The notes below the pieces were generated by a model. The model made no database searches, was not told the origin of the DNA, and worked only from the letters and a program-made list of their open reading frames with translations. From NCBI GenBank assembly GCA_019637795.1, contig JAHBUY010000003.1, positions 7,409 through 71,408 on the forward strand: 64,000 nucleotides of DNA. Reading direction: 5' to 3'. Below, piece by piece: positions 1-64,000 of this stretch. The DNA comes from a bacterium. GTDB lineage: Bacteria; Desulfobacterota; Binatia; HRBIN30; CADEER01. The position numbers and the translations under genes are program-made. Within the stretch, counting starts at the first letter, position 1. Each line of letters starts with the position of its first letter.

Positions 1-2427
1 GTCCGTCGCGGCGAGCAACGCCGGCGGAAGAACATCACCATCGCGGATGCCGCGGATGCGGAGGCGATCGTCCTCGGCGCGTTGATCGGCAGCCGATGCG
101 TGCCACGTCACTCGCACCTTCCCATGATGCGCGCAGACGAGATACGCGACGAGGTCGAATTCGTCTTCGCTCAGGTCGAGGATCTCCAATTCGAGCTTCG
201 AGGGCGACGCTTCGCCAGTCGCTGCCGGGGCTGGCGCCTGGCCGATCGCCTCGAGCAGCTCACGCCATCGGCCGAGTAAGGCCGGATGATCCTGACGGTG
301 GCGCCCGAGCACGGCGAACATGCCCAGCGTGCTCGCCAACTCGTGGCGAAAGCCCGCCCGCCGCTGCCCCCCCCCGCTGGGGTAGAGCTGGTGGCGCGGC
401 AGCCAGGCACCATTGGGGGCCTTCGCCAGATCGCGTCGCGCGGGACGTCCTGCGCCGACAATGGAGCCCTGGAAGGCTTCGTGTCGCTTGCCGAGATCGT
501 GCCATCGACCAGCGAGGTCCAGGAGGTGCTCCCGGCCGGGCAGCAGCGTTCGGCCGAACTCCGCCGCCAGGCGCCCAACCTGCTGCCCGTGCACGGCGAT
601 GGTCTGCCACGGATAGGCGCTCAGCGCCTCGTCGTCCTCGCTGGAATCCGCCAGCTCTTCGGGCGAGAGAGCCGGCGGCGCCACCGGCTCGACTGTTGCG
701 CGGCTGCGCGGTGACCATCCCATGGTCGCGGAATACCCGCCGACGTCGGCTGCCACGAGAACGGTCTGCCCTGGGTACAGGTCACGCCGCACCGCCGGGC
801 GCCAGATGCCATCCAGCCAGCTCCAGACCCACGCGCGCACACCGGGAAGGAGACGCGGCGCGCGCTGCTTGCCAGCCTCTTTGCCACACAACCAGTCCCG
901 CGCCCGCAGAAACGGCACGGCACAGAGCGCGGCGCGCGCGGGGCGCAGCGTCGGTTCGGGCGTCGCGCCAGCGGGGACCCGCTCCCAGAACACCTGGAGG
1001 TCGCGCTCCTCCCCGCTGCGAATGAAGCGGCTGATGTCGACATCGGCGCCAGAGAGATCTGGGGTGGTATCGAAGAGGTCGTCCACCTCATGCCGCAACA
1101 GCAGGTGCTTCGGCGCGTAAGGATACAGCCGGGGCAGCAGATCTCGATGCGCATCCTCGAAACGCTCGAGTGCAGCGGGTGACACGTCGGCCAGATGACG
1201 CAAGGCCTCGCGGGCGGAGTCGATCTCGCTCTTTGCGTAGGGCGCGGCCGTCCTTTCGTCAGCGGGTTGCGGGTCGATGATCACGACGTCGGCAGCCCCC
1301 CCCCATCGAGCCGCCCGGCCGAATCGCTGCACCAGGCTCGTCCATGGAGCGAGTGCCGTCACCAGGACCGTGGCGGAGATGTCGACGCCGGCCTCGATGA
1401 CCTGAGTGGCGACGATGATGCGGTCCGTTCCGCGCCCGCAGAAGGCCCGGTCGAGGAACTCACGCCGCCAGGCCTCGCGCTCGTGCGGGCGGAAGCGGCT
1501 GTGGATCAGCCGGATGTCCGTGCCCTGCAGCCGGCGGTCGCGTTGGATCGCCTCGAAGGTCTCGCACGCGTCGTCGACCCGGTTCAGCACCACGAGTGTC
1601 GGCCCGTCCTTGCCCTTGCCGCGCTCGAGATGCGCCGCGATCACCGTGTCGGCGACCGACTTCGCGCCATCGGCCTCGACGACGCGCACCGGCTTTTCGA
1701 CGTCCTCCCACAGGTGGCCGTGGCGAGCAGGTGCGGCGATGTTCGTCAGGGAGATGGTTTCGCTGAAGCCTCGCGTCTCGGGACTCGCTGCAAGCCATTC
1801 GCGCTGAAGCGTGGCGCTCATCCACCATGTGGCGCACGGGCGAAACGCCTTGCGGCCCTCCTCGCGGCGGAAGGCGTGGAGCTGTCCCGAGGTGGCGAGG
1901 CCGACGTCCATGAGCTGCACCTCGTCCATCACCCACAGCGCGTCGTGGTTGAGGAGCCCGAACTCCATCGGCCAGCGCGCCCGCGGACTCCCGTAACCGC
2001 GATTGAGGGCGCGCGAGAGCAACATGTCCTGCGTGCCGATCAGTACCGCGCAGTCTTCCGGGTGGAGATGCCACTCGCCCGCATCGGCACCGCCCATGAG
2101 AACGTACACGCCAACGCCGTGGTGCGGCGCAGCGCCCTCCCGGAGAAGGGCGAGCCGGCGGAGACTCGCGCGCACTTCGTCGGCGGTCTGCTCGACCAAC
2201 ACCCGCATCGGCAGGCACCACACGAGTCGGCGCGGCCACCCGTCATCGTCGCGTTCTACGCGGTGCCACAGCCAGGCCGACAACACCCCAGCAGTCTTGC
2301 CGAAGCCAGTCGGGATGCGGATCAGACGCTCCGATGACAGCGGCTCACCGGCCAACTCCTCCTGCCACGGGTAGGAGCCCGCCTCGATCCCGGTTACGCG
2401 TGCGAAATAGCGCCGAAAGTCACTCAC
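1..2427 (-). CDS. cas3: Cas3 helicase-nuclease with C-terminal HD domain (3' end runs off the left edge). Start is approximate: GTG near 2427 or TTG near 2492.
   Basis: My minus-strand translation gives Walker A IPTGFGKT (around 2290), a DEAH-like DEVQ motif, and helicase motif VI QRFGRAARWG (around 1290). An HD motif WHDLGKRHEAFQ sits near the 3' end (around 500). Helicase before HD is the type I-G/I-U arrangement. Confidence 0.85.
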   Translation of the reverse strand, partial: MSDFRRYFARVTGIEAGSYPWQEELAGEPLSSERLIRIPTGFGKTAGVLSAWLWHRVERDDDGWPRRLVWCLPMRVLVEQTADEVRASLRRLALLREGAAPHHGVGVYVLMGGADAGEWHLHPEDCAVLIGTQDMLLSRALNRGYGSPRARWPMEFGLLNHDALWVMDEVQLMDVGLATSGQLHAFRREEGRKAFRPCATWWMSATLQREWLAASPETRGFSETISLTNIAAPARHGHLWEDVEKPVRVVEADGAKSVADTVIAAHLERGKGKDGPTLVVLNRVDDACETFEAIQRDRRLQGTDIRLIHSRFRPHEREAWRREFLDRAFCGRGTDRIIVATQVIEAGVDISATVLVTALAPWTSLVQRFGRAARWGGAADVVIIDPQPADERTAAPYAKSEIDSAREALRHLADVSPAALERFEDAHRDLLPRLYPYAPKHLLLRHEVDDLFDTTPDLSGADVDISRFIRSGEERDLQVFWERVPAGATPEPTLRPARAALCAVPFLRARDWLCGKEAGKQRAPRLLPGVRAWVWSWLDGIWRPAVRRDLYPGQTVLVAADVGGYSATMGWSPRSRATVEPVAPPALSPEELADSSEDDEALSAYPWQTIAVHGQQVGRLAAEFGRTLLPGREHLLDLAGRWHDLGKRHEAFQGSIVGAGRPARRDLAKAPNGAWLPRHQLYPSGGGQRRAGFRHELASTLGMFAVLGRHRQDHPALLGRWRELLEAIGQAPAPAATGEASPSKLELEILDLSEDEFDLVAYLVCAHHGKVRVTWHASAADQRAEDDRLRIRGIRDGDVLPPALLAATD

Positions 2428-2758
2428 CGGACAGTATCCCAGACCTTTCGAGGTCCACCCACGCCAGGATCGCCGAACGGTGGGCTGGAGACCCAACCGC
2501 GCCGATCCTTCGCATTCACAGACCTCGGCTGGTTATCGACCTCATCCCGCTTCTGCAAGCTTCTTCGCGCCAGTCATGGTCCGGGCCCGACAGCGGCTGT
2601 CTGCGCGCCGCGAACCATTGAGCCTCGACGCCGGCGAGAGCTGCCCCACACAGCCCCGAGCGGATTCCACTGAGCGCATCTCGCGCTCGATGCCGCGCAG
2701 TATTCGCTCGCGGTGGTGGCGTCAGCGGCGTGGGGCGAATATTTGAGAGTCATCCACG

Positions 2759-2992
2759 ATGATGCCGAAGGAACACCAACGCGTCGTCCTGACCGCCCCT
2801 ATTCCCGCTGAGGGCCTGGAGCCCGGCGACGTCGGCACGGTGGTCCATGTCTACGGGGACGGCGCGGCCTGCGAGGTCGAGTTCGTGACGCTGGGCGGTG
2901 AGACCGCGGCGGTGGTGACGGTGGACCACTCAGAGTTCCGTCCGATCTCCCCCGGCGAGATCACCCACGCGCGCGAGCGCCGCGCCTCCTGA
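2759..2992 (+). CDS. DUF4926-family small protein (77 aa) wedged between cas3 and cas2
   Basis: ORF translation ...GDVGTVVHVYGDGAACEVEFVTLGGETAAVVTVDHSEFRPI matches the DUF4926 pattern from memory. Composition is normal, unlike the surrounding junk ORFs. Confidence 0.55.
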   Translation: MMPKEHQRVVLTAPIPAEGLEPGDVGTVVHVYGDGAACEVEFVTLGGETAAVVTVDHSEFRPISPGEITHARERRAS

Positions 2993-3180
2993 GCGGCAAC
3001 CAGGCCCACGCGCGCCGGCAGGTCTCCCAGCGGCCCTGCCCGAACGCCCAGGCGCGCCGGACGCCAGGCGCCACCACCGCCACGCCCGGTGACGCCCGGC
3101 GCGCGCCCCTCCTGGCTGGGCGCCCGGCGCGACCGGCGGGGATGGCGCTGGACGGGTTCTTGCTCCCCGCCGGTCCCGCC

Positions 3181-3483
3181 ATGCGCAACACGTTTCTCGT
3201 CTGCTACGACATCTGCGACGACAAACGCCTGCGCGCGGTCCACAGGACCATGCGCGATTTCGGCGATCACCTGCAGTACTCGATCTTCGAGTGCCAGTTC
3301 ACCGAGAGCGATCTGCTGCGCTGCCGGCACGCGCTGAGCGAGATCATCGACCACCGCGACGACCAGGTGCTGTTCGTCGACCTCGGCCCGTCGGCGGGGC
3401 GCGGCGAGCGGGTCATCACCGCCGTCGGCCGGGCCTACTCGCCGATCGACAGCCCCTGCCTGGTGATCGACGGACGGGAGTGA
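3181..3483 (+). CDS. cas2: CRISPR-associated endoribonuclease Cas2 (alternative start 3142)
   Basis: MRNTFLVCYDICDDKRLRAVHRTMRDFGDHLQYSIFECQF carries the Cas2 signature (VxYDI ... QYSVFEC). Its stop lies 5 nt before the cas4-cas1 start. Confidence 0.85.
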   Translation: MRNTFLVCYDICDDKRLRAVHRTMRDFGDHLQYSIFECQFTESDLLRCRHALSEIIDHRDDQVLFVDLGPSAGRGERVITAVGRAYSPIDSPCLVIDGRE

Positions 3484-3488
3484 CGCCC

Positions 3489-5321
3489 ATGGCCCCGGAT
3501 CAACCCGCGGCGGCCGCTGCCGATGCGCCGGACCACGCCACGCCGGCATCGCCCGCCTACGTGCCGGCGCGCATGCTCAACGAGGTCGTCTACTGCCCGC
3601 GCCTCTTCTTCTACGAGTGGGTCGAGGGCGTGTTCGTCCACAACGCCGACACCGTCGAGGGCGCCCTCCGCCACGAGAAGCTCGAGCGCAAGGAGGACCC
3701 GCTGCCCACAGCGGCCGAGGCGGAGACCGGCGAGTCGATCCGCGCCCGCTCGGTGGAGCTGGCCAGCGATCGGCTCGGCATCATCGCCCGCATCGACCTG
3801 GTCGAGGGCGAGGGCGGCACGCTCTCCCCCGTCGACTACAAGAAGGGCGCGCCGCGCCAGGGCGACGACGGCAGCCCAGAAGCGTGGCCCGCCGATCGCG
3901 TCCAGGTCGGCGCCCAGGCGCTCATCCTGCGCGACAACGGCTACGCCTGCGACGAGGCGGTCCTCTACTACAGCGCCACCCGGCAGCGGGTCCGCGTCGC
4001 GCTCGACGCCGCCCTGGTCGACGAGATCACCGCCGCCATCGCCACCGCCCGCGCCCTGGCGGCCGGCGGCCGCATCCCGCCACCGCTGGTCGACAGCCCC
4101 AAATGCCCGCGCTGTTCGCTGGTCACCATCTGCCTGCCGGACGAGACCCGCGCCGCGGCGACGCTGCCCGCCGAGCCGGACGACGCCGCGCAGCTCGCGC
4201 TCTTCGCCACCGACGAGCCGCCGCGCGCCGCCGCGGAGGCCGACGGCGACGGGCTCGGCGAGGTGCGCCGCCTGATGCCGGCCCGCGACGACCTGCGCCC
4301 GCTCTACCTCACCGGCCACGGCCTCACCGTCGGCAAGAGCGGCGAGGTGCTGCAGGTACGCGAGTACGGCCGCGCCAAGGGCGCGCCGTCGAAGCTGATC
4401 CAGGAGGTGCGCCTCAACGAGATCTCGCAGATCAACCTGTTCGGCAACGTGCAACTGACGCCCGCCGCCGTTCAAGGTCTGTGCGCCGCCGAGAAGCCGG
4501 TCGCGTACTTCTCGTTCGGCGGCTGGTTCTACGGCCTGACGCAGGGGCTCGGCCTGCGCAACGTGTTCCTGCGCCGCGAGCAGTTTCGCCGCGCCGACGA
4601 TCCGCGCTTCGCCCTGCGGGTGGCGCGCGACCTCGTCGCGAGCAAGATCCGCAACCAGCGCACGCTGCTGCAGCGCAACCACGTCGAGCCGCCGCCGGTC
4701 GCGCTGCTGCGCCTGAAGCGCCTGGCGCAGCAGGCGCAGGCGGCCACCGCGCTCGACGAGCTGCTCGGCATCGAGGGCACGGCGGCGCGCCTCTACTTCG
4801 AGCACTTCGCCGGCATGCTCAAGGTCGAGGACGGCGACGGCGGCGCGCCCGCCTTCGACTTCCGCACCCGCAACCGCCGCCCGCCGCGCGATCCGGTCAA
4901 CGCGCTGCTGTCGTTCGCCTACGCGCTGCTCAGCAAGGATCTGATGATCACCTGCCACGGCATCGGCTTCGACCCGTTCGTCGGCTTCTATCACCAGCCG
5001 CGATACGGCCGCCCCGCCCTCGCCCTCGACCTGATGGAGGGCTTCCGCCCGCTGGTCGCCGACTCCGCCGTGCTGACGGCGATCAACAGCCGCATGGTCG
5101 GCGACACCGACTTCATCCGCGCCGGCGACGCCGTCGCGCTCACCCCCGCCGGCCGCAAGGGCTTCATTCGCGCCTACGAGCAACGCATCGACACCCTGGT
5201 CACCCATCCGCTGTTCGGCTATCGCGTCACCTACCGCCGCGTGTTCGAGATCCAGGCCCGTCTCCTGGCCCGCTTCATCAGCGGCGAGATCCTCCGCTAT
5301 CCCGGATTCGAAACCCGATGA
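3489..5321 (+). CDS. cas4-cas1: Cas4-Cas1 fusion protein (610 aa)
   Basis: The N-terminal half has the Cas4 RecB-like nuclease fold with Cys at YCPRLFFYEW and a C-terminal CPRCSLVTIC cluster. The C-terminal half is Cas1 (LYLTGHGLTVGKSGEVLQV ... NALLSFAYALL ... DLMEGFRPLVAD). It is one uninterrupted ORF. Confidence 0.9.
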   Translation: MAPDQPAAAAADAPDHATPASPAYVPARMLNEVVYCPRLFFYEWVEGVFVHNADTVEGALRHEKLERKEDPLPTAAEAETGESIRARSVELASDRLGIIARIDLVEGEGGTLSPVDYKKGAPRQGDDGSPEAWPADRVQVGAQALILRDNGYACDEAVLYYSATRQRVRVALDAALVDEITAAIATARALAAGGRIPPPLVDSPKCPRCSLVTICLPDETRAAATLPAEPDDAAQLALFATDEPPRAAAEADGDGLGEVRRLMPARDDLRPLYLTGHGLTVGKSGEVLQVREYGRAKGAPSKLIQEVRLNEISQINLFGNVQLTPAAVQGLCAAEKPVAYFSFGGWFYGLTQGLGLRNVFLRREQFRRADDPRFALRVARDLVASKIRNQRTLLQRNHVEPPPVALLRLKRLAQQAQAATALDELLGIEGTAARLYFEHFAGMLKVEDGDGGAPAFDFRTRNRRPPRDPVNALLSFAYALLSKDLMITCHGIGFDPFVGFYHQPRYGRPALALDLMEGFRPLVADSAVLTAINSRMVGDTDFIRAGDAVALTPAGRKGFIRAYEQRIDTLVTHPLFGYRVTYRRVFEIQARLLARFISGEILRYPGFETR

Positions 5322-5537
5322 CCGACTCCCGCGAGCCCGCTCTCGCCAACCCGCCCGACCGCGCGAGCGCCTCGGTGACGGCGATTCCCCGGCCCCCGCT
5401 CGCGCCGAGAATCCGTTGCCCCCACCAACCCTTGCAGCACCGCGCGCCACGGACTACTGCACGTCCCCGCGCGTCGCCCCGAGCCGCTCGCAATCCGCAC
5501 CCGTGGTCTTTGACTTTCGACAACTTGCAGTGGAACT
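5322..5537 (+). promoter_or_regulatory. CRISPR leader (216 bp between cas4-cas1 stop and first repeat)
   Basis: Position only. The degenerate terminal repeat is at the far end of the array, so this end is the leader-proximal side. Confidence 0.5.
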
Positions 5538-7904
5538 CCTTCCGCGGCTGAACAGCCGCGGCCTCATTGAAGCGACGCCGGTCTGCGCCTGGTGGAGGAC
5601 AAGGTCCGCCCTTCCGCGGCTGAACAGCCGCGGCCTCATTGAAGCCTGCGCGGCCGCGAGATGTCGGTCCGCCTGATTCTCCCTTCCGCGGCTGAACAGC
5701 CGCGGCCTCATTGAAGCGTGATCGCGCCATCGACCCCGAGGATCCGCGCCAACGCCCCTTCCGCGGCTGAACAGCCGCGGCCTCATTGAAGCCTGCAGCC
5801 GTCCGTAGTCGAGGGCCTTCGCGTCGCCTTCCGCGGCTGAACAGCCGCGGCCTCATTGAAGCGCGGGCTTGCTCGCAATCCATGGTCCGCTGCGGCACCC
5901 TTCCGCGGCTGAACAGCCGCGGCCTCATTGAAGCGCGAAGAGCCGCCCCGGCGCCTCACTCCACAAGAACTCCTTCCGCGGCTGAACAGCCGCGGCCTCA
6001 TTGAAGCCCGATCTCGTGCGCTTCGGGCGGTATCGCGACACGCCGCCCTTCCGCGGCTGAACAGCCGCGGCCTCATTGAAGCACGCCCGGCGCGGGCGGC
6101 ACGGCCACGCCGAAGCCGCCTTCCGCGGCTGAACAGCCGCGGCCTCATTGAAGCACCGCCGCCTCGTCCGCCGCGCTCATCGCTGCACCTCCGCCTTCCG
6201 CGGCTGAACAGCCGCGGCCTCATTGAAGCGACACCTATCGCTTCGGCGTCACCAACGACACCTGCCTTCCGCGGCTGAACAGCCGCGGCCTCATTGAAGC
6301 ACCTGCTCGGGGCCCAGCTCGCCCAGAAGGCTCCCCACCTTCCGCGGCTGAACAGCCGCGGCCTCATTGAAGCTCGCGGCAACCGACGCGGATGGAGAGC
6401 ACGCCATCGCGCCTTCCGCGGCTGAACAGCCGCGGCCTCATTGAAGCCTCACCTTCGCCGCGCAGGGCATCTACGCGACGCCGACCTTCCGCGGCTGAAC
6501 AGCCGCGGCCTCATTGAAGCCACCCACCACAATCGGCGGTTCAATCCGCTAGAAAGGCCTTCCGCGGCTGAACAGCCGCGGCCTCATTGAAGCCGCCTGC
6601 ACCGCGACATGGGCGCGCGATGGATCGACCTTCCGCGGCTGAACAGCCGCGGCCTCATTGAAGCGAGCCAGCGTTGCGCGTTGGCGAAGCCGCGCAACGC
6701 CTTCCGCGGCTGAACAGCCGCGGCCTCATTGAAGCCTCCTCATAGATCCGCCGCGTCTCGGCCGGCAGCGTCGACCTTCCGCGGCTGAACAGCCGCGGCC
6801 TCATTGAAGCCGCGCACGCAAGCGCCGTCTGCCGCGTATCTCAATTATCCTTCCGCGGCTGAACAGCCGCGGCCTCATTGAAGCCTGCTCGGTGTCGTGA
6901 CGATAGCCGTCGATCGCACCCTTCCGCGGCTGAACAGCCGCGGCCTCATTGAAGCGCGCCGTCGAGGCTGGCGCCGACGAGGCTGGCGCGGACCCTTCCG
7001 CGGCTGAACAGCCGCGGCCTCATTGAAGCCTGGCAAGCTGACACGGACACTTACGAGATCGTCGACCCTTCCGCGGCTGAACAGCCGCGGCCTCATTGAA
7101 GCCAGCCCCCTCATTTCCGCTCCCTGAGTCACGACTCCCACCTTCCGCGGCTGAACAGCCGCGGCCTCATTGAAGCACGGTCACGCGCGGCCCATCCTTC
7201 TTGGCCGTGCCCGGCCTTCCGCGGCTGAACAGCCGCGGCCTCATTGAAGCCGGCCTACCCTGGCGGCCTCGATCTGCCCCACGGCTCCTTCCGCGGCTGA
7301 ACAGCCGCGGCCTCATTGAAGCGCGCGCTCGACCCACGGTACATCTTGGAGTTCACGGGGCCTTCCGCGGCTGAACAGCCGCGGCCTCATTGAAGCCAGA
7401 TTGTCGGTGAGGTGGTGTCGGGTCTCCGCACCCTTCCGCGGCTGAACAGCCGCGGCCTCATTGAAGCCAGCTCGGCGGCTTTCTGCTGCGCCGCGTTCTT
7501 GTCCTTCCGCGGCTGAACAGCCGCGGCCTCATTGAAGCAACAAGATAAACTTTACGTGCCAGTGGAAACTGAGGTACCTTCCGCGGCTGAACAGCCGCGG
7601 CCTCATTGAAGCAGCCTCAGGCGTTCCCACGTCGCGTCGCGCGAGCCACCCTTCCGCGGCTGAACAGCCGCGGCCTCATTGAAGCATCGCCGCCATCCCT
7701 CACCTCCATTCAAAAAGGGGCCGGCCTTCCGCGGCTGAACAGCCGCGGCCTCATTGAAGCGCTGCCACCGCTCTCACCACCGCTGACGAATGCGGCCTTC
7801 CGCGGCTGAACAGCCGCGGCCTCATTGAAGCCACTCGACGCTGGTGCAGGCAGACCTCGACCAGAAGCCCTTCCGCGGCTGAACAGCCGCGGCCTCAATT
7901 AGGT
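5538..7904 (+). CRISPR. CRISPR array: 33 repeats of 36 bp (CCTTCCGCGGCTGAACAGCCGCGGCCTCATTGAAGC) and 32 spacers of 34-39 bp. The last repeat is degenerate (…CCTCAATTAGGT).
   Basis: Repeat starts counted directly at 5538, 5610, 5682, 5757, 5827, 5899, 5972, 6047, 6119, 6194, 6265, 6338, 6412, 6485, 6558, 6629, 6700, 6775, 6849, 6920, 6994, 7067, 7141, 7215, 7287, 7361, 7432, 7503, 7577, 7650, 7725, 7796, 7869. The repeat has an internal 7-bp palindrome GCGGCTG/CAGCCGC and an ATTGAAGC 3' tail. Confidence 0.97.
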
Positions 7905-8121
7905 CAAGCCGGCCGTCTGGGCGCCGCGAGCGGCGCCCAGACGGAGAAGCGCGGTCCGCGTGCTGCGCGTGCGCGGGCCTTCCAGGTGGGACGGACGCGG
8001 TGGCGCGCCGCAGCGTCGGCGCTGCGCGTTCGTTCTCGGCGCCGGGCTTGCCACGCGGCGGCGGCGGGCGGTCGCGCGGGAGCGCGGCCCGCCAGGGCGC
8101 CAACGCCGCGCGGGGCCCGGG

Positions 8122-9000
8122 TCAGATGGCGTCGCTGACGCCGCGCACGAACAGGGGCTCGATGGCGTAGCGCGCCGCGTCGGCGCGCAGCGCGTCGTCG
8201 GCGGGGGCGGGAGCCGGTTGGAAGGCGGCGACGAGGATCGGCCGCAGCAGCGTCGCGTCGCTCGAGCTGTTGAGGAAGAGGCCGGGGCGCGCCAGCACGA
8301 AGCTGACGGCGCGGGCGATCGCGTCGGCATCGCGCAGCGGCTCGTACCAACTGAAGCGATGGCTGGTGTCGTCCTCGCGCCAGCGGCGCCGCGCCACCGA
8401 CTTGATGGTCTGCACCGCGACGCCGCGCTCGCCGCACAGGGCGAGCAGGGCCTCGAGGTCGGCGGCGTAGACGGGATCCTGCAGCAGGCTGAAGTTGTAG
8501 GGCACCAGCACGCTGTCGAAGGGGAAGCGCTCGAGACTGCGGCGGTGCATCGCCGGCGCCCAGGTGCCGTGGCCGGTGACGCCGAGGAAGCGCACCGTCC
8601 CCCGTTCGCGCGCTTCCACCAGGGCCTCGAGCGCGCCGCCGGGGCCCATCGCCGCGCGCCAGTCGTCCTCGTCGACCAGGTTGTGGAGCTGGACGAGGTC
8701 GAGCTGCTCGACCCGCAGCCGCTGCCGCGACCGCTCGATGCTGGCCCGTGCCCCCGCGGCGGTGCGCTCGCCGGTCTTGGTGGCGAGGAAGAAGCGGTCG
8801 CGATGGCGCGCCATCCACGGCCCGATGCGCAGCTCGGCGTCGCCGTAGGAGGCGGCGGTGTCGATGTGGTTGACGCCGAACTCGAGCAGGAGCTCGAGCA
8901 CCTGGTCCGCCCGGTCCTGGCGCATGGCGGCGAGCGCCGCGGCGCCGAACAGCACCCGCGAGCTGTCGTGCCCCGTGCGCCCGAATGGGATGCGCTGCAT
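8122..9000 (-). CDS. aldo/keto reductase family oxidoreductase
   Basis: MQRIPFGRTGHDSSRVLFGAAALAA ... EFGVNHIDTAASYGDAE ... LATKTGERT shows AKR motifs. The ATG position was checked at 9000. Confidence 0.85.
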   Translation of the reverse strand: MQRIPFGRTGHDSSRVLFGAAALAAMRQDRADQVLELLLEFGVNHIDTAASYGDAELRIGPWMARHRDRFFLATKTGERTAAGARASIERSRQRLRVEQLDLVQLHNLVDEDDWRAAMGPGGALEALVEARERGTVRFLGVTGHGTWAPAMHRRSLERFPFDSVLVPYNFSLLQDPVYAADLEALLALCGERGVAVQTIKSVARRRWREDDTSHRFSWYEPLRDADAIARAVSFVLARPGLFLNSSSDATLLRPILVAAFQPAPAPADDALRADAARYAIEPLFVRGVSDAI

Positions 9001-9161
9001 GGCCGTACCACACCACGATCGCGGCGCGTGGTAAAGGTCGAAGCGACGGAGGCAGGGAGGATCCGGACCGATCGGTCGATCGGCGGCGGCGTCGTGCGAC
9101 ATGGACCATGGAAGCCCGAGACCATGCCGACGGCCGACCGCCGTTCGAAAGGAGATGCCGC

Positions 9162-9519
9162 AATGGCCAACTACGTGGATGGATTCGTCCTGCCGGTGCC
9201 GCGCAAGAACATCGCCGCCTACCGCGCCCTGGCGCGACGGGCCGGCAAGGTCTGGCGCGAACACGGCGCGCTCGCCTACGTCGAGTGCGTCGGCGACGAC
9301 GTCAGGCGCGGCAAGCACACCTCGTTCCCGAAGAGCGTGAAGCTGAAGCCCGGCGAGGTGGTGTGGTTTTCGTGGATCGTCTACAAGTCGCGTCGCCATC
9401 GCGATGCCGTGCTCGCCAGAGTGATGAAGGATCCGCGCCTGTGCGGCACGTCTGCGGCGATGCCCTTCGACGGCACGCGGATGATCTACGGCGGCTTCAA
9501 GGTCGCCGTGGAGTTGTAA
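9162..9519 (+). CDS. DUF1428 family protein
   Basis: MANYVDGFVLPVPRKNIAAYRALARRAGKVWREHGALAYVECVGDDV ... is typical of DUF1428 (from memory). Confidence 0.7.
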
Positions 9520-9635
9520 CCCCCGGGCGCGGCCAGTGACCCGTAACCGGTCGCGATCGGTCGGGGCGCGCCGATGCGGCATCGCGCGCCACCCGGCGAG
9601 TCACCTGACACCGCTACCGGACAAGCGCCGCCACG

Positions 9636-10460
9636 ATGGACACGAGGGAGGATACGATGCGATTCGGAGCGGACGTCACGGCGGTGGTCACCGGCGCCGG
9701 CGGCGGCATCGGGCGCGGGTTGGCGCTGGAGATGGCGCGCCGCGGCTGCGCGGTGGCGCTGGTCGACATCGACGGCGAGGGGCTGGCCGAGACGCAGCGC
9801 CTGATCGCCACCCGCAGCAGCGCGCACCGCGTCGACGTCGCCGACCGCGACGCCATGGCCGCCCTGCCCGAGGCGGTGCGCGCCGCCCACGGCGGCGCCC
9901 AGGTGCTGCTCAACAACGCCGGGGTCTCGGTCGCGGCGCCGGTCGCCGAGTTGCCGCTCGCCGATCTCGAGTGGCTGATGGGGGTCAACTTCTGGGGCAC
10001 CGTCCACGCCTGCAAGTTCTTCCTGCCGCTGCTGCTGGCGGCGCCGGCGGCCCGCATCGGCACCGTGCTGTCCGACTTCGCCCTGTTCAGCCTGCCGACC
10101 AAGTCGGCGTACTGCGCCTCGAAATTCGCGCTGCGCGGCTTCAGCGAGTCGCTGCGCGCCGAGCTGGTCGGCACCGGCGTGCGCCTCACCTGCGCCTATC
10201 CGGGTCCGGTGGCCACCGGTCTGGTGGCGCGCGGCCGCGCCTGGGATGCCGCCAAGCAGGCGATGGAAGCGCAGTTCGTCGCCGCCCGCGCCCTGCCGGT
10301 CGCCACCGTCGCCCGCCGCATCTGCGACGCCGTCGAACGCGGCCGGCCGCGCGTCCTCATCGGCCGCGAGACGCACGCCATCGATCTGGCGATGCGCCTC
10401 ATGCCCGCCGCCACCGGCACGCTCATCGGCCGTTTCAAGGGACGGATCCCCTTCCTCTGA
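9636..10460 (+). CDS. SDR family short-chain dehydrogenase/reductase (alternative start 9657)
   Basis: TGAGGGIGRGLALEMARRG is the Rossmann motif. NNAG and the catalytic triad YCASK are present. Confidence 0.9.
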   Translation: MDTREDTMRFGADVTAVVTGAGGGIGRGLALEMARRGCAVALVDIDGEGLAETQRLIATRSSAHRVDVADRDAMAALPEAVRAAHGGAQVLLNNAGVSVAAPVAELPLADLEWLMGVNFWGTVHACKFFLPLLLAAPAARIGTVLSDFALFSLPTKSAYCASKFALRGFSESLRAELVGTGVRLTCAYPGPVATGLVARGRAWDAAKQAMEAQFVAARALPVATVARRICDAVERGRPRVLIGRETHAIDLAMRLMPAATGTLIGRFKGRIPFL

Positions 10461-10490
10461 TGCGCCGCCCCGCAGGCCGCCCGCGCCGCG

Positions 10491-11064
10491 TCACGCCGCC
10501 GCCCGCCGCCACGAGCGATACTGGCCGACCCCCTCGCGGCCGCGCTGCCGCGCCGCGACGGCCAGCAGCAGCGGCATGGCGATCGCCCACACGACGCCGA
10601 GCGACAGCAGGCTGCGCCACATGGCGGGGTGGAAGGCGACGACGCCGAGGCGCTGCCCGGCGAGGAAGGCCAGCGGGCCGCCGCAGGCGCCGAACAGCGC
10701 CGCGGTCCACGGCCGACCCTGCAACCACTGCAGCGAGTAGTGGAAGGTGGCGGCGAACTGCGCCCACAGCACGATCAGCCACACCGGCGGCAGGACGCCG
10801 AACAGCGTGCCGGTGGGAAAGCGGAGCAGGCCGGCGGCGATCTGCAGCGTGTCGGCGACCAGTCCGATGACCGCGGCGGTCGCCATCAGCGCCAGCTCGT
10901 CGCGCCGCCGCCGCACCAGGGCGAGATGGCAGGCGACGAACGCCAGCGCGATCGCCGTCCCGGTCCACGGGTACCCCCAGGCCGGGCCGAGCACGCAGGC
11001 GAACCAGCCGGCGTAGTAGAGCGCGAAGTTGAGGCCGCGGCCGAAGCGCACGCCGGGCCTCACG
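10491..11064 (-). CDS. DUF2878-like small membrane protein (last gene of the EPS operon)
   Basis: The hydrophobic ORF tail (LNFALYYAGWFACVLGPAWGYPW ...) suggests a membrane protein. Its GTG start overlaps the upstream gene's TGA (GTGA). Confidence 0.5.
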
Positions 11065-11557
11065 AGTCCGGCGGCGCCAGCCGCCCCTTCACCAGGCCGG
11101 TGAGCCAGCGCAGCACCGGCACCTGGTCGTAGACGACGCCGAGGTCGAAGTAGTCGCGCTCGTCGTAGACGCGGTCGCGGATGCGCAGATGGCTGACGCC
11201 GTCGACCGCCGGCCCGCCGCCGGCCGGCACCATGGTCCAGAAGACGACGGCGTTGCCGGGCTGGATCACCGTGTCGGTGATGACGAAGCGGGCGCCGCCG
11301 GCGGTCTCGCCGAAGTGCGCCAGGTAGCGCCGCAGCGGCGCGATCCCGACGACGCTGGTGAGCGGATCGCGGAAGGCGACATCGGCGCTGTACAGCGCCT
11401 CCAGCTCCTCGCCCATCTCCGGCCCGACCCGCGCGAAGCGGGCCGCGAAGCGGTCGACGATCAGCCGCGTCTGCTCGAGGCTGCCCGGCGGATGCTCGAC
11501 CTCGGCCGACGCGGCCGCGGCGGCCAGCAGCAACGCGAGCACGGCTCTGCCCTTCAT
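11060..11557 (-). CDS. secreted NTF2-like (SnoaL-like) family protein
   Basis: It has a signal peptide, MKGRAVLALLLAAAAASA. The size and pattern are consistent with an NTF2-like fold. Confidence 0.45.
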   Translation of the reverse strand: MKGRAVLALLLAAAAASAEVEHPPGSLEQTRLIVDRFAARFARVGPEMGEELEALYSADVAFRDPLTSVVGIAPLRRYLAHFGETAGGARFVITDTVIQPGNAVVFWTMVPAGGGPAVDGVSHLRIRDRVYDERDYFDLGVVYDQVPVLRWLTGLVKGRLAPPDS

Positions 11558-11668
11558 GCTCCACAGTCATCCATGGACGGCGGAGCTTGAACAGGGGCCG
11601 AGCCCTGGCGGCGACGGATTTTCCGGCGCCCCCCGCCGGCGCGGGGCGCGACGCCGGCGCCGGGCGGG

Positions 11669-12847
11669 TCAGTCGCGGCGCGGGTGCGCGGCCAGGGGCC
11701 GGCGCGGCGTCCCGCCGCCGCCGCGACTGGCCGGCCCGTTGTTGGTCACCCACCGCAGGTGGTCGCGGAGGGTCGCCAGGTCCTGCCAGCTCGCCGGCCC
11801 GCCGCCGCGGGCGTCCCACTGGATGTCGGGATCGCCGAGCTCGGCGAGGACGGTGATGCCGCGGCCGCCGCGGTCGACGACGTAGGCGCCGTAGTCCTGC
11901 AGCGCCCGCGCGATCACCCGCCCGGCGCGGGAGAGCCCGAGCCGCTCGACGTCGACGTCGGGCGGGATCGCCAGCAGCGCGCCCATCGGCAGCGCGCCCG
12001 AGTAGCCGGAGTCGCGGTCGAAGGCGTAGGCCGGCCATACCGCCTGGCGCTTCAGCAACGACGGCGGAACCTGCAGGGCGAGGGCGTGCGGAATGCGGCC
12101 GGCGGCGATCTCGCCGGCGCGGATCAGGCCGGCGAACGACGGCAACATGCTGGCGCGGCGGCCGTTCCACCACCCCGTGCCGTCGCCGCGGGCGTCGATC
12201 CAGCTCGCCATCGTGCCCACCACCTCGCCGCTCGACAGCACGACGGCGGCGTAGATGTCGATCACCCAGCCGTCGGGCTGGAACACCGCCATGAGCCCGT
12301 CCGAGTCGGGCGACGGACAGGCGCCCGCCGGGAGGCGGAACGTGCCGCGCCAGTCGGCGGTCGCCGGATGGTAGCCGGACGGCCCCACCCAGCGGTGGTC
12401 GTTGGCCGCCGCGGTGGTCGAGTAGTAGTTCATCGCCGTCGGCGGCGGCGACGCCGCGGCGGCGCGCCGCAGGGCGCGCTCGGCGGCGGCGGGGTTGCCG
12501 CAGTTGGGGTGGCCGCGGTCGAGGAAACTCCACGACGACGTCGGGCCCCAGTTGGGGCTGAACAGCATCGCCACCGTCGGATCCTCCGCGCTCGCGATGA
12601 CGACCGACGCCGTCCACCGGCCTTCGTAGTTGAAGCCGATCGGCACCGCCGACAGGCCGGGCACCGGCGCGTACGCGGCGGCGCTGCCGAGCGGATGGTT
12701 CCACGGCGAGCGGCGGCTGAACGGCTGCTGGCGCCAGTCGCGGCCCGGCGCCGTGGCGGGCTGGGTGGCCGCGGACTGCGCCGCCGCCGCGCCCGCGGCG
12801 AGGAGGACGAGCAGCGCCAGCGGCGGGCAGGCGCGCCGGCGGCTCAT
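11669..12847 (-). CDS. secreted hypothetical protein (392 aa)
   Basis: The true start is at M154 of the long ORF (ATG checked at 12847). The signal peptide is MSRRRACPPLALLVLLAAGAAAAQSA. The ATGA overlaps the upstream GT2 stop. Confidence 0.55.
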   Translation of the reverse strand: MSRRRACPPLALLVLLAAGAAAAQSAATQPATAPGRDWRQQPFSRRSPWNHPLGSAAAYAPVPGLSAVPIGFNYEGRWTASVVIASAEDPTVAMLFSPNWGPTSSWSFLDRGHPNCGNPAAAERALRRAAAASPPPTAMNYYSTTAAANDHRWVGPSGYHPATADWRGTFRLPAGACPSPDSDGLMAVFQPDGWVIDIYAAVVLSSGEVVGTMASWIDARGDGTGWWNGRRASMLPSFAGLIRAGEIAAGRIPHALALQVPPSLLKRQAVWPAYAFDRDSGYSGALPMGALLAIPPDVDVERLGLSRAGRVIARALQDYGAYVVDRGGRGITVLAELGDPDIQWDARGGGPASWQDLATLRDHLRWVTNNGPASRGGGGTPRRPLAAHPRRD

Positions 12848-13932
12848 GCGCGGCGCGGCGTCCCGACCAGCCGGCCGTAGGCGCCGCGCAGGGCGACGCG
12901 TCCGAGGCGATAGGGCAGCGTCCGCGCCGGCGGCGGCAGGACCAGCGCCAGCGCGTGCAGGCCGGCCATCGCCAGCCCGCGCGCGTCGCCCAACACGCTC
13001 CCCGGCGAAGCGCGCAGCGCCGCCGCCAGGATGCGGCGCGACAGCGCCACGTCGCCGCTGGAGAACGCCTTGCGGCTGAGCACCCGCAGGTGCAGCGCCC
13101 AGGTGCGCGCCGCCTCGCGGTCGCCGTAGCCGGGCACGTAGCTGCGGTAGCGCTCGAGGTAGGCGCGGCTGCCGGCGATGTAGCTGTCGAAGGTGTGCAT
13201 CTGGCTGCCGGCGCGCACCCGATAGCCGGTCAACGGCTCGGGCACCAGGCGGAAGGCGTGCGGCGCGCGCACCGAGAGGCGGGTCCACATTTCGGCGTCC
13301 TCGCAACTCGCCAGCGACTCGTCGAACAGGCCGGCGGCGGCGAAGCAGGCGCGGCGCACGATCGCGGTGCTGCCGTTGCCGATGTGGTTGCGGGCGATCA
13401 GGTCGCGCGTCGTCGGCCGCCGGCAGCGGCTGACCAGGAGCTGGCCGGTGGGCGTTCCGCTCTCGTCGAGATACGCGGAATGGGAGAACGTCAGGCCGAC
13501 CCCGGGGTCGGCGTCCATCACCGCCACCTGCTTCGCCGCCTTCTCCGGGAACCAGACGTCGTCGCCGTCGCAGAAGCCGATCAGCGGCGCCCGCGCCTGC
13601 GCGATGCCGGCGTTGCGGGCCGCGGCGAGGCCACGGTTCGCCTGCGTCACCACCGTCAGGCGCGGGTCGGCGACCGCCAACAGGTGCGCCAGGGTGTCGT
13701 CGGTCGAGCCGTCGTCGACCGCGATCACCTCCAACGCCGTGAGCGTCTGGCCCAGCAGCGACGCCACCGCCGCGGCGGCGAGCCGGCCGACGTTGTAGCA
13801 GGGCACCACCACCGAGAGGCGCAGCGCCGCGCCGGCGATGGCGGCGGCGCGCACCACGCCGGGATGGTGGAGCGGCCGCGGCGGCAACGGCGGCACCCGC
13901 GGCGGCGGCGCGGCGCCGGCGGCGGCGCTCAT
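12844..13932 (-). CDS. family 2 glycosyltransferase
   Basis: LSVVVPCYNVGRL ... VIAVDDGSTDDT ... FCDGDDVW ... are GT2 DxD-type motifs. The start was checked at 13932. Confidence 0.9.
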   Translation of the reverse strand: MSAAAGAAPPPRVPPLPPRPLHHPGVVRAAAIAGAALRLSVVVPCYNVGRLAAAAVASLLGQTLTALEVIAVDDGSTDDTLAHLLAVADPRLTVVTQANRGLAAARNAGIAQARAPLIGFCDGDDVWFPEKAAKQVAVMDADPGVGLTFSHSAYLDESGTPTGQLLVSRCRRPTTRDLIARNHIGNGSTAIVRRACFAAAGLFDESLASCEDAEMWTRLSVRAPHAFRLVPEPLTGYRVRAGSQMHTFDSYIAGSRAYLERYRSYVPGYGDREAARTWALHLRVLSRKAFSSGDVALSRRILAAALRASPGSVLGDARGLAMAGLHALALVLPPPARTLPYRLGRVALRGAYGRLVGTPRRA

Positions 13933-15128
13933 CGTCCCCCCTCCCCGGCGGCGCCGTCGCCGAGGGCCCAGGCGGCCGCCCCCGGGGATGCGCGCCGGCG
14001 CGCCACCAGCCGCTCGTAGAGGCGCTCGGTGCGCTCGGCGATCGCCGGCCAGGAATGGGCGCGGCGGATGTGCGCCTGGGCGCGCCGCGCCACCGGCAGG
14101 TAGTGGTCGCGCCGCGCCAGCAGGCGGCGCAGGCGGTCGCGCAGCGCGGCGACGTCGCCGGCCGGGAAGAAGAGGTCGTAGCCGGCGATGCCGTCGAGCA
14201 GCTCGTGGTGCACCGGCAGGCCGGAGACGATCGACGGCACCCCCATCTCCAGCGCCTGCAGCAGCGCCATCGACATGCCCTCGAGCTCCGACGGCAGCAC
14301 GAAGGCGGCGGCGCCGCGGAAGAGCGACTCGACGTGCTGGCGCGGCTGCACGCCGGTGAAGACGACGCGCCCGTCGGCGGCCGCCTCGCGGCGCAGGCCG
14401 GCGGCGTAGGCGTCGGTGTGGCTCGAGTCGCCGACGATCGCCAGGCGCGCCGCGGTGTCGACGCCGCGGAAGGCGCGGATCAGGTCCTCGACGCGCTTCT
14501 CCGGCACCAGGCGGGCGACGAACAGCACGTAGTCGCCGGCGGTCAGCCCGAAGCGCCGCAGCAGCGCCGCGTCGAGCGGCGCCTCCGGCGTCAGGTCGGT
14601 GCCGTTCGGGATCAGCGTCGAGCCGCGCCCGTAGGTGGTCCGGTAGTACGTCTCGAGATCGCGCGACACGGTGATCAGCTCGTCGACGCTGCGCACCAGC
14701 CAGCGTTCGGCGCGGCGCAGGACGCGCGCCCCCAGGCCGCGCCACTTGGCGCGCTGCCAGTCGATGCCGTGGACCGTCGCCACGGTCGGCACGCCGGCGC
14801 GGCGGTGCAGCGGCGCCGCCAGCCCGGGGGCGAGGGCGTGCAGGTGCACGACGTCGTAGCCGCCGCGCCACAGCGCGTGGGCGCTGCTGGTGAAGACGTG
14901 CGACACCGTCCCCAGGCTGCGGCCGTTCAGCGCCGGCGTGCGCAGCAGCCGCATGCCGCGGTAGCGCTGCGGCGAGCGCGGCGCGTATTCGGGCCGGCAG
15001 TAGACGGTCACCTCGTGGCCGCGCGCCGCCAGCGCCCCGTACAGGCTCTCGGTCACCCGCTCGACGCCGCTGTAGGCGCTCGGAATGCCGCGCGGCCCGA
15101 TGACCGCGATGCGCAGTGGTCGTGACAT
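13929..15128 (-). CDS. family 4 (GT-B) glycosyltransferase
   Basis: The N-terminus is MSRPLRIAVIGPRGIP. Near the C-terminus is the GT4 E-x7-E region (FVLPSELEGMSMALLQALEMGVPSI). Confidence 0.85.
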   Translation of the reverse strand: MSRPLRIAVIGPRGIPSAYSGVERVTESLYGALAARGHEVTVYCRPEYAPRSPQRYRGMRLLRTPALNGRSLGTVSHVFTSSAHALWRGGYDVVHLHALAPGLAAPLHRRAGVPTVATVHGIDWQRAKWRGLGARVLRRAERWLVRSVDELITVSRDLETYYRTTYGRGSTLIPNGTDLTPEAPLDAALLRRFGLTAGDYVLFVARLVPEKRVEDLIRAFRGVDTAARLAIVGDSSHTDAYAAGLRREAAADGRVVFTGVQPRQHVESLFRGAAAFVLPSELEGMSMALLQALEMGVPSIVSGLPVHHELLDGIAGYDLFFPAGDVAALRDRLRRLLARRDHYLPVARRAQAHIRRAHSWPAIAERTERLYERLVARRRASPGAAAWALGDGAAGEGGR

Positions 15129-15191
15129 GACGCTCCCCTCCTCCCGACGGCGGCGCGGCGCCCCGGGCACCCCATCGCTGGCGGCGGTGCC

Positions 15192-16292
15192 TCAGGGCGG
15201 GGCGGCGCCGTCCCGCACGTAGTGGCGCCAGTGGCGCCGGTAGTACGCCGTCGTCCGCTCGACGCCGGCGCGCAGGTCGACCCGCGAGCGCCAGCCGGTG
15301 AGCTGGCGCAGGCGGCTGAGGTCGGCGACCACGTCGCCGGTCTCGATCTTCTCGTACGCCGCCGGCCACGGCACGTAGTCGATGCGGCCGCGGCCGACCA
15401 CCTCGACCACCGTCTCGACCATGTCGCGGAAGCGGGTCGGCACGCCGGAGCCGATGTTGACGACGCCGCCGATCGCCTGCGGCGAGACGGCGCAGCGCAG
15501 GAACGCCTCGGCGAGGTCGTCGATGTAGACGTAGTCGCGCCGCTGCTGGCCGTCGCCGAACACCTGGATGGTGCGGCCCTCCAGCGCCTGGCGGATGAAC
15601 CAGCCGACCATGCAGTAGCGGTTGTGGTGGATCTGCTGCCGCGGCCCGTACGGGTTGGTGATGCGCAGGGCGATCGTCGGCAGGCCGAAGTTCTGGTGGT
15701 AGATCGCCAGGTACTTCTCCGAGGCGAGCTTGTGGACGCCGTAGAGGCTGACCGGATTGGCGGGCGACTCCTCGCTGACGCAGGCCTCGGCCACCTTGCC
15801 GATCACCATGCGGCTCGACGCCAGCACGATCACCGGCGCGACCCGGAGCTGGCGGCACTCCTCGAGCAGTTGCAGGGTCAGGCCGGCGTTCAGCATGAGG
15901 TCCTCGAACGGCATGCTGAGGCTGTCGATGTACGCCACCTGCGCCGCCAGGTGGAACACGAAGTCGGCCGCGGCGAGATGCGGCCGCACCGCGCCGAGAT
16001 CGCGCAGGTCGTGGACCAGCGTGGTCAACCGCTCGCCGTCGACGTCGTGGACGTTGAACCAGTTGCCGCCGTAGCGCGGATCGAGCGAGTCGATCACCGT
16101 CACCTCGGCGCCGTAGCCGCACAGGCGGTGCGCCAGCGTGCTGCCGAGGAAACCGAGGCCGCCGGTGATGAGCACGCGCCGGTCGCGGTAGCGCGCCGCG
16201 AGGTCGGGCTCCGGCGGCGGCGGCGCGACGGCGAGGGCGGGCGCGCCGTTGACGTACGGCACGGCATCGGGCTGCGGGTGGGGAGTGATCAT
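15192..16292 (-). CDS. NAD-dependent epimerase/dehydratase (UDP-sugar 4-epimerase-like)
   Basis: VLITGGLGFLGSTLAHRL is the Rossmann motif and YGVHKLASE is the catalytic YxxxK. Confidence 0.9.
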   Translation of the reverse strand: MITPHPQPDAVPYVNGAPALAVAPPPPEPDLAARYRDRRVLITGGLGFLGSTLAHRLCGYGAEVTVIDSLDPRYGGNWFNVHDVDGERLTTLVHDLRDLGAVRPHLAAADFVFHLAAQVAYIDSLSMPFEDLMLNAGLTLQLLEECRQLRVAPVIVLASSRMVIGKVAEACVSEESPANPVSLYGVHKLASEKYLAIYHQNFGLPTIALRITNPYGPRQQIHHNRYCMVGWFIRQALEGRTIQVFGDGQQRRDYVYIDDLAEAFLRCAVSPQAIGGVVNIGSGVPTRFRDMVETVVEVVGRGRIDYVPWPAAYEKIETGDVVADLSRLRQLTGWRSRVDLRAGVERTTAYYRRHWRHYVRDGAAPP

Positions 16293-17563
16293 CGGGGCAC
16301 CTCCGCGGCAACGGCAATGGATCGGCGATAGGCCCACGCGTAGGCGAGCCCGGAGAGGACGGAGCAGCCGGCGAGCGCGACCACCGCGCCCCAGACGCCG
16401 GCGAGACACGTCCCGGCGGTGATGAGGAGCAGGAAGACCAGCAGCTTGGCGCCGCCCAGCCAGGTGACCGCGTCGACCCGCCCGACGGCGCGCAGCGCCT
16501 GCCCGAACAGGTAGCTCTCGTACCGCCACGGCAGCGCGGCGGCGAGCACGGCCATCAGCGGCGCCACCGCCGGCACGTGGAAGAAGCCGTAGGCGAGCAC
16601 CGTCGCGCCGACCAGCAGCGCCGCGGCGACGCCCAGCGCCATGCGCCGCACCTGTCCGTGCACGCGGCCCACCAGCGCCGGCCCGCGCTCGACCATCTCG
16701 GGGTACTTCGACTGCACGAAGGTCCAGCACGCCGAGTCGGCGGCCATCAGCAGTTGCTGGCAGAGACGGAAGACGCCGAGCTCGCCGCGCGCGACGACGG
16801 CGCCGAGCACCAGCGGCGCCGCCTGCTCGCCGAGCAGGCCGAGCAGGTCCGGGGCGAGCCAGCGCGCGCCGTCGCGGGCGATGGCGCCGACGCGGCGCAG
16901 CGGCAGGCGCTCGAGGCGGAAGCCGCCCCAGATCAGCAGCACCGAGCCGACGCGGGCCGCGAGCAGGGTCAGCGCCAGCGCCGGCGCGCTGGCGCACCAC
17001 AGCCAGCCGACGAGCAGGCCGGCGGTCTCGCACAGCGGCGCGATCAGACCCGGGTGGAAGCGCCGGATCATGATCGACAGCATCATGCCGAGGTTCTGCA
17101 GGCCGATGAAGAAGCCGCTCAGGGCGACGACGAAGATCACCAGCCATTCGCCGCGGTCGTGCGCCTGCGCGGTCGCGTAGAGCGCCAGCAGCGGCACCAC
17201 CAGCGGCAGTTGCACGAGGAACAGCAGCAGCGCCGCGAAGCACGACTGGCCGTGCGACTGTCGCTGCCGCGGCAGGTAGGCGCCGAGGCCGAGCGCGCAT
17301 ACCGTCGCCAGGATGTTCACCGCCGCGATGCCGAGCGCGAAGGCGCCGACGGTGGCGAGGCCGAAGCGCTGCACGAGCACGATCGACAGCAGCAGCCCGT
17401 TCACCAACTGCACGCCGCGCCCGACGAGCAGCAGCAGCGAGCCCCGCTGCTCGGCGGGAATGTCGATCGCCCACGAGCGCGGCGCGCGGCGCGGGCGCCC
17501 CGCCCGCAGCGCGGCGGCCGGCATGACGAGCACGTCGGGATCGTCCGGCGGCAGCTCTCGCAT
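16289..17563 (-). CDS. wzx: polysaccharide flippase (Wzx/MOP family)
   Basis: The 424-aa ORF is polytopic and hydrophobic. Its position and pattern match oligosaccharide flippases. Confidence 0.7.
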   Translation of the reverse strand: MRELPPDDPDVLVMPAAALRAGRPRRAPRSWAIDIPAEQRGSLLLLVGRGVQLVNGLLLSIVLVQRFGLATVGAFALGIAAVNILATVCALGLGAYLPRQRQSHGQSCFAALLLFLVQLPLVVPLLALYATAQAHDRGEWLVIFVVALSGFFIGLQNLGMMLSIMIRRFHPGLIAPLCETAGLLVGWLWCASAPALALTLLAARVGSVLLIWGGFRLERLPLRRVGAIARDGARWLAPDLLGLLGEQAAPLVLGAVVARGELGVFRLCQQLLMAADSACWTFVQSKYPEMVERGPALVGRVHGQVRRMALGVAAALLVGATVLAYGFFHVPAVAPLMAVLAAALPWRYESYLFGQALRAVGRVDAVTWLGGAKLLVFLLLITAGTCLAGVWGAVVALAGCSVLSGLAYAWAYRRSIAVAAEVPR

Positions 17564-17570
17564 CGCGCGC

Positions 17571-18527
17571 TCAGCCCCCCGCGCCGCGGGCGGGACGCCG
17601 CCGCTCCCAGTACCCGTAACCGGCGAGCAGCGGCAGGGTCAGCGCCGCCACCAGGCGCCGGTCGCGGGGCGCCATCTGCGACCGCCACGCCTCGTCGGGG
17701 CGGATCGCGACCTCGCCGACGAGGAAGCGGGTCGGGTTGCCCGACGCCGTGTGGTTCGGACGCAGCGTCGCCGTCGCGCCGCGCAGGAACGGCAGCGCCG
17801 GCGGCTCGCCGATCGCCGTCAGGATGCGGCGCAGCACCGCCGCCGGGTCGCGGGCGAAGTCCTCGTAGGCGACGCGCACGGCGCGCGCCGCCGTCCAGCG
17901 GAAGACGTGGCAGAGGCCGTTGAAGACCGCCCACCACGCCGCGCTCTGCGCCGCCGAGTAGCGGTGCATGTAGGCGCGCTTCCAGTGGACGTCGGGAATC
18001 TCCTTGCGCTTCATCCAGGAGAAGGCGACGGCGCGGCTGTCGCGCACCAGGTGCACCACCGACAGGCGCACCCCCGGCAGGGTGGCGAGCAGGAAGGCGT
18101 AGGAGGGCTCCTTCGACGAGTCGATCAGCCAGCGGCAGCCCGACACCTGGCGGATGGCGCGGTAGAGCGGCAGCAGCGCGGCGGCGAAGCGGGCGTGGTC
18201 GCGCCGATAGGCGGCGCTCGGCCGCAGCGTCAGGTAGGGGATGTAGCGGGTGCGGTTGACGCGCCGCGACAGCGCCACCAGGTCGCCGCCGTCGACGCGG
18301 TCGATGCCGCCGAACGCGACCGCCATCACCTCGCGCCAGAAGGCGCAGTCGCGGAACGGCACGCCGCAGCCGCAGAGCTGGTTCTGCACCACGCCGCGCT
18401 CCCAGACGTGGCGCAGCTCGCCGGCGGCGCAGAAGCCGTCGAGCTGGCCGAGGCAGCGCTCGACCAGCGTGCTGCCGCTGCGGCCGAAGCCGCCGATGTA
18501 GAGGATGTCGAGGGGGGCGTCCGACAC
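17571..18527 (-). CDS. sulfotransferase family protein
   Basis: The N-terminal PAPS-binding 5'-PSB motif is ILYIGGFGRSGSTLVERCLGQ. The length is 318 aa. Confidence 0.75.
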   Translation of the reverse strand: MSDAPLDILYIGGFGRSGSTLVERCLGQLDGFCAAGELRHVWERGVVQNQLCGCGVPFRDCAFWREVMAVAFGGIDRVDGGDLVALSRRVNRTRYIPYLTLRPSAAYRRDHARFAAALLPLYRAIRQVSGCRWLIDSSKEPSYAFLLATLPGVRLSVVHLVRDSRAVAFSWMKRKEIPDVHWKRAYMHRYSAAQSAAWWAVFNGLCHVFRWTAARAVRVAYEDFARDPAAVLRRILTAIGEPPALPFLRGATATLRPNHTASGNPTRFLVGEVAIRPDEAWRSQMAPRDRRLVAALTLPLLAGYGYWERRRPARGAGG

Positions 18528-18566
18528 GGGAGCCTCCGGGGTGCGCGGGATGCGGTGGGGTCGCCT

Positions 18567-19640
18567 TCAGGGCTCGGCCGCGGGTCGCGGACGGGTCGCC
18601 AGGACGGCGTGGAAGCCGGCGCGCATGGCGCCGCGGACGGCGCGGTAGAAGCGCTGCTGTCCGGCCGGCGGCAGCGGCCAGGCGCCGAGGTGCAGGGCGA
18701 GCATGCCGAGCGCCCGCCAATCGCGCAGCGGCAGGGTCGGCGCCTGGCGCAGGGCGGCGGCGAAGAGCTGCCGCGAGCGCGCCACCTGGCCGTTGGAGAA
18801 CGCCTTGCGGCTGGCGATGCGCAGGCCCTCGGCGTGGCTGCGCGCCGCGTCGCGGGCGGTGAAGCCGGGCACGTAGGCGCGGAAGCGCTCGAGGGCGCGG
18901 ACGTAGCCGCGGACGAAGTCGTCGTAGGTGGTCGACATGCTGCCGGCGCGCACCCGGTAGCCGGTGAGCACCGCCGGCAGCAGGCGGACCTCGTAGCCGC
19001 TGCACGCCGCGGCGCGCACCCACATCTCGAAGTCCTCGCAGCTCCCCAGCGACTCGTCGAACAGGCCGGCGCGGGCGAACACCTCGCGCCGCGCCACCAC
19101 CGTGCTGCCGTTGCCGACGTGGTTGCGGCGGATCAGGTCGCGCGCCGACGGCGCCCGGCAGCGCGACAGCAGGTACTGGCCGGTGCGGGCGCCGCGCTCG
19201 TCGAGGTAGGCGGAGTGCGAGAAGGTGAGGCCGACGCGCGGCGCGGCGGCGAGCAGCGCCAGGTGCCGCTCCGCCTTGCGGGCGAACCAGAGATCGTCGG
19301 CGTCGCAGAAGCCGATCAGCGGCGCGCGCGCCAGCAGCAGGCCGCTGTTGCGGGCGCCGGCGAGACCGCGGTTCGCCTGCACGGCGACGGTGAGGCGCGG
19401 GTCGGCGATGCCGGCCAGCACCGCGAGGCTGTCGTCGCGCGAGCCGTCGTCGACCACCACCACCTCGAGATCCGGCATGGTCTGCGCGAACAGCGACGCC
19501 AGGGTGTCGCGGACGTAGGGCGCGGTGTCGTAGCTGGGCACGATCACGGAGAGGCGCAGGCGCCGCGCCGGCACCGCCGCCCGGCGGAGGACGGTGAGCT
19601 GGCGCGGCAACGGGCCGGGGTCGCGGAGGGCGGCGGTCAC
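18567..19640 (-). CDS. family 2 glycosyltransferase, paralog of 12844..13932
   Basis: LSVIVPSYDTAPY ... VVVVDDGSRDDS ... FCDADDLW. About 60% of the aligned residues are identical to the first GT2. The GTG start at 19640 overlaps the upstream TGA. Confidence 0.85.
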   Translation of the reverse strand: MTAALRDPGPLPRQLTVLRRAAVPARRLRLSVIVPSYDTAPYVRDTLASLFAQTMPDLEVVVVDDGSRDDSLAVLAGIADPRLTVAVQANRGLAGARNSGLLLARAPLIGFCDADDLWFARKAERHLALLAAAPRVGLTFSHSAYLDERGARTGQYLLSRCRAPSARDLIRRNHVGNGSTVVARREVFARAGLFDESLGSCEDFEMWVRAAACSGYEVRLLPAVLTGYRVRAGSMSTTYDDFVRGYVRALERFRAYVPGFTARDAARSHAEGLRIASRKAFSNGQVARSRQLFAAALRQAPTLPLRDWRALGMLALHLGAWPLPPAGQQRFYRAVRGAMRAGFHAVLATRPRPAAEP

Positions 19641-21022
19641 GTGGCGGAGGCGAGGAGGCGGGGGCGGAGCGCGGCGGCGAGCGGGGCGCGCGCCGGCCGC
19701 GGCGCGCTCAGCGCGTCGAGCGCGACGCCGAGCCAGAGGAAGGCGTAGAGGGTCGGCACGACCAGGCTGTAGAGGCCTTCGCCGATGCCCGTGAGGGCCA
19801 CGGCGGCGAGCAGCATGAGGGTGTTCCGCCGCAGCGCCGGCGGCCCGGGGGCGCGCGCGACCAGCCAGGCGGTGCGCAGCAGGGCGAAGAGGAAGGCGGC
19901 GAGGGTGAGCGCGCCGCCGAGGTACATGAGGCCGAGGTAGGTCGAGTGGCTGCCCGGCACCATCGTGCCGCCACCGGCCATCACCTGCGGGAAGTCCTCC
20001 GGGTACACCGGATCGCCGGGCCAGCCGTGGCCGAGCAGCGGCGCCGTCGCCAGACCCTCGCGGGTGGCCAGGTAGACGAGATCGCGCGAGCGGGTGGCGC
20101 TCGGCCGCAGGTCGTCGAAGCGCTCGTGCACCCGGTCGACCAGCGCCGTCGGCGTCCCCCAGCCGATGGTGCCGACGATCCCGATCGCCGCGCCGGCGGT
20201 GACCCCAGCGGCCACCAGCAGCCCCTGCACGGCGCGCGGCCAGTCGAGGAAGCGGCGCAGGCCGGCGGTGAGGATGAGCAGCAGCGCCGCCAGGCGGCTC
20301 ATGCTGGCGGCGACCATGAAGAGGCCGCAGCCGATCGCCAGTCGGCGCCGCCAGCGCGCCGGCTCGTTGGCGGCGACGAAGATCAGGCACAGGCCGCCGA
20401 AGCCCATGGCGGTGGTCCACGGGAAGAGCAGCGACAGGCGCGGCAGGAGGACGCCGAACAGCTCCTCCCAATTGTAGAGCAGCATGCCGAAGTAGAACGA
20501 GGTCGACGGCAGGCTCACCGGCAGCAGGCGGCCGATCGGGGTCAGCACGTGCAGGTACTGCCAGCCCTGCGCCAGCGCCAGCGGGTAGAGCACCAGCGCC
20601 AGGGCGGCGCAGGCGTAGCCCACCCGCGCGGCGGCGCGCAGCAGGCGCTGGGCGTCGAGCACGCCGCTGGCGCCGATGGCGATGCAGGCGCCGAGCATCA
20701 GCCAGCCGAGCACGTAGCTGGCGAGCGCGTGGCGCACGATGAGGAACGGCGGCTGCCCGGCGGCGATCAGGTTGGCGCCCGACGAGAGCAACTGGCAGGC
20801 GGCGACCGCGAGCCACGGCCAGGCGAATCCCCAGGCGCGCGGCGACCGCACCGCGAACAGCGCCGTGCCGCCGATCAGCAGCACCGCGCACGGCAGCACC
20901 AGCCCGATCGCCCACAGCAGCGGCAGGGCGGTGAAGTAGGCGACGATCAGCCGCTCGGGGAGCGAGGACCGGCGCATCGGGCGCGGCGCGGGCGCCGCCG
21001 GCGCTGGGGCGCGACCGTCCAT
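19637..21022 (-). CDS. wzy: O-antigen ligase / Wzy-like polymerase family membrane protein
   Basis: The 461-aa polytopic ORF starts at the ATG checked at 21022. The ATGA overlaps the upstream stop. Confidence 0.7.
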   Translation of the reverse strand: MDGRAPAPAAPAPRPMRRSSLPERLIVAYFTALPLLWAIGLVLPCAVLLIGGTALFAVRSPRAWGFAWPWLAVAACQLLSSGANLIAAGQPPFLIVRHALASYVLGWLMLGACIAIGASGVLDAQRLLRAAARVGYACAALALVLYPLALAQGWQYLHVLTPIGRLLPVSLPSTSFYFGMLLYNWEELFGVLLPRLSLLFPWTTAMGFGGLCLIFVAANEPARWRRRLAIGCGLFMVAASMSRLAALLLILTAGLRRFLDWPRAVQGLLVAAGVTAGAAIGIVGTIGWGTPTALVDRVHERFDDLRPSATRSRDLVYLATREGLATAPLLGHGWPGDPVYPEDFPQVMAGGGTMVPGSHSTYLGLMYLGGALTLAAFLFALLRTAWLVARAPGPPALRRNTLMLLAAVALTGIGEGLYSLVVPTLYAFLWLGVALDALSAPRPARAPLAAALRPRLLASAT

Positions 21023-22431
21023 CAGTAGGCGTTCTGCCGCGACAGCACCGCGGGGATGGTCTGCGCCAGGATCTTCAGATCGAGCGCCAGCGACCAGTTG
21101 TCGATGTACTCCATGTCGGAGCGGATCCAGGCGTCGAACTCCGGCGTGCGGCGGCGCACCTGCCACAGACAGGTGATGCCGGGCTTCACGCTGAAGCGGC
21201 GCTTGTGCCAGCGCACGTCGATGCGCTCGACGTCGCGCACCGGCAGCGGCCGCGGCCCGACCAGGCTCATCTCGCCGCGCAGCACGTTCACGAGCTGCGG
21301 CAGCTCGTCGAGGCTGGTGGCGCGCAGCCAGCGCCCGAGGCGGGTGACGCGCGGATCGGCCCTGATCTTGAACACCGGCCCCTCGGCCTCGTTGCGCGCC
21401 TCGAGCGCCGCCTGCAGGCGCTCGGCGTCGGGCACCATGGTGCGGAACTTGAGGGCGCGGAAGCGGCGGCGGTTCAGGCCGATGCGCTCCTGGGCGAAGA
21501 TCACCGGCCCGGGCGAGTCGAGCTTGATGGCGATGGCGATGGCGAGCAGCGCCGGCGCCAGCAGCGCCAGGCCGGCGAGGGCGCCGGCGAGGTCGATCAG
21601 CCGCTTGGCGGCGAGCAGGGCGGCATCGTCGGGGCCGCTGCCGATGGTCATCACCGCGCGCCCGACCAGGCTGTCCGCCGCCGCCCAGGCGCCGGGGACG
21701 ACGCTGAGGTCGGCGAGCAGCCGCACCAGCACGCCCTGCTCCTCGCACAGCGACACCATCTTCGCGACCACCGGCTGCGAGCGGTCGAGCGGGAAGGCGA
21801 GGAAGACCTCGTCGATCGGCTGCCGGTCGAGCGCCGCCTCCAGGCGCACCAGCGCCGCCTGCGCCCGCGCCGCCGCGGTGTCGCCGCTGCCGGCGGCGTC
21901 GATGACCTCGACGATGCGGTAGCCGAGCGTCCCGCGCGCCCCGAGGTCATCGGCGGCGCGGCGCGCCGCCTCGCCCTCGCCGGCGACGATGACGTCGCGC
22001 AGATTGCGCCCGGCGCGGCGCGCCAGCGCGCCGACGGCGCGCAGCAGGCGGCGGCCGGCGGCCAGCAGCAGCACGCTCAGCGCCCACAGCGTCACCGCCA
22101 GCGCGCCGCCGAGGCGCTGGTAGCCGAGCAGCGCGCCGAGCAGCGGCACCGGCGCGGCGGCGAGCGCGGCGGCGAAGGCGACGTCGCGCAGCTCGCGGCT
22201 GGCGGTGGCCAGGCGATACGAGCCGTAGAGCCCGATGCTGGCCAGCGCCAGGTGCCAGTAGAAGAGGTACAGCGCCAGCAGCAGCACCTCGGCGAGGCTC
22301 AGCGAGCGCTCCAGCAGCCCGGGGAGCGGCAGCCCGGCGCTGAGCGCCAGCGCTGCGGCGATGGCGCAGAGCACCAGCAGCAGGTCGACGGCGCCCAGTC
22401 CGGTGAGCAGCATCTGGCGACGTGGGGTCAT
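21022..22431 (-). CDS. exopolysaccharide polyprenyl glycosylphosphotransferase (WbaP/CpsE-type priming sugar transferase)
   Basis: The C-terminal domain is ...FKIRADPRVTRLGRWLRATSLDELPQLVNVLRGEMSLVGPRP ... with TM helices at the N-terminus. Confidence 0.9.
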   Translation of the reverse strand: MTPRRQMLLTGLGAVDLLLVLCAIAAALALSAGLPLPGLLERSLSLAEVLLLALYLFYWHLALASIGLYGSYRLATASRELRDVAFAAALAAAPVPLLGALLGYQRLGGALAVTLWALSVLLLAAGRRLLRAVGALARRAGRNLRDVIVAGEGEAARRAADDLGARGTLGYRIVEVIDAAGSGDTAAARAQAALVRLEAALDRQPIDEVFLAFPLDRSQPVVAKMVSLCEEQGVLVRLLADLSVVPGAWAAADSLVGRAVMTIGSGPDDAALLAAKRLIDLAGALAGLALLAPALLAIAIAIKLDSPGPVIFAQERIGLNRRRFRALKFRTMVPDAERLQAALEARNEAEGPVFKIRADPRVTRLGRWLRATSLDELPQLVNVLRGEMSLVGPRPLPVRDVERIDVRWHKRRFSVKPGITCLWQVRRRTPEFDAWIRSDMEYIDNWSLALDLKILAQTIPAVLSRQNAY

Positions 22432-22460
22432 GCCTCCTCCTCCGTGCGGCCGCGGCCGGT

Positions 22461-22997
22461 TCAGGTGTCGCGGCCCGTCAGCACCACGCCGACGGTGACG
22501 CAGCCGCCCTCGCGCGCGCGCTCGGCGGCGGCGCGCAGGGCGGCGCGCGTGGTGACGCCGGTCTCGGCGACCAGCAGCAGGCCGTCGCAGGCGCCGGCCA
22601 GGAGCACGGCATCGAGCGAGCGCTGGAGCGGCGGCGCCTCGATCAGGCGCAGCGGCGCCGGCGGCTGCGCGTCCAGCCAGGCGCGCAGCGCCGCGCCGAG
22701 CTCCGGCCCGTCGAGCGGCAGCGGCAGTGGCGCCGCGTCGCCGTCGCGCGCCCGGAGCAGCGGCGCGTCAAGTCCGGTCGCGCCCGGCGACGGCGAGCGC
22801 CACCCGCCGTTCCGGCGCCGCCGGCGTAAACCGAAAGAGGTCGGGTGGCGCGCGCCGCGGCTGCAGCGCGTCGACCGAAAGTGACCACCGGTGGGAGAGG
22901 CGCACGGCGCGCCGTCGCGGCGGGCGAGCGCGCAGCCGATCGAGCAGCGCGTCGAGTCTCGGTTTGAGTGGCGGGCGCGGTCGCCGGTCGCCGCCAT
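22461..22997 (-). pseudogene. degenerate BY-kinase-like (CpsD/EpsG-type) C-terminal fragment lacking a Walker A
   Basis: LRLIEAPPLQRSLDAVLLAGACDGLLLVAETGVTTRAALRAA ... VGVVLTG resembles the Walker B to C-terminus of tyrosine autokinases. No P-loop is found in any frame upstream to 23144. Confidence 0.3.
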
Positions 22998-23143
22998 TCA
23001 CGCCGGCGCCGGGTGGCGTCAGGTGTCGCGCGCCGCGAGCGGCTCGCCGCGATCGTTGCCGGCGCCGCGTGGCGCCCGCGGCGCCGGCGGCGCCGCCATT
23101 CGTCCCTCGCGCTCCAGTCGTCGCAAGGCTCGCATGTACGTGC

Positions 23144-23425
23144 TCATCCCTCGTCCCCCTGCCGGTTGGCGGCCGGCGGCACGCGCAACGTGTCGCCGGC
23201 GGTGAGGCGATCGCCGCCGCGCAGCTCCGGATTGGCGGCGCGCAGGCGGCGCACCGCCGCCGGGCCGCCGCTGCCGTAATGGCGGCGGGCGATCGACGAC
23301 AGCGTCTGTCCCTTCCGCACCACCACCACCTGGTCGCCCGGCGGCGGCGGCGCGGCGAGACCCGATTCGAGCCCGGCGTCACCGCCCGGCGCCGGCGCGG
23401 CGGGCGCGGCGGATGCGACCGACAC
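23144..23425 (-). CDS. LysM domain protein
   Basis: VVVRKGQTLSSIARRHYG ... ANPELRGGDRLTAGDTLRVP is a LysM motif. Confidence 0.75.
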   Translation of the reverse strand: MSVASAAPAAPAPGGDAGLESGLAAPPPPGDQVVVVRKGQTLSSIARRHYGSGGPAAVRRLRAANPELRGGDRLTAGDTLRVPPAANRQGDEG

Positions 23426-23567
23426 GGCCGCGGGCGCGGCTGGCGGCGGTGGCGCGCGCAGCGAGCTGAGCGCCGTCGCGGACGCCCGCCGCCGCCAGCA
23501 CGCCGGTGCGGCGCCGCCCAGGCGGCGCCGCGCCGCGCCCGTCGCGGCAGCCAGCGCGCGATCGCCG

Positions 23568-24368
23568 TCAGCGGCGGCTGGCGCGCATCGCCGCCCAGAC
23601 GTCGCCGGCGCGCACGCGCCGGGCGCCGCGGCCGTAGGCGGAGAGCAGCGCGGTGTGCGCCAGGACGTTCAGGCGGCGCGGCAGGCCGCGCGCGGCGACG
23701 ACGAGCAGCGCCCGCGCCGCGGGCGTGAGCAGCGCCGGCGGCGCCCCGGCGCGCGCCAGGCGGTGCGCCAGGTAGCGCGCCGCCTCGCCGGCGGCGAGCG
23801 GCCCCAGGGCGCAGCGATGGGCGACGCGCTCGTTCACCTGGCGCAGGGCCGGGCGGCGCAGGATGGCCGCCAGCTCCGGCTGGCCGACGAGAACGACCTG
23901 CAGCAGCTTCGCCGAGTACGTTTCGAAGTTGGTGAGCAGCCGCACCTGCTCGAAGGCATCGGCGTCGAGGTGCTGCGCCTCGTCGATGACCAGCGCCGCG
24001 ATGCGGCCGTCTTCGGCGCAGCGGCGCAGGAACGCGTGCAGCGCCGCCAGCATCGCCGCCCGGTCGCCGCCGTCGCAGGGCACGCCCCAGTCGGCGAGCG
24101 CCTGCCGCAACAGCGCCGCAAAGCCGAGGCTGGGGTTGGCGAGGTAGGCGGCGGCGATCGCCGGCTCGGCGTCGCGCAGCAGGGCGTAGAGCAGCGTCGT
24201 CTTGCCGGTGCCCACCTCGCCGATCAGGGTCGCCAGGCCGCGCCGGCTCGCCAGCGCGATGCGCAGGCCGGCCAGCGCCTCGGCGTGCGCCGGGCTGGGA
24301 TAGAGGAAGGCCGGATCCGGCGACAGCGAGAAGGGATCGGCGGTGAGCCCGAAATGCGCCTCGTACAT
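23568..24368 (-). CDS. ExeA/GspA-like AAA ATPase (secretion ATPase as in PEP-CTERM/EPS loci)
   Basis: P-loop GEVGTGKTTLL and Walker B LVIDEAQHL are present. The start was checked at 24368. Confidence 0.8.
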   Translation of the reverse strand: MYEAHFGLTADPFSLSPDPAFLYPSPAHAEALAGLRIALASRRGLATLIGEVGTGKTTLLYALLRDAEPAIAAAYLANPSLGFAALLRQALADWGVPCDGGDRAAMLAALHAFLRRCAEDGRIAALVIDEAQHLDADAFEQVRLLTNFETYSAKLLQVVLVGQPELAAILRRPALRQVNERVAHRCALGPLAAGEAARYLAHRLARAGAPPALLTPAARALLVVAARGLPRRLNVLAHTALLSAYGRGARRVRAGDVWAAMRASRR

Positions 24369-24379
24369 GCGCCCCTCCC

Positions 24380-25873
24380 TCACGCCGGCACGCGGCCGAG
24401 CACCGGCAGGCCGCTCGCCGCCTCGGCGTCGCGCGGGCCGCGGATGGTGGGATCGAGCAGCTCGAGCAGCAGCGCGGCGGCGACGGCGAGGCCGAGGCTC
24501 AGGATGCCGGCGAGCACGACGAGCAACAGCCCGTGCGACCGCGCCGGCCGATCGGGCACGACCGCCGGCTCGACCACCGCCAGGTTGACGAGGTGCGAGG
24601 CGTCGAGGGCGCTGCCGAGGCGCGCCTGCTCCTGCTTGCGGGTGTACGTGAGGAAGGCCTCGTTCGCCGCCGCCAGCTCCTGGTCGAGGCGGCTGTTCTC
24701 CGCCGCCACCTGATCGAGGCGGTCGAGCGCCGCCCGGGCCGAGGCGATCTGCGCCCGCAGCGCCTCGGCATGCGCCTGCCGCGCCGCCGCGTCCACCGTC
24801 GCCTGCGCCAGGTCGCCGTCGAGCTGCTGATAGGTCGGGTTCATCGTCGTCGTCGTCTCGGCGATCGTCGCCTGCTCGCGGGCGAGGAGCCGGCGCGCCG
24901 CGGCGAGCTCGCGCTCCACGTCCTGCACGCGGCTGCTGGTCGGCGCGTAGCGCGACAGCAGCTCGTCGCGCTCCATCTCCTTCTCCAGGACGCGCGGCTT
25001 GATGAACTGCACCGCCTGGTTCTGCGCCTGGCGCACCTCCTTGGAGACGGTCTGCGGATGCCGCCGGATCTCGCGCTGCAGGCTGGCCACCCGCGCCGAG
25101 GCGCTGGCCAGCCCGGCCTCGGCGTCCTCCAGGCCGACGCCGAGCTCGATCAGGCGGGCGCGGAGCTGGGCTCGCTGATCGGGCACCGCGTCGAGCCCCT
25201 CGCGGACGAAGAACGCCCGCTTCGCCTGCTCCGCCGCCTGCACGCGCGCCGTCAGCAGGCCGCGCTGCTCGGCGAAGAACGACGACGCCCGCTCCTGCTG
25301 GCTCGCCGCCCCCTGCTGGCTCAGGGCGGCGTCGACCAGGCCGTTGACGAACGCCGCCGCCCACGCCGGGTCGACGCCGCGCTGGCGATAGGCGACGTCG
25401 ATCAGGTTCGTCTTCTTGCGCACCGCCACCGCCAGGTGCTCGGCGACGTCGTCGGTCCACTGGTCGAGCGGGCTCGGCGCCGGTACGCCGTGCAGCAGGC
25501 GGTGCAGGGCGCGCGCCAGCTCGCGCGGCGCGCCGAGCAGCCGCGACAGCAGCCCGCGCGGCGGCATCTGGTCGAGCTGCGGTTCGAGCACGCGGCGGAT
25601 GAGCAGCGGGCTCTGCAGCAGCTCGGCCTGCGAGTTGAGATCCTCCTCGGCCACCCGGTCGATCAGCGGCATCGCCTCGGCGTCGGGCGAGATCGACCGC
25701 GAGCGGGCGGCCGTGACCAGCAGGGTCGCGGTGGACTCGTAGGTCGGCGCCATCGCCAGCGCCAGCGCCGCCATCAGCAGCACGCCGCCGACGCCGACGC
25801 GCAGGATCAGCGCGCGGCGGCGGCGCAGGCCGTCGATCAGGTCGCTCCAGGTGAGCAGCTCGAGCTCGCGCAC
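24380..25873 (-). CDS. wzz: polysaccharide chain length determinant (Wzz/GumC-like), no kinase domain
   Basis: TM helices sit at the N-terminus (LRVGVGGVLLMAALALAMAP) and the C-terminus (LLLVVLAGILSLGLAVAAALL). Between them is a long coiled-coil periplasmic region. Confidence 0.85.
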   Translation of the reverse strand: MRELELLTWSDLIDGLRRRRALILRVGVGGVLLMAALALAMAPTYESTATLLVTAARSRSISPDAEAMPLIDRVAEEDLNSQAELLQSPLLIRRVLEPQLDQMPPRGLLSRLLGAPRELARALHRLLHGVPAPSPLDQWTDDVAEHLAVAVRKKTNLIDVAYRQRGVDPAWAAAFVNGLVDAALSQQGAASQQERASSFFAEQRGLLTARVQAAEQAKRAFFVREGLDAVPDQRAQLRARLIELGVGLEDAEAGLASASARVASLQREIRRHPQTVSKEVRQAQNQAVQFIKPRVLEKEMERDELLSRYAPTSSRVQDVERELAAARRLLAREQATIAETTTTMNPTYQQLDGDLAQATVDAAARQAHAEALRAQIASARAALDRLDQVAAENSRLDQELAAANEAFLTYTRKQEQARLGSALDASHLVNLAVVEPAVVPDRPARSHGLLLVVLAGILSLGLAVAAALLLELLDPTIRGPRDAEAASGLPVLGRVPA

Positions 25874-25883
25874 GTCGGCCTCC

Positions 25884-26606
25884 TCAGAAGGGCGTGATCC
25901 CGATGCCCAGACTGTTCACCGGGATGTTGTTGCGGATGTACTGCTCGACGAGGACGTTGATGTTGGCGATCTGCGTCTTCGGCACGTAGATCTGGTCGAG
26001 CGCCTGCAGCGTCACGTCGTCCTGCGGCTGCTGGCCGGATTCCACCGCCTCCAGGTCGACGGCGTGGCCGCTCACCGTGCCGTCGCCGTGGTGGCGGATG
26101 ACGATCACCTGGGCGCGATTGGCGGTCTTGAGGAAGCCGCCGGCGTGGTGGATCGCCTGCGACAGCGTCAGCCCGTGCAGCAGCGGCTGCACCCCCGGCT
26201 GCGCCACCTCGCCGGCGACCGACACCCGGTGCCGGGTGAAGGTGCGGACGCCGACCGTGACCTGCGGATGCGCGAGCTCCCCGGCGTAGGCCTGCGCGAG
26301 CTGCGCGGCGAGCGCCGCCGGCGTCAGTCCGGCGGCCGCGACCTCGCCGACCAGTTGCGGCGCGATCATGCCGTCCGGCCGCACCACCAGGGCGTCCTCG
26401 TTGAGCTCGGGGTTGCGCGCGAAGCGCAGCGTCAACGTGTCGCCGGGTTCGATCACGTACGGCCCGGCGGGCTCCGGCGGCGGCAGCGGCGCCGCCGGCG
26501 GCGCGCTCGCGCAGCCGCCGAGCAGGCCCACGAGCACGGCGACGCGCGCGGCGCGGCGCAGCGGGCGCGGCGCGGCGCCGCGCGGCCAACGAATGATCGT
26601 CATCAC
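25884..26606 (-). CDS. wza: polysaccharide export outer-membrane lipoprotein (Wza/EpsE-like, SLBB domain)
   Basis: Lipoprotein signal LLGGCAS is followed by the PES motif region YVIEPGDTLTLRF and an SLBB-like C-terminus. Confidence 0.85.
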   Translation of the reverse strand: MMTIIRWPRGAAPRPLRRAARVAVLVGLLGGCASAPPAAPLPPPEPAGPYVIEPGDTLTLRFARNPELNEDALVVRPDGMIAPQLVGEVAAAGLTPAALAAQLAQAYAGELAHPQVTVGVRTFTRHRVSVAGEVAQPGVQPLLHGLTLSQAIHHAGGFLKTANRAQVIVIRHHGDGTVSGHAVDLEAVESGQQPQDDVTLQALDQIYVPKTQIANINVLVEQYIRNNIPVNSLGIGITPF

Positions 26607-27091
26607 AGCCTCCTGACCCAGCGCTCCGGCAGCTCGACCGACGTCTGGCGTTGCAGCAGCTCCATCAGCACCCGCACCCGGTCGCCGGCGGCGAGCCGCT
26701 CGGTGACCACCGCGGTGAGGCCGCGGAACGGACCGTCGACGATGCGCACCGCGGCGCCGCCGCTCGGCTCGCCGCAGCGGATGACGCCGTCCGCGCCCTC
26801 GCGCGTCTGCAGGAAGGCGACGACCTCGTCCCGCACCGGAACCGGCTCGCCGCCGAAGGCGACGAACGCCTTGACCCCGTTGCTGCGCAGCACCTGGTGC
26901 CCCTGCTCACCGAAGGCGACCCGCACGAAGAGATAGCCGGGGAAGAGCGGCGCCACCGCCGACCCGACGGCGGGCCGCGGCCACTGCCGCACGCGCGGCA
27001 GGTAGCTGGTGATGCCGCGGTCGGCGAGCACCGCGCGCGCCACCAGCTCGCGATGCCGCTGCGTCTCCACCACGTACCACGCCGCCGCCAT
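26603..27091 (-). CDS. NusG-paralog transcription antiterminator (UpxY/RfaH/TaA-like) heading the EPS operon
   Basis: AWYVVETQRHRELVARAVLADRGITSYLP ... PLFPGYLFV is an NGN domain, followed by a KOW-like C-terminus. The start was checked at 27091. Confidence 0.8.
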   Translation of the reverse strand: MAAAWYVVETQRHRELVARAVLADRGITSYLPRVRQWPRPAVGSAVAPLFPGYLFVRVAFGEQGHQVLRSNGVKAFVAFGGEPVPVRDEVVAFLQTREGADGVIRCGEPSGGAAVRIVDGPFRGLTAVVTERLAAGDRVRVLMELLQRQTSVELPERWVRRL

Positions 27092-27945
27092 CACGCGCCC
27101 CGCCTCGCGGATGCCGATGGCGACCGGAGCCACAGCTCCGCCCGACGAGCCGGACTCCCCTTCCGGCCGCCGGGGAACGTCCGTACGCGCCCCTGCCGCT
27201 CCCGCTGCAATGCTTCCGCCGGCGTGAAGCCCGCTCCACGCCTGCTCCCAATCCGCTCCGCCCCGCGGCGGAACGCCTCGCCCCGCTGCCGCCCCGCGCG
27301 TCACGCGCGCGGCGGCGATCGGCGATCAGCGCCGATCGTCTCGCCTCACCTCCGCCTCATGCCCCGCGTCGTTGCCACTCCCGTACCAGCGCGACCGCCC
27401 CCGCGATCGCGCATCGGATCACGCACGCCGCTCGCGTGCGGAGGGCCGCCTGCCCGAAAGTTGCCCAGTGCTGATGCTGTCGTGGGCAGCCGGCACTCTC
27501 GCGTCCATGATTCACCTGCATCGCTGCATGTTACGTTTGCTGCGCTCGCCGTCTCGACAGCGTCAGAGATGACCGATTGCGCCATGGTTGCTGCACTCGT
27601 TCACAAATTATCTTCGCTGACAAGATACAATTTGCATGTAATTTCATCCTGCCGCGCATCATACATGCACGGTGCCGCAGCAATGTGGCGTCTCGCGCGC
27701 GCTGCCATGGCGCGACGCACCGCATCGCGGCGGCGCGCGCCGCCGCACGCGACGGATTGCGGCGTCGCGTCTCGCGCGCTGCGCGCACTCGCGACGTTGG
27801 TCGCGCATGCCGCGCGGCGCGCGATGCCCTGCGCATCGACGCGGTGAATGCCCGCCATCGGCGCGGCCGATGACATCGACGCGACGCTGAGGCACGGCGG
27901 CGGCGCCGCGGCGCTGCGCGGACGTCCCCGCGCGGATGCTGTGCG
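27092..27945. promoter_or_regulatory. 850-bp divergent intergenic region with a locally AT-rich block (27598..27670); promoter and long leader for the NusG-paralog/EPS operon and for the histidine kinase
   Basis: ttcacaaattatcttcgctgacaagatacaatttgcatgtaatttcat stands out against about 70% GC flanks. Confidence 0.4.
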
Positions 27946-29970
27946 ATGCCCGCCGCCGGGGCACATCGCTTGCTCCCCTCCGCGGCGATGGCTGCCACCG
28001 CCTCCCTCGCCGCGCCGCGCGTCGCCGCGCCGCCCGCGCCCGACCTGCTCGCCGCCGCGCTGCAGGATCTGCCGGACGGCATCGCCCTGATCGAAAGCGC
28101 CGACGACCGCGTGGTCGCCGTCAATCGCGCCGTGCGCCAGCTCCTCGGCTACGAGCCGGCCTGGCTGGTGGGCCGTTCGCTCGGGCTGCTGCGGCCGCCG
28201 GGATCGCCGTCGGTGGCCGCCCGCGCCTGGCGCCACGGCCTGGTGGTGGAGGATTGCGAGCTGCGGCGCATCGACGGCTCGCGCTGCCCGATCCAGTTGC
28301 GGGCGCGGCCGACGACGGTCGACGGGCGCGAGCTCGTGCTGGTGACGCTGCGTGACATCCGCGAGCGCCGCCGCGCCGAGGAGCAGCACCGCAGCATCTT
28401 CGAGAACGCGATCGAGGGCATCTTCCAGACCACGCCGGACGGCCAGTATCTCACCGCCAATCCGGCGCTGGCGCGCATCTATGGATACGCCTCGCCGGCG
28501 GAGCTGATGGCGCACCTCACCGACATCGCCGAGCAGTTGTACGTCGACGCCGGGCGCCGCCGCGAGTTCCGCCGCCTGCTGGAGGAGCGCGACGCGGTGC
28601 AGAGCTTCGAATCCGAGGTGCGGCGCCGGGACGGAGCGGTGGTATGGATCTCCGAGAACGCGCGCGCCGTGCGCGACGCCGACGGCCGGCTGCGCCACTA
28701 CGAGGGCACGGTCGTCGACATCACCGCCCGCAAGCACGCCGAAGCCGCCGAACGCGAGGAGGCGGCGGTCGCGGCGGCCCTGGTGCGCGTCGGCGAGGCG
28801 CTGATCGCCTCGATCAACTCGCCCGCCATCCTCGAACGCCTGTGCGAGGTCACGCTCGACGCCCTCGCGTGCGACTGGAGCCACACCCTGCTCTGGCTGG
28901 CGGCGCGCGACGCCTACGTGCCGGTCGCGGCCGCCGACCGCGAGGCGGGCGCCGCCCCGGCCGCGACGCCGGTGTCGCCGGCGGCGCTGGCGCCGCTGCT
29001 CGAGCGCCTCGCCCGCGACGAGGTGGTGGTGCTCGACGCCGCCGCCTGCGCGGCGCTGCCGGCGGCGCTGCGCCCCGGCGGACGGCCGTGCGGCGCGGCG
29101 ATCTTCTTCCCGATCCGCCGCGGCGACGCCTGCGACGGCGTGCTGATGGCCGGCGGCCGCGAGCGCCGGCGGCCGTTCACCGCCGCGGACGTGCGGGTGG
29201 CGCGCGGCATCGCCCATCTGGCGGCGATCGCGCTCGCCCACGCGCGCGCCCTCGAGGAGCTGGCGCGCGCCAACCGCGTGAAGTCCGAGTTCGTCGCCAC
29301 CATGTCGCACGAGCTGCGCACGCCGCTGAACATCATCCTCGGCTACACCGAGCTGCTGCGCGGCGGCAGCTTCGGCGACGTCACCGCGGAGCAGCGCGAG
29401 GTGCTGGCGCGGGTGGCGCGCAGCGGCGACGAGCTGCTGGAGCTGATCACCGCCACCCTGGACCTCAGCCGACTGGAATCGGGGCGGGCGACGCTCGATC
29501 TCGCCCCCGTGGACCTGCCGGCCCTGCTCGCCGCCGTCGCCGGCGAGGCGCGCGAGCTGCTGCGCGACAAGCCGGCGGTGGCGCTGCGCTGCGCGCTCGC
29601 CCCCGACCTGCCGCGGCTGCGCACCGACGCGGCGAAGTTGAAGGTGGTGGTGAAGAACCTGGTGAGCAACGCGGTGAAGTTCACCGAACGCGGAGCGGTG
29701 AGCCTCGGCGCGGCGCGGCGCGACGACGGCATCGAGGTGGTGGTCGCCGACACCGGCATCGGCATCGCCCCCGAGGCGCTGCCGATCATCTTCGAGGCCT
29801 TCCGCCAGGCGGACAGCTCGATGACCCGCCGCTACGGCGGCGTCGGCCTCGGCCTGCACGTCGTGCGCCGCCTCCTGTCGATGCTCGGCGGCGCGGTCAG
29901 CGTCGAGAGCGCGCCCGGCGCCGGTTCGACCTTCCGCGTCTGGCTGCCGACCGCCGGCCCGCCGGCGTGA
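27946..29970 (+). CDS. cytoplasmic PAS-PAS-GAF sensor histidine kinase
   Basis: H-box MSHELRTPLN is present. The HATPase motifs are N (VVKNLVSNAVKF), G1 (DTGIGI) and G2 (GGVGLGL). Two PAS-like segments and one GAF-like segment precede them. Confidence 0.9.
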   Translation: MPAAGAHRLLPSAAMAATASLAAPRVAAPPAPDLLAAALQDLPDGIALIESADDRVVAVNRAVRQLLGYEPAWLVGRSLGLLRPPGSPSVAARAWRHGLVVEDCELRRIDGSRCPIQLRARPTTVDGRELVLVTLRDIRERRRAEEQHRSIFENAIEGIFQTTPDGQYLTANPALARIYGYASPAELMAHLTDIAEQLYVDAGRRREFRRLLEERDAVQSFESEVRRRDGAVVWISENARAVRDADGRLRHYEGTVVDITARKHAEAAEREEAAVAAALVRVGEALIASINSPAILERLCEVTLDALACDWSHTLLWLAARDAYVPVAAADREAGAAPAATPVSPAALAPLLERLARDEVVVLDAAACAALPAALRPGGRPCGAAIFFPIRRGDACDGVLMAGGRERRRPFTAADVRVARGIAHLAAIALAHARALEELARANRVKSEFVATMSHELRTPLNIILGYTELLRGGSFGDVTAEQREVLARVARSGDELLELITATLDLSRLESGRATLDLAPVDLPALLAAVAGEARELLRDKPAVALRCALAPDLPRLRTDAAKLKVVVKNLVSNAVKFTERGAVSLGAARRDDGIEVVVADTGIGIAPEALPIIFEAFRQADSSMTRRYGGVGLGLHVVRRLLSMLGGAVSVESAPGAGSTFRVWLPTAGPPA

Positions 29971-30566
29971 GCCGTCGCCGCGCCGGACGCGCGGCTCGTC
30001 GCCGTCCGCCTTGCCCATTCGCACGGCAGCAGCGCGCGCCGTGGGCAGCGGCGCCGCTGACGCGATGCGGCATGAGCAACGCTTCACATCGGCGAGGCGT
30101 TGGCCTGCCGGTTGCTCATCATGCGGGGCAGATGTCCGTCAGCGCGTGAGTGCGAATGCCAATGGTCAGCAGTAGCGAGCGCGATGCGCCCGCGACGCGA
30201 GTGGGGGTGGCGGTGTCGGAAGGAGCCGGGAAACGCATGGACGCATTCGAGACCCTCACCGCCGCGATGCTCGCGCCGGCGCCGGCGGGCAACGGGTTGC
30301 CCGCCGCGGCGCTCCCCTATCCGGAGCTCGCCGCGGCGCTGGCGTGGAGCCTCGCCGGCGCGCTGCTGTGCAGCGCCGCGGCGTTGGCGACGCAGGTGGA
30401 CGCCCTGCGCGCCTGGACCTTTCGACGTGTGCACGCGGTGCGTGCGGCCGCTCGGCGGCTGGCACCGCCGCGCCGCAGCAGAGCCGGCGGCAGCAACGGC
30501 CGTGTCCCCCCTCGGCCGGCCGCCGGCTCTCCCCCCCTCTGAGGTCGTCGGGCGGGCCGCCGCTGC

Positions 30567-31994
30567 TCAGTCCCAGACCGCCGGCCGGCGATCCTTCCAC
30601 GGCCGCGCCTGCTCGAGTTGACCGGCGAGGCGCAGCAGCGTCGCCTCGTCGCCCAGCCGGGCGCTGAACATGACCCCGACCGGCAGGCCGTCGGCGGTCC
30701 AGTGCAGGGGCAGCGAGATCGCCGGCTGGCCGGTGGCGTTCTGCAGCGGGGTGAAGGGCACGTAGTCGATGATCGGCGCGAACGCCTTGAGCACGTCGCG
30801 CTCGTCGATGTCGATGGTGCCGAGGGCGATCGGCGGCGCGGCGAGCGTCGGCGCGAGCCAGGCGTCGTAGCGCTCGTGGAACTGGCCGACCGCTCGCCCG
30901 GTGATCTGCAGCATCGCCAGCGCCAGCAGGTACTGCGACCCGGTCACCTGCCGGCCCTGCTGATACAGCGACCAGGTGAGGCCCTCGAAGTCGGCCTCGC
31001 GGATCGCGCGCCCGGCCAGCATCGACACGGCCTCGATCTGCATCGCCAGGCCGGCGGTCCACAGCGCCATGAACGACTGCGAGAACTGGCCCGGATCGAC
31101 CGGCGGCGCCGCCTCCTCGACGACGTGGCCGAGCTCCTCGCACAGCCGGGCGGTCGCCTCGACCGCGGCCACGCACTCGGGATGGATCGCGACGCCGCCG
31201 GGCGCCCGGGTGGCGAAGGCGAGGCGCAGTCGGCCGGGCGGCGTGCGCGCCTCCTCGGCGAACGGGCGCGCCGGCGGCGCCACCATGTAGGGATCGCCGG
31301 GCTCCGGTCCGGCGGTGCAGTCGAGCAGCGCCGCGGTGTCGCGCACGCTGCGGCTGACGACGTGCTCGGCGATCAGGCCGCTCATGATGTCGCCGAGCAT
31401 CGGGCCGAGGGGATTGCGGGCGCGGCTCGGCTTGAGGCCGACCAGGCCGCAGCACGAGGCCGGGATGCGGATCGAGCCGCCGCCGTCGTTGGCGTGCGCC
31501 AGCGGCACGATGCCGGCGGCGACCGCCGCCGCCGAGCCGCCGCTCGAGCCGCCGGTCGAGTGGCGGGGGTTCCACGGATTGCGCGCCGGACCGTAGAGCG
31601 CCGATTCGGTCGTCGGCAGCAGGCCGAACTCCGGCACGTTGGTCTTGCCGAGCGGCACCAGGCCGGCGGCGCGGAAGCGGACGACCAGCGTGTCGTCCTG
31701 GGCGCTCGGCAGGTCGACCAGGAAGCGGGCGCCGCTCTGCGTCGGCACGCCGGCGAGGTTGCCGAGGATGTCCTTGAGCAGGAACGGCACGCCGCGGAAC
31801 GGACCGCCGCCCGGCGCCGCCGCCACGCCGCGGCCGTAGTCGAAGAGCGGGCGGATGACCGCGTTGAGCGTCGGGTTGTGCTTCTCGATGCGGGCGATGG
31901 CCGCCTCGGCGAGCTCGATCGGCGTCACCTGCCTGGTCGCCACCAGCTCGGCGAGGCCGAGTCCGTCGTACTGGGCGTATTCCGCGAATGCCAT
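30567..31994 (-). CDS. amidase (amidase-signature family)
   Basis: [14 protein letters not shown] ... GSIRIPAS is the AS-family signature. Confidence 0.9.
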
Positions 31995-32089
31995 GCCGAT
32001 CTCCTACGTCGCCGGCGCGCGGGGTGGCAACACCCGGCGGGATCGCGCCACGCTGGTGAGACGCGCGGCGACGCGGTACGGACGGGATC

Positions 32090-32986
32090 GTGGGCATCGG
32101 GGGGAGACAGGCCGCGGCGCGCGGCGCGCTCGCCGTCGCCCTGCTGGCGCTGGCGAGCGGCTGCGGGGACGGCGGCGGCGGCGGCGCGCCGCAGGGGCGG
32201 ATCGCGGTGTTGAGCGCCTTCCCGGGCGAGTTGGCGGCGGTGCTGGCGCGGATGACGATCGAGGATCACGTGACGATCGCCGAGCGCAACGTCCGGGTCG
32301 GAACGCTCGGCGGCACCCCGGTGGTGGCGGCGATGACCGGCATCGGGCTGGTCAACGCCGCCACCACCACCGCCGCGGTGCTGGCCGCGTTCGACATCCG
32401 CGGCGTGGTGGTCTCGGGCGTCGCCGGCAGCCCGCTCAACGTCGCCGACGTCGTCGCCGTCACCACCTGGGCGCTGCCCGACGGCAGCCGCTATCCGGTC
32501 GATCCCCGCTACCAGCGACTCGCCCGGCGCCTGGCGGCGCGCGACGCCGTCGCCTTCGCCCGCTGCACGCTGGTGCCCAAGCACTCGCCGGACCCGGTGT
32601 GCCTGGCGAGCCCGCCGGTGCTGGTCGTCGGCGGCGCGGGGATGAGCGACGATCCGTTCGGCGGCGCCTTCCGCTGCTCGCGCAACGCCGGCAGCCTGGC
32701 GGACGTCTACGGCTGCGACGCCGCGGATCCGGCGGCCGCCGCCGCGGCGGCGCCGCGCGGCGGCGCCGGCGATGCGCTCGAGATCCTGATCCAGGACATG
32801 GAGAGCGCCGCCGTGGCGCGCGTCGCCGCCGAGCACGGCCTGCCCTTCATCGCCTTCCGCGGCGTCTCCGACGGCGCCGGCGATCCGCTCGACCTGCCGG
32901 GCTTCCCGGAGCAGTTCTACGCCTACTACCCGCTGGCCGCGCACAACGCGGCGGCGGCGGCGGCGGCATTCGTCGCCGACCTGTAG
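32090..32986 (+). CDS. phosphorylase-family (PNP/MTAN-like) lipoprotein
   Basis: Lipobox LASGCG is present. ...[20 protein letters not shown] ... FRGVSD resembles the PNP_UDP_1 fold. Confidence 0.6.
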
Positions 32987-33119
32987 CGGCGCGCGCCACC
33001 TGAAACGCCGCGGCGAGCGCCGCCGCCGCGGGCCCTCCGCCGCGACGCCGGCGGCGCGGCGACCAGAGGCCCGCGGCGACGGCTGGACCGAGCGCCCGCG
33101 CCCTGTATGCTGGCAGGCC

Positions 33120-35792
33120 TTGTCTGCCGATCCACATCACGCCGCGCCGCCGGCGCGCGCCGGGTGGCTGCTGGCGCTGCTGCCCCTGGCGGCGTTCGCC
33201 GGCTTCGCGACCCAGATCGCGCCCGTGGTCGCGGGCGCGACGCCGCGGCTCGCGCTCGCCTGGGTGCCGAGCCTCGACGTCGCGTTCAGCCTCCAGCTCG
33301 ACGGCCTGAGCCTGCTGTTCGCCCTGCTCATCTCCGGCATCGGCACGCTGATCACCATCTACGCCGGCGGCTACCTCTCCGGCCATCCGCAGCTCGGCCG
33401 CTTCTACGCGCTGCTGCTGCTGTTCACCGTCGCCATGGTGGGTCTCGTCTGCGCCGGCGACGTCATCACCCTCTTCGTCTTCTGGGAGCTGACCAGCATC
33501 AGCTCGTATCTGCTGATCGGCTTCGATCACGAGCGCGCGGCGGCGCGCGCCGCCGCCCTGCAGGCGCTGCTGGTCACCGGCGGCGGCGGCCTGGCGCTGC
33601 TCGCCGGCCTCCTGCTGCTGCGCCAGGTCGCCGGCGGCGGCGAGCTCTGGCGCCTGAGCGAGCAGGCGGCGGCCATCCACGCCAGCGCGCTCTACCTGCC
33701 CATCCTCCTGCTGGTGCTCGCCGGCGCCTGCACCAAGTCGGCGCAGGTGCCGTTCCACTTCTGGCTGCCCGGCGCGATGGAAGCGCCGGCGCCGGTCAGC
33801 GCCTACCTGCACTCGGCGACCATGGTGACCGCCGGCGTCTACCTGCTCGCCCGCCTGCAGCCGGCGCTCGGCGGCTCGCCGGCCTGGCACTACCTCGTCA
33901 GCCTCGCCGGCGCGGCGACGATGGTGACCGGCGCGGTCCTGGCGCTGGCCCAACGCGATCTGAAGCGGCTGCTCGCCTACTCGACGGTGAGCGCGCTCGG
34001 CACCCTGGTGCTGCTGCTCGGGCTGGGCACCGCCCTGGCGGCGCAGGCGGCGATGCTCTTCCTGGTCGTGCACTCGCTCTACAAGGGCGCGCTGTTCATG
34101 GTCGCCGGCGCGGTCGACCACGAAACCGGCCGCCGCGACGTCACGGCGCTGGGCGGCCTGCGCCGCGCCATGCCCTGGCTCGCCGCCGCGGCGCTGGCCG
34201 CCGGCCTGTCGATGGCCGGGCTGCCGCCGCTGCTCGGCTTCATCAGCAAGGAACTGCTGTACGAAGCGAAGTTGCAGGCGCCCGCCGCCGCGGCGTGGAT
34301 CACCGCCGCGGGCGTGCTCGCCAACGTCCTCACCGTGGCCGTCGCCGGCGCCGTCGCCGTGCGGCCGTTCTGGGGAGCGGCGCGCGGCGCGCCGCCGGGC
34401 GCGCACGAGCCGCCGCTCGCCCTGCTCCTCGGACCGCTGGTGCTGGCGGCGCTCGGCCTGGTCATCGGCGCCGCGCCCGATGCGCTGCTGGCGCCGCTGA
34501 TCGCGGCCGCCGCCGGGGCGGTGCGCGGCGAGCCGACCACGATCGCGCTGGCGCTGTGGCACGGCCTCAACCCGGTGCTGGCGCTGAGCGCCGTCACCAT
34601 CGCGGCCGGCGTCGCGCTGCACGCCGTCGACGCGCGGCGGCGCGCCGAGCAGGTGGCGACGGGACTGCGGTCGTGGGCGTGGCTGACCCCGGGGCGCGCC
34701 TACCAGCGCGCCGTCTCCGGCCTGCTGGCGGTCGCCGGCATGCAGACCCGGGTGCTGCAGAGCGGCTCGTTGAGCGCCTACGTGCTGATCGTCTTCGCGA
34801 CCCTGCTGGCGACCGTCGGCACGGCGGTGCTGTGGCACCCGATCTGGTGGCGGCGGCTGATGCTGGCGCCGGTCAACCTGCCGGAAGTGGCGGTCTGCCT
34901 GATGATGATCGCGGCGGCGCTGGCGGCGACGCGGACGACCTCGCGGCTGGCGGCGATCGCCGCGCTCGGCGCGGTCGGCTACGGCATCGCGCTGCTGTTC
35001 GTCTTCTTCGGCGCCCCGGATCTGGCGTTGACCCAGTTCGCGATCGAGACCCTCACCGTCATCCTGTTCCTGCTCGTGATCTATCGCCTGCCGCCCTTCT
35101 CGCTGCTCTCCTCGCCGGCGGTGCACCGCCGCGACGCGCTGCTGGCGGGCGGCGTCGGCGCCCTGATGGCGGCGCTGGTGCTGGTCGCCTCGGCCTCGCC
35201 CCTGCCGTCGCGCCTGGCGCCCTACTTCGCCGCCCAGAGCGTGCCCGGCGGACACGGCGGCAACGTCGTCAACGTGATCCTGGTCGACTTCCGCGCCCTC
35301 GACACGCTGGGCGAGAGCGTGGTGCTGGCGGTCGCCGCCATCGGCGTGTGGTCGCTGATGCGGCTGCGCCGCGACGCGGCGCCAATGGCGCCGGCGCCGG
35401 CTTTCCCGCCGTCGCTGCTCTTCCGCATCGCCACCCGCTACGTGTTCCCGCTGCTGCTGCTGTTCTCGATCTTCCTGCTGCTGCGCGGCCACGATGCGCC
35501 CGGCGGCGGCTTCGTCGGCGGCCTGACGGCGGCGGCCGCCTTCGCCCTCTATCTGCTCGCCTTCGGCACCGCCGCGGCGCGGCAGCGGCTGCGCGTCGCG
35601 CCGCAGGCGCTGATCGGCGGCGGCCTGCTGTTGGCGGGCCTGAGCGGCCTGCCGGCGATGGCCGTCGGGCAGCCCTACCTGACGGGGCTGTGGGCCGGCG
35701 CGCTGGGGACGCCGCTGCTGTTCGACGGCGGCGTCTACCTGGTGGTGGTTGGCGTCGTGCTGCTGATGCTGTTCAGCCTGGCGGAGGACTGA
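33120..35792 (+). CDS. mrpA: Na+/H+ antiporter subunit A (MrpA with fused MrpB-like C-terminus), TTG start
   Basis: The 890-aa polytopic ORF carries NuoL-like motifs ([29 protein letters not shown]). Confidence 0.9.
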
Positions 35793-35793
35793 G

Positions 35794-36141
35794 GTGGCGC
35801 TGCTGCTCGCGGTCACGGTCGGCGTCCTCTACGCCTGCGGCGTGTATCTCATGCTGCGCCGCAGCCTGGTGAAACTGATCATCGGCCTGGTGCTGCTCGG
35901 CCACGCCGCCAACCTGTTGATCGTCGGCGCCGCCGGCATCACCCACGGCCGGCCGCCGCTGGTCGCCGAGGGCGCCACCGCGCTGCTGCCGCCGTACGCC
36001 GATCCCCTGCCCCAGGCGCTGGTGCTCACCGCCATCGTCATCGGCTTCGGGGTGCAGGCGTTCGCCCTCGTCCTCCTGAAGCGCGCCTACCAGGCGGTGG
36101 GCAGCGACGATCTCGACGCCATGCGCTCGACCGACCACTGA
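35794..36141 (+). CDS. mrpC: Na+/H+ antiporter subunit C
   Basis: 115-aa NuoK-like ORF with a GTG start. Confidence 0.85.
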
Positions 36142-36151
36142 CGCCGCCGCG

Positions 36152-37651
36152 GTGACGCACGACATGCCGCTCCTCGTCCTGCCCATCCTCATTCCCTTCG
36201 CCTGCGCGGTGGCGTCGCTGCTGGCGCGGCGATCGCTCGCGACGCAGCGGCTGCTGAGCGTCGCCGGATCGGTGGCGCTGCTGGCCGCCGGCGTCGCCCT
36301 GCTGGCCTCCGTGCGGACCCACGGGATGCTGGTGCTGCAGGCCGGCAACTGGCCGGCGCCGTCCGGCATCACCCTGGCGGCCGACCTGTTGAGCGCCATC
36401 ATGGTGCTGCTGGCCGGCGTGATGGCGGTGGCGGTGGCGGTGTTCGCGCTCGGCAGCCTCGACGCCGAGCGCGAGCGCTTCGGCTACTACCCGTTGTTCC
36501 ACGTGCTGCTGATGGGGGTCTGCGGCGCCTTCCTCACCGGCGACCTGTTCAACCTCTACGTCTGGTTCGAGGTGATGCTGATCGCCTCCTTCGTCCTCCT
36601 GGTGCTCGGCGGCGAGCGGGCGCAGCTCGAGGGCGGGGTGAAGTACGTCACCCTCAACCTCATCGCCTCGGCGGTGTTCCTCGCCGCCGCCGGCATCACC
36701 TACGGCACCGTCGGCACGCTCAACTTCGCCGACCTCGCGCAGCGCCTGCCGACGCTGCCCGGCGGCGGGGTGGCGCGCACCCTGGCGCTGCTGCTGTTGG
36801 TCGCCTTCGGGCTGAAGGCGGCGATCTTCCCCCTCTTCTTCTGGCTGCCGGCCTCGTACCACACGCCGCCGGTGGCGGTGACGACGCTGTTCTCCGGCCT
36901 GCTCACCAAGGTCGGCGTCTACGCGCTGATCCGCGTCTTCACCCTCGCCTTCCCGATCGACGACGGCATGCGGACGCTGCTGCTCGCGGTCGCCGGGCTG
37001 ACCATGGTCAGCGGCGTGCTCGGCGCCGTCGCCCAGCAGGACATGCGGCGCCTGCTCGCCTTCCACGTCGTCAGCCAGATCGGCTACCTCATCATGGGGC
37101 TCGGCCTCGCCTCGCCGCTGGCGCTGGCCGGGGCGGTGTTCTTCCTCGTCCACGTCACGCTGGCGAAATCGGCGCTGTTCCTGGTCGGCGGCATCGCCGA
37201 GCGGCTGTGCGGCAGCTTCGAGCTGGCCCGACTGGGCGGCCTCTATCGCGACCACCCCTGGGTGTCGCTGCTCTTCCTCGTGCCGGCGCTGGCGCTCGCC
37301 GGGGTGCCGCCGCTCTCCGGCTTCTGGGCCAAGCTGCTGCTGATCGACGCCGGCCTCGCCGGCATGTACTGGGCCGCGACGGCGACGGCGCTGGGGGTCA
37401 GCCTGCTGACGCTCTTCTCGATGACCAAGATCTGGGCGGCGGCGTTCTGGTCGCCGCGCCCCGACGGGGTCGCGCCGGCGCGGCTCGACCGTCGCGCCGC
37501 GCTCCTCCTCGGCGCCCCGACCGCGGCGCTGGCGCTGTTGACGGTGGCGATGGGCCTCGCCGCCGAGCCGGCGGTGGCGCTGGCGCGGCAGACGGCGGCG
37601 CAACTGCTCGATCCCGCCGTCTACGTCGCGGCGGTGCTGGAGGCGCGATGA
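36152..37651 (+). CDS. mrpD: Na+/H+ antiporter subunit D
   Basis: 499-aa NuoN/NuoL-like ORF. Confidence 0.9.
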
Positions 37652-37986
37652 ACGGCCTGCGCCGGATCGGCCGGGGCATCGGCTTCGCGTGCTTCTTCGC
37701 CCGCGAGCTCCTGCTCGCCAACCTGCGGGTCGCCTGGTTGGTGCTCAGCTCGCACCGGCACCTGCGGCCGGCGATCGTCGCCGTGCCGCTCGACGTGCGC
37801 AGCGACCTGGCGATCCAGACCTTCGCCGCCACCATCACCCTCACCCCGGGGACGCTGAGCATCGACGTCGCCAGCGACCGGCGCACGCTCTACGTGCACG
37901 TCGCCCACGTCGGGGACGACGTCGACGCCTTCGTCCGCGACCTCAAGGGGACGTTCGAACGCCGCATCAAGGAGCTCTGCGAATGA
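37648..37986 (+). CDS. mrpE: Na+/H+ antiporter subunit E
   Basis: [33 protein letters not shown] ... The ATGA overlaps the mrpD stop. Confidence 0.8.
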
Positions 37987-38258
37987 TGACCTCGCTGGCG
38001 ATCTGGTACGCGGCGCTGCCGATGCTCTGCGCCGCCGCCGTGCTGGCCACCGCGCGCCTGCTGCGCGGCCCCAGCCTGCCCGACCGCGCCGTGGCGCTCG
38101 ACCTGCTGGCGATCATCGTCATCGGCATCCTCGCCGCCTTCGCGGTCGGCGTCGGCGAGGCGGTGTTCCTCGACATCATCCTCGCGGTCGGGCTCGTCAC
38201 CTTCCTCGGCACCGTCGCCTTCGCCTTCTACGTCGAACGGACCAGCGGCGATGGCTGA
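37985..38258 (+). CDS. mrpF: Na+/H+ antiporter subunit F
   Basis: [42 protein letters not shown] ... Confidence 0.8.
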
Positions 38259-38598
38259 CCTGCTCGTCGCCGCGCTCTTCGTCGTCGGCGCCGCCTTCAT
38301 CCTGCTGGCGGCGATCGGCCTGCTGCGCATGCCGGACCTGTTCCTGCGCATGTCGTGCAGCACCAAGGCCTCGACCCTCGGCATCGTCGCCTGCCTGCTC
38401 GGCGCGGCGCTGCACTTCGGCGCCCTCGGCGCCGCCGCGCGCGCCGGCGCCGGGGCGCTGTTCCTGCTCCTCACCGCGCCGGTGGCGGCGCAGGTGATCG
38501 GCCGCGCCGCCTATCTCGTCGGCGTGCCGCTGTGGCGCGGCACGATCGCCGACCAGTTGCGCGGGCGATACGAGCGCGCGCGCGGCACGCTGCGTTGA
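38251..38598 (+). CDS. mrpG: Na+/H+ antiporter subunit G
   Basis: MADLLVAALFVVGAAFILLAAIGLLRMPDLFLRMSCSTKASTLG ... Confidence 0.8.
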   Translation: MADLLVAALFVVGAAFILLAAIGLLRMPDLFLRMSCSTKASTLGIVACLLGAALHFGALGAAARAGAGALFLLLTAPVAAQVIGRAAYLVGVPLWRGTIADQLRGRYERARGTLR

Positions 38599-38629
38599 AC
38601 CCCCTACCCCCCTATGGTACCGACCGCGC

Positions 38630-38917
38630 ATGGCGATCACGCGCGAGGAGGTCCGGCACATCGCGCTCCTGGCGCGCCTGCCGCTGAACGCGGACGAGGA
38701 GATCGCCTTCGCGCAGCAGCTCGATCACATCCTCGCGGCGTTCACCAACCTCGACCGGCTCGACACCACGGGCGTCGAGCCGACGGCGCACATCGCGCCG
38801 CTGGCGACGCCGTTCCGCGACGACGTGGTCAGCACCACGCCCGACCCCGACGCCTGGCTCGCCAACGGCCCGGCGCGCGACGGGCGCTTCTTCAAAGTGC
38901 CGAAGATCATCGAATGA
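38630..38917 (+). CDS. gatC: Asp-tRNA(Asn)/Glu-tRNA(Gln) amidotransferase subunit C
   Basis: [38 protein letters not shown] ... [10 protein letters not shown]. Confidence 0.9.
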
Positions 38918-40416
38918 CGACGCCCGCCACAGGGGGCGGCGGCGGCGCGCCGGGGTCGGCGCTGGTCGACCTCACCATCGACGCCGCGGCGGCCGCGCTG
39001 CGCGCCCGCCGCGTCTCCTCGACGGAGCTGACGACCGCCGCCCTGGCCCGCATCGAGGCGACCGAACCGACGCTGCACAGCTTCATCACCGTCACGCCCG
39101 AGCTGGCGCTGGCGCAGGCGCGGGAGGCCGACGCGCGCCTGGCCGCCGGCGCGCCGCGCGGACCGCTCGACGGCATCCCGCTCGCGATCAAGGACATCAT
39201 CAACACCCGCGGCGTGCGCACCACCGCCGGCTCGCGCATCCTCGAGCAGTTCGTCTCGCCCTACGACGCGACGGTCACCCAGCGGCTGCGCGCCGCCGGC
39301 GCGGTCTGCGTCGGCAAGGCCAACTGCGACGAGTTCGCGATGGGCTCGTCGAACGAGAGCTCGGCCTACGGCGGGGCCCGCAATCCGTGGGATCCGACGC
39401 GCGTGCCGGGCGGCTCGTCCGGCGGCTCGGCGTCGGCGGTGGCGGCGCGGCAGTGCCTGGGCGCGCTCGGCACCGACACCGGCGGCTCGATCCGCCAGCC
39501 GGCGGCGCACTGCGGCATCGTCGGGCTGAAGCCGACCTACGGGCGGGTGAGCCGCTACGGCGTCATCGCCTACGCCTCGTCGCTCGACCAGGTGGGCCCG
39601 ATGGCGCGCACCGTGCGCGACTGCGCCCACCTGCTCGGCGGCATCGCCGGCCACGACCGCTTCGACTCGACCTCGGTGCCGCGCCCGGTGCCGGACTACG
39701 CGGCGGCGCTCGACGGCGGCGTGCGCGGCCTGCGCATCGGGCTGCCGAAGGAGTACTTCGTCGAGGGCATGTCGCCCGAGGTGGCCGACGCGGTGCGCGG
39801 CGCGGTGCGCCAGCTCGAAGCGCTCGGCGCGGTCGTCGAGGACGTCTCGCTGCCGCACACCGAGTACGCGGTCGCGGCGTACTACCTGATCGCCACCGCC
39901 GAGGCGAGCTCGAACCTGGCGCGCTACGACGGCACCCGCTACGGCCTGCGCGTCGACCGCGGGCAGGGGCTGCTCGACATGTACCAGCAGACCCGCGGCG
40001 CCGGCTTCGGCGCCGAGGTGAAGCGCCGCATCATGCTCGGCACCTACGCCCTGTCGGCCGGCTACTACGACGCCTTCTACCTGAAGGGACAGCAGGTCCG
40101 TACCCTGATCCGCCGCGACTTCGAGCAGGTCTTCTCGACCTGCCAGGCGATCGTCACGCCGACCGCGCCGACCACGGCCTTCAGGCTGGGCGAGAAGATC
40201 ACCGATCCGCTGGAGATGTACCTGTCCGACATCTTCACCATCTCGGTGAACCTGGCCGGCCTGCCGGGGCTGTCGCTGCCGTGCGGCTTCGACCGCCAGG
40301 GCTTGCCCATCGGCCTGCAGATCATCGGCCGGCCCTTCGACGAGGAGACCGTGCTGCGCGCGGCGCACGCCTACGAACAGTCCACCGACTGGCACCAGCG
40401 CCGCCCGGACCTATGA
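38912..40416 (+). CDS. gatA: Glu-tRNA(Gln) amidotransferase subunit A
   Basis: Amidase-signature [13 protein letters not shown] ... GSIRQPAA. The ATGA overlaps the gatC stop. Confidence 0.95.
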
Positions 40417-40498
40417 ACGGAGAACGTCACCACGGAGGCACGGACACACGGAGCACGGGACTCACCTCCGTGTCTCCGTGCCTCCGTGGTGAGAAATC

Positions 40499-41944
40499 AT
40501 GACGGATTACGAAGCGGTCATCGGGCTGGAAGTGCACGCCGAGCTGCTCACCGAGTCGAAGATCTTCTGCGGCTGCTCGGCGAAGTTCGGCGCGGCGCCG
40601 AACGAGAACACCTGCCCGCTCTGCCTGGCCCTGCCGGGGGTGCTGCCGGTGCTCAACCGGCGGGTGGTCGAGTTCGCGATCAAGGCCGGCCTGGCGACCC
40701 ACTGCGCGATCGCGCCGCTCAGCCGCTGGGCGCGCAAGAACTACTTCTACCCCGACCTGCCGAAGGGCTATCAGATCAGCCAGTACGAGCTGCCGATCTG
40801 CCTCGACGGACGGATCGACATCGAGGTCGACGGCACCACCCGCCCGGTGCGCCTCACCCGCATCCACATGGAGGAGGACACCGGCAAGAACATCCACGAC
40901 CAGCACGGCGACGCCAGCCTGGTGGACTACAACCGCTGCGGCGTGCCGCTGCTCGAGATCGTCAGCGAGCCCGACCTCCGCACCCCGGCGGAGGCCGGCG
41001 CCTACCTGCGCAAGCTGCGCCAGATCCTCCAGTACCTCGAGGTGTGCGACGGCAACATGGAGGAGGGCAGCTTCCGCTGCGACGCCAACATCTCGGTGCG
41101 GCCGCGCGGCACCGCGGCGTTCGGCACCAAGGCGGAAGTGAAGAACATGAACTCCTTCCGCGCCGTCGAGAAGGCGATCGAGCACGAGATCGAGCGCCAG
41201 ATCGACCTCGTCCGCCACGGCGAGAAGGTGGTCCAGGAGACGCGGCTGTGGGATCCCGACCGCGAGGAGACGCGCTCGATGCGCTCCAAGGAGTCGGCGC
41301 ACGACTACCGGTACTTCCCCGATCCCGACCTGCTGCCGCTGGAAGTCTCGCGCCAGTGGATCGCGGACGTGCAGGCGACCATGCCCGAGCTGCCCGACGC
41401 GCGCCGGGCGCGCTTCGCCAGCGCCTACGGCCTGCCCGCCTACGACGCCGAGGTGCTGACCGCGCGCAAGGACATCGCCGACTATTTCGAGACCGCGGTG
41501 CGCGCCGGCGGCAGCGCCAAGGCGGTCAGCAACTGGGTGATGGGCGACATCCTGCGCATCGTCCGCGAGCGCAAGCTCGACGAGGCGCTGGTCATCCGCG
41601 ACTGGCCGGTGTCGCCGGCGCATCTCGCGGAGATGCTGACGCTGATCGACGACGACACGATCAGCGGCAAGATCGCCAAGACCGTGTTCGAGCAGATGGT
41701 CGCGACCGGCAAGGCGCCGGCGGCGATCGTCGCCGAGCAGGGCCTCAGCCAGGTCAGCGACAGCGGCGCCATCGAGGCCGCCATCGCCGCGGTGCTCGAT
41801 GCCAATGCCGACAAGGTGGCCGAGTACCGCGCCGGCAAGGACAAGCTCTTCGGCTTCTTCGTCGGCCAGGTGATGAAGGCCACGCAGGGCAAGGCGAATC
41901 CGGGGAAGGTGAACGAGCTGCTCAAGCAACGGTTGGCAGAATGA
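40499..41944 (+). CDS. gatB: Glu-tRNA(Gln) amidotransferase subunit B
   Basis: [27 protein letters not shown] ... is the GatB N-terminal signature. Confidence 0.95.
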
Positions 41945-41946
41945 CA

Positions 41947-42060
41947 GGTTGTTAGGTTGCTAGTTGTTAGGTTGTTAGGTTGTTAGGTTGTTAGGTTTTC
42001 CGGGCGACTCATACTGATAACCTAACAACCTAACAACCTAACAACCAACAACCTAACAAC
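41947..42060. repeat. AT-rich inverted repeat whose arms are tandem octamers ((GTTGTTAG)n ... loop ... (CTAACAAC)n); long hairpin between gatB stop and cysK RBS
   Basis: Left arm 41947..41997 has 6 units (one variant GTTGCTAG). The loop is ttttccgggcgactcatactgat. Right arm 42019..42060 has 5 units (one missing a T). RBS aaagggagg sits at 42067 and the cysK ATG at 42079. Confidence 0.85.
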
Positions 42061-42078
42061 TTGCTAAAGGGAGGCGTC

Positions 42079-43011
42079 ATGGCCCGCTTGCACAAGGACA
42101 TCACCGAGACCATCGGCCACACGCCGCTGATCCGGCTCAATCGGGTCGCCGCCGGCGTCGGGGCGGAGATCTACGCCAAGTGCGAGTTCTTCAACCCGCT
42201 GTCGAGCGTCAAGGACCGCATCGGCGTCAACATGATCGACGCCGCCGAGCAGGCGGGGCGCATCGACCACGACACGGTGATCATCGAGCCGACCAGCGGC
42301 AACACCGGCATCGCGCTCGCCTTCGTCTGCGCCGCGCGCGGCTATCGACTGATCCTCACCATGCCGGACTCGATGAGCATGGAGCGGCGCAAGCTGCTGC
42401 ACTTCCTCGGCGCCGAGCTGGTGCTGACGCCCGCCGCCGAGGGCATGACCGGCGCCATCCGCAAGGCTGAGGAGCTGGCGCGCCAGCACGGCAAGTCCTT
42501 CATCCCGCAGCAGTTCCAGAATCCCGCCAATCCCGACGTGCACCGCCGCACCACCGCCCTCGAGCTGTGGGACGACACCGACGGGCGCATCGACGTCCTG
42601 ATCAGCGGCGTCGGCACCGGCGGCACCATCACCGGCGTCGCCGAGGTCCTCAAGCAGCGCAAGCCGTCGTTTCGCGCCGTCGCCGTCGAGCCGAGCAAGT
42701 CGCCGGTGCTCTCCGGCGGCCAACCCGGCCGGCACGCCATCCAGGGCATCGGCGCCGGCTTCGTGCCGGCCATCCTCAACACCGGCATCATCGACGAGAT
42801 CGTCCAGGTCGCCGACGACGACGCGCTGGCCATGGCGCGCCGCGTCGGCCGCGAGGAAGGCATCCCCTGCGGCATCTCCAGCGGCGCCGCCGTCTGGGCC
42901 GCGCTGCAGGTCGCCGGCCGGCCGGAGAGCGCCGGCAAGCTGATCGTCGCCGTGCTCGCCAGCTCCGCCGAGCGCTATCTCAGCACCGCCCTGGTCGAAG
43001 GCCTCGGCTGA
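42079..43011 (+). CDS. cysK: cysteine synthase A (O-acetylserine sulfhydrylase)
   Basis: [10 protein letters not shown] has the PLP lysine. [10 protein letters not shown] and GTGGTITG are present. Confidence 0.95.
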
Positions 43012-43050
43012 GCGCACGCGGCGCGGCGGGCGCGGCCCGTCGATCGCTCG

Positions 43051-44253
43051 ATGACAGACGCAGTCGCAGCGCCCGCCGCCGAGCGCCCGGTCGGAGTCGG
43101 GCGCGCCCACCGCTACCTCCCCGAGCTCGAGGCGCTGCGCGGCTGGGCCATGCTGTTGGTCTACGCCTTCCATCTCAACGGCACCGTCGTCCGCCGCTCG
43201 GCGGGCACCGCCGACGAACCGACGCCGCTGACCGCGTTCGTGCTCGCCGGCCACACCGGCGTCAGCCTGTTCTTCGTCCTCAGCGCCTTCCTGTTGGCGC
43301 TGCCGTTTCTCGCCGAGGCGGACGGCGGACGGCACGTGTCGCGGCCCGCCTACGCGAGCCGCCGGGCGCTGCGCATCCTGCCGCTCTACTGGTTCGCGAT
43401 CGCCGTCGCCACCATCCTCACCGCCGAGCGACTGGTCGATCTGGCGCGCGCCCTGCCCTACATGTTCTTCCTCAACTCGGTCACCGACTGGTCGACGCCG
43501 ATGCTGCCCTACAGCGGCGCCTGGTGGAGCCTGGGGACGGAGGCGCAATTCTACCTCGTCCTGCCGCTGCTGCCGCTGCTCCTGGCGACGCGCGCCGGGC
43601 GGATCGCCGGCGTCGTGCTGCTGCTCGCCTGGCTCGCCGCGTACGGCGCATTCCTCACCCGCGCCCTGCGCATGGACACCCTCCCCGGACAGGTGCGCCT
43701 CGCCTACTCGCTGCTCGGACGCGCGCCGCTGTTCCTGTGCGGCATCGCCGCCGCCGCGCTCTATCGCCGACACGGCGCCGCCTGGCGGCAGCGGCTCGCG
43801 GCCCGACCGCTGCTGCGCCGCGGCGGCGCCGACGCCATCCTGCTCGCCGTGCTGCTCGCGCTCGGCCTGCTGCTGCAATGGGTGATCGTCGGCACGCCGA
43901 CGCGGGCCGAGGCGCCGCCGCGGCACGTCTGGCACGTCCTGGAAGGCGCGCTGTGGGCGTCCGTCGTGCTCCTCGTCCTCGTCGCGCCGCTGCGCAGCGC
44001 GCGCCTGATCACCAACCGCGCCACCATCTGGCTGGGCGTGCTCTCGTACTCGGTCTACATCTGGCACCTGCCGATCCAGCAGTTCGCCTTCCGCTGGACC
44101 CGCCAGCTCGGCATCCCCCTGCCGCTCGCCTGGAACGCCCGCACGATCGCCGTCGCGGCGGTCGCGACCGCCGCCTGCCTCGCCGTCTCGACCCTCACCT
44201 ACCGCTGGATCGAGCGCCCGTTCCTGACCCGCAAGGAACGGGTGGCCGACTGA
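43051..44253 (+). CDS. acyltransferase family 3 (OafA-like) membrane protein
   Basis: ELEALRGWAMLLVYAFHL ... FFVLSAFLL ... The ORF is 400 aa and polytopic. Confidence 0.85.
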   Translation: MTDAVAAPAAERPVGVGRAHRYLPELEALRGWAMLLVYAFHLNGTVVRRSAGTADEPTPLTAFVLAGHTGVSLFFVLSAFLLALPFLAEADGGRHVSRPAYASRRALRILPLYWFAIAVATILTAERLVDLARALPYMFFLNSVTDWSTPMLPYSGAWWSLGTEAQFYLVLPLLPLLLATRAGRIAGVVLLLAWLAAYGAFLTRALRMDTLPGQVRLAYSLLGRAPLFLCGIAAAALYRRHGAAWRQRLAARPLLRRGGADAILLAVLLALGLLLQWVIVGTPTRAEAPPRHVWHVLEGALWASVVLLVLVAPLRSARLITNRATIWLGVLSYSVYIWHLPIQQFAFRWTRQLGIPLPLAWNARTIAVAAVATAACLAVSTLTYRWIERPFLTRKERVAD

Positions 44254-44298
44254 CCGCGGCCGCGTCCCCGCGAGCGCGGCGAGCGCCAGGTCCTCGCC

Positions 44299-45459
44299 TC
44301 ACTGGCCGGCCATCGTGAACAGCGGCCGCCCCTCGCCCAGTTCGTCGAGCGGCACCGCCTCGACCCGCTCCGCCAGCGCGAAACGCTTGCCGCCGGGGTA
44401 GACCACCGCTACCCGTGCCAGACCGAGATCGTCGAGCGCGATGCGAATGGACGGCGTCAGCCGCGGCGCATCCGTGCGTTTGCACTCGATGCCCAGCAAG
44501 GTGTCGCCGCGACGCAAGAGCAGGTCGATCTCGGCCCCCTGGTGCGTCGCCCAGAAGAACGCCTCGTCGTGCGCTTCGATCGCCAGCACCTGCTCGATCA
44601 CGAATCCCTCCCAGGATGGCCCGATGGCGGGATGGCTCAGCAAGGCCTTGTCGCTGGCGATGCCCAGGAGTTGGTGCAGCAAGCCGCTGTCGCGCACGTA
44701 CACCTTCGGCGCCTTCACCTGGCGCTTGCGCAGGTTGGCGTGCCAGGGCTGGAGCTGTCGAACCATGAAAGCGTCGACGAGTAGGTCGAGGTAGCGGCGC
44801 GCGGTCGATTCGCTCACCCCCAACGCCCGCGCTGGCACGGCGGCGTTCCATAGCCGCCCATGATAGTGCGCCAGCATCGTCCAGAAGCGGTGCAGCGCGA
44901 CCGCCGGCACCCGAACGCCCCACTGCGGCAGGTCGCGCTCCAGCAACGTCTGGATGAGCTGCTTGCGCCAGGCCAGGCTGTCCGCCTCGCTCGCCGCCAG
45001 GTACGACCGCGGCAGCCCGCCGCGGCGCCACAAAACCTGCGCCCCCTCGGCCCCCACCTCGGCCAGCGAGAAGCCGCCCATGGCGATGCGTTCGACCCGC
45101 CCGGCCAGGCTTTCCGAGCTCTGGCGCAACAGATCGCCCGAGGCACTGCCCAGGATCAGGAAGCGCGCCGGCGCCGCGCGCCGGTCCGCCAACACCCGCA
45201 ACGCGGGAAACAGCTCCGGCCGCCGCTGCACCTCGTCAATCACCACCAGACCCTTGAGCGGCCGCAGCGCCGTCATCGGCTCGTCCAACCGCGCCAGGCT
45301 GGCGGGATCCTCCAGATCGAAGTAATTGGCGGACTCCTCGCTCAACAGCTCGCGCGCCAGCGTCGTCTTCCCGCACTGCCTCGGCCCGACCAACAAGACG
45401 ATCCGGCTGCGCTGCAGCGCGGCGGTCAGAGCCGTGAGGAGAATGCGGCGAGTGACCAT
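44299..45459 (-). CDS. AAA-family ATP-binding protein with DUF4143 C-terminal domain
   Basis: P-loop GPRQCGKTTLA and Walker B LVVIDEVQ are present. The ORF reaches 45477; the start is probably M7. Confidence 0.8.
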   Translation of the reverse strand: MVTRRILLTALTAALQRSRIVLLVGPRQCGKTTLARELLSEESANYFDLEDPASLARLDEPMTALRPLKGLVVIDEVQRRPELFPALRVLADRRAAPARFLILGSASGDLLRQSSESLAGRVERIAMGGFSLAEVGAEGAQVLWRRGGLPRSYLAASEADSLAWRKQLIQTLLERDLPQWGVRVPAVALHRFWTMLAHYHGRLWNAAVPARALGVSESTARRYLDLLVDAFMVRQLQPWHANLRKRQVKAPKVYVRDSGLLHQLLGIASDKALLSHPAIGPSWEGFVIEQVLAIEAHDEAFFWATHQGAEIDLLLRRGDTLLGIECKRTDAPRLTPSIRIALDDLGLARVAVVYPGGKRFALAERVEAVPLDELGEGRPLFTMAGQ

Positions 45460-45696
45460 GGACCCAGAACATACCACGAAAATCGATCATCATGAGGCGG
45501 ATTTTCATGGGTGAGCCATCCGGGGATCGCAAAGGGCCGCTGGCGACCGCCGCTTGACGCGCAATCCGGATCTCTCCGGTCCGTCGCGGCCACGCAGGCC
45601 CGTCCCTCGCCGCCCCGGGGTCGTGAGCGGCGCGGCACCCGCCACCGTGCGCGCGGCCGATCATTCGCTGGTGCCAACAGTGCCCGCCGTGTGACA

Positions 45697-48312
<2,616 letters not shown>

Positions 48313-48530
48313 GAGACCACCGCGGTTGGGGCGTGCGACCGCGCGGAGCGCGGCCTTCGACCAGCGCGTCGACCGCCACGCCGGATCGCGGTCGGCGTCG
48401 CCGCGACGGCCGACGCGCGACGTAGTGGGGCGGAAAATCTCCGAAATCCGCGCGCCTTCTTTGCCCTTGATCTTGACTTTCCGACCCCCATTCAACGAAA
48501 CTGCGCGCCGCTGGGCTGGTTGAGGGGTAC

Positions 48531-50561
48531 ATGACCAAGTACGCGACGCGCTTGCTCCTGGCCGCCGCCATGGCGGCGCTCGTACCGGCCCATGCCGGGG
48601 CGCTCGAACGCGCCATCTACCTGCTGAGTCAGACGGCGCGCGGCTATGCCGCCGAGGGGCGCAGCGAGGGGACGGCGGTCGACGGCAACGGGCTGCTGAG
48701 CGTCTACAACTCCAACGCCATCAACCTGACCTCGCCACCGCAGACGACCTCGCGCAATCAGGTCTACCTGCGCGACCTCGACGAAACCGCCTCGTCGCTG
48801 GTCAGCAAGGCGCCGGACGGCAAGGCCGGCAACCGCCCCAGCCAGTCGGGGGGCTTCGCGCCGGGCATCAGCGCCGACGGGCGGTTCGTCGCCTTCTCGT
48901 CGCAGGCCACCAACCTGGTGCCCGACGACACCAACGGCCTCGAGGACGTCTTCGTGGCCAACGTCGCCACCGGCGAGGTCGAGCTCATCAGTCGCGGCAT
49001 CGACGGCCCGGCCAACGGGGTCAGCGGCTTCCCGCGCCTGAGCGCCGACGGCCGCTACGTCGTCTTCCAGTCGGCGGCCAGGAACCTGGTGGCCGACGAC
49101 ACCAACAACGTCACCGACATCTTCCTCTACGATCGCGCCGAAGGGATCATGCGCCGGGTCAGCGTCGGCAGCGACGGCGCCCAGGCCAACGGCGCCAGCA
49201 TCACGCCGGCGATCAGCGACGACGGCCGCTACGTCGCCTTCGCCTCGCGCGCCACGAATCTGGTGAACCCGTCGCCGAGCGACGCCTTCGAGCAGATCTA
49301 CGTCGCCGACTGGGAGACGCAGTCGGTGCAACTGGGGTCGGTGAACGACCAGGGCCAGGCCGCCAATGCGCGAAGCTTCCTGCCCGACCTGACCGCCGAC
49401 GGCGGCGAGGTGGCGTTCAAGTCGGAAGCGTTCAACCTGGTTCCCAACGACACCAACGGCGTGCCCGACGTCTTCGTCCGCAACCTCACCACCAACACCA
49501 CGCAGCGGGTGAGCGTCGACGACTTCGGCAACCAGTCGAACGGCCTCAGCGGCGGTCCCGGCATCAGCGCCGATGGCCGCTTCGTCGCCTTCGCCTCGTT
49601 CGCCTCGAACTTCGTGCCCGACGACGGCAACGGCTTCAGCGACGTCTACGTGTACGACCGCTTCCCGCCGGGACGGAACCAGGGCCGGATCGCCCGCGTG
49701 ACCATCGCGTACAACAACTTCGGCGAGCCCGACCAGGGCGTCGCCGACTTTCCGGTCAGCATCAGCGCCGACGGCCGCTGGATCGGCTTCGCCTCCGCCG
49801 CCTCGAACCTGGTGCCGAACGATCTCAACAACGATCTCGACGCCTTCCTCGCCTGCAACCCGTTCGACGCCTTCCAGTGCGCGGCGCCGACGCCGACCCC
49901 GACGCCGACGGAGCCGCCGGCGGAGCTGCCGTGCGTCGGCGACTGCAGCGGCGACGATCAGGTCACCATCGACGACCTCATCCGCATGGTGAACATCGCC
50001 CTCGGCCTGCGCGGCGTCTGCGGCGACGACCAGGGCATGGGCGCCTGCCTGGCCGGCGACGCCAACTGCGACTGCCAGATCACCGTCGAGGAGATCATCC
50101 AGGCGGTGAACAACAGCCTCATGGGCTGCGCGACCTTCGACGTCTGCCCGCTCGCCGAGCACGAGATGATCTGCTGCGCCGGCGGCCCGGCGACGCCGAC
50201 GGCGACCCGCACCGCGACCATGACGCCGGACGGCGGCGCGCCGACCGCCACCGCGACGCCGACGCCGCCGGCCACGCCGACCGCGACGACGAGCGGCCCG
50301 AGCGGCCCCTGCGTCGGCGATTGCAACGGCAACGGCACGGTGACCGTCGACGACCTGATCCGCATGGTCAACATCGCCCTCGACCTGCAGCCGTTGTGCC
50401 CCGGCGAGGGCGGCGGCGGCTGCCTGGCGGGCGACGCCAACTGCGACTGCCGCATCACCGTCGACGACATCATCCGCGCCGTGAACAACAGCCTGGGCGA
50501 CACGTGCACCGACTTCGGCGCCTGCCAACTGTCGGAGCACGCGGCCCAGTGCTGCGGCTAG
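48531..50561 (+). CDS. secreted protein with PD40/TolB-like beta-propeller repeats and two C-terminal dockerin-like modules
   Basis: A signal peptide is present. More than 6 repeats follow the pattern GxSxDGRxVAFxSxAxNLVPxDTNxxxDVFV. After Thr/Pro-rich linkers come two modules, each with paired Ca-loop-like segments (GDCSGDDQVTIDDLIRMVNIAL and GDANCDCQITVEEIIQAVNNSL). Confidence 0.7.
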   Translation: MTKYATRLLLAAAMAALVPAHAGALERAIYLLSQTARGYAAEGRSEGTAVDGNGLLSVYNSNAINLTSPPQTTSRNQVYLRDLDETASSLVSKAPDGKAGNRPSQSGGFAPGISADGRFVAFSSQATNLVPDDTNGLEDVFVANVATGEVELISRGIDGPANGVSGFPRLSADGRYVVFQSAARNLVADDTNNVTDIFLYDRAEGIMRRVSVGSDGAQANGASITPAISDDGRYVAFASRATNLVNPSPSDAFEQIYVADWETQSVQLGSVNDQGQAANARSFLPDLTADGGEVAFKSEAFNLVPNDTNGVPDVFVRNLTTNTTQRVSVDDFGNQSNGLSGGPGISADGRFVAFASFASNFVPDDGNGFSDVYVYDRFPPGRNQGRIARVTIAYNNFGEPDQGVADFPVSISADGRWIGFASAASNLVPNDLNNDLDAFLACNPFDAFQCAAPTPTPTPTEPPAELPCVGDCSGDDQVTIDDLIRMVNIALGLRGVCGDDQGMGACLAGDANCDCQITVEEIIQAVNNSLMGCATFDVCPLAEHEMICCAGGPATPTATRTATMTPDGGAPTATATPTPPATPTATTSGPSGPCVGDCNGNGTVTVDDLIRMVNIALDLQPLCPGEGGGGCLAGDANCDCRITVDDIIRAVNNSLGDTCTDFGACQLSEHAAQCCG

Positions 50562-50582
50562 GCCGGGTTAGAGGAGGCTCCC

Positions 50583-51494
50583 ATGAAGCGTCTCGCAGGC
50601 GTCGTCGGCACCGTCGCGGCGGTGCTGTTCTGTTCCGCCGCCGCCCGCGCGGCGATCATCTCCTGTGGCAGCGTCACTGCCGTGCGCGGCAGCTCCGCTC
50701 CGGTGACGATCTCCCTCCAGCTCGAGGGAGACGAGGTCGTCGCCGGCACCCAGAACGACCTCCAGTTCGACAGCGACGCGTTCGACATCGCGCCGCGGGA
50801 CTGCGTCATCAATCCCGCCATCGGACCCGACACCGAGGCCGACAAGACCCTGAGCACCAGCCTGCCGCCGGGCGAGATCCCGAGCGTGCGCAACCTGGTG
50901 GTGGCGCTCGACAACACCAACGCCATTCCCTCCGGAGCGCTCTACACCTGCAGTTTCCACGTCCGCGGCAGCGCCGAGCTCGGCGAGCACGTCCTCACCA
51001 ACGTCAACGTCCGCGCCAGCAACCCGCAGGGCATGGTCGTCCCGACCACCGCCGGCGACTGCACGATCACCGTGCAGGACGTGTCGCCGACCCCGACTCC
51101 GCGCTGCACCAACGACGACGACTGCCCGAGCGGCGAGGTGTGCGTGAACAACACCTGCGTCACCGCCACGCCGACCAGGACCCCGATCGGCTACTGCACC
51201 GGCGACCGCGACTGCCCCAACGGCCAGGTGTGCGTGAACAACATGTGCGTCACCCCGACGCCGACCCGCACCCCGATCGGCTACTGCACCGGCGACCAGG
51301 ACTGCCCCAACGGCCAGGTGTGCGTGAACAACATGTGCGTCGCCGTCACGCCCACCGCGACGAGGAAGAGCGGCGGGGGCGGGGGGTGCAGTTGCGAGAT
51401 CGATCCCGGCGCCCGCGGCCGCAGCGGCGACGTGCTGGCGGTGCTCCTGCCGGCGCTGATCCTGGCGCTGCGCTGGCGGCGGCGCCGCGCCTGA
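50583..51494 (+). CDS. cell-surface protein: cohesin-like N-terminal domain, three Cys-rich repeats, MYXO-CTERM-like sorting tail
   Basis: A signal peptide is followed by a cohesin-like beta-sandwich segment (SAPVTISLQLEGDEVVAGTQNDLQFDSDAFDI ...). Three copies of CTxDxDCPxGxVCVNNxCV are separated by TPTPTRTP linkers. The tail is GGGGGCSCEID ... VLAVLLPALILALRWRRRRA. Confidence 0.65.
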   Translation: MKRLAGVVGTVAAVLFCSAAARAAIISCGSVTAVRGSSAPVTISLQLEGDEVVAGTQNDLQFDSDAFDIAPRDCVINPAIGPDTEADKTLSTSLPPGEIPSVRNLVVALDNTNAIPSGALYTCSFHVRGSAELGEHVLTNVNVRASNPQGMVVPTTAGDCTITVQDVSPTPTPRCTNDDDCPSGEVCVNNTCVTATPTRTPIGYCTGDRDCPNGQVCVNNMCVTPTPTRTPIGYCTGDQDCPNGQVCVNNMCVAVTPTATRKSGGGGGCSCEIDPGARGRSGDVLAVLLPALILALRWRRRRA

Positions 51495-51540
51495 GAGCGC
51501 TCGCGCCGCGGCGTGGCGGGCCGGCGGGCCCGCCACGGGG

Positions 51541-51759
51541 TCAGGTGTTGCGGTAGACGATCAACCCGTGGGTGGGGTCGTACGGCGACACGGCGACGGT
51601 CACCCGATCGCCGGGAATGACCTTGATGTGGTAGCGCCGCATGCGGCCGCTGATCTTGGCCGTGAACTGCTGCCCCTTGTCGGACTCGATCTTGAAGAGG
51701 CCGCCGGTCATCACCTCTTTGACGGTGCCTTCGATCTGAATCAGGTCGTCTCGCGCCAC
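51541..51759 (-). CDS. infA: translation initiation factor IF-1 (start probably the GTG at V16 of the ORF)
   Basis: ARDDLIQIEGTVKEVMTGGLFKIESDKGQQFTAKISGRMRRYHIKVIPGDRVTVAVSPYDPTHGLIVYR is the IF-1 S1-fold. Confidence 0.9.
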   Translation of the reverse strand: MARDDLIQIEGTVKEVMTGGLFKIESDKGQQFTAKISGRMRRYHIKVIPGDRVTVAVSPYDPTHGLIVYRNT

Positions 51760-51911
51760 ACGGTGCTCCTCTGGCTGGGAAAGGTATCCCTCACCGCCTA
51801 GCACACCCGCACCCGCCGCGCCTAGCCAAGAACCACCAAGAACCGCGGATGCAGGACTGACCCCTGCCGAGGGCGCGGAGAGGATCCGTGCTCATCGGCG
51901 GCCAGCGGCGT

Positions 51912-52889
51912 TCATCCGTGGCGCAGCAGCCTCGCCGCCTCGCGGGCGTAGTACGTCAGGATCAGATCGGCGCCGGCGCGGCGGATGGCGGTCAGGGTCT
52001 CCAGCATCACCCGCTCCTCGTCAAGCCAGCCATTCCGCGCCGCCGCCTTGATCATCGCGTACTCGCCGCTCACCTGGTAGGCGGCGACCGGGTAGCCGAA
52101 GTGCTCCTTCACCCGCCAGACGAGATCGAGGTAGGGCAGCGCCGGCTTCACCATGACGATGTCGGCGCCCTCGTTGATGTCCATCTCGACCTCGCGCAGC
52201 GCCTCCTGGGCGTTGGGCGGATCCATCTGGTAGCCGCGCCGGTCGCCGAACTGCGGCGTCGACTCCGCCGCCTCGCGGAACGGGCCGTAGAACCCGGAGG
52301 CGAACTTGGCGGCGTAGGACATGATCGCCACCTGGTCGAAGCCCTCCTCGTCGAGCGCCTCGCGGATCGCGTTCACCCGCCCGTCCATCATGTCCGACGG
52401 CGCCACCAGGTCGGCGCCGGCACGGGCGTGCGTCAGCGCCTCCTTGGCGAGCAGATCGAGGGTGGCGTCGTTGTCGACCTCGCCCTCGGCGATGACGCCG
52501 CAGTGGCCGTGATCGGTGTACTCGCACAGGCAGACGTCGGTGATCACCACCAGGTCCGCGACCGCCTGCTTGATCGCGCGCACCGCCTGCGGCACCACGC
52601 CGTCGTCGCGGTAGGCGTGCGAGCCGGTGGCGTCCTTCTTCTCGGGAATGCCGAACAGGATCACCGCCGGGATGCCGAGATCGCGCGCCTCGCGACAGGT
52701 CTCGGTCAGCCGGTCCACCGACTGCTGCGCCACCCCGGGCATCGAACCCACCGGATGCTCGACGCCGCGCCCCGGCACCGCGAAGAGCGGCAGGATGAGG
52801 TTGTCGACGCTGAGCCGCGTCTCCCGCACCATCCGCCGCAGCGTCTCCGTGCGCCGCAGCCGGCGCGGGCGATAGATGGGGAATTCCAT
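51912..52889 (-). CDS. hemB: porphobilinogen synthase (delta-aminolevulinic acid dehydratase)
   Basis: [14 protein letters not shown] and the active-site Lys region [10 protein letters not shown] are present. The Cys cluster [12 protein letters not shown] is the Zn site. Confidence 0.95.
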
Positions 52890-52894
52890 GTCGT

Positions 52895-53035
52895 TGCGCT
52901 AACCACAGATGAACACGGATGGCCACAGATCAACACGGGTCCGCCCCCCTCCCCGCCGGCTGGGGTGGGAGGCGGACCCGTGTTCATCTGTGGCCATCTG
53001 CGTTCATCTGAGGCTTCCGGAGGTACGTCTCGATC
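52895..53035. terminator. long imperfect palindrome between the cobA-hemD 3' end and hemB. It has two copies of each arm and could form alternative stems.
   Basis: Left arm ggccacagatcaacacgggtccgcc (52921..52945) pairs with ggcggacccgtgttcatctgtggcc (52971..52995) with 1 mismatch. A second left copy cacagatgaacacgg (52904..52918) is the perfect complement of the right arm. The loop is itself quasi-palindromic. An extra gttcatctg lies at 53001..53009. Confidence 0.6.
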
Positions 53036-54528
53036 GCCGCGGTGAACGCCGCGATCGTGTACGTGCTCGGTTGCACGACGACCTCGAGCCCAGCCTCGCG
53101 GGCGGTGTCGGCGGTGATCGGCCCGATGCAGGCCGCGCGGACGCCGGCGAGCAGTGAGGGGGCGTCGGCACCGAGCAGGGCGACGAAATTGCGCACCGTG
53201 CTCGAGCTGGTGAAGGTGACGAGGTCGACGGCGCGGCGCGCCAGGCGGTCGCGCAGCTCGCCGAGATCGATCCGCGCCGGCACCGTCTCGTAGGCGGGCA
53301 CTTCGTCGACGTGCGCGCCGGCGGCGCGCAGGGTCACCGGCAGGATCTCGCGCGCCACCGCGGCGCGCGGCAGCAGGACGCGCGCGCCGGCGACGCCGGC
53401 GGCGCACATCGCCGCCGCCACCGCCTCGGCGCGAAATTCCTCCGGCACGACGTCGACCTGCAGGCCGCGCTCGGCGATCGCCGCCGCGGTCTCGGAGCCG
53501 ACGGCGGCGATGCGCGCCCGGTGCAGCGAGCGGACGTCGCGCCGCCGCGCGCGCAGCCGGTCGAAGAACATGGCGACGCCGTTGACGCTGGTCAGCACCA
53601 GCCAGTCGTAGGCGTCGAGGCGCTCGATGGCGTCGTCGAGCGGCGCCCAGGACGCCGGGGGCACGATCTCGATCGTCGGACACGGCAGCACGTCGGCGCC
53701 GAGATCGGTCAGGGCGTCGATGAACCCGGCCGCCTGGGCGCGCGGTCGGGTGACGACCAGCGAACGGCCGAACAGCGGTTTGCGCTCGTACCAGGCGATC
53801 GTCTCGCGCAGGCGCACCACCTGGCCGACCACCGCGATCGCCGGCGGCTGGAGCTGCCGCGCCGCGACCGCGGCCGCGATGGTGGCGACCGTGCCGACCA
53901 CCGTCGCCTGCTCGCCCACCGTCCCCCAGCGGATCACCGCCGCCGGCGTGTCCGGCGCCAGGCCGTGCGCCACCAGCTTCGCCATGTTGGCGGCGAGCTG
54001 CCGCGTCGTCATCAGGAACACCAGCGTGTTGCCGCGCTGCGCCACCGCGTCCCAGTGCACCGCCATCTCCGGCTTGTCGGGATACTCGTAGCCGGTGAGC
54101 ACGGTGAAGGACGAGGCGAGCTCGCGGTGGGTGAGCGGAATGCCGGCGTACGCCGGCACCGCGATCGCCGAGCTGACGCCGGGCACGATCTCGAAGCGGA
54201 TGCCCGCCGCCGCCAGCGCCTCCGCCTCCTCGCCGCCGCGGCCGAACACGAAGGGATCGCCGCCCTTCAGGCGCACCACCGTCCGCCCGGCGCGCGCGTG
54301 CTCGAGCAGCAGCGCGGTGATCACCGGCTGCTCGGTGCGCTGGCCGCCGCCGTGCTTGCCGACCAGGATGCGGGCGGCCTGCGGCGGCGCGTGCTCGAGC
54401 AGGCGCGGGTTCGCCAGATAGTCGTAGATGACGACGTCGGCGCGGCCGAGGGCGCGCGCGCCGGCCAGCGTGATCAGCTCGGGCGCGCCCGGCCCGGCGC
54501 CGACCAGATACACCGTGCCGGGCGTCAT
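52984..54528 (-). CDS. cobA-hemD: uroporphyrinogen-III C-methyltransferase fused to uroporphyrinogen-III synthase
   Basis: The N-terminal SUMT domain starts VYLVGAGPGAPELITL ... and the C-terminal HemD domain follows. The start was checked at 54528. Confidence 0.9.
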   Translation of the reverse strand: MTPGTVYLVGAGPGAPELITLAGARALGRADVVIYDYLANPRLLEHAPPQAARILVGKHGGGQRTEQPVITALLLEHARAGRTVVRLKGGDPFVFGRGGEEAEALAAAGIRFEIVPGVSSAIAVPAYAGIPLTHRELASSFTVLTGYEYPDKPEMAVHWDAVAQRGNTLVFLMTTRQLAANMAKLVAHGLAPDTPAAVIRWGTVGEQATVVGTVATIAAAVAARQLQPPAIAVVGQVVRLRETIAWYERKPLFGRSLVVTRPRAQAAGFIDALTDLGADVLPCPTIEIVPPASWAPLDDAIERLDAYDWLVLTSVNGVAMFFDRLRARRRDVRSLHRARIAAVGSETAAAIAERGLQVDVVPEEFRAEAVAAAMCAAGVAGARVLLPRAAVAREILPVTLRAAGAHVDEVPAYETVPARIDLGELRDRLARRAVDLVTFTSSSTVRNFVALLGADAPSLLAGVRAACIGPITADTAREAGLEVVVQPSTYTIAAFTAAIETYLRKPQMNADGHR

Positions 54529-55444
54529 CCGCTCCAGCCCAGCTCGCGCAGCACCGCGGCGCCGCCCTCGGCGAGCAGCGCCCGCGCCAGCTCGGCGCCG
54601 AGTCGGGCGCCGTCGGCGACGGCGCCGCTGCGCTCGCCGCGCACCACCGGCCGACCCGACGGATGCGCGATCGCGGCGCGCAGGGTGAGGCGCGCGCCGT
54701 CGATCTCGGCGTGGCCGGCGAGCGGCGTCGTGCAGGTGCCGCCGATGGTGGTGAGGAAGGCGCGCTCGGCGTCGATCGCCTGCCGGGTCGGCGCGTGCTC
54801 GACGGCGCGCAACTGCGCCACCACCGCGCCGTCGCCGCTCTCCAGGGCCAGCGCGCCCTGCCCGATCGCCGGCAGGAACTGGCGCGGGTCGCACGGCAGG
54901 GCGTGCGGCGGCGCGACGCCGAGGCGGCGCAGGCCGGCGGCGGCGAGGACGATGCCGTCGACCTCGCCGCGCTCGAGCTTGGCGAGCCGCGTGTCGACGT
55001 TGCCGCGCAGGTCCACCACCGCGAGCCCCGGATACAGCGACCGCAGCAGCGCCGCCCGGCGCGGGCTGGAGGTGCCGACCCGCGCCCCCGGCGCCAGCGC
55101 CGCGAAGCCGCCGCCGGCGCGGGTGATCATGATGTCGCGCGCGTCCTCGCGCTCGGGCACGGCGGCGATGCACAGTCCCGGCGCCAGCTCGCCGGGCACG
55201 TCCTTCAGCGAGTGCACCGCGGCCTCGATGCGGCCCTCGAGCAGCGCCGTCTCCAGCTCCTTGACGAACAGCCCCTTGCCGCCGACCTGGTGCAGCGGCA
55301 CGTCGACGATGCGATCGCCCGAGGTGCGGATCACCACCAGCTCGGCGCGCAGGCCGGGGTTGGCCGCCTCGATGCGGCGGCGGATCCACTCCGCCTGGGC
55401 GAGCGCCAGCTTGCTGCCGCGGGTGCCGATGCGCAGGACGGCGG

Positions 55445-55448
<4 letters not shown>
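54525..55448 (-). CDS. hemC: hydroxymethylbilane synthase (porphobilinogen deaminase)
   Basis: LRIGTRGSKLALAQA ... is the HemC N-terminus. Confidence 0.95.
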
Positions 55449-56727
<1,279 letters not shown>

Positions 56728-56731
<4 letters not shown>

Positions 56732-57534
56732 CCGAACGACCTCCCGTGCGGCAGGCCGAGGTTGAGGCTGATCAGCGACACCACCAGCAGCGCGAAGCCG
56801 ACCAGGGTGAGCGTCGCCGCCCGCCGCCCGCGCCAGCCGATCGAGCGCGCCTGCAGCAGCACCGCGTAGAGCAGCCAGGCGAGCACCGACAGCACCTGCA
56901 CCGGCTCCCACGACCAGAAGGTGCCCCAGGCCGCTTTCGCCAGCAGCGAGCCGGTGACGATGCCGATGGTGAAGAGGGCGAAGCCCCAGGCGACGCAGCG
57001 GTAGTTGAGGTTGTCGAGCGTCTCCAGCGAGGGCAGGCGGAAGCGGCCGCGCCGCTTCGCCTTCAACTGCCGCTCCTGCAGCAGGTAGACGAGGCTGACG
57101 CAGGAGGCGAGGGCGAAGATGGCGTAGCCGAGGAACGCCGGCGCGACGTGCGCCGGCAGCCAGGCGGTGTCGAGCTCGGCCGGCAGGCGGTCGGCGCCCG
57201 AGAACACGATGTAGGACGAGAGCGTCAGCAGGAACGCGAGCGGCGTCACCAGGGCGCCGAGCACCGCCAGCGGCGCCCGCCACTGCAGGCCGAGGTAGAG
57301 GCCGACGATCAGCCAGGCGAGCAGCGAGAGCTGGTCGTGGAAGGTGCCGAGCGCGCCGAGGCCGACGCTGTGCAGGCGCAGCACGACGGCGACGGTGTCG
57401 AGCGCGAAGGCGGCGGTGAGCGCCACCAGCGCGATGCGATGGGCGAGGACGCGGCCGCTGGTGATGTGGGCGACGAACGCCGCCGCGGAGGTCAGGTAGA
57501 GGCCCAGGCTGAGGGCGAAGAGGAGCAGCTCCAT
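56728..57534 (-). CDS. cytochrome c assembly protein (CcsA/HemX-like membrane protein)
   Basis: 268-aa polytopic ORF with W-rich segments (WGTFWSWEP), lying between sirC and hemA. Confidence 0.7.
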
Positions 57535-57546
57535 GAGCGGTCCGGC

Positions 57547-58209
57547 TCAGAGATGGGCGCCGAGGCTGGCGAGCGACACCTGCGCCCCGGCGTGGGCGGC
57601 GAGCAGGCGATCGACCGCCGCCGCATCGGGGCGGCGCAGGCATTCGAGGAGGTCCGAGGCCACCAGCGCGCGCAGGATGCGTTGCCGCTCGGCGCTGGGT
57701 AAGTCCCGCGCCTGCAGGTGGGCGCGCAGGCGGGCGAGGACGTCGAGCGCGCGCTCGTACTCGGGACCGAGCAGGCGGTCGATCTCGTCGCGGACCCGCC
57801 CGGCCAGGGCGGGGCTGCCGCCGCCCGTGGAGACCGCCACCGCGAGCTCGCCCCGACGCAGCACCGCCGGAACGATGAAGCGGCACCATTGCGGCCGGTC
57901 CACCACGTTCAGCAGCACGCCCGCCGCCTCGGCTGCCCGCGCCAGCTCGGCGTGCAGCGCCTCGTCGTCGGTGGCCGCGTAGGCGAGCCGGGCGCCGTCC
58001 AGGTCGCCGTCCTGGTACGTCCGGTGGAAGTGGCCGATCTCACCCCGCGCCAGCCGCTCGGCCAGACCGGGGGTCAGGGAGGGCGCCACCACCGTCACCC
58101 GCGCCCCCGCGGCCAGCAGGGACTCGACCTTGCGCTCCGCCACCTCCCCGCCGCCGATGACCACGCAACGCTCCCCCGCCATCTGCAGGAAGACCGGATA
58201 GTAGGCCAT
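57547..58209 (-). CDS. sirC: precorrin-2 dehydrogenase / sirohydrochlorin ferrochelatase (siroheme synthase N-domain, SirC/CysG-N)
   Basis: MAYYPVFLQMAGERCVVIGGGEVAERKVESLLAAGARVTVVAP is the Rossmann motif. The start was checked at 58209. Confidence 0.85.
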   Translation of the reverse strand: MAYYPVFLQMAGERCVVIGGGEVAERKVESLLAAGARVTVVAPSLTPGLAERLARGEIGHFHRTYQDGDLDGARLAYAATDDEALHAELARAAEAAGVLLNVVDRPQWCRFIVPAVLRRGELAVAVSTGGGSPALAGRVRDEIDRLLGPEYERALDVLARLRAHLQARDLPSAERQRILRALVASDLLECLRRPDAAAVDRLLAAHAGAQVSLASLGAHL

Positions 58210-58508
58210 TGCCGGACCGTAGCACAGGAGGCCGACGCGGCGCACCGAAGCCGCCGCCCGGGACCGCGGGCGTCTCGCCCGCACCGCAGCGCGCAACGTG
58301 CGAGCGCCGCCGCCCTTCCGCTCGTCCCCGAGCCGCTGTGCTGCGTATGCGTCGCACGCACGAGCAACCGATGATCACCAAGCGCGATCTGCGCATTGCG
58401 TGCCGGCTCAGCAGCAGCGCGGCGGGCGCCGTCGCCATCGCCAAGCCGGGTCGCCGCGCGAGACGCACCCACGCCGCAGGCGCCCGCAGCGGGACTCGCG
58501 CGCACGCG

Positions 58509-58775
58509 CTATGCCGCGCTGCCTGCCCTGGATCGCACCGATCGCCTCGGGGTGGCCCGTCTCGCCAGCGCGGCCACCTGGACGAGCGCCCGCAGCCCCT
58601 CGTTCACGGCCCGCGCGTTGCCGAAGTAGGGCCACAGCTCGGGGTCGACCACCACCGCATGCGCCTGGCGCGGGAAACGGGCGGCATAGCGTCCGCGGCT
58701 CGCCCTGCTCCAATCGTAGCGTTCGAGTGAATCCTCCGCCGGTCGCTTGCGGCGGCTAGCCGATGCCTTCTTCAT
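58509..58775 (-). CDS. brnA: BrnA-type antitoxin (DUF4415-like)
   Basis: ...YDWSRASRGRYAARF ... NARAVNEGLRALV follows the BrnA pattern. It overlaps the brnT 3' end by 20 nt. Confidence 0.6.
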   Translation of the reverse strand: MKKASASRRKRPAEDSLERYDWSRASRGRYAARFPRQAHAVVVDPELWPYFGNARAVNEGLRALVQVAALARRATPRRSVRSRAGSAA

Positions 58776-59043
58776 ATCTTCTCCTCTGCGCCGCGGACGC
58801 CTTCCGGGCGCTGATCAGGCGGATTCGCTCACCTCTCTCGGCGTGGACCACGAACAAGACGCGTTGTCGGGACGAGCAGCCGATGATCACGAAGCGGCTG
58901 GGAACGAAGCGATCCGGCGCATCGATCGCATTGGGGTCGGAGAACACGGTCAGCGCCTCCGGAAAGGACACCCCGTGCTTGACCAGATTCGCGCGCGCCT
59001 TGGCGTCGTCCCATTCGAAATCGCCATAGACCGCCCGCCCCAT
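58756..59043 (-). CDS. brnT: BrnT-type toxin (DUF497)
   Basis: FEWDDAKARANLVKHGVSFPEALTVFSDPNAI ... RFVIIG ... HAERGERIRLISARKA is the DUF497/BrnT signature. Confidence 0.75.
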   Translation of the reverse strand: MGRAVYGDFEWDDAKARANLVKHGVSFPEALTVFSDPNAIDAPDRFVPSRFVIIGCSSRQRVLFVVHAERGERIRLISARKASAAQRRRYEEGIG

Positions 59044-59152
59044 GCGCCCACACGCTATACCAGCGGCCCGCCGAGGCGAGAAACCGACATCGCGGCGGCC
59101 GAGCCGCGGCGGCGAGCCCATGCAGCCGACGGCGCCGCACGCCGGCAACCGA

Positions 59153-59515
59153 TCAGCGGCCGCCGATCACGACCGGCGCCCGGCCGCTGCCGAGCCGCAG
59201 CACGGTCCAGCCACCGGCCAGCGCCCGTTCGACCATGCGCGTCTCGCGCGCCAGGGAAAAACCGGCGGTCAGCGCGTAGCCGAAGCGCGGGATGCGCGCC
59301 GGGCGCAGGTCGAGGGCCCGTTGCGCCAGCAGGCGCTGCGGCCCGAGCAGCTCGACGTAGCGGCCCCGGCCGGAGCTGTGCTGGCGCAGCTCGCGCTGCA
59401 GCTCCAGCAGCTTGGACTCGGCGTCGATCTCGAAGGCCAGGGCGTTGAGCGTGTTGCGCTTGCTGCGCCGGCAGGCGCGGTAGTGCCGCCACAGGTCGGC
59501 GAAGGAGACGTCCAT
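59153..59515 (-). pseudogene. truncated reverse transcriptase (DGR/retron-type RT), N-terminal about 55 aa only, then unrelated sequence
   Basis: MDVSFADLWRHYRACRRSKRNTLNALAFEIDAESKLLELQRELRQHSSGRGRY matches the conserved N-terminus of DGR RTs (FxNLxxAxxxAxxGKR ... F ... LQxEL ... Y). No downstream RT motifs are found in any frame. Confidence 0.5.
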
Positions 59516-59570
59516 GGCAAGTGTGGCGGGCGCCGCCGGGGCGGCGCCCGCCACGGGGCCGATCACGATC

Positions 59571-59707
59571 CGCTACGCACGGCGCCAACGTAGTTGTTGT
59601 TGGTGCGGTTGTTCGCGTTCACGTTCCCATCGTTGAAGTTCGCGATCCACGCGTTGTCCGGATTGGGCGCGTAGGTAGTAGCAGACCAGTAGTTGTTGGA
59701 CTGCGTC
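59571..59707 (-). repeat. DGR template-repeat (TR)-like copy of the 3' end of the DUF1566 gene; extremely AAC-rich
   Basis: The coding-sense translation is TQSNNYWSATTYAPNPDNAWIANFNDGNVNANNRTNNNYVGAVRSGS*, with 12 AAC codons in 46. It is homologous to 60184..60324. It lies between the avd stub and the RT stub. Confidence 0.65.
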
Positions 59708-59723
59708 GCCCTCGCCGCTTGTG

Positions 59724-59893
59724 CCCGCCGCCGATGACCACGCAACGCTCCCCCGCCATCTGCAGGAAGACCGGGTAGTAGGCCATTGCCGGACCGTAGC
59801 ACAGGAGCCCGATGCGGCGCACCGAAGCCGCCGCCCGGGACCGCGGGCGTCTCGCCCGCAGCGCAGCGCGCAACGTGCGAGCGCCGCCGCCCT
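59724..59893 (-). repeat. 170-bp near-identical (about 97%) direct duplicate of the sirC promoter and first 21 codons (58147..58316), inserted where avd should be
   Basis: Base-by-base comparison gives about 5 mismatches in 170. It includes the sirC ATG copy at 59779..59781. Confidence 0.9.
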
Positions 59894-60057
59894 CGTTCCG
59901 GTTGCCTACCGAGGAACCTCCCGTCGCTTCGAGCTGGGTCGTCCCGACACGATCCGCGTGGAGGGCGCCGCTGGTCGGAGACTCCGACGGCGCTGCGCTG
60001 CGGGCGAGACGCCCGCGGTCCCGGATGGGTGCAGGGAGGTGGCGCAGGCCGACGCGG

Positions 60058-60120
60058 CTCGAAGTACAGGCAGAGATCGTAGGCGGCCTTGTAGATGGGA
60101 AGGTGCTCGCTCTGCGCCAT
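60058..60120 (-). pseudogene. avd: N-terminal stub (about 21 aa) of an Avd-like four-helix-bundle protein (PF05635 / 23S rRNA IVS family)
   Basis: MAQSEHLPIYKAAYDLCLYFE resembles the conserved N-terminus of four-helix-bundle/Avd proteins. The frame then runs into unrelated duplicated sequence. Confidence 0.45.
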
Positions 60121-60180
60121 CGGCCCGGTGTGGGGGGCTCCCGCCCCACACCCCCCCGTATCAAATGGTCCAATGATCGA

Positions 60181-61359
60181 TCACGAGCCGCTACGCACAG
60201 CGCGAACGTAGTAGCTGCTGGTGCGGCCGCCCAAGTCCACGTACCCATGGCCGAAGGACGGCAGCCACACGTAGAGCGGATCGGGCGCGGAGGTAGTAGC
60301 AGACCAATGGTGGCTGGACCGCGTGCACGAGCACGCCGCGTTCGTGATGTCGGCGCACGCAACGCCGCAGCTCCCGCCGTCGAAGGCCACGTCGACCACC
60401 GGCGGCGTGGTGTCGGCATAGTCGAGAATGCCCTGCAGCTCCTGCAGCCTCGGCACGCGCCAGTCGTTGTGGCCGGCGAAGTTGGCGCTGTTGAGATCGG
60501 CGGCCCAGGTCCAGATAGTGGTCGACTGGTTGCAGGTGCCGTCGCCGCCGGTGCACTCGTCGCAGCCGGTGGTGCCGCCCTCGGCGTTGGCGGCGCACAG
60601 CGTCGCCGCCGCCGCCGCCGGCTGGCAGAACTTGCTGGTGTTGACCGTGCAGGTGCCCGACCACGGGTAGTAGTTGTCGGCGTCGTGCGGGTTGGCGAAG
60701 TCCGGGTTGTAGTCGAGCTTGACCTTCTTCTCCCACTGCAGGCCGCTCTGGTTGTCGGTGACCGTCCCGTCGGCGTTGTCGGCGAAGCGGGCGTTCCAAC
60801 AGCCGCTGGTGTCGAAGACGCAGCCGCTGCCGCAGCGCAACACGCCCCCGACGTAGCCCTCGGTGGCGCAGGTGGCGCCGTTGAGGGTCCCCAGATCGCA
60901 CTGCTCGCCGCCGTCGATGGCGCCGTTGCCGCACAGCTCGGCGGCCACCAGGTCGGTCTCGCAGGTGTCGAGGTCGGTGGTGCAGGTGGTCAGCTCGTCG
61001 TTGCACTGCTGCACCGGCGGCGGCAGGCCGCCGCCGGCCAGCGCCGTCGCCAGCGCGTCGGTGTACTCGCCGATGAACGCCTGGATCGCCGCCTGGTCGC
61101 CGTTCGACGGGCACATGCCGCCGCCCGCCGCCTCGGTCTTGCCCCACTTGCCGGCGAATCCGGCGTCGCACTTCGAGAAGTCCGGCGCCCCGCCGCTCTG
61201 CGCCGCCTTGGCCTCCGCCTTCAGGCGGCAGAAGTCGTACTTGCCGGCCAGCTTCAGCTTGCCGGCCTGGCACTTCTCGGCCGGCGTCACCGCGCCAGCG
61301 CCGCCGGCGAGCGCCAGGCTCGCCAGGACAAACCCGTACCGCAGCAGATGTTCCATCGC
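60181..61359 (-). CDS. secreted/lipoprotein with Myxococcus-type cysteine-rich repeats and C-terminal DUF1566 (Lcl-like, C-type-lectin-fold) domain; putative DGR target protein
   Basis: Signal peptide MEHLLRYGFVLASLALAGGAGA. Repeats CGNGAIDGGEQCDLGTLNGATCATEGY ... CGSGCVFDTSGCW. DUF1566 motifs TVTDNQSGLQWEKK, NYYPWSG and DWRVPRLQELQGILDYA, ending ...HHWSATTSAPDPLYVWLPSFGHGYVDLGGRTSSYYVRAVRSGS. Confidence 0.75.
   Translation of the reverse strand, partial: AMEHLLRYGFVLASLALAGGAGAVTPAEKCQAGKLKLAGKYDFCRLKAEAKAAQSGGAPDFSKCDAGFAGKWGKTEAAGGGMCPSNGDQAAIQAFIGEYTDALATALAGGGLPPPVQQCNDELTTCTTDLDTCETDLVAAELCGNGAIDGGEQCDLGTLNGATCATEGYVGGVLRCGSGCVFDTSGCWNARFADNADGTVTDNQSGLQWEKKVKLDYNPDFANPHDADNYYPWSGTCTVNTSKFCQPAAAAATLCAANAEGGTTGCDECTGGDGTCNQSTTIWTWAADLNSANFAGHNDWRVPRLQELQGILDYADTTPPVVDVAFDGGSCGVACADITNAACSCTRSSHHWSATTSAPDPLYVWLPSFGHGYVDLGGRTSSYYVRAVRSGS
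60184..60324 (-). other. variable-repeat (VR)-like 3' segment of the DUF1566 gene (partner of the TR-like copy)
   Basis: Aligned with 59571..59707, there are about 33 differences in 137 nt. About 22 fall where the TR copy has A (coding sense), and every AAC codon of the TR is changed. A GC hairpin (60127..60152) lies 29-54 nt downstream of the stop. Confidence 0.6.
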
Positions 61360-61787
61360 GTTCCCCCTCCAGGCAGTGTCAGTGATCGCCGACCCGATGC
61401 CTCTCATCGGGCGCTCATCTTTCTCTCATCCAGCGTCGCGGGGAAGGCAACCTAGGGAAAACCCTGATCACCGCGAGAGCCGGCCGGGGATGCTCGAGCG
61501 TCGGTCGCGAGCCCGGGCGCTGCCGGGCGGTCGATCACGACGGTCACCTGGAGGACCGCGCCGGGGACGAGACGGTCGGCCAGGGCGCCGCGCCGCGTGG
61601 CCGCGCCGCACTCCGGGCGCGGTCGAACGGCAACCGCCGGCGGCGCCCGGCGGACCTGGAGACCCGCGCTGCGGCCCCGCCCCGCCCGCTGTCCCCCGCC
61701 GGCGGGCGAAAGGTTTGCCAACCCCCACCTGGCCTGGTACTGCTGCTCTTTAATTTTTGCCCCACCCCCTCATCAAAAGGAGAGCCT

Positions 61788-62656
61788 TCGTGAAAGCACA
61801 ACTGCAGCGGATCGGGTTCCTCGCCGTGGCCGTGGCCGGCATGGCCTACGCGACGGCGGCCCTGGCGGACGACGCCACCAACCAGAAGATCATCGACTAC
61901 TACCGGCGCAAGTCGAACCTGCCGCCGGAAGTGGCCGTGACGGTGACCAACGTCACCGACGCCAAGATCCCCGGCGCCAAGCAGGCGACGTTGAACCTGT
62001 CGCGCGGCGGCCAGACGCAGACCGAGGAGATCCTCATGTCCGCCGACGGCCGCTACGTGGTCTTCGCCGAGGTCGAGGACATCACCTCCGATCCGTTCAA
62101 GGCGATCGCGTCGAAGATCAAGACCGACAACTCGCCGGTCCGCGGCCCGAAGGACGCGAAGGTCACGATCGTCGAGTTCTCCGACTTCCAGTGCCCGTAC
62201 TGCGCCCGCGCCCATCAGACGATGAGCGAGCAGGTGATGAAGGAGTACGACGGCAAGGTGAAGCTGGTGTACAAGAACTTCCCGCTCGGCTTCCACAAGT
62301 GGGCCGAGCCGGCCGCCATCGCCGGCGCCTGCGCCTACCAGCAGGATCCCGCCGCCTTCTGGACGTTCTACGACTACATGTTCAACAACCAGCAGCAGAT
62401 CACGCCCGAGAACGTGAAGGAGAAGTCGCAGGAGGCGCTGAAGGGCACGAAGGTCGACATGGCGAAGTGGAACGACTGCTTCGACAACAAGAAGACCCTC
62501 GAGAAGGTCAAGGCGGACATGGCCGAGGGCGGCGCCGTGGGCGTCACCGGCACGCCGGCCTTCATCATCAACGGCCGCAAGATCAGCGGCGCCCAGCCGT
62601 TCCAGAACTTCAAGGCCGTCATCGACGACGAGCTGGCGCGCTCCGGCAAGAGCTGA
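61788..62656 (+). CDS. DsbA-family thiol:disulfide oxidoreductase (GTG start after AAGGAG RBS)
   Basis: CPYC active site (FSDFQCPYCARAH), a signal/anchor sequence, and a thioredoxin-fold C-terminus. Confidence 0.85.
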
Positions 62657-62809
62657 GCGCTGCGCGGCATGCCACACCGCACGACGGGCCGGGAGGAGCA
62701 GTCCTCCCGGCCCGTCCCTTTTTGGGCGGCCGGCGTCGGCGCTCGGCAGGCAGCGGCCGGTCGGCGCGCCGCGTGGCCGACGGCTGGCGCTTCGTAAGCT
62801 CGCCGCCGC

Positions 62810-64000
62810 ATGGTCTCGCCGCGGCGTCGCCCCGTCGAGGTGGTCGAGTCCGGCGCCGCCGGCGCCCGCCTCGCCGCCGCCGAGGCGTTCCTCGACCGCG
62901 TCGCCGCCGATGGCGAGGTGGTGATCGTCGGCGCCTCGCGCGACGCGGCCGACGAGCTGGCGCGGCGCGTCGCGCGCCGCCGCCGGGCCGCCGTCGGCCT
63001 GCACCGCTTCACCCTGACGCAACTGGCCGCCCGCCTGGCGGCGCCGGCGACCAGCGCCGCCGGCCGCGCCCCCTGCACGGCGCTGGCGGCGCACGCGGTG
63101 ACGGCGCGGGCCGCCTTCGACGCGCTCGCCGCCGGCCGCCTGCCCTACTTCGCGCCCGTCGCCGAGACGCCCGGGTTCACCCGCACCCTCGCCGACACGA
63201 TCGGCGAACTGCGCGCCGCCGGCCTCGACGCCGCCGCGCTGGCCGCCGCGCCGGCGCCCGTCGACCAGCTCGCCGCCGTCCTCGCCGCCTACCAGGCGCA
63301 GCTCGCGACCGCCGGGCTCGCCGATCGCGCGGCGCTCCTCGCCGCCGCCGGCGCCGCCGTCGGCGGCGCGCCCGCCGATCCGCTGATCGGCCTGCCGCTG
63401 CTGCTGCTCGACGTGCCGTTCGACAGCCGCGCCGAGCGCGCCTTCGCGGAGCGCCTGGTGGCCGCCGCGCCGCGGGCGCTGATCACCCTCCCGGCGGGCG
63501 ACGACTCGCCCTGGCGCGCGGCGGCCGCGGCCGACGAGCCGGCGCCCGCCACCAGCCTCGCCCGCCTGCAGCGCTACCTGTTCGCCGACAGCGAGCCGCC
63601 CCCCGCCGAGCCGGACGATTCGCTGCAGCTCTTCTCCGCTCCCGGCGAGGGCCGCGAGGCGGTCGAGATCGCCCGCCGGGTGCTCGCCGAGGCGCGGGCC
63701 GGCACGCCGTTCGACCAGATGGCCGTGTTCCTGCGCGCCCCCGAGACCTACGCGGCGCTGCTCGAGACGGCGCTGCGCCGCGCCGGCGTGCCGGCGTGGT
63801 TCGCCCGCGGCACGCGCCGCCCCAACCCCGCCGGTCGCGCCTTCCTCGCCCTCCTCGCCTGCGCCGGCGAGCGGCTCTCGGCCCGGCGCTTCGCCGAATA
63901 CCTCTCGCTCGGCCAGGTGCCGCGCGACGCCCCCGCCGCGGCGTGGGTGCCGCCACGGGACGAGGCGCTCGCGGTCGGCCCGACGCCAGCCGAGGCGGCG
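62810..64000 (+). CDS. AddB-like PD-(D/E)XK helicase-nuclease family protein, N-terminal part (runs off the right edge)
   Basis: My own translation from the ATG at 62810 resembles alphaproteobacterial-type AddB N-termini (VVIVGASRDAADEL, PGFTRTLADTIGELRAAGLD, QMAVFLRAPETYAALLETALRRAGVPAWFARG). There is no stop before 64000. Confidence 0.5.
   Translation, partial: MVSPRRRPVEVVESGAAGARLAAAEAFLDRVAADGEVVIVGASRDAADELARRVARRRRAAVGLHRFTLTQLAARLAAPATSAAGRAPCTALAAHAVTARAAFDALAAGRLPYFAPVAETPGFTRTLADTIGELRAAGLDAAALAAAPAPVDQLAAVLAAYQAQLATAGLADRAALLAAAGAAVGGAPADPLIGLPLLLLDVPFDSRAERAFAERLVAAAPRALITLPAGDDSPWRAAAAADEPAPATSLARLQRYLFADSEPPPAEPDDSLQLFSAPGEGREAVEIARRVLAEARAGTPFDQMAVFLRAPETYAALLETALRRAGVPAWFARGTRRPNPAGRAFLALLACAGERLSARRFAEYLSLGQVPRDAPAAAWVPPRDEALAVGPTPAEAA

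Follow-up and report, generated by a model that had tools for sequence, protein, structure and literature searches.

The question raised by this locus is whether a minus-strand gene cluster in the window (the whole stretch of DNA analyzed here, 64,000 nucleotides) is a diversity-generating retroelement (DGR), and whether it is still able to diversify its target gene. In a DGR, a complex of RT and Avd reverse-transcribes the RNA of the TR with misincorporation opposite adenines, and the resulting cDNA takes the place of the VR, which forms the 3′ end of a target gene; the IMH end and a flanking hairpin direct this exchange. The DNA belongs to an uncultured bacterium of high GC content that is most closely related to MAGs of Candidatus Binatia. 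All of the DGR parts were found on the minus strand in the order target, avd stub, TR and RT remnant. This agrees with the preliminary description of the DNA, which had proposed four parts in canonical order; the coordinates proposed for each of them were correct to within a few bases.

The target gene (60181..61356, minus strand; NCBI MBX3025283.1) is an intact ORF of 391 aa; its product has a signal peptide, an N-terminal part rich in Cys and, at the C-terminus, a DUF1566/Lcl_C domain. Pfam Lcl_C (PF07603) matched residues 197-388, including the VR, with E=7e-22 and 78.3 bits against a cut-off of 34.9. As judged from its sequence, the product is a member of the DUF1566/Lcl_C family, from which a C-type-lectin fold is predicted. 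It shared 66% and 58% identity with the targets of intact DGRs. Myxobacterial Cys-rich repeats had also been proposed for this protein, and they were weakly supported: residues ca. 130-190 show local similarity to Myxococcota proteins, but TIGR02232 gave 15.6 bits over one partial repeat (E=0.011), below its cut-off of 20.8. Neither a second DUF1566 copy nor an Asn-rich or AAC-rich DUF1566 paralogue, which would have spoken for a simple paralogue fragment, was found within the 64-kb window. Most of the Binatia DUF1566 homologues on genome contigs have no adjacent RT.

The VR (60178..60324, minus strand, 147 nt) contains the last 47 codons of the target and its stop codon, as expected from the earlier assignment of the VR to the 3′ end of a DUF1566 gene. 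Its counterpart, the TR (59560..59706, minus strand), is non-coding and carries 12 in-frame AAC codons, whereas the density elsewhere in the window reaches at most 7 per 48 codons. The AAC count had been given correctly in the preliminary description; the length had been given as 137 nt and was measured as 147 nt. The two repeats were aligned without gaps over 147 nt and showed 33 mismatches, located at 22 of the 40 TR adenines and at 11 of the 107 other bases (Fisher p=5e-8). The excess of differences at TR adenines, suggested earlier as a point to check, was thus significant, and this bias and the AAC-rich TR are features looked for in a DGR remnant. On the other hand, the differences are not confined to TR adenines as in a functional DGR: the estimate of about 11 non-adenine differences proved to be exact, compared with 1 and 2 in the intact relatives L046 and L050. 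The last 21 nt of the VR (60198..60178) form its IMH-like 3′ end, in which a single base distinguishes VR from TR (C versus A), and L046 has the same single IMH/IMH* difference. A TR-like copy observed in L053 was found to be a tandem DUF1566 paralogue and not a TR.

The intact DGRs used for comparison, L046-L049 and L050, have the same order of target, bAvd (PF22296), TR and RT (PF00078), and are approximately 80% identical to the window locus at the nucleotide level. Three nucleotide blocks of the window (61312-60057, 59731-59363 and 59365-59184) are collinear with L046 at 75-82% identity, so homology to an intact DGR extends over target, avd, TR and RT; homology around the TR begins at 59731, 25 nt upstream of the TR itself. 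Between these blocks, L046 has two segments without a counterpart in the window, 3429-3923 with avd and the spacer and 4345-5504 with the RT core. In addition, a sister strain (L056, from run SRR12908347) with 90% nucleotide identity, the same genomic context and a 95% identical upstream flank carries a complete avd, and its contig stops 13 nt beyond that gene.

The RT remnant (59153..59515, minus strand, ATG at 59515) is an ORF of 120 aa deposited as MBX3025282.1, "hypothetical protein". Its residues 1 to ca. 50 (59515..59363) correspond to the RT N-terminus, and residues ca. 51-120 (59365..59153) to the MutS_I-like C-terminal extension of the RT. In tblastn against the L046 RT, the matches covered residues 1-54 (74% identity, E=7e-19) and residues 439-511 (62%, E=3e-18). 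An in-frame internal deletion of approximately 1.16 kb, whose ends meet at a short GGC microhomology, has therefore removed the equivalent of L046 RT residues ca. 52-438, including all of RVT_1 (residues 68-268) and hence the whole catalytic domain that a functional DGR requires. The earlier claim of a truncated RT was right as to the loss of the core, but the lesion is internal and has left the C-terminus in place, so it is not a simple truncation; likewise, the match to the RT N-terminus was upheld, with about 50 residues instead of 55. The remnant ORF had no Pfam match; the stubs are either not covered by the RVT_1 model or of insufficient length for curated HMMs. When a custom DGR-RT profile built from 120 sequences was applied to the six-frame translation of the window, the RT stub was the sole match (E=1.7e-7; next best, 0.55), and no further RT was found within the 64 kb. 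The HMM check proposed earlier was thus negative with curated models (Pfam for the RT remnant, PHROGs and NCBIfam for the avd stub), and significant with the custom profile and by comparison with orthologues. Downstream of the RT remnant and outside the DGR, there is a BrnT toxin gene (59043..58756, minus strand; Pfam BrnT_toxin, E=4e-25) followed by a presumed BrnA antitoxin gene (58775..58509, minus strand), the role of the latter being assigned by position.

The avd gene was reported to be interrupted after 21 codons, and this was confirmed exactly. The stub (60058..60120, minus strand) is identical to the L056 Avd at 21 of 21 residues and to the L046 and L050 bAvd (PF22296) at 19 of 21 (E=3e-9); with NCBIfam and PHROGs the 21-aa peptide gave no match, and a PDB search returned nothing meaningful. 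Nucleotide homology to L046, L050 and L056 ends at 60057. From there, avd codons 22-134, i.e. 113 of the 134 codons of a gene that functional DGRs retain in lineages that use Avd, and the avd-TR spacer are replaced by 334 nt, consisting of a 164-nt filler and a 170-nt copy of part of a neighboring gene. The filler (59894..60057, minus strand) has no homology to the intact relatives; within it, the 35 nt at 59990-60024 repeat 59835-59869 perfectly in inverted orientation. A search for its source within the window yielded only 9- to 14-mer matches; its 12-nt match to the segment D1 is not significant, since such matches are common by chance in a window of 73% GC. The 170-nt copy, D1′ (59724..59893, minus strand), lies directly upstream of the TR and is 98% identical, with 4 mismatches in 170, to D1 (58147..58316, minus strand), which comprises the 5′ UTR and the first 62 nt of a sirohaem-synthase-like gene (CDS 58209..57547) located approximately 1.5 kb downstream of D1′. 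D1 is the native copy because Pfam NAD_binding_7 matches from residue 6 of that gene. The junction between D1′ and the region upstream of the TR falls in the 8-nt microhomology GCGGCGGG. An origin of D1′ as RT-made cDNA was rejected on the basis that the mismatches between D1 and D1′ (G>C, G>A, C>G and T>C) are not at adenines, and tandem duplication was rejected on the basis that D1 and D1′ share no similarity in their upstream flanks. The structure suggests a rearrangement by replication template switching or microhomology-mediated repair.

The GC-rich hairpin proposed after the target gene was located at 60127..60152 (minus strand) by folding and by alignment with L056, L046 and L050. Its 5′ arm lacks two G residues and its stem is therefore bulged, whereas the relatives have perfect stems of 11-12 bp; the remnant thus retains an IMH-like VR end and a downstream hairpin, with a 2-nt deletion in one arm. 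A second GC hairpin with a 14-bp stem (59523..59554, minus strand; fold) separates the TR from the start codon of the RT gene. Its folding energy is −23.9 kcal/mol (z=−3.8), none of 200 shuffled sequences folded as well, and L046 and L050 have a hairpin of different sequence at the equivalent position. An Rfam scan of 57000-62000 detected no RNA family, and a promoter/terminator scan of the minus strand of this region, a weak test at 73% GC, revealed no promoter-like site.

The non-adenine differences were polarized using the L056 VR and the TRs of L046 and L050; eight were assigned to the VR side and three to the TR side. Seven of the eight VR-side changes are nonsynonymous, which could be due to selection or to an episode of unusual mutagenesis instead of plain drift. 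The non-adenine divergence of the VR was 7.5%; for comparison, the branch rate at third positions since divergence from L056 was 5.2%.

The loss of the RT catalytic domain and of avd, together with the 11 non-adenine mismatches, supports the earlier view of an inactivated and decaying element, and we are highly confident that the locus is a chromosomal DGR in this state. What counts against decay is the continued integrity of the TR, of the IMH/IMH* difference and of the hairpin next to the TR. The ancestral operon, target-avd-TR-RT, would have diversified the VR of its DUF1566 target as DGRs do. In the present lineage, ca. 1.16 kb of the RT gene with all of its catalytic motifs has been deleted, fusing approximately 50 N-terminal to approximately 70 C-terminal codons, and avd codons 22-134 and the spacer have been exchanged for the filler and the copied 5′ region of the sirohaem-synthase-like gene. 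Since these two deletions took the RT core and avd, the VR of the target is frozen. Eight VR and three TR non-adenine substitutions would have been gained after retrohoming stopped, and the VR hairpin would have lost its two bases; we infer this timing of the decay. The target is presumably now a secreted binding protein of fixed specificity.

The intact TR side is also what would be expected if the locus were a TR-VR cassette that is no longer autonomous and relies for its diversification on RT and Avd supplied in trans by another DGR of this genome, and the copied 5′ region of the sirohaem-synthase-like gene might then serve as a promoter of the TR RNA. The TR is AAC-rich, the IMH/IMH* difference and the hairpin downstream of the TR are kept, a copied 5′ UTR and start codon stand directly upstream of the TR, and RT-less loci diversified in trans have been reported in Thiohalocapsa (bioRxiv 10.1101/2023.09.22.558884). 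However, any homing would reset the 11 non-adenine TR/VR differences, of which intact relatives have one or two, and the VR hairpin is damaged. The window contains no RT, the search for a replacement having covered 64 kb of a contig that measures 944 kb or more, and the promoter scan, weak as it is at this GC content, was negative for the minus strand. We therefore regard diversification in trans as very unlikely.

It is very unlikely, for three versions taken jointly, that the remnant is not inert. First, the TR, its hairpin and the initial 150 nt of the RT gene, placed behind the copied 5′ region of a housekeeping gene, could yield a TR RNA used in trans by the RT and Avd of another DGR. Second, the 120-aa ORF, which joins the N-terminal helix of the RT in frame to the MutS_I-like C-terminal domain, could encode a small protein that has been retained. 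Third, the patchwork filler may derive from RT template switching onto the mRNA of the neighboring gene.

The deletions could also be artefacts of MAG assembly, namely chimeric joins at repeats in an element that is really intact. Assemblies are often broken or confused by DGR repeats and by mixtures of strains, all three of the contigs L001, L055 and L056 terminate at repeats, and the avd/filler junction at 60057 and the filler are covered by the MAG assembly alone. In contrast, the Logan contig L055, obtained in a separate assembly (run SRR12908356), is 100% identical over 1467 nt and crosses two of the junctions, that of D1′ with the TR region and that of the RT deletion. Moreover, the junction microhomologies of 3-8 nt are far shorter than assembler k-mers, and the D1 copies differ at four positions, so that an artefact is highly improbable. 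The last possibility, that the TR is an Asn-rich fragment of a DUF1566 paralogue, the stubs are chance matches and there was never a DGR, finds some favor in the tandem DUF1566 paralogues without a DGR in L053 and in the silence of curated HMMs on the stubs, but has next to no probability in view of the adenine-specific mismatches and of the match to the DGR-RT profile (E=1.7e-7), and is refuted by the stub matches to intact relatives, the collinear homology of 75-82% to intact DGRs at the target, avd start, TR, RT start and RT end, and the intact avd of L056.

The decaying DGR is a clean and fully mapped natural case of the death of a chromosomal DGR, in which the target gene outlives the element and its frozen VR then evolves by ordinary substitution. 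Annotation pipelines label the RT remnant a 120-aa hypothetical protein; comparison with intact orthologues recognizes such stubs, whereas curated HMMs cannot. No paper in the library searched deals with both DGRs and Binatia; on this basis the Binatia-like host lineage is new for DGR reports, and DGRs with DUF1566 targets are extended to it. On the other hand, incomplete DGR loci have already been described, and loss of a DGR is an ordinary outcome.

Among known systems, DUF1566-type targets are classified as CLec2 ("category d") and the avd-TR-RT order as architecture B1, exemplified by the Legionella DGR (Wu et al. 2018, PMC5758913). The locus shares with these DGRs the gene order, the C-terminal VR in a DUF1566 target, the AAC-rich TR, the adenine-specific differences, the IMH-like end with a single TR/VR difference and the GC hairpin after the VR; it differs in the loss of the RT catalytic domain and of 113 of the 134 avd codons, and in the 11 non-adenine differences. 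The RTs of the intact relatives are extended at the C-terminus by a part with weak similarity to MutS_I, a feature noted for a few RTs in the same study. The DGR of Bordetella phage BPP-1 (bRT-Avd; PDB 8ub7) is very distant in sequence, the RT stub being collinear with bRT residues 17-67 at an E value of about 1. It has the avd-TR-RT order and the logic of IMH and hairpin in common with the locus, but is phage-borne and functional, and its target is Mtd instead of a DUF1566 protein.

The closest parallel in kind is provided by the incomplete or disrupted chromosomal DGR loci of Thiohalocapsa PB-PSB1 (Dore et al., bioRxiv 10.1101/2023.09.22.558884), which also lack a complete RT or TR and coexist with strain variants having intact components. 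There, too, the match at non-adenine positions serves as a gauge of whether a VR can be written, a gauge by which the present locus fails. The damage in Thiohalocapsa was caused by transposons and MITE-like arrays, and several of its loci are still diversified in trans, whereas the present locus carries two microhomology-flanked deletions, one of them filled by a templated copy of the 5′ region of a neighboring gene.

A DUF1566 target ORF of 391 aa (61356..60181, minus strand; NCBI record MBX3025283.1) has a signal-peptide-like N-terminus and matched Pfam Lcl_C/DUF1566 at residues 197-388 (E=7e-22). The GC content of the window was 73%, and the closest relatives of the host in the genome collection were Candidatus Binatia MAGs. 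The last 147 nt of this gene form a variable repeat (VR; 60324..60178, minus strand), which showed an ungapped identity of 78% to a template repeat (TR; 59706..59560, minus strand). The preliminary description had reported a noncoding copy of the 3' end of the gene carrying 12 AAC codons; the copy and its 12 in-frame AAC codons were recovered, although the repeat measured 147 nt and not the 137 nt given there. Mismatches between TR and VR numbered 33, with 22 at the 40 adenines of TR and 11 at the 107 non-adenines (Fisher p=5e-8). The suspected excess at TR adenines was thus demonstrated, and the estimate of about 11 non-adenine differences was accurate. The 21-nt 3' ends of the two repeats are common except for one base (C in VR and A in TR).

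The closest homologues of the target (66% and 58% identity) were found in complete diversity-generating retroelements (DGRs) on contigs L046-L049 and L050. Their gene order, as in the window, is target, bAvd (134 aa, PF22296), TR, and RT (516 and 535 aa, PF00078). The TR/VR pairs of L046 and L050, which served as a positive control for the appearance of an active pair, had 24-25 mismatches at adenines and 1 or 2 elsewhere within the repeat. Three nucleotide blocks were collinear between the window and L046: 61312-60057 with 2070-3428 (80-82%; target, intergenic region, and avd codons 1-21), 59731-59363 with 3924-4344 (80%; 25 nt 5' of TR, TR, spacer, and RT codons 1-51), and 59365-59184 with 5505-5687 (75.5%; RT C-terminus). 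The canonical order of the DGR parts on the minus strand was confirmed. Target homologues on contigs L051 and L053 (63% and 57% identity) have no adjacent DGR, and L053 carries an apparently frameshifted tandem DUF1566 paralogue in its place; therefore, this target family occurs with and without a DGR. The complete DGR of Desulfobotulus alkaliphilus (L018:1293-8315) has two DUF1566 targets (1353 and 181 aa) on either side of avd-TR-RT and three related repeats (5221-5386, 6008-6141, and 8185-8349).

HMM searches, which had been proposed as a check, found the Lcl_C/DUF1566 domain, whereas curated models missed both stubs: the 120-aa RT ORF had no Pfam match, and the 21-aa avd stub had no PHROGs or NCBIfam match, because either their length is insufficient or they fall outside the part of the RT covered by RVT_1. 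A custom profile was built from 120 DGR RTs related to the Desulfobotulus RT and searched against the six frames of the window with filters off. The RT stub was the sole match (E=1.7e-7, profile positions 25-72; next best E=0.55). It also aligned collinearly but weakly with residues 17-67 of BPP-1 bRT. The RT N-terminus, previously claimed for the first 55 residues, was 74% identical to the L046 RT across 54 residues (E=7e-19). The 21-codon avd stub, likewise confirmed, was identical to L046 Avd at 19 of 21 residues (E=3e-9).

The RT remnant ORF (59515..59153, minus strand; NCBI MBX3025282.1, hypothetical protein) retains both ends of the RT. Its remaining part matched residues 439-511 of the L046 RT (62% identity, E=3e-18); therefore, RT sequence has been lost as described, not by 3' truncation but by an internal deletion of ~1.16 kb, equivalent to residues ~52-438 and including the whole RVT_1 region (residues 68-268 in L046). 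The deletion junction lies within a short GGC/CGGGGC microhomology. Branch-specific amino acid changes were few (4 in the window and 5 in L046 in the N-part; 11 and 6 in the C-part). The retained C-terminal piece corresponds to the MutS_I-like extension of this RT subgroup (sub-threshold PF01624 matches, E=0.016 and 0.0019), a feature known from a few DGR RTs (Wu et al., PMC5758913). Such an extension of ~100 aa, weakly similar to MutS domain I, was present in the RTs of L046 (4191-5741) and L050 (8488-10095), and PF01624 matches were precomputed for five RTs of the L018-related set (P0032, P0034, P0037, P0072, and P0088). Since Wu et al. 2018 (PMC5758913) mention only three such RTs, the fusion appears to be commoner than their survey indicates.

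The interruption of avd was also verified: the stretch from codon 22 through the avd-TR spacer, which corresponds to 495 nt of L046, was exchanged for 334 nt. The right-hand end (170 nt, 59893-59724) duplicates 58316-58147 at 98% identity; the source segment comprises the 5' UTR and initial 62 nt of a sirohaem-synthase-like gene 1.5 kb downstream. The Pfam NAD_binding_7 match to this gene begins at its residue 6, which identifies the downstream copy as native. The inserted copy joins the TR-upstream sequence at a shared octamer, GCGGCGGG. Within the left 164 nt, 35 nt repeat a part of the duplicated segment perfectly in inverted orientation; for the rest, no source was detectable. We infer that the lesions would have arisen by replication template switching or microhomology-mediated repair, because microhomology junctions, a nearby templated copy, and a fold-back piece are expected products of these processes. 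The 4 differences between the 170-nt copies lie off adenines and thus give no pointer to RT involvement. The rearrangement created two chimeric minus-strand ORFs, neither present in the protein collection: 59563-60120 (185 aa; Lcl_C E=1e-8) opens at the avd start and crosses the left segment and the 170-nt copy to enter TR in the DUF1566 frame, and 59619-59789 reads from the copied sirohaem-synthase start codon out of frame into TR. An assembly artefact is an unlikely source of the lesions, since the junction homologies are very short and a Logan contig from a separate assembly of run SRR12908356 (L055), 100% identical to window 59753-58287, independently carries the junction of the 170-nt copy with TR and the RT-deletion junction.

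A contig of a sister strain (L056; Logan, run SRR12908347) was 90% identical to window 61907-60057, with 95% identity in the upstream flank, and the homology stopped exactly at 60057. Its avd is complete (PF22296), and the first 21 residues are the same as the window stub. Therefore, the common ancestor already had the DGR at this chromosomal site, and the loss of avd took place in the window lineage. A 1-nt gap of the L056 VR relative to TR (L056:1565-1735) shifts the end of the target ORF, which is 400 aa long and has a different C-terminus. Such a gap could reflect either a genuine frameshift or a consensus artefact arising from population diversity at VR. Against the window TR, the L056 VR had 23 differences at adenines and only 3 at non-adenines, and these 3 are changes of the window TR because the window VR matches L056 there. 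The remaining 8 non-adenine differences (8/107, 7.5%), 7 of which are nonsynonymous, are private to the window VR. In the target scaffold, the window-branch rate since the L056 split was 5.2% for third codon positions and 3.7% for all positions, and the two 170-nt copies differed at 4/170 (2.4%). These figures, small as they are, suggest that homing stopped at about the time of the strain split; the avd replacement may be younger.

The GC hairpin reported after the DUF1566 gene was located 3' of VR (60152..60127, minus strand); its 5' arm lacks two G relative to the perfect 11-12-bp stems in L056, L046, and L050. Judged from the 64 kb of the window, diversification of VR in trans by another DGR of the same genome is improbable: a match at non-adenines is the published criterion (bioRxiv 10.1101/2023.09.22.558884), and both the 11 non-adenine mismatches and the damaged hairpin speak against it. 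A DUF1566 paralogue fragment as the origin of TR is ruled out by the collinear homology to intact DGRs; within the 64-kb window, neither a further DUF1566 copy nor a second AAC-rich site (at most 7 AAC per 48 codons elsewhere) was found. The loss of the RT core and avd, the non-adenine mismatches, and the hairpin damage support the view of an inactivated, decaying element. The locus fails as a functional DGR and is a DGR member by descent.

A second GC hairpin, a strong one, lies between TR and the RT start codon (59554..59523, minus strand; 14 bp, z=-3.8), as in L046 (~4100-4185) and L050 (~8445-8470). Its position is conserved, and its sequence and length vary; possible roles are that of a structural element in the DGR RNA and that of a terminator/attenuator. 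Toxin-antitoxin modules flank the cassette in unrelated genomic contexts: BrnT and a presumed BrnA downstream in the window (58509-59043), and a PIN gene upstream and a PIN/PhdYeFM pair downstream in L046-L049 (L046 1326-1721 and 6204-6811). This may hint at a TA-rich island in which the cassette travels or which stabilises it. In the interval from brnA to the sirohaem-synthase-like gene, 14 residues (SRLVIIGCSCVRRI; 58346-58387, minus strand) resemble BrnT residues 49-62 (64% identity, E=0.11; 36-nt DNA repeat, 81%), a weak hint of another brnT, now decayed, of which this stretch would be a remnant.

No paper linking DGRs with Binatia was found among the literature searched, and the host lineage is therefore new for DGR reports; novelty is otherwise confined to the reconstruction of the lesions at base level. 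DGR decay at this locus is an ordinary biological outcome, and there are published examples of loci whose RT or TR is incomplete or missing, alongside intact variants in the same population (bioRxiv 10.1101/2023.09.22.558884). DUF1566-type targets make up ~14% of curated DGRs (PMC5758913), and avd-TR-RT is the common architecture; the window locus works, or worked, like the DGRs of this type.

Follow-up and report, generated by a model that had tools for sequence, protein, structure and literature searches.

A probable degenerate chromosomal DGR that has lost its avd and RT genes but retains its template repeat and an intact DUF1566 target gene

The analyzed window, a stretch of 64 kb taken from a contig of at least 944 kb, very probably carries a degenerate chromosomal DGR that lost its machinery by ordinary decay of a known kind. 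Its descent from a DGR is indicated by two gene remnants and by cis elements that are homologous to those of an intact cassette and lie in the same order (loci L082 and L162, see below). Among the features of functional DGRs, the locus retains the adenine-biased pair of template repeat (TR) and variable repeat (VR) and lacks a catalytic RT, Avd and homogenization of the non-A positions. Both avd and the RT gene have been hit by deletions, which the original prediction had overlooked and which are the cause of the ended homogenization of the repeats.

Results

The best register between the TR (59706 to 59560) and the VR (60324 to 60178) is ungapped over 147 nt, with an offset of 618 (Table 1). 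The two repeats differ at 33 of the 147 positions, 22 of these differences lying at adenines of the TR, which account for only 40 of its bases (27%), and 11 at the 107 non-A positions. This mismatch spectrum (hypergeometric p = 4.9e-8) bears out the adenine-biased divergence initially claimed, and realignment with gaps does not remove the bias, since a gapped local alignment only adds a weak extra 14 nt upstream. The adenine-site differences fall at codon positions 1 (n = 11), 2 (n = 10) and 3 (n = 1), and the VR is devoid of AAC codons, as had been noticed, compared to 13 in the TR. The GGC/CGC and GCC/GCT differences reported near the 3′ end are also present, at 59586 and 59581, respectively. 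Three positions in the 3′ block of the VR do not match the TR, one of them being a GGC (VR) versus GGA (TR) difference; this fixed C versus A difference is also found in five relatives. By analogy, this block resembles the IMH of BPP-1 (Wu et al. 2018). At the other repeat, the TR and the RT ORF overlap, the GTG start of the latter lying in the 3′ end of the former (cGTGAtcg). Since the VR ends an ORF encoding a DUF1566/Lcl_C protein, remnants of RT and avd flank the TR, and the TR can be aligned with those of 14 intact DGRs from this family, the sequence supports the identification of this pair as the TR and VR of a DGR.

Table 1. Positions in the window of the elements of the degenerate DGR and of the related sirC segments
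Feature	Positions	Strand	Remarks
Source of the 170-nt duplication	58147..58316	-	Start and upstream region of the sirC-like precorrin-2 dehydrogenase gene
RT remnant, 137-aa in-frame ORF	59153..59566	-	tblastn with 17 full-length relatives (506-581 aa)
Template repeat (TR)	59560..59706	-	13 AAC codons; 100% identical in L163
Conserved TR upstream flank	59707..59731	-	25 nt directly upstream; alignment with 14 family TR regions and L082
170-nt direct copy of the 5′ end of the sirC-like gene	59724..59893	-	98% identical
Filler	59732..60056		Stands in for ~495 nt (rest of avd and avd-TR spacer)
35-nt inverted copy of part of the sirC segment	59990..60024		Perfectly complementary to 59835-59869
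avd remnant, codons 1-21 (MAQSEHLPIYKAAYDLCLYFE)	60058..60120	-	tblastn with L009 Avd
GC hairpin	60128..60153	-	Weakened form of the post-VR hairpin of the family
VR-hairpin spacer	60154..60177	-	Two 8-9-nt 'NNNTTTGA/TTGG' units
IMH-like 3′ block of the VR	60178..60212	-	35 nt, G+C-rich, beyond the last mutagenized site
Variable repeat (VR)	60178..60324	-	Last 47 codons of the target, stop codon and 3 nt beyond
Target gene, 391 aa, DUF1566/Lcl_C domain protein	60181..61356	-	ORF intact; Pfam Lcl_C 7.5e-22

The target protein is identical to NCBI MBX3025283.1 ('DUF1566 domain-containing protein [bacterium]') and, judging from its sequence, carries an N-terminal hydrophobic leader devoid of lipobox. 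Its Pfam Lcl_C/DUF1566 match, a class filed as CLec2 by Wu et al. (2018), spans the VR. It shares 64-66% identity with the target of the intact DGR of L082. A search of the PDB with the target gave no match, and a metagenome scan with the same protein found no same-strain locus, the best match being 66% identical. Neither a longer sister contig nor same-strain target fragments emerged from protein searches that used the target and the Avd of L162 as queries, and exact look-ups found neither the RT remnant nor the target on record. In public annotation, the genes of the locus appear only as 'hypothetical' and 'DUF1566'.

An intact cassette, with the order target-VR-TTTGA repeats-GC hairpin-avd-TR-RT, was found in 15 related loci. 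The window is collinear at the nucleotide level with one of them, L082, with the same order of elements and two gaps. The first gap affects avd: the Avd of L009 matches the window over its residues 1-21 (95% identity, E 1.4e-10), and no other match to the rest of Avd was found in the window by this tblastn search. The Avd proteins of the relatives match Pfam bAvd (2.2e-16) and NCBIfam DivGenRetAVD (6e-16). The similarity of the window to L082 and to the sister contig L162 ends at 60057; in L162, which matches the window up to this position, an intact avd continues exactly past the breakpoint. The filler found instead has no similarity to any related DGR. Its 170-nt direct copy includes 107 nt upstream of the sirC-like gene (ORF 57547-58296, Pfam NAD_binding_7 7e-32), the ATG and 21 codons, and meets the TR flank at a CGGCGGG microhomology. 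Only this copy and the 35-nt inverted one were accepted; additional matches of 11-13 nt between the filler and the sirC region were rejected because they were no more than in a G+C-rich background control.

The second gap lies inside the RT gene, where 1160 nt of L082 (4319-5478) are missing, in frame and at a microhomology. The RT remnant thus joins in a single frame residues ~1-57 (59566 to 59366) and ~431-495 (59365 to 59153), the latter belonging to the family-specific C-terminal extension. It carries none of the catalytic motifs ([I/L]GxxxSQ and YxDD regions), has no RVT_1 match and more generally did not match anything in Pfam, NCBIfam or the PDB. The RTs of the relatives match RVT_1 and carry GLPIGNLTSQ and YVDD; among solved structures, the closest to them is 8ub7_A (E 6e-40), which we take to be the bRT of BPP-1. 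A literature search returned nothing on PDB entry 8UB7 or on run SRR12908347, in which the sister strain occurs. The 64 kb of the window contain no other RT of the family, TR or VR, and Rfam gave no match at the locus. The locus is adjacent to a BrnT toxin gene (BrnT_toxin 1e-24) that does not belong to the DGR and which an 88-aa partner without any family match in Pfam or NCBIfam overlaps by 20 nt. Neither BrnT/BrnA nor sirC adjoins the DGR in any relative.

The comparison with the relatives supports the earlier proposal that homogenization of the pair has ended. The TR/VR pairs of the 15 intact relatives show 15-31 mismatches at A positions and 0-7 at non-A positions (median 1; the higher counts include seven in L018 and four in L017), compared to 11 non-A mismatches in the window. 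The curated set of DGRs of Wu et al. 2018 (PMC5758913) includes up to 11 non-A differences. The VR of L162 differs from the TR of the window at 23 A sites and three non-A sites, and this three-way comparison shows that, among the 11 non-A differences, eight occur solely in the VR of the window; four of these eight changes are located at positions that are invariant in all 14 family TRs. At the eight sites, which correspond to TR coordinates 59691, 59658, 59651, 59644, 59643, 59631, 59616 and 59615, the VR carries C, C, T, G, C, C, T and T, respectively. The two VRs differ from each other at 21 of 39 A sites versus eight of 107 non-A sites (p 6.5e-9). Between the window and L162, the stretch of 155 nt that runs from the VR 3′ block through avd codon 21 is free of substitutions, while the target gene diverges by 9.0%. 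Given this inconsistent drift clock, a simple dating of the eight private changes by neutral decay is not possible.

The spacer that follows the VR includes two repeat units in the window and three to four in the relatives, and is 16 nt longer in L162. Beyond it, the inverted repeat GGTGTGGGG / CCCCACACC (60153 to 60128) starts 28 nt after the last base of the TGA stop codon (60183 to 60181). It can be read in two ways: either the stem has 9 bp and the loop 8 nt, or the stem consists of 5+5 bp interrupted by a CC bulge and the loop is GGGA. The 9-bp stem and 8-nt loop initially described past the VR stop do exist, but they are actually a slipped version of the hairpin of L162, which has a perfect 12-bp stem and a GGGA loop. 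Two G are missing from the 5′ arm in the window and the hairpin is therefore weakened (-11.2 kcal/mol versus -18.0 for L162 and -20.9 for L082). When folded as had been suggested, the 38-nt hairpin has a z of -0.2 and its 91-nt context a z of -1.26, and when the 57-nt spacer was dinucleotide-shuffled 300 times, the stem of the window was equalled eight times. As an isolated fold, it is thus unexceptional for a G+C-rich sequence. Its significance comes rather from its position, conserved across the family: a GC-rich post-VR hairpin occupies the corresponding position in all 16 loci (15 relatives and L162), with 16 different stems. Since triloops are put out of register when the hairpins are aligned with MAFFT, pairs were counted from the loop outwards; this count is partly circular, and shuffle controls were therefore added. 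The homing hairpins described by Guo et al. 2011 (PMC3240598) have GC stems of 7-10 bp and 4-nt GRNA loops and lie 4-34 bp from the VR. The hairpin of the window lies within this range and where the family always has one, which supports its predicted location at the homing position, and it probably served homing. It was rejected as a canonical intrinsic terminator, and a search of 58100-60400 gave neither terminator-like nor promoter-like sites.

Discussion

The ancestral element would have had the order target gene-VR-TTTGA repeats-GC hairpin-avd-TR-RT and probably worked as BPP-1 does. Its RT and Avd would have copied the TR RNA into a cDNA, with random bases incorporated opposite template adenines. 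Replacement of the VR by this cDNA would have rewritten the AAC-encoded positions in the ligand-binding face at the C-terminus of a secreted DUF1566/Lcl_C protein. The machinery would subsequently have been lost through two deletions, located at short microhomologies. One would extend from avd codon 22 to 25 nt before the TR, its gap being filled by copies of the 5′ end of the nearby sirC; the other would have removed ~1.16 kb inside the RT gene, in frame. The VR is now presumably frozen and changes by ordinary point mutation only.

It is unlikely, although slightly less so than the other alternatives, that the TR/VR pair is a satellite that is still diversified by RT and Avd provided in trans by an intact DGR of the same family located elsewhere in the genome, the TR RNA possibly coming from the duplicated region upstream of sirC. 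The surviving cis parts (the TR with its 13 AAC codons, 25 nt upstream of it, ~195 nt downstream, the IMH-like block and the hairpin) are those that a trans-acting enzyme would need, and the family is abundant, with at least 653 Avd relatives at E <= 1e-20. Furthermore, components of BPP-1 function in trans (Wu 2018, PMC5758913) and such a service has been proposed for degenerate DGR loci of Thiohalocapsa (bioRxiv 10.1101/2023.09.22.558884). However, 11 non-A differences have accumulated, most of them private to this VR and some at positions otherwise invariant in the family TRs. The hairpin is weakened and has an 8-nt loop in its best register, whereas two added loop bases nearly abolish homing in BPP-1 (Guo et al. 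2011, PMC3240598). Besides, the window is devoid of RT and the duplicated sirC segment yielded no promoter-like site. We consider as a little more doubtful still that the deletions specifically spared the template RNA unit and the target-side signals, generating a non-autonomous satellite that is served by another DGR of the family in the genome and whose TR is expressed from the duplicated sirC 5′ region. If this were true, diversification would be tied to the regulation of a haem/sirohaem gene.

Differences in the length of G runs are a typical sequencing error. Those of the hairpin fit such an error, the filler oddly combines a patchwork of copies of a nearby segment, some direct and some inverted, and the sister L162 has an intact avd and identical flanks. 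Therefore, we considered that the filler, the duplication and the deletions could result from a metagenome assembly error at a locus that is in fact an intact DGR. This is very improbable: two Logan contigs (L163 and L164), each assembled independently from a different sequencing run, reproduce the window with 100% identity over the TR, the BrnT/BrnA genes and two junctions (sirC-copy/TR and RT deletion), which are thus independently confirmed. Both contigs stop 30 nt into the 170-nt repeat, which is the behaviour expected of a real repeat, and the RT deletion is in frame and at a microhomology. Finally, an ordinary partial duplication of the DUF1566 C-terminus without any retroelement history, suggested by the match of the translated TR to Lcl_C, has practically no chance of being correct, as it is refuted by the A bias (p 5e-8), confined to positions 1 and 2 of AAC codons, by the RT and Avd remnants flanking the TR, and by the alignment of the TR with those of 14 DGRs.

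The probable relic described here can be compared to three known systems. It shares with the BPP-1 DGR (mtd-VR, IMH, hairpin, avd, TR, brt) adenine-specific TR/VR differences, a VR located at the 3′ end of the target ORF, a conserved G+C-rich 3′ block, the avd-TR-RT order, an RT that, in the family, is homologous to that of PDB 8ub7, and, downstream of the VR and at a distance within the reported 4-34 bp (PMC3240598), a GC hairpin whose loop may be read as GRNA-type (GGGA here). In contrast to BPP-1, the element is chromosomal and not phage-borne, its target is a DUF1566/Lcl_C protein instead of Mtd, the TR of the family abuts the RT start codon, tandem TTTGA units separate the VR from the hairpin, and the RTs of the family (506-581 aa) have a C-terminal extension of ~180 aa without Pfam match; moreover, avd and RT are deleted in the window. 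The target has the same domain class as those of the DUF1566/DUF823/Fib_succ_major-target DGRs (category 'd', CLec2 VRs), such as that of LdtA from Legionella pneumophila, where the VR is likewise C-terminal in a protein that is secreted or exposed at the surface (Wu et al. 2018, PMC5758913). However, LdtA is described as a lipoprotein, whereas the target of the window has a hydrophobic leader and no lipobox. The closest parallel in terms of decay is provided by the 'degenerate' DGR loci of Thiohalocapsa PB-PSB1, in which the RT, the TR or the accessory gene is missing or pseudogenized while the target and the VR persist; these loci, too, may be relics or may be served in trans (bioRxiv 10.1101/2023.09.22.558884). 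Their decay has been attributed to transposons, whereas the locus of the window shows microhomology deletions and the duplication of part of a housekeeping gene, without any transposase adjoining it.

Overall, this locus illustrates how a DGR dies, with exact breakpoints and a near-identical intact sister: avd and RT were lost by short-homology deletions, while the diversified gene remained intact with its last variant probably frozen. Relics of this kind would escape RT-based DGR finders. Furthermore, the comparison set documents a large family of DGRs in uncultured Binatia- and Myxococcota-like genomes, characterized by a conserved post-VR hairpin, tandem TTTGA units and a long C-terminal extension of the RT, traits that could guide work on target recognition outside BPP-1.

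Results

An adenine-biased repeat pair at the end of a DUF1566 gene

All the relevant features of the locus lie on the minus strand. The two repeats align without any gap, at an offset of 618 nt, and differ at 33 of 147 positions. Twenty-two of these mismatches are found at adenines of one copy, in which adenine accounts for 40 of the 147 bases (p = 4.9e-8, hypergeometric), and the other 11 at its 107 non-A positions. The A-site differences affect codon positions 1 (n = 11) and 2 (n = 10) and, in one case, position 3. Furthermore, the A-rich copy contains 13 AAC codons compared to none in the other. The original prediction of about 33 differences, two thirds of them at adenines, and of a copy devoid of AAC is thus borne out. 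The biased mismatches and the AAC contrast therefore identify the template repeat (TR) and the variable repeat (VR) of a diversity-generating retroelement (DGR). The target corresponds to MBX3025283.1 at NCBI ("DUF1566 domain-containing protein [bacterium]"), carried by a 944-kb contig. DGR targets with DUF1566 are a recognised class (PMC5758913).

Coordinates of the features of the locus, its neighbours and its relatives (window positions unless a contig is named)
Feature	Position	Strand	Remark
Target ORF, 391 aa	61356->60181	-	Pfam Lcl_C/DUF1566, 7.5e-22
VR	60324->60178	-	last 47 codons of target ORF
TR	59706->59560	-	A-rich copy of the pair
Private window-VR sites (TR coordinates)	59691, 59658, 59651, 59644, 59643, 59631, 59616, 59615		
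TTTGA stretches	window 60154-60177; L003 5022-5066; L008 1270-1301; L082 3263-3304; L162 1711-1750		
Inverted repeat	60153->60128	-	28 nt past target stop codon
avd remnant	ORF from 60120	-	reads MAQSEHLPIYKAAYDLCLYFE, family Avd residues 1-21
Filler, 170-nt direct copy	source 58147-58316		98% identical; start of neighbouring sirC-like gene
Filler, 35-nt inverted copy	piece of 58147-58316		perfect
Chimeric sirC/TR ORF	59619-59786	-	start codon 59786->59784
RT remnant ORF, 137 aa	GTG start at 59566	-	start inside TR 3' end, overlaps TGA common to VR
RT residues ~1-57	59506->59336	-	tblastn, 17 family RTs
RT residues ~431-495	59365->59171	-	tblastn, 17 family RTs
BrnT gene and partner	58509-59148	-	BrnT: Pfam 1e-24
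CRISPR array	5826-7831	+	Rfam CRISPR-DR16
Relatives' palindromes	L082 4073-4155, 5722-5816; L006 5107-5186; L015 5948-5981		
Relatives' second VR-like copies	L004 1934-2083; L018 3081-3315		

Remnants of the reverse transcriptase and avd genes

The 137-aa ORF that starts within the TR has no match in Pfam, NCBIfam or PDB, but its first ~55 residues resemble the N-termini of proteins bearing DGR reverse transcriptase (RT) motifs. A genome scan with these proteins retrieved 80 loci, mostly from MAGs labelled Binatia, Myxococcota, delta proteobacterium or Dadabacteria. The RTs of this family (506-581 aa) match RVT_1 and contain GLPIGNLTSQ and YVDD; their closest solved structure is 8ub7_A (E 6e-40), whose sequence we take to be that of bRT from the Bordetella phage BPP-1. 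When 17 family RTs were compared with the window, matches were found at two places only, in one common frame. Relative to L082, the closest intact cassette, 1160 nt (L082 4319-5478) are absent, the junction lying at a short GGC-type microhomology. All catalytic motifs are missing, the C-terminal piece that is kept belongs to a family-specific extension past the bRT-alignable part, and the in-frame remnant has no further stops. In the related loci L002-L018 (for example L015 6001-7518), the RT genes extend ~180 aa past the region alignable with the 328-aa 8ub7 RT, without any Pfam match in this extension. Several public members of the RT family (L001 8001-8723 and proteins P0004, P0008 and P0014) are also truncated or frameshifted, and therefore RT decay seems to be common in the family.

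The avd remnant is 95% identical to the start of the family Avd (E 1.4e-10), which in intact relatives matches Pfam bAvd and NCBIfam DivGenRetAVD; the rest of Avd was not found anywhere in the 64-kb window. Homology with L082 ends at 60057 and restarts at 59731, 25 nt upstream of the TR, with 325 nt of filler where L082 has ~495 nt. Part of this filler derives from one segment that includes the sirC-like ATG, 21 codons and 107 nt upstream; beyond the direct and inverted copies, the remainder has no match. A CGGCGGG microhomology marks the point where the sirC copy meets the TR flank. Owing to the duplicated sirC start, the TR is now downstream of a duplicate of the sirC upstream region, and a chimeric ORF, probably meaningless, reads 21 sirC codons and then the TR in another frame.

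Directly past the RT remnant lie a BrnT toxin gene and an overlapping gene encoding an 88-aa partner that has no family match; such a pair adjoins the DGR in none of the relatives. Elsewhere in the window, a CRISPR array has 11 repeats (38.2 bits each), whose irregular spacing suggests more repeats below threshold.

Comparison with the DGR family and with a sister contig

The 15 related loci (14 genomic and L082) share one order: target gene, VR, TTTGA repeats, GC hairpin, avd, TR and RT. Their TR/VR pairs (~146 nt) show 15-31 differences at A and 0-7 elsewhere (median 1), compared to which the 11 non-A differences of the window are extreme, in agreement with the proposal that this pair is no longer homogenised. 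Two relatives carry second, more diverged VR-like copies (12 and 40 non-A differences) that may be decayed or untargeted paralogues. Palindromes of ~35-95 nt occur between TR and RT, and past RT, in some relatives; the window has none, its TR abutting the RT start.

The 90% cluster of the target includes one further protein, on the Logan contig L162 (SRR12908347, 2202 nt). Its match to the window begins at 61498 and breaks off exactly at 60057, beyond which L162 carries an intact 144-aa avd (bAvd) until its end. The L162 VR differs from the window TR at 23 A sites and three non-A sites. Eight of the 11 non-A differences are private to the window VR, L162 having the TR base, and four of these eight positions are invariant in all 14 family TRs examined. 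At the three others (59689, 59586 and 59581), both VRs agree, and only 59586 (G in the TR, C in 14/14 family TRs) can clearly be assigned to a change in the TR. Compared with each other, the VRs of the window and L162 are different at 21 of 39 A sites and at eight of the 107 non-A sites (p 6.5e-9, Fisher); this A-site hypervariability between lineages is as would be expected of DGR action. A 1-nt deletion in the L162 VR (~1655) shifts the frame of the last ~20 target codons, and could reflect either a genuine pseudogene or the misassembly of a hypervariable stretch.

Between the window and L162, the target genes are 9.0% divergent (93/1032), evenly and right up to the VR. However, the 155 nt comprising the VR 3' block, spacer, hairpin and avd codons 1-21 (window 60057-60211, L162 1711-1851) show indels only and no substitution. 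Therefore, the ancestor shared with L162 would be much younger for the cassette side than for the gene, which suggests recent recombination on that side or a contig chimeric at the hypervariable VR; faster change of the VR itself is a possible explanation requiring no recent shared ancestor. The deletions are therefore probably recent. The TR has kept all its AAC codons, just as the RT remnant is free of further stops. The eight private VR changes are not usable as a simple neutral clock.

A weakened hairpin downstream of the VR

A GC-rich hairpin is present in all 15 related loci, 32-76 nt beyond the point where TR/VR homology ends and 8-52 nt ahead of the avd ATG. The 16 stems, including that of the window, all differ in sequence and are all still paired, with loops often of GTGA or GAA-type triloops. 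Among 300 dinucleotide shuffles per spacer, the stem score of the real sequence was reached by 0-5 in 12 loci, by eight in the window and by 14-34 in L014, L006 and L012. In BPP-1, homing requires a hairpin with a 7-10 bp GC stem and a 4-nt GRNA loop, 4-34 bp from the VR, whose structure matters more than its stem sequence (Guo et al. 2011, PMC3240598); by analogy, the family hairpin would be compatible with such a role. A standard terminator was rejected, as no T-tract follows.

The hairpin proposed past the VR stop is present at the family position, in a weakened form. In L162 the stem is perfect over 12 bp and carries a GGGA loop (GGTGTGGGGGGC ggga GCCCCCCACACC), and the window has two G fewer in the 5' arm. 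The 9-bp stem and 8-nt loop initially described thus represent a slipped version of the family hairpin. This 2-nt difference in a G run could be a sequencing error. The DNA fold of the window (-11.2 kcal/mol, z -0.2) is weaker than those of L162 (-18.0 kcal/mol, z -2.7) and L082 (-20.9 kcal/mol, z -6.0).

Between VR and hairpin, the family has 2-4 tandem units of 8-9 nt, ending in TTTGA; in six relatives, their period of 8 puts a TGA into each of the three frames. L162 has four units; the window, 16 nt shorter there, retains two units and one TGA. As a guess, the units could serve as backup stops or as an array bound by a protein.

Discussion

Taken as a whole, these data make it very probable that the locus is a DGR deprived of avd and RT in cis, whose VR is frozen. 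Another DGR of the same abundant family could act on it in trans, and the surviving cis parts are what such service would require. This is nevertheless unlikely, given that private non-A changes of the VR affect TR positions invariant across the family, that the hairpin is weakened and that the 64-kb window contains no RT. An assembly error mimicking a rearrangement is less likely still. Two independently assembled Logan contigs, L163 (SRR12908356; 59753->58287) and L164 (SRR30849500; 59530->58287), match the window at 100%; together they span the sirC-copy/TR junction, TR, RT deletion junction, BrnT and its partner gene, which largely excludes an error at the TR and RT junctions, the avd junction and hairpin lying outside. 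Both end 30 nt into the 170-nt repeat, as a true repeat would give. Plain duplication can be dismissed in view of the A-biased differences and of the RT and Avd remnants.

Degenerate DGR loci have been described earlier (bioRxiv 10.1101/2023.09.22.558884). Since these and DUF1566 targets are already known, the locus very probably represents a further degenerate DGR of a known type.
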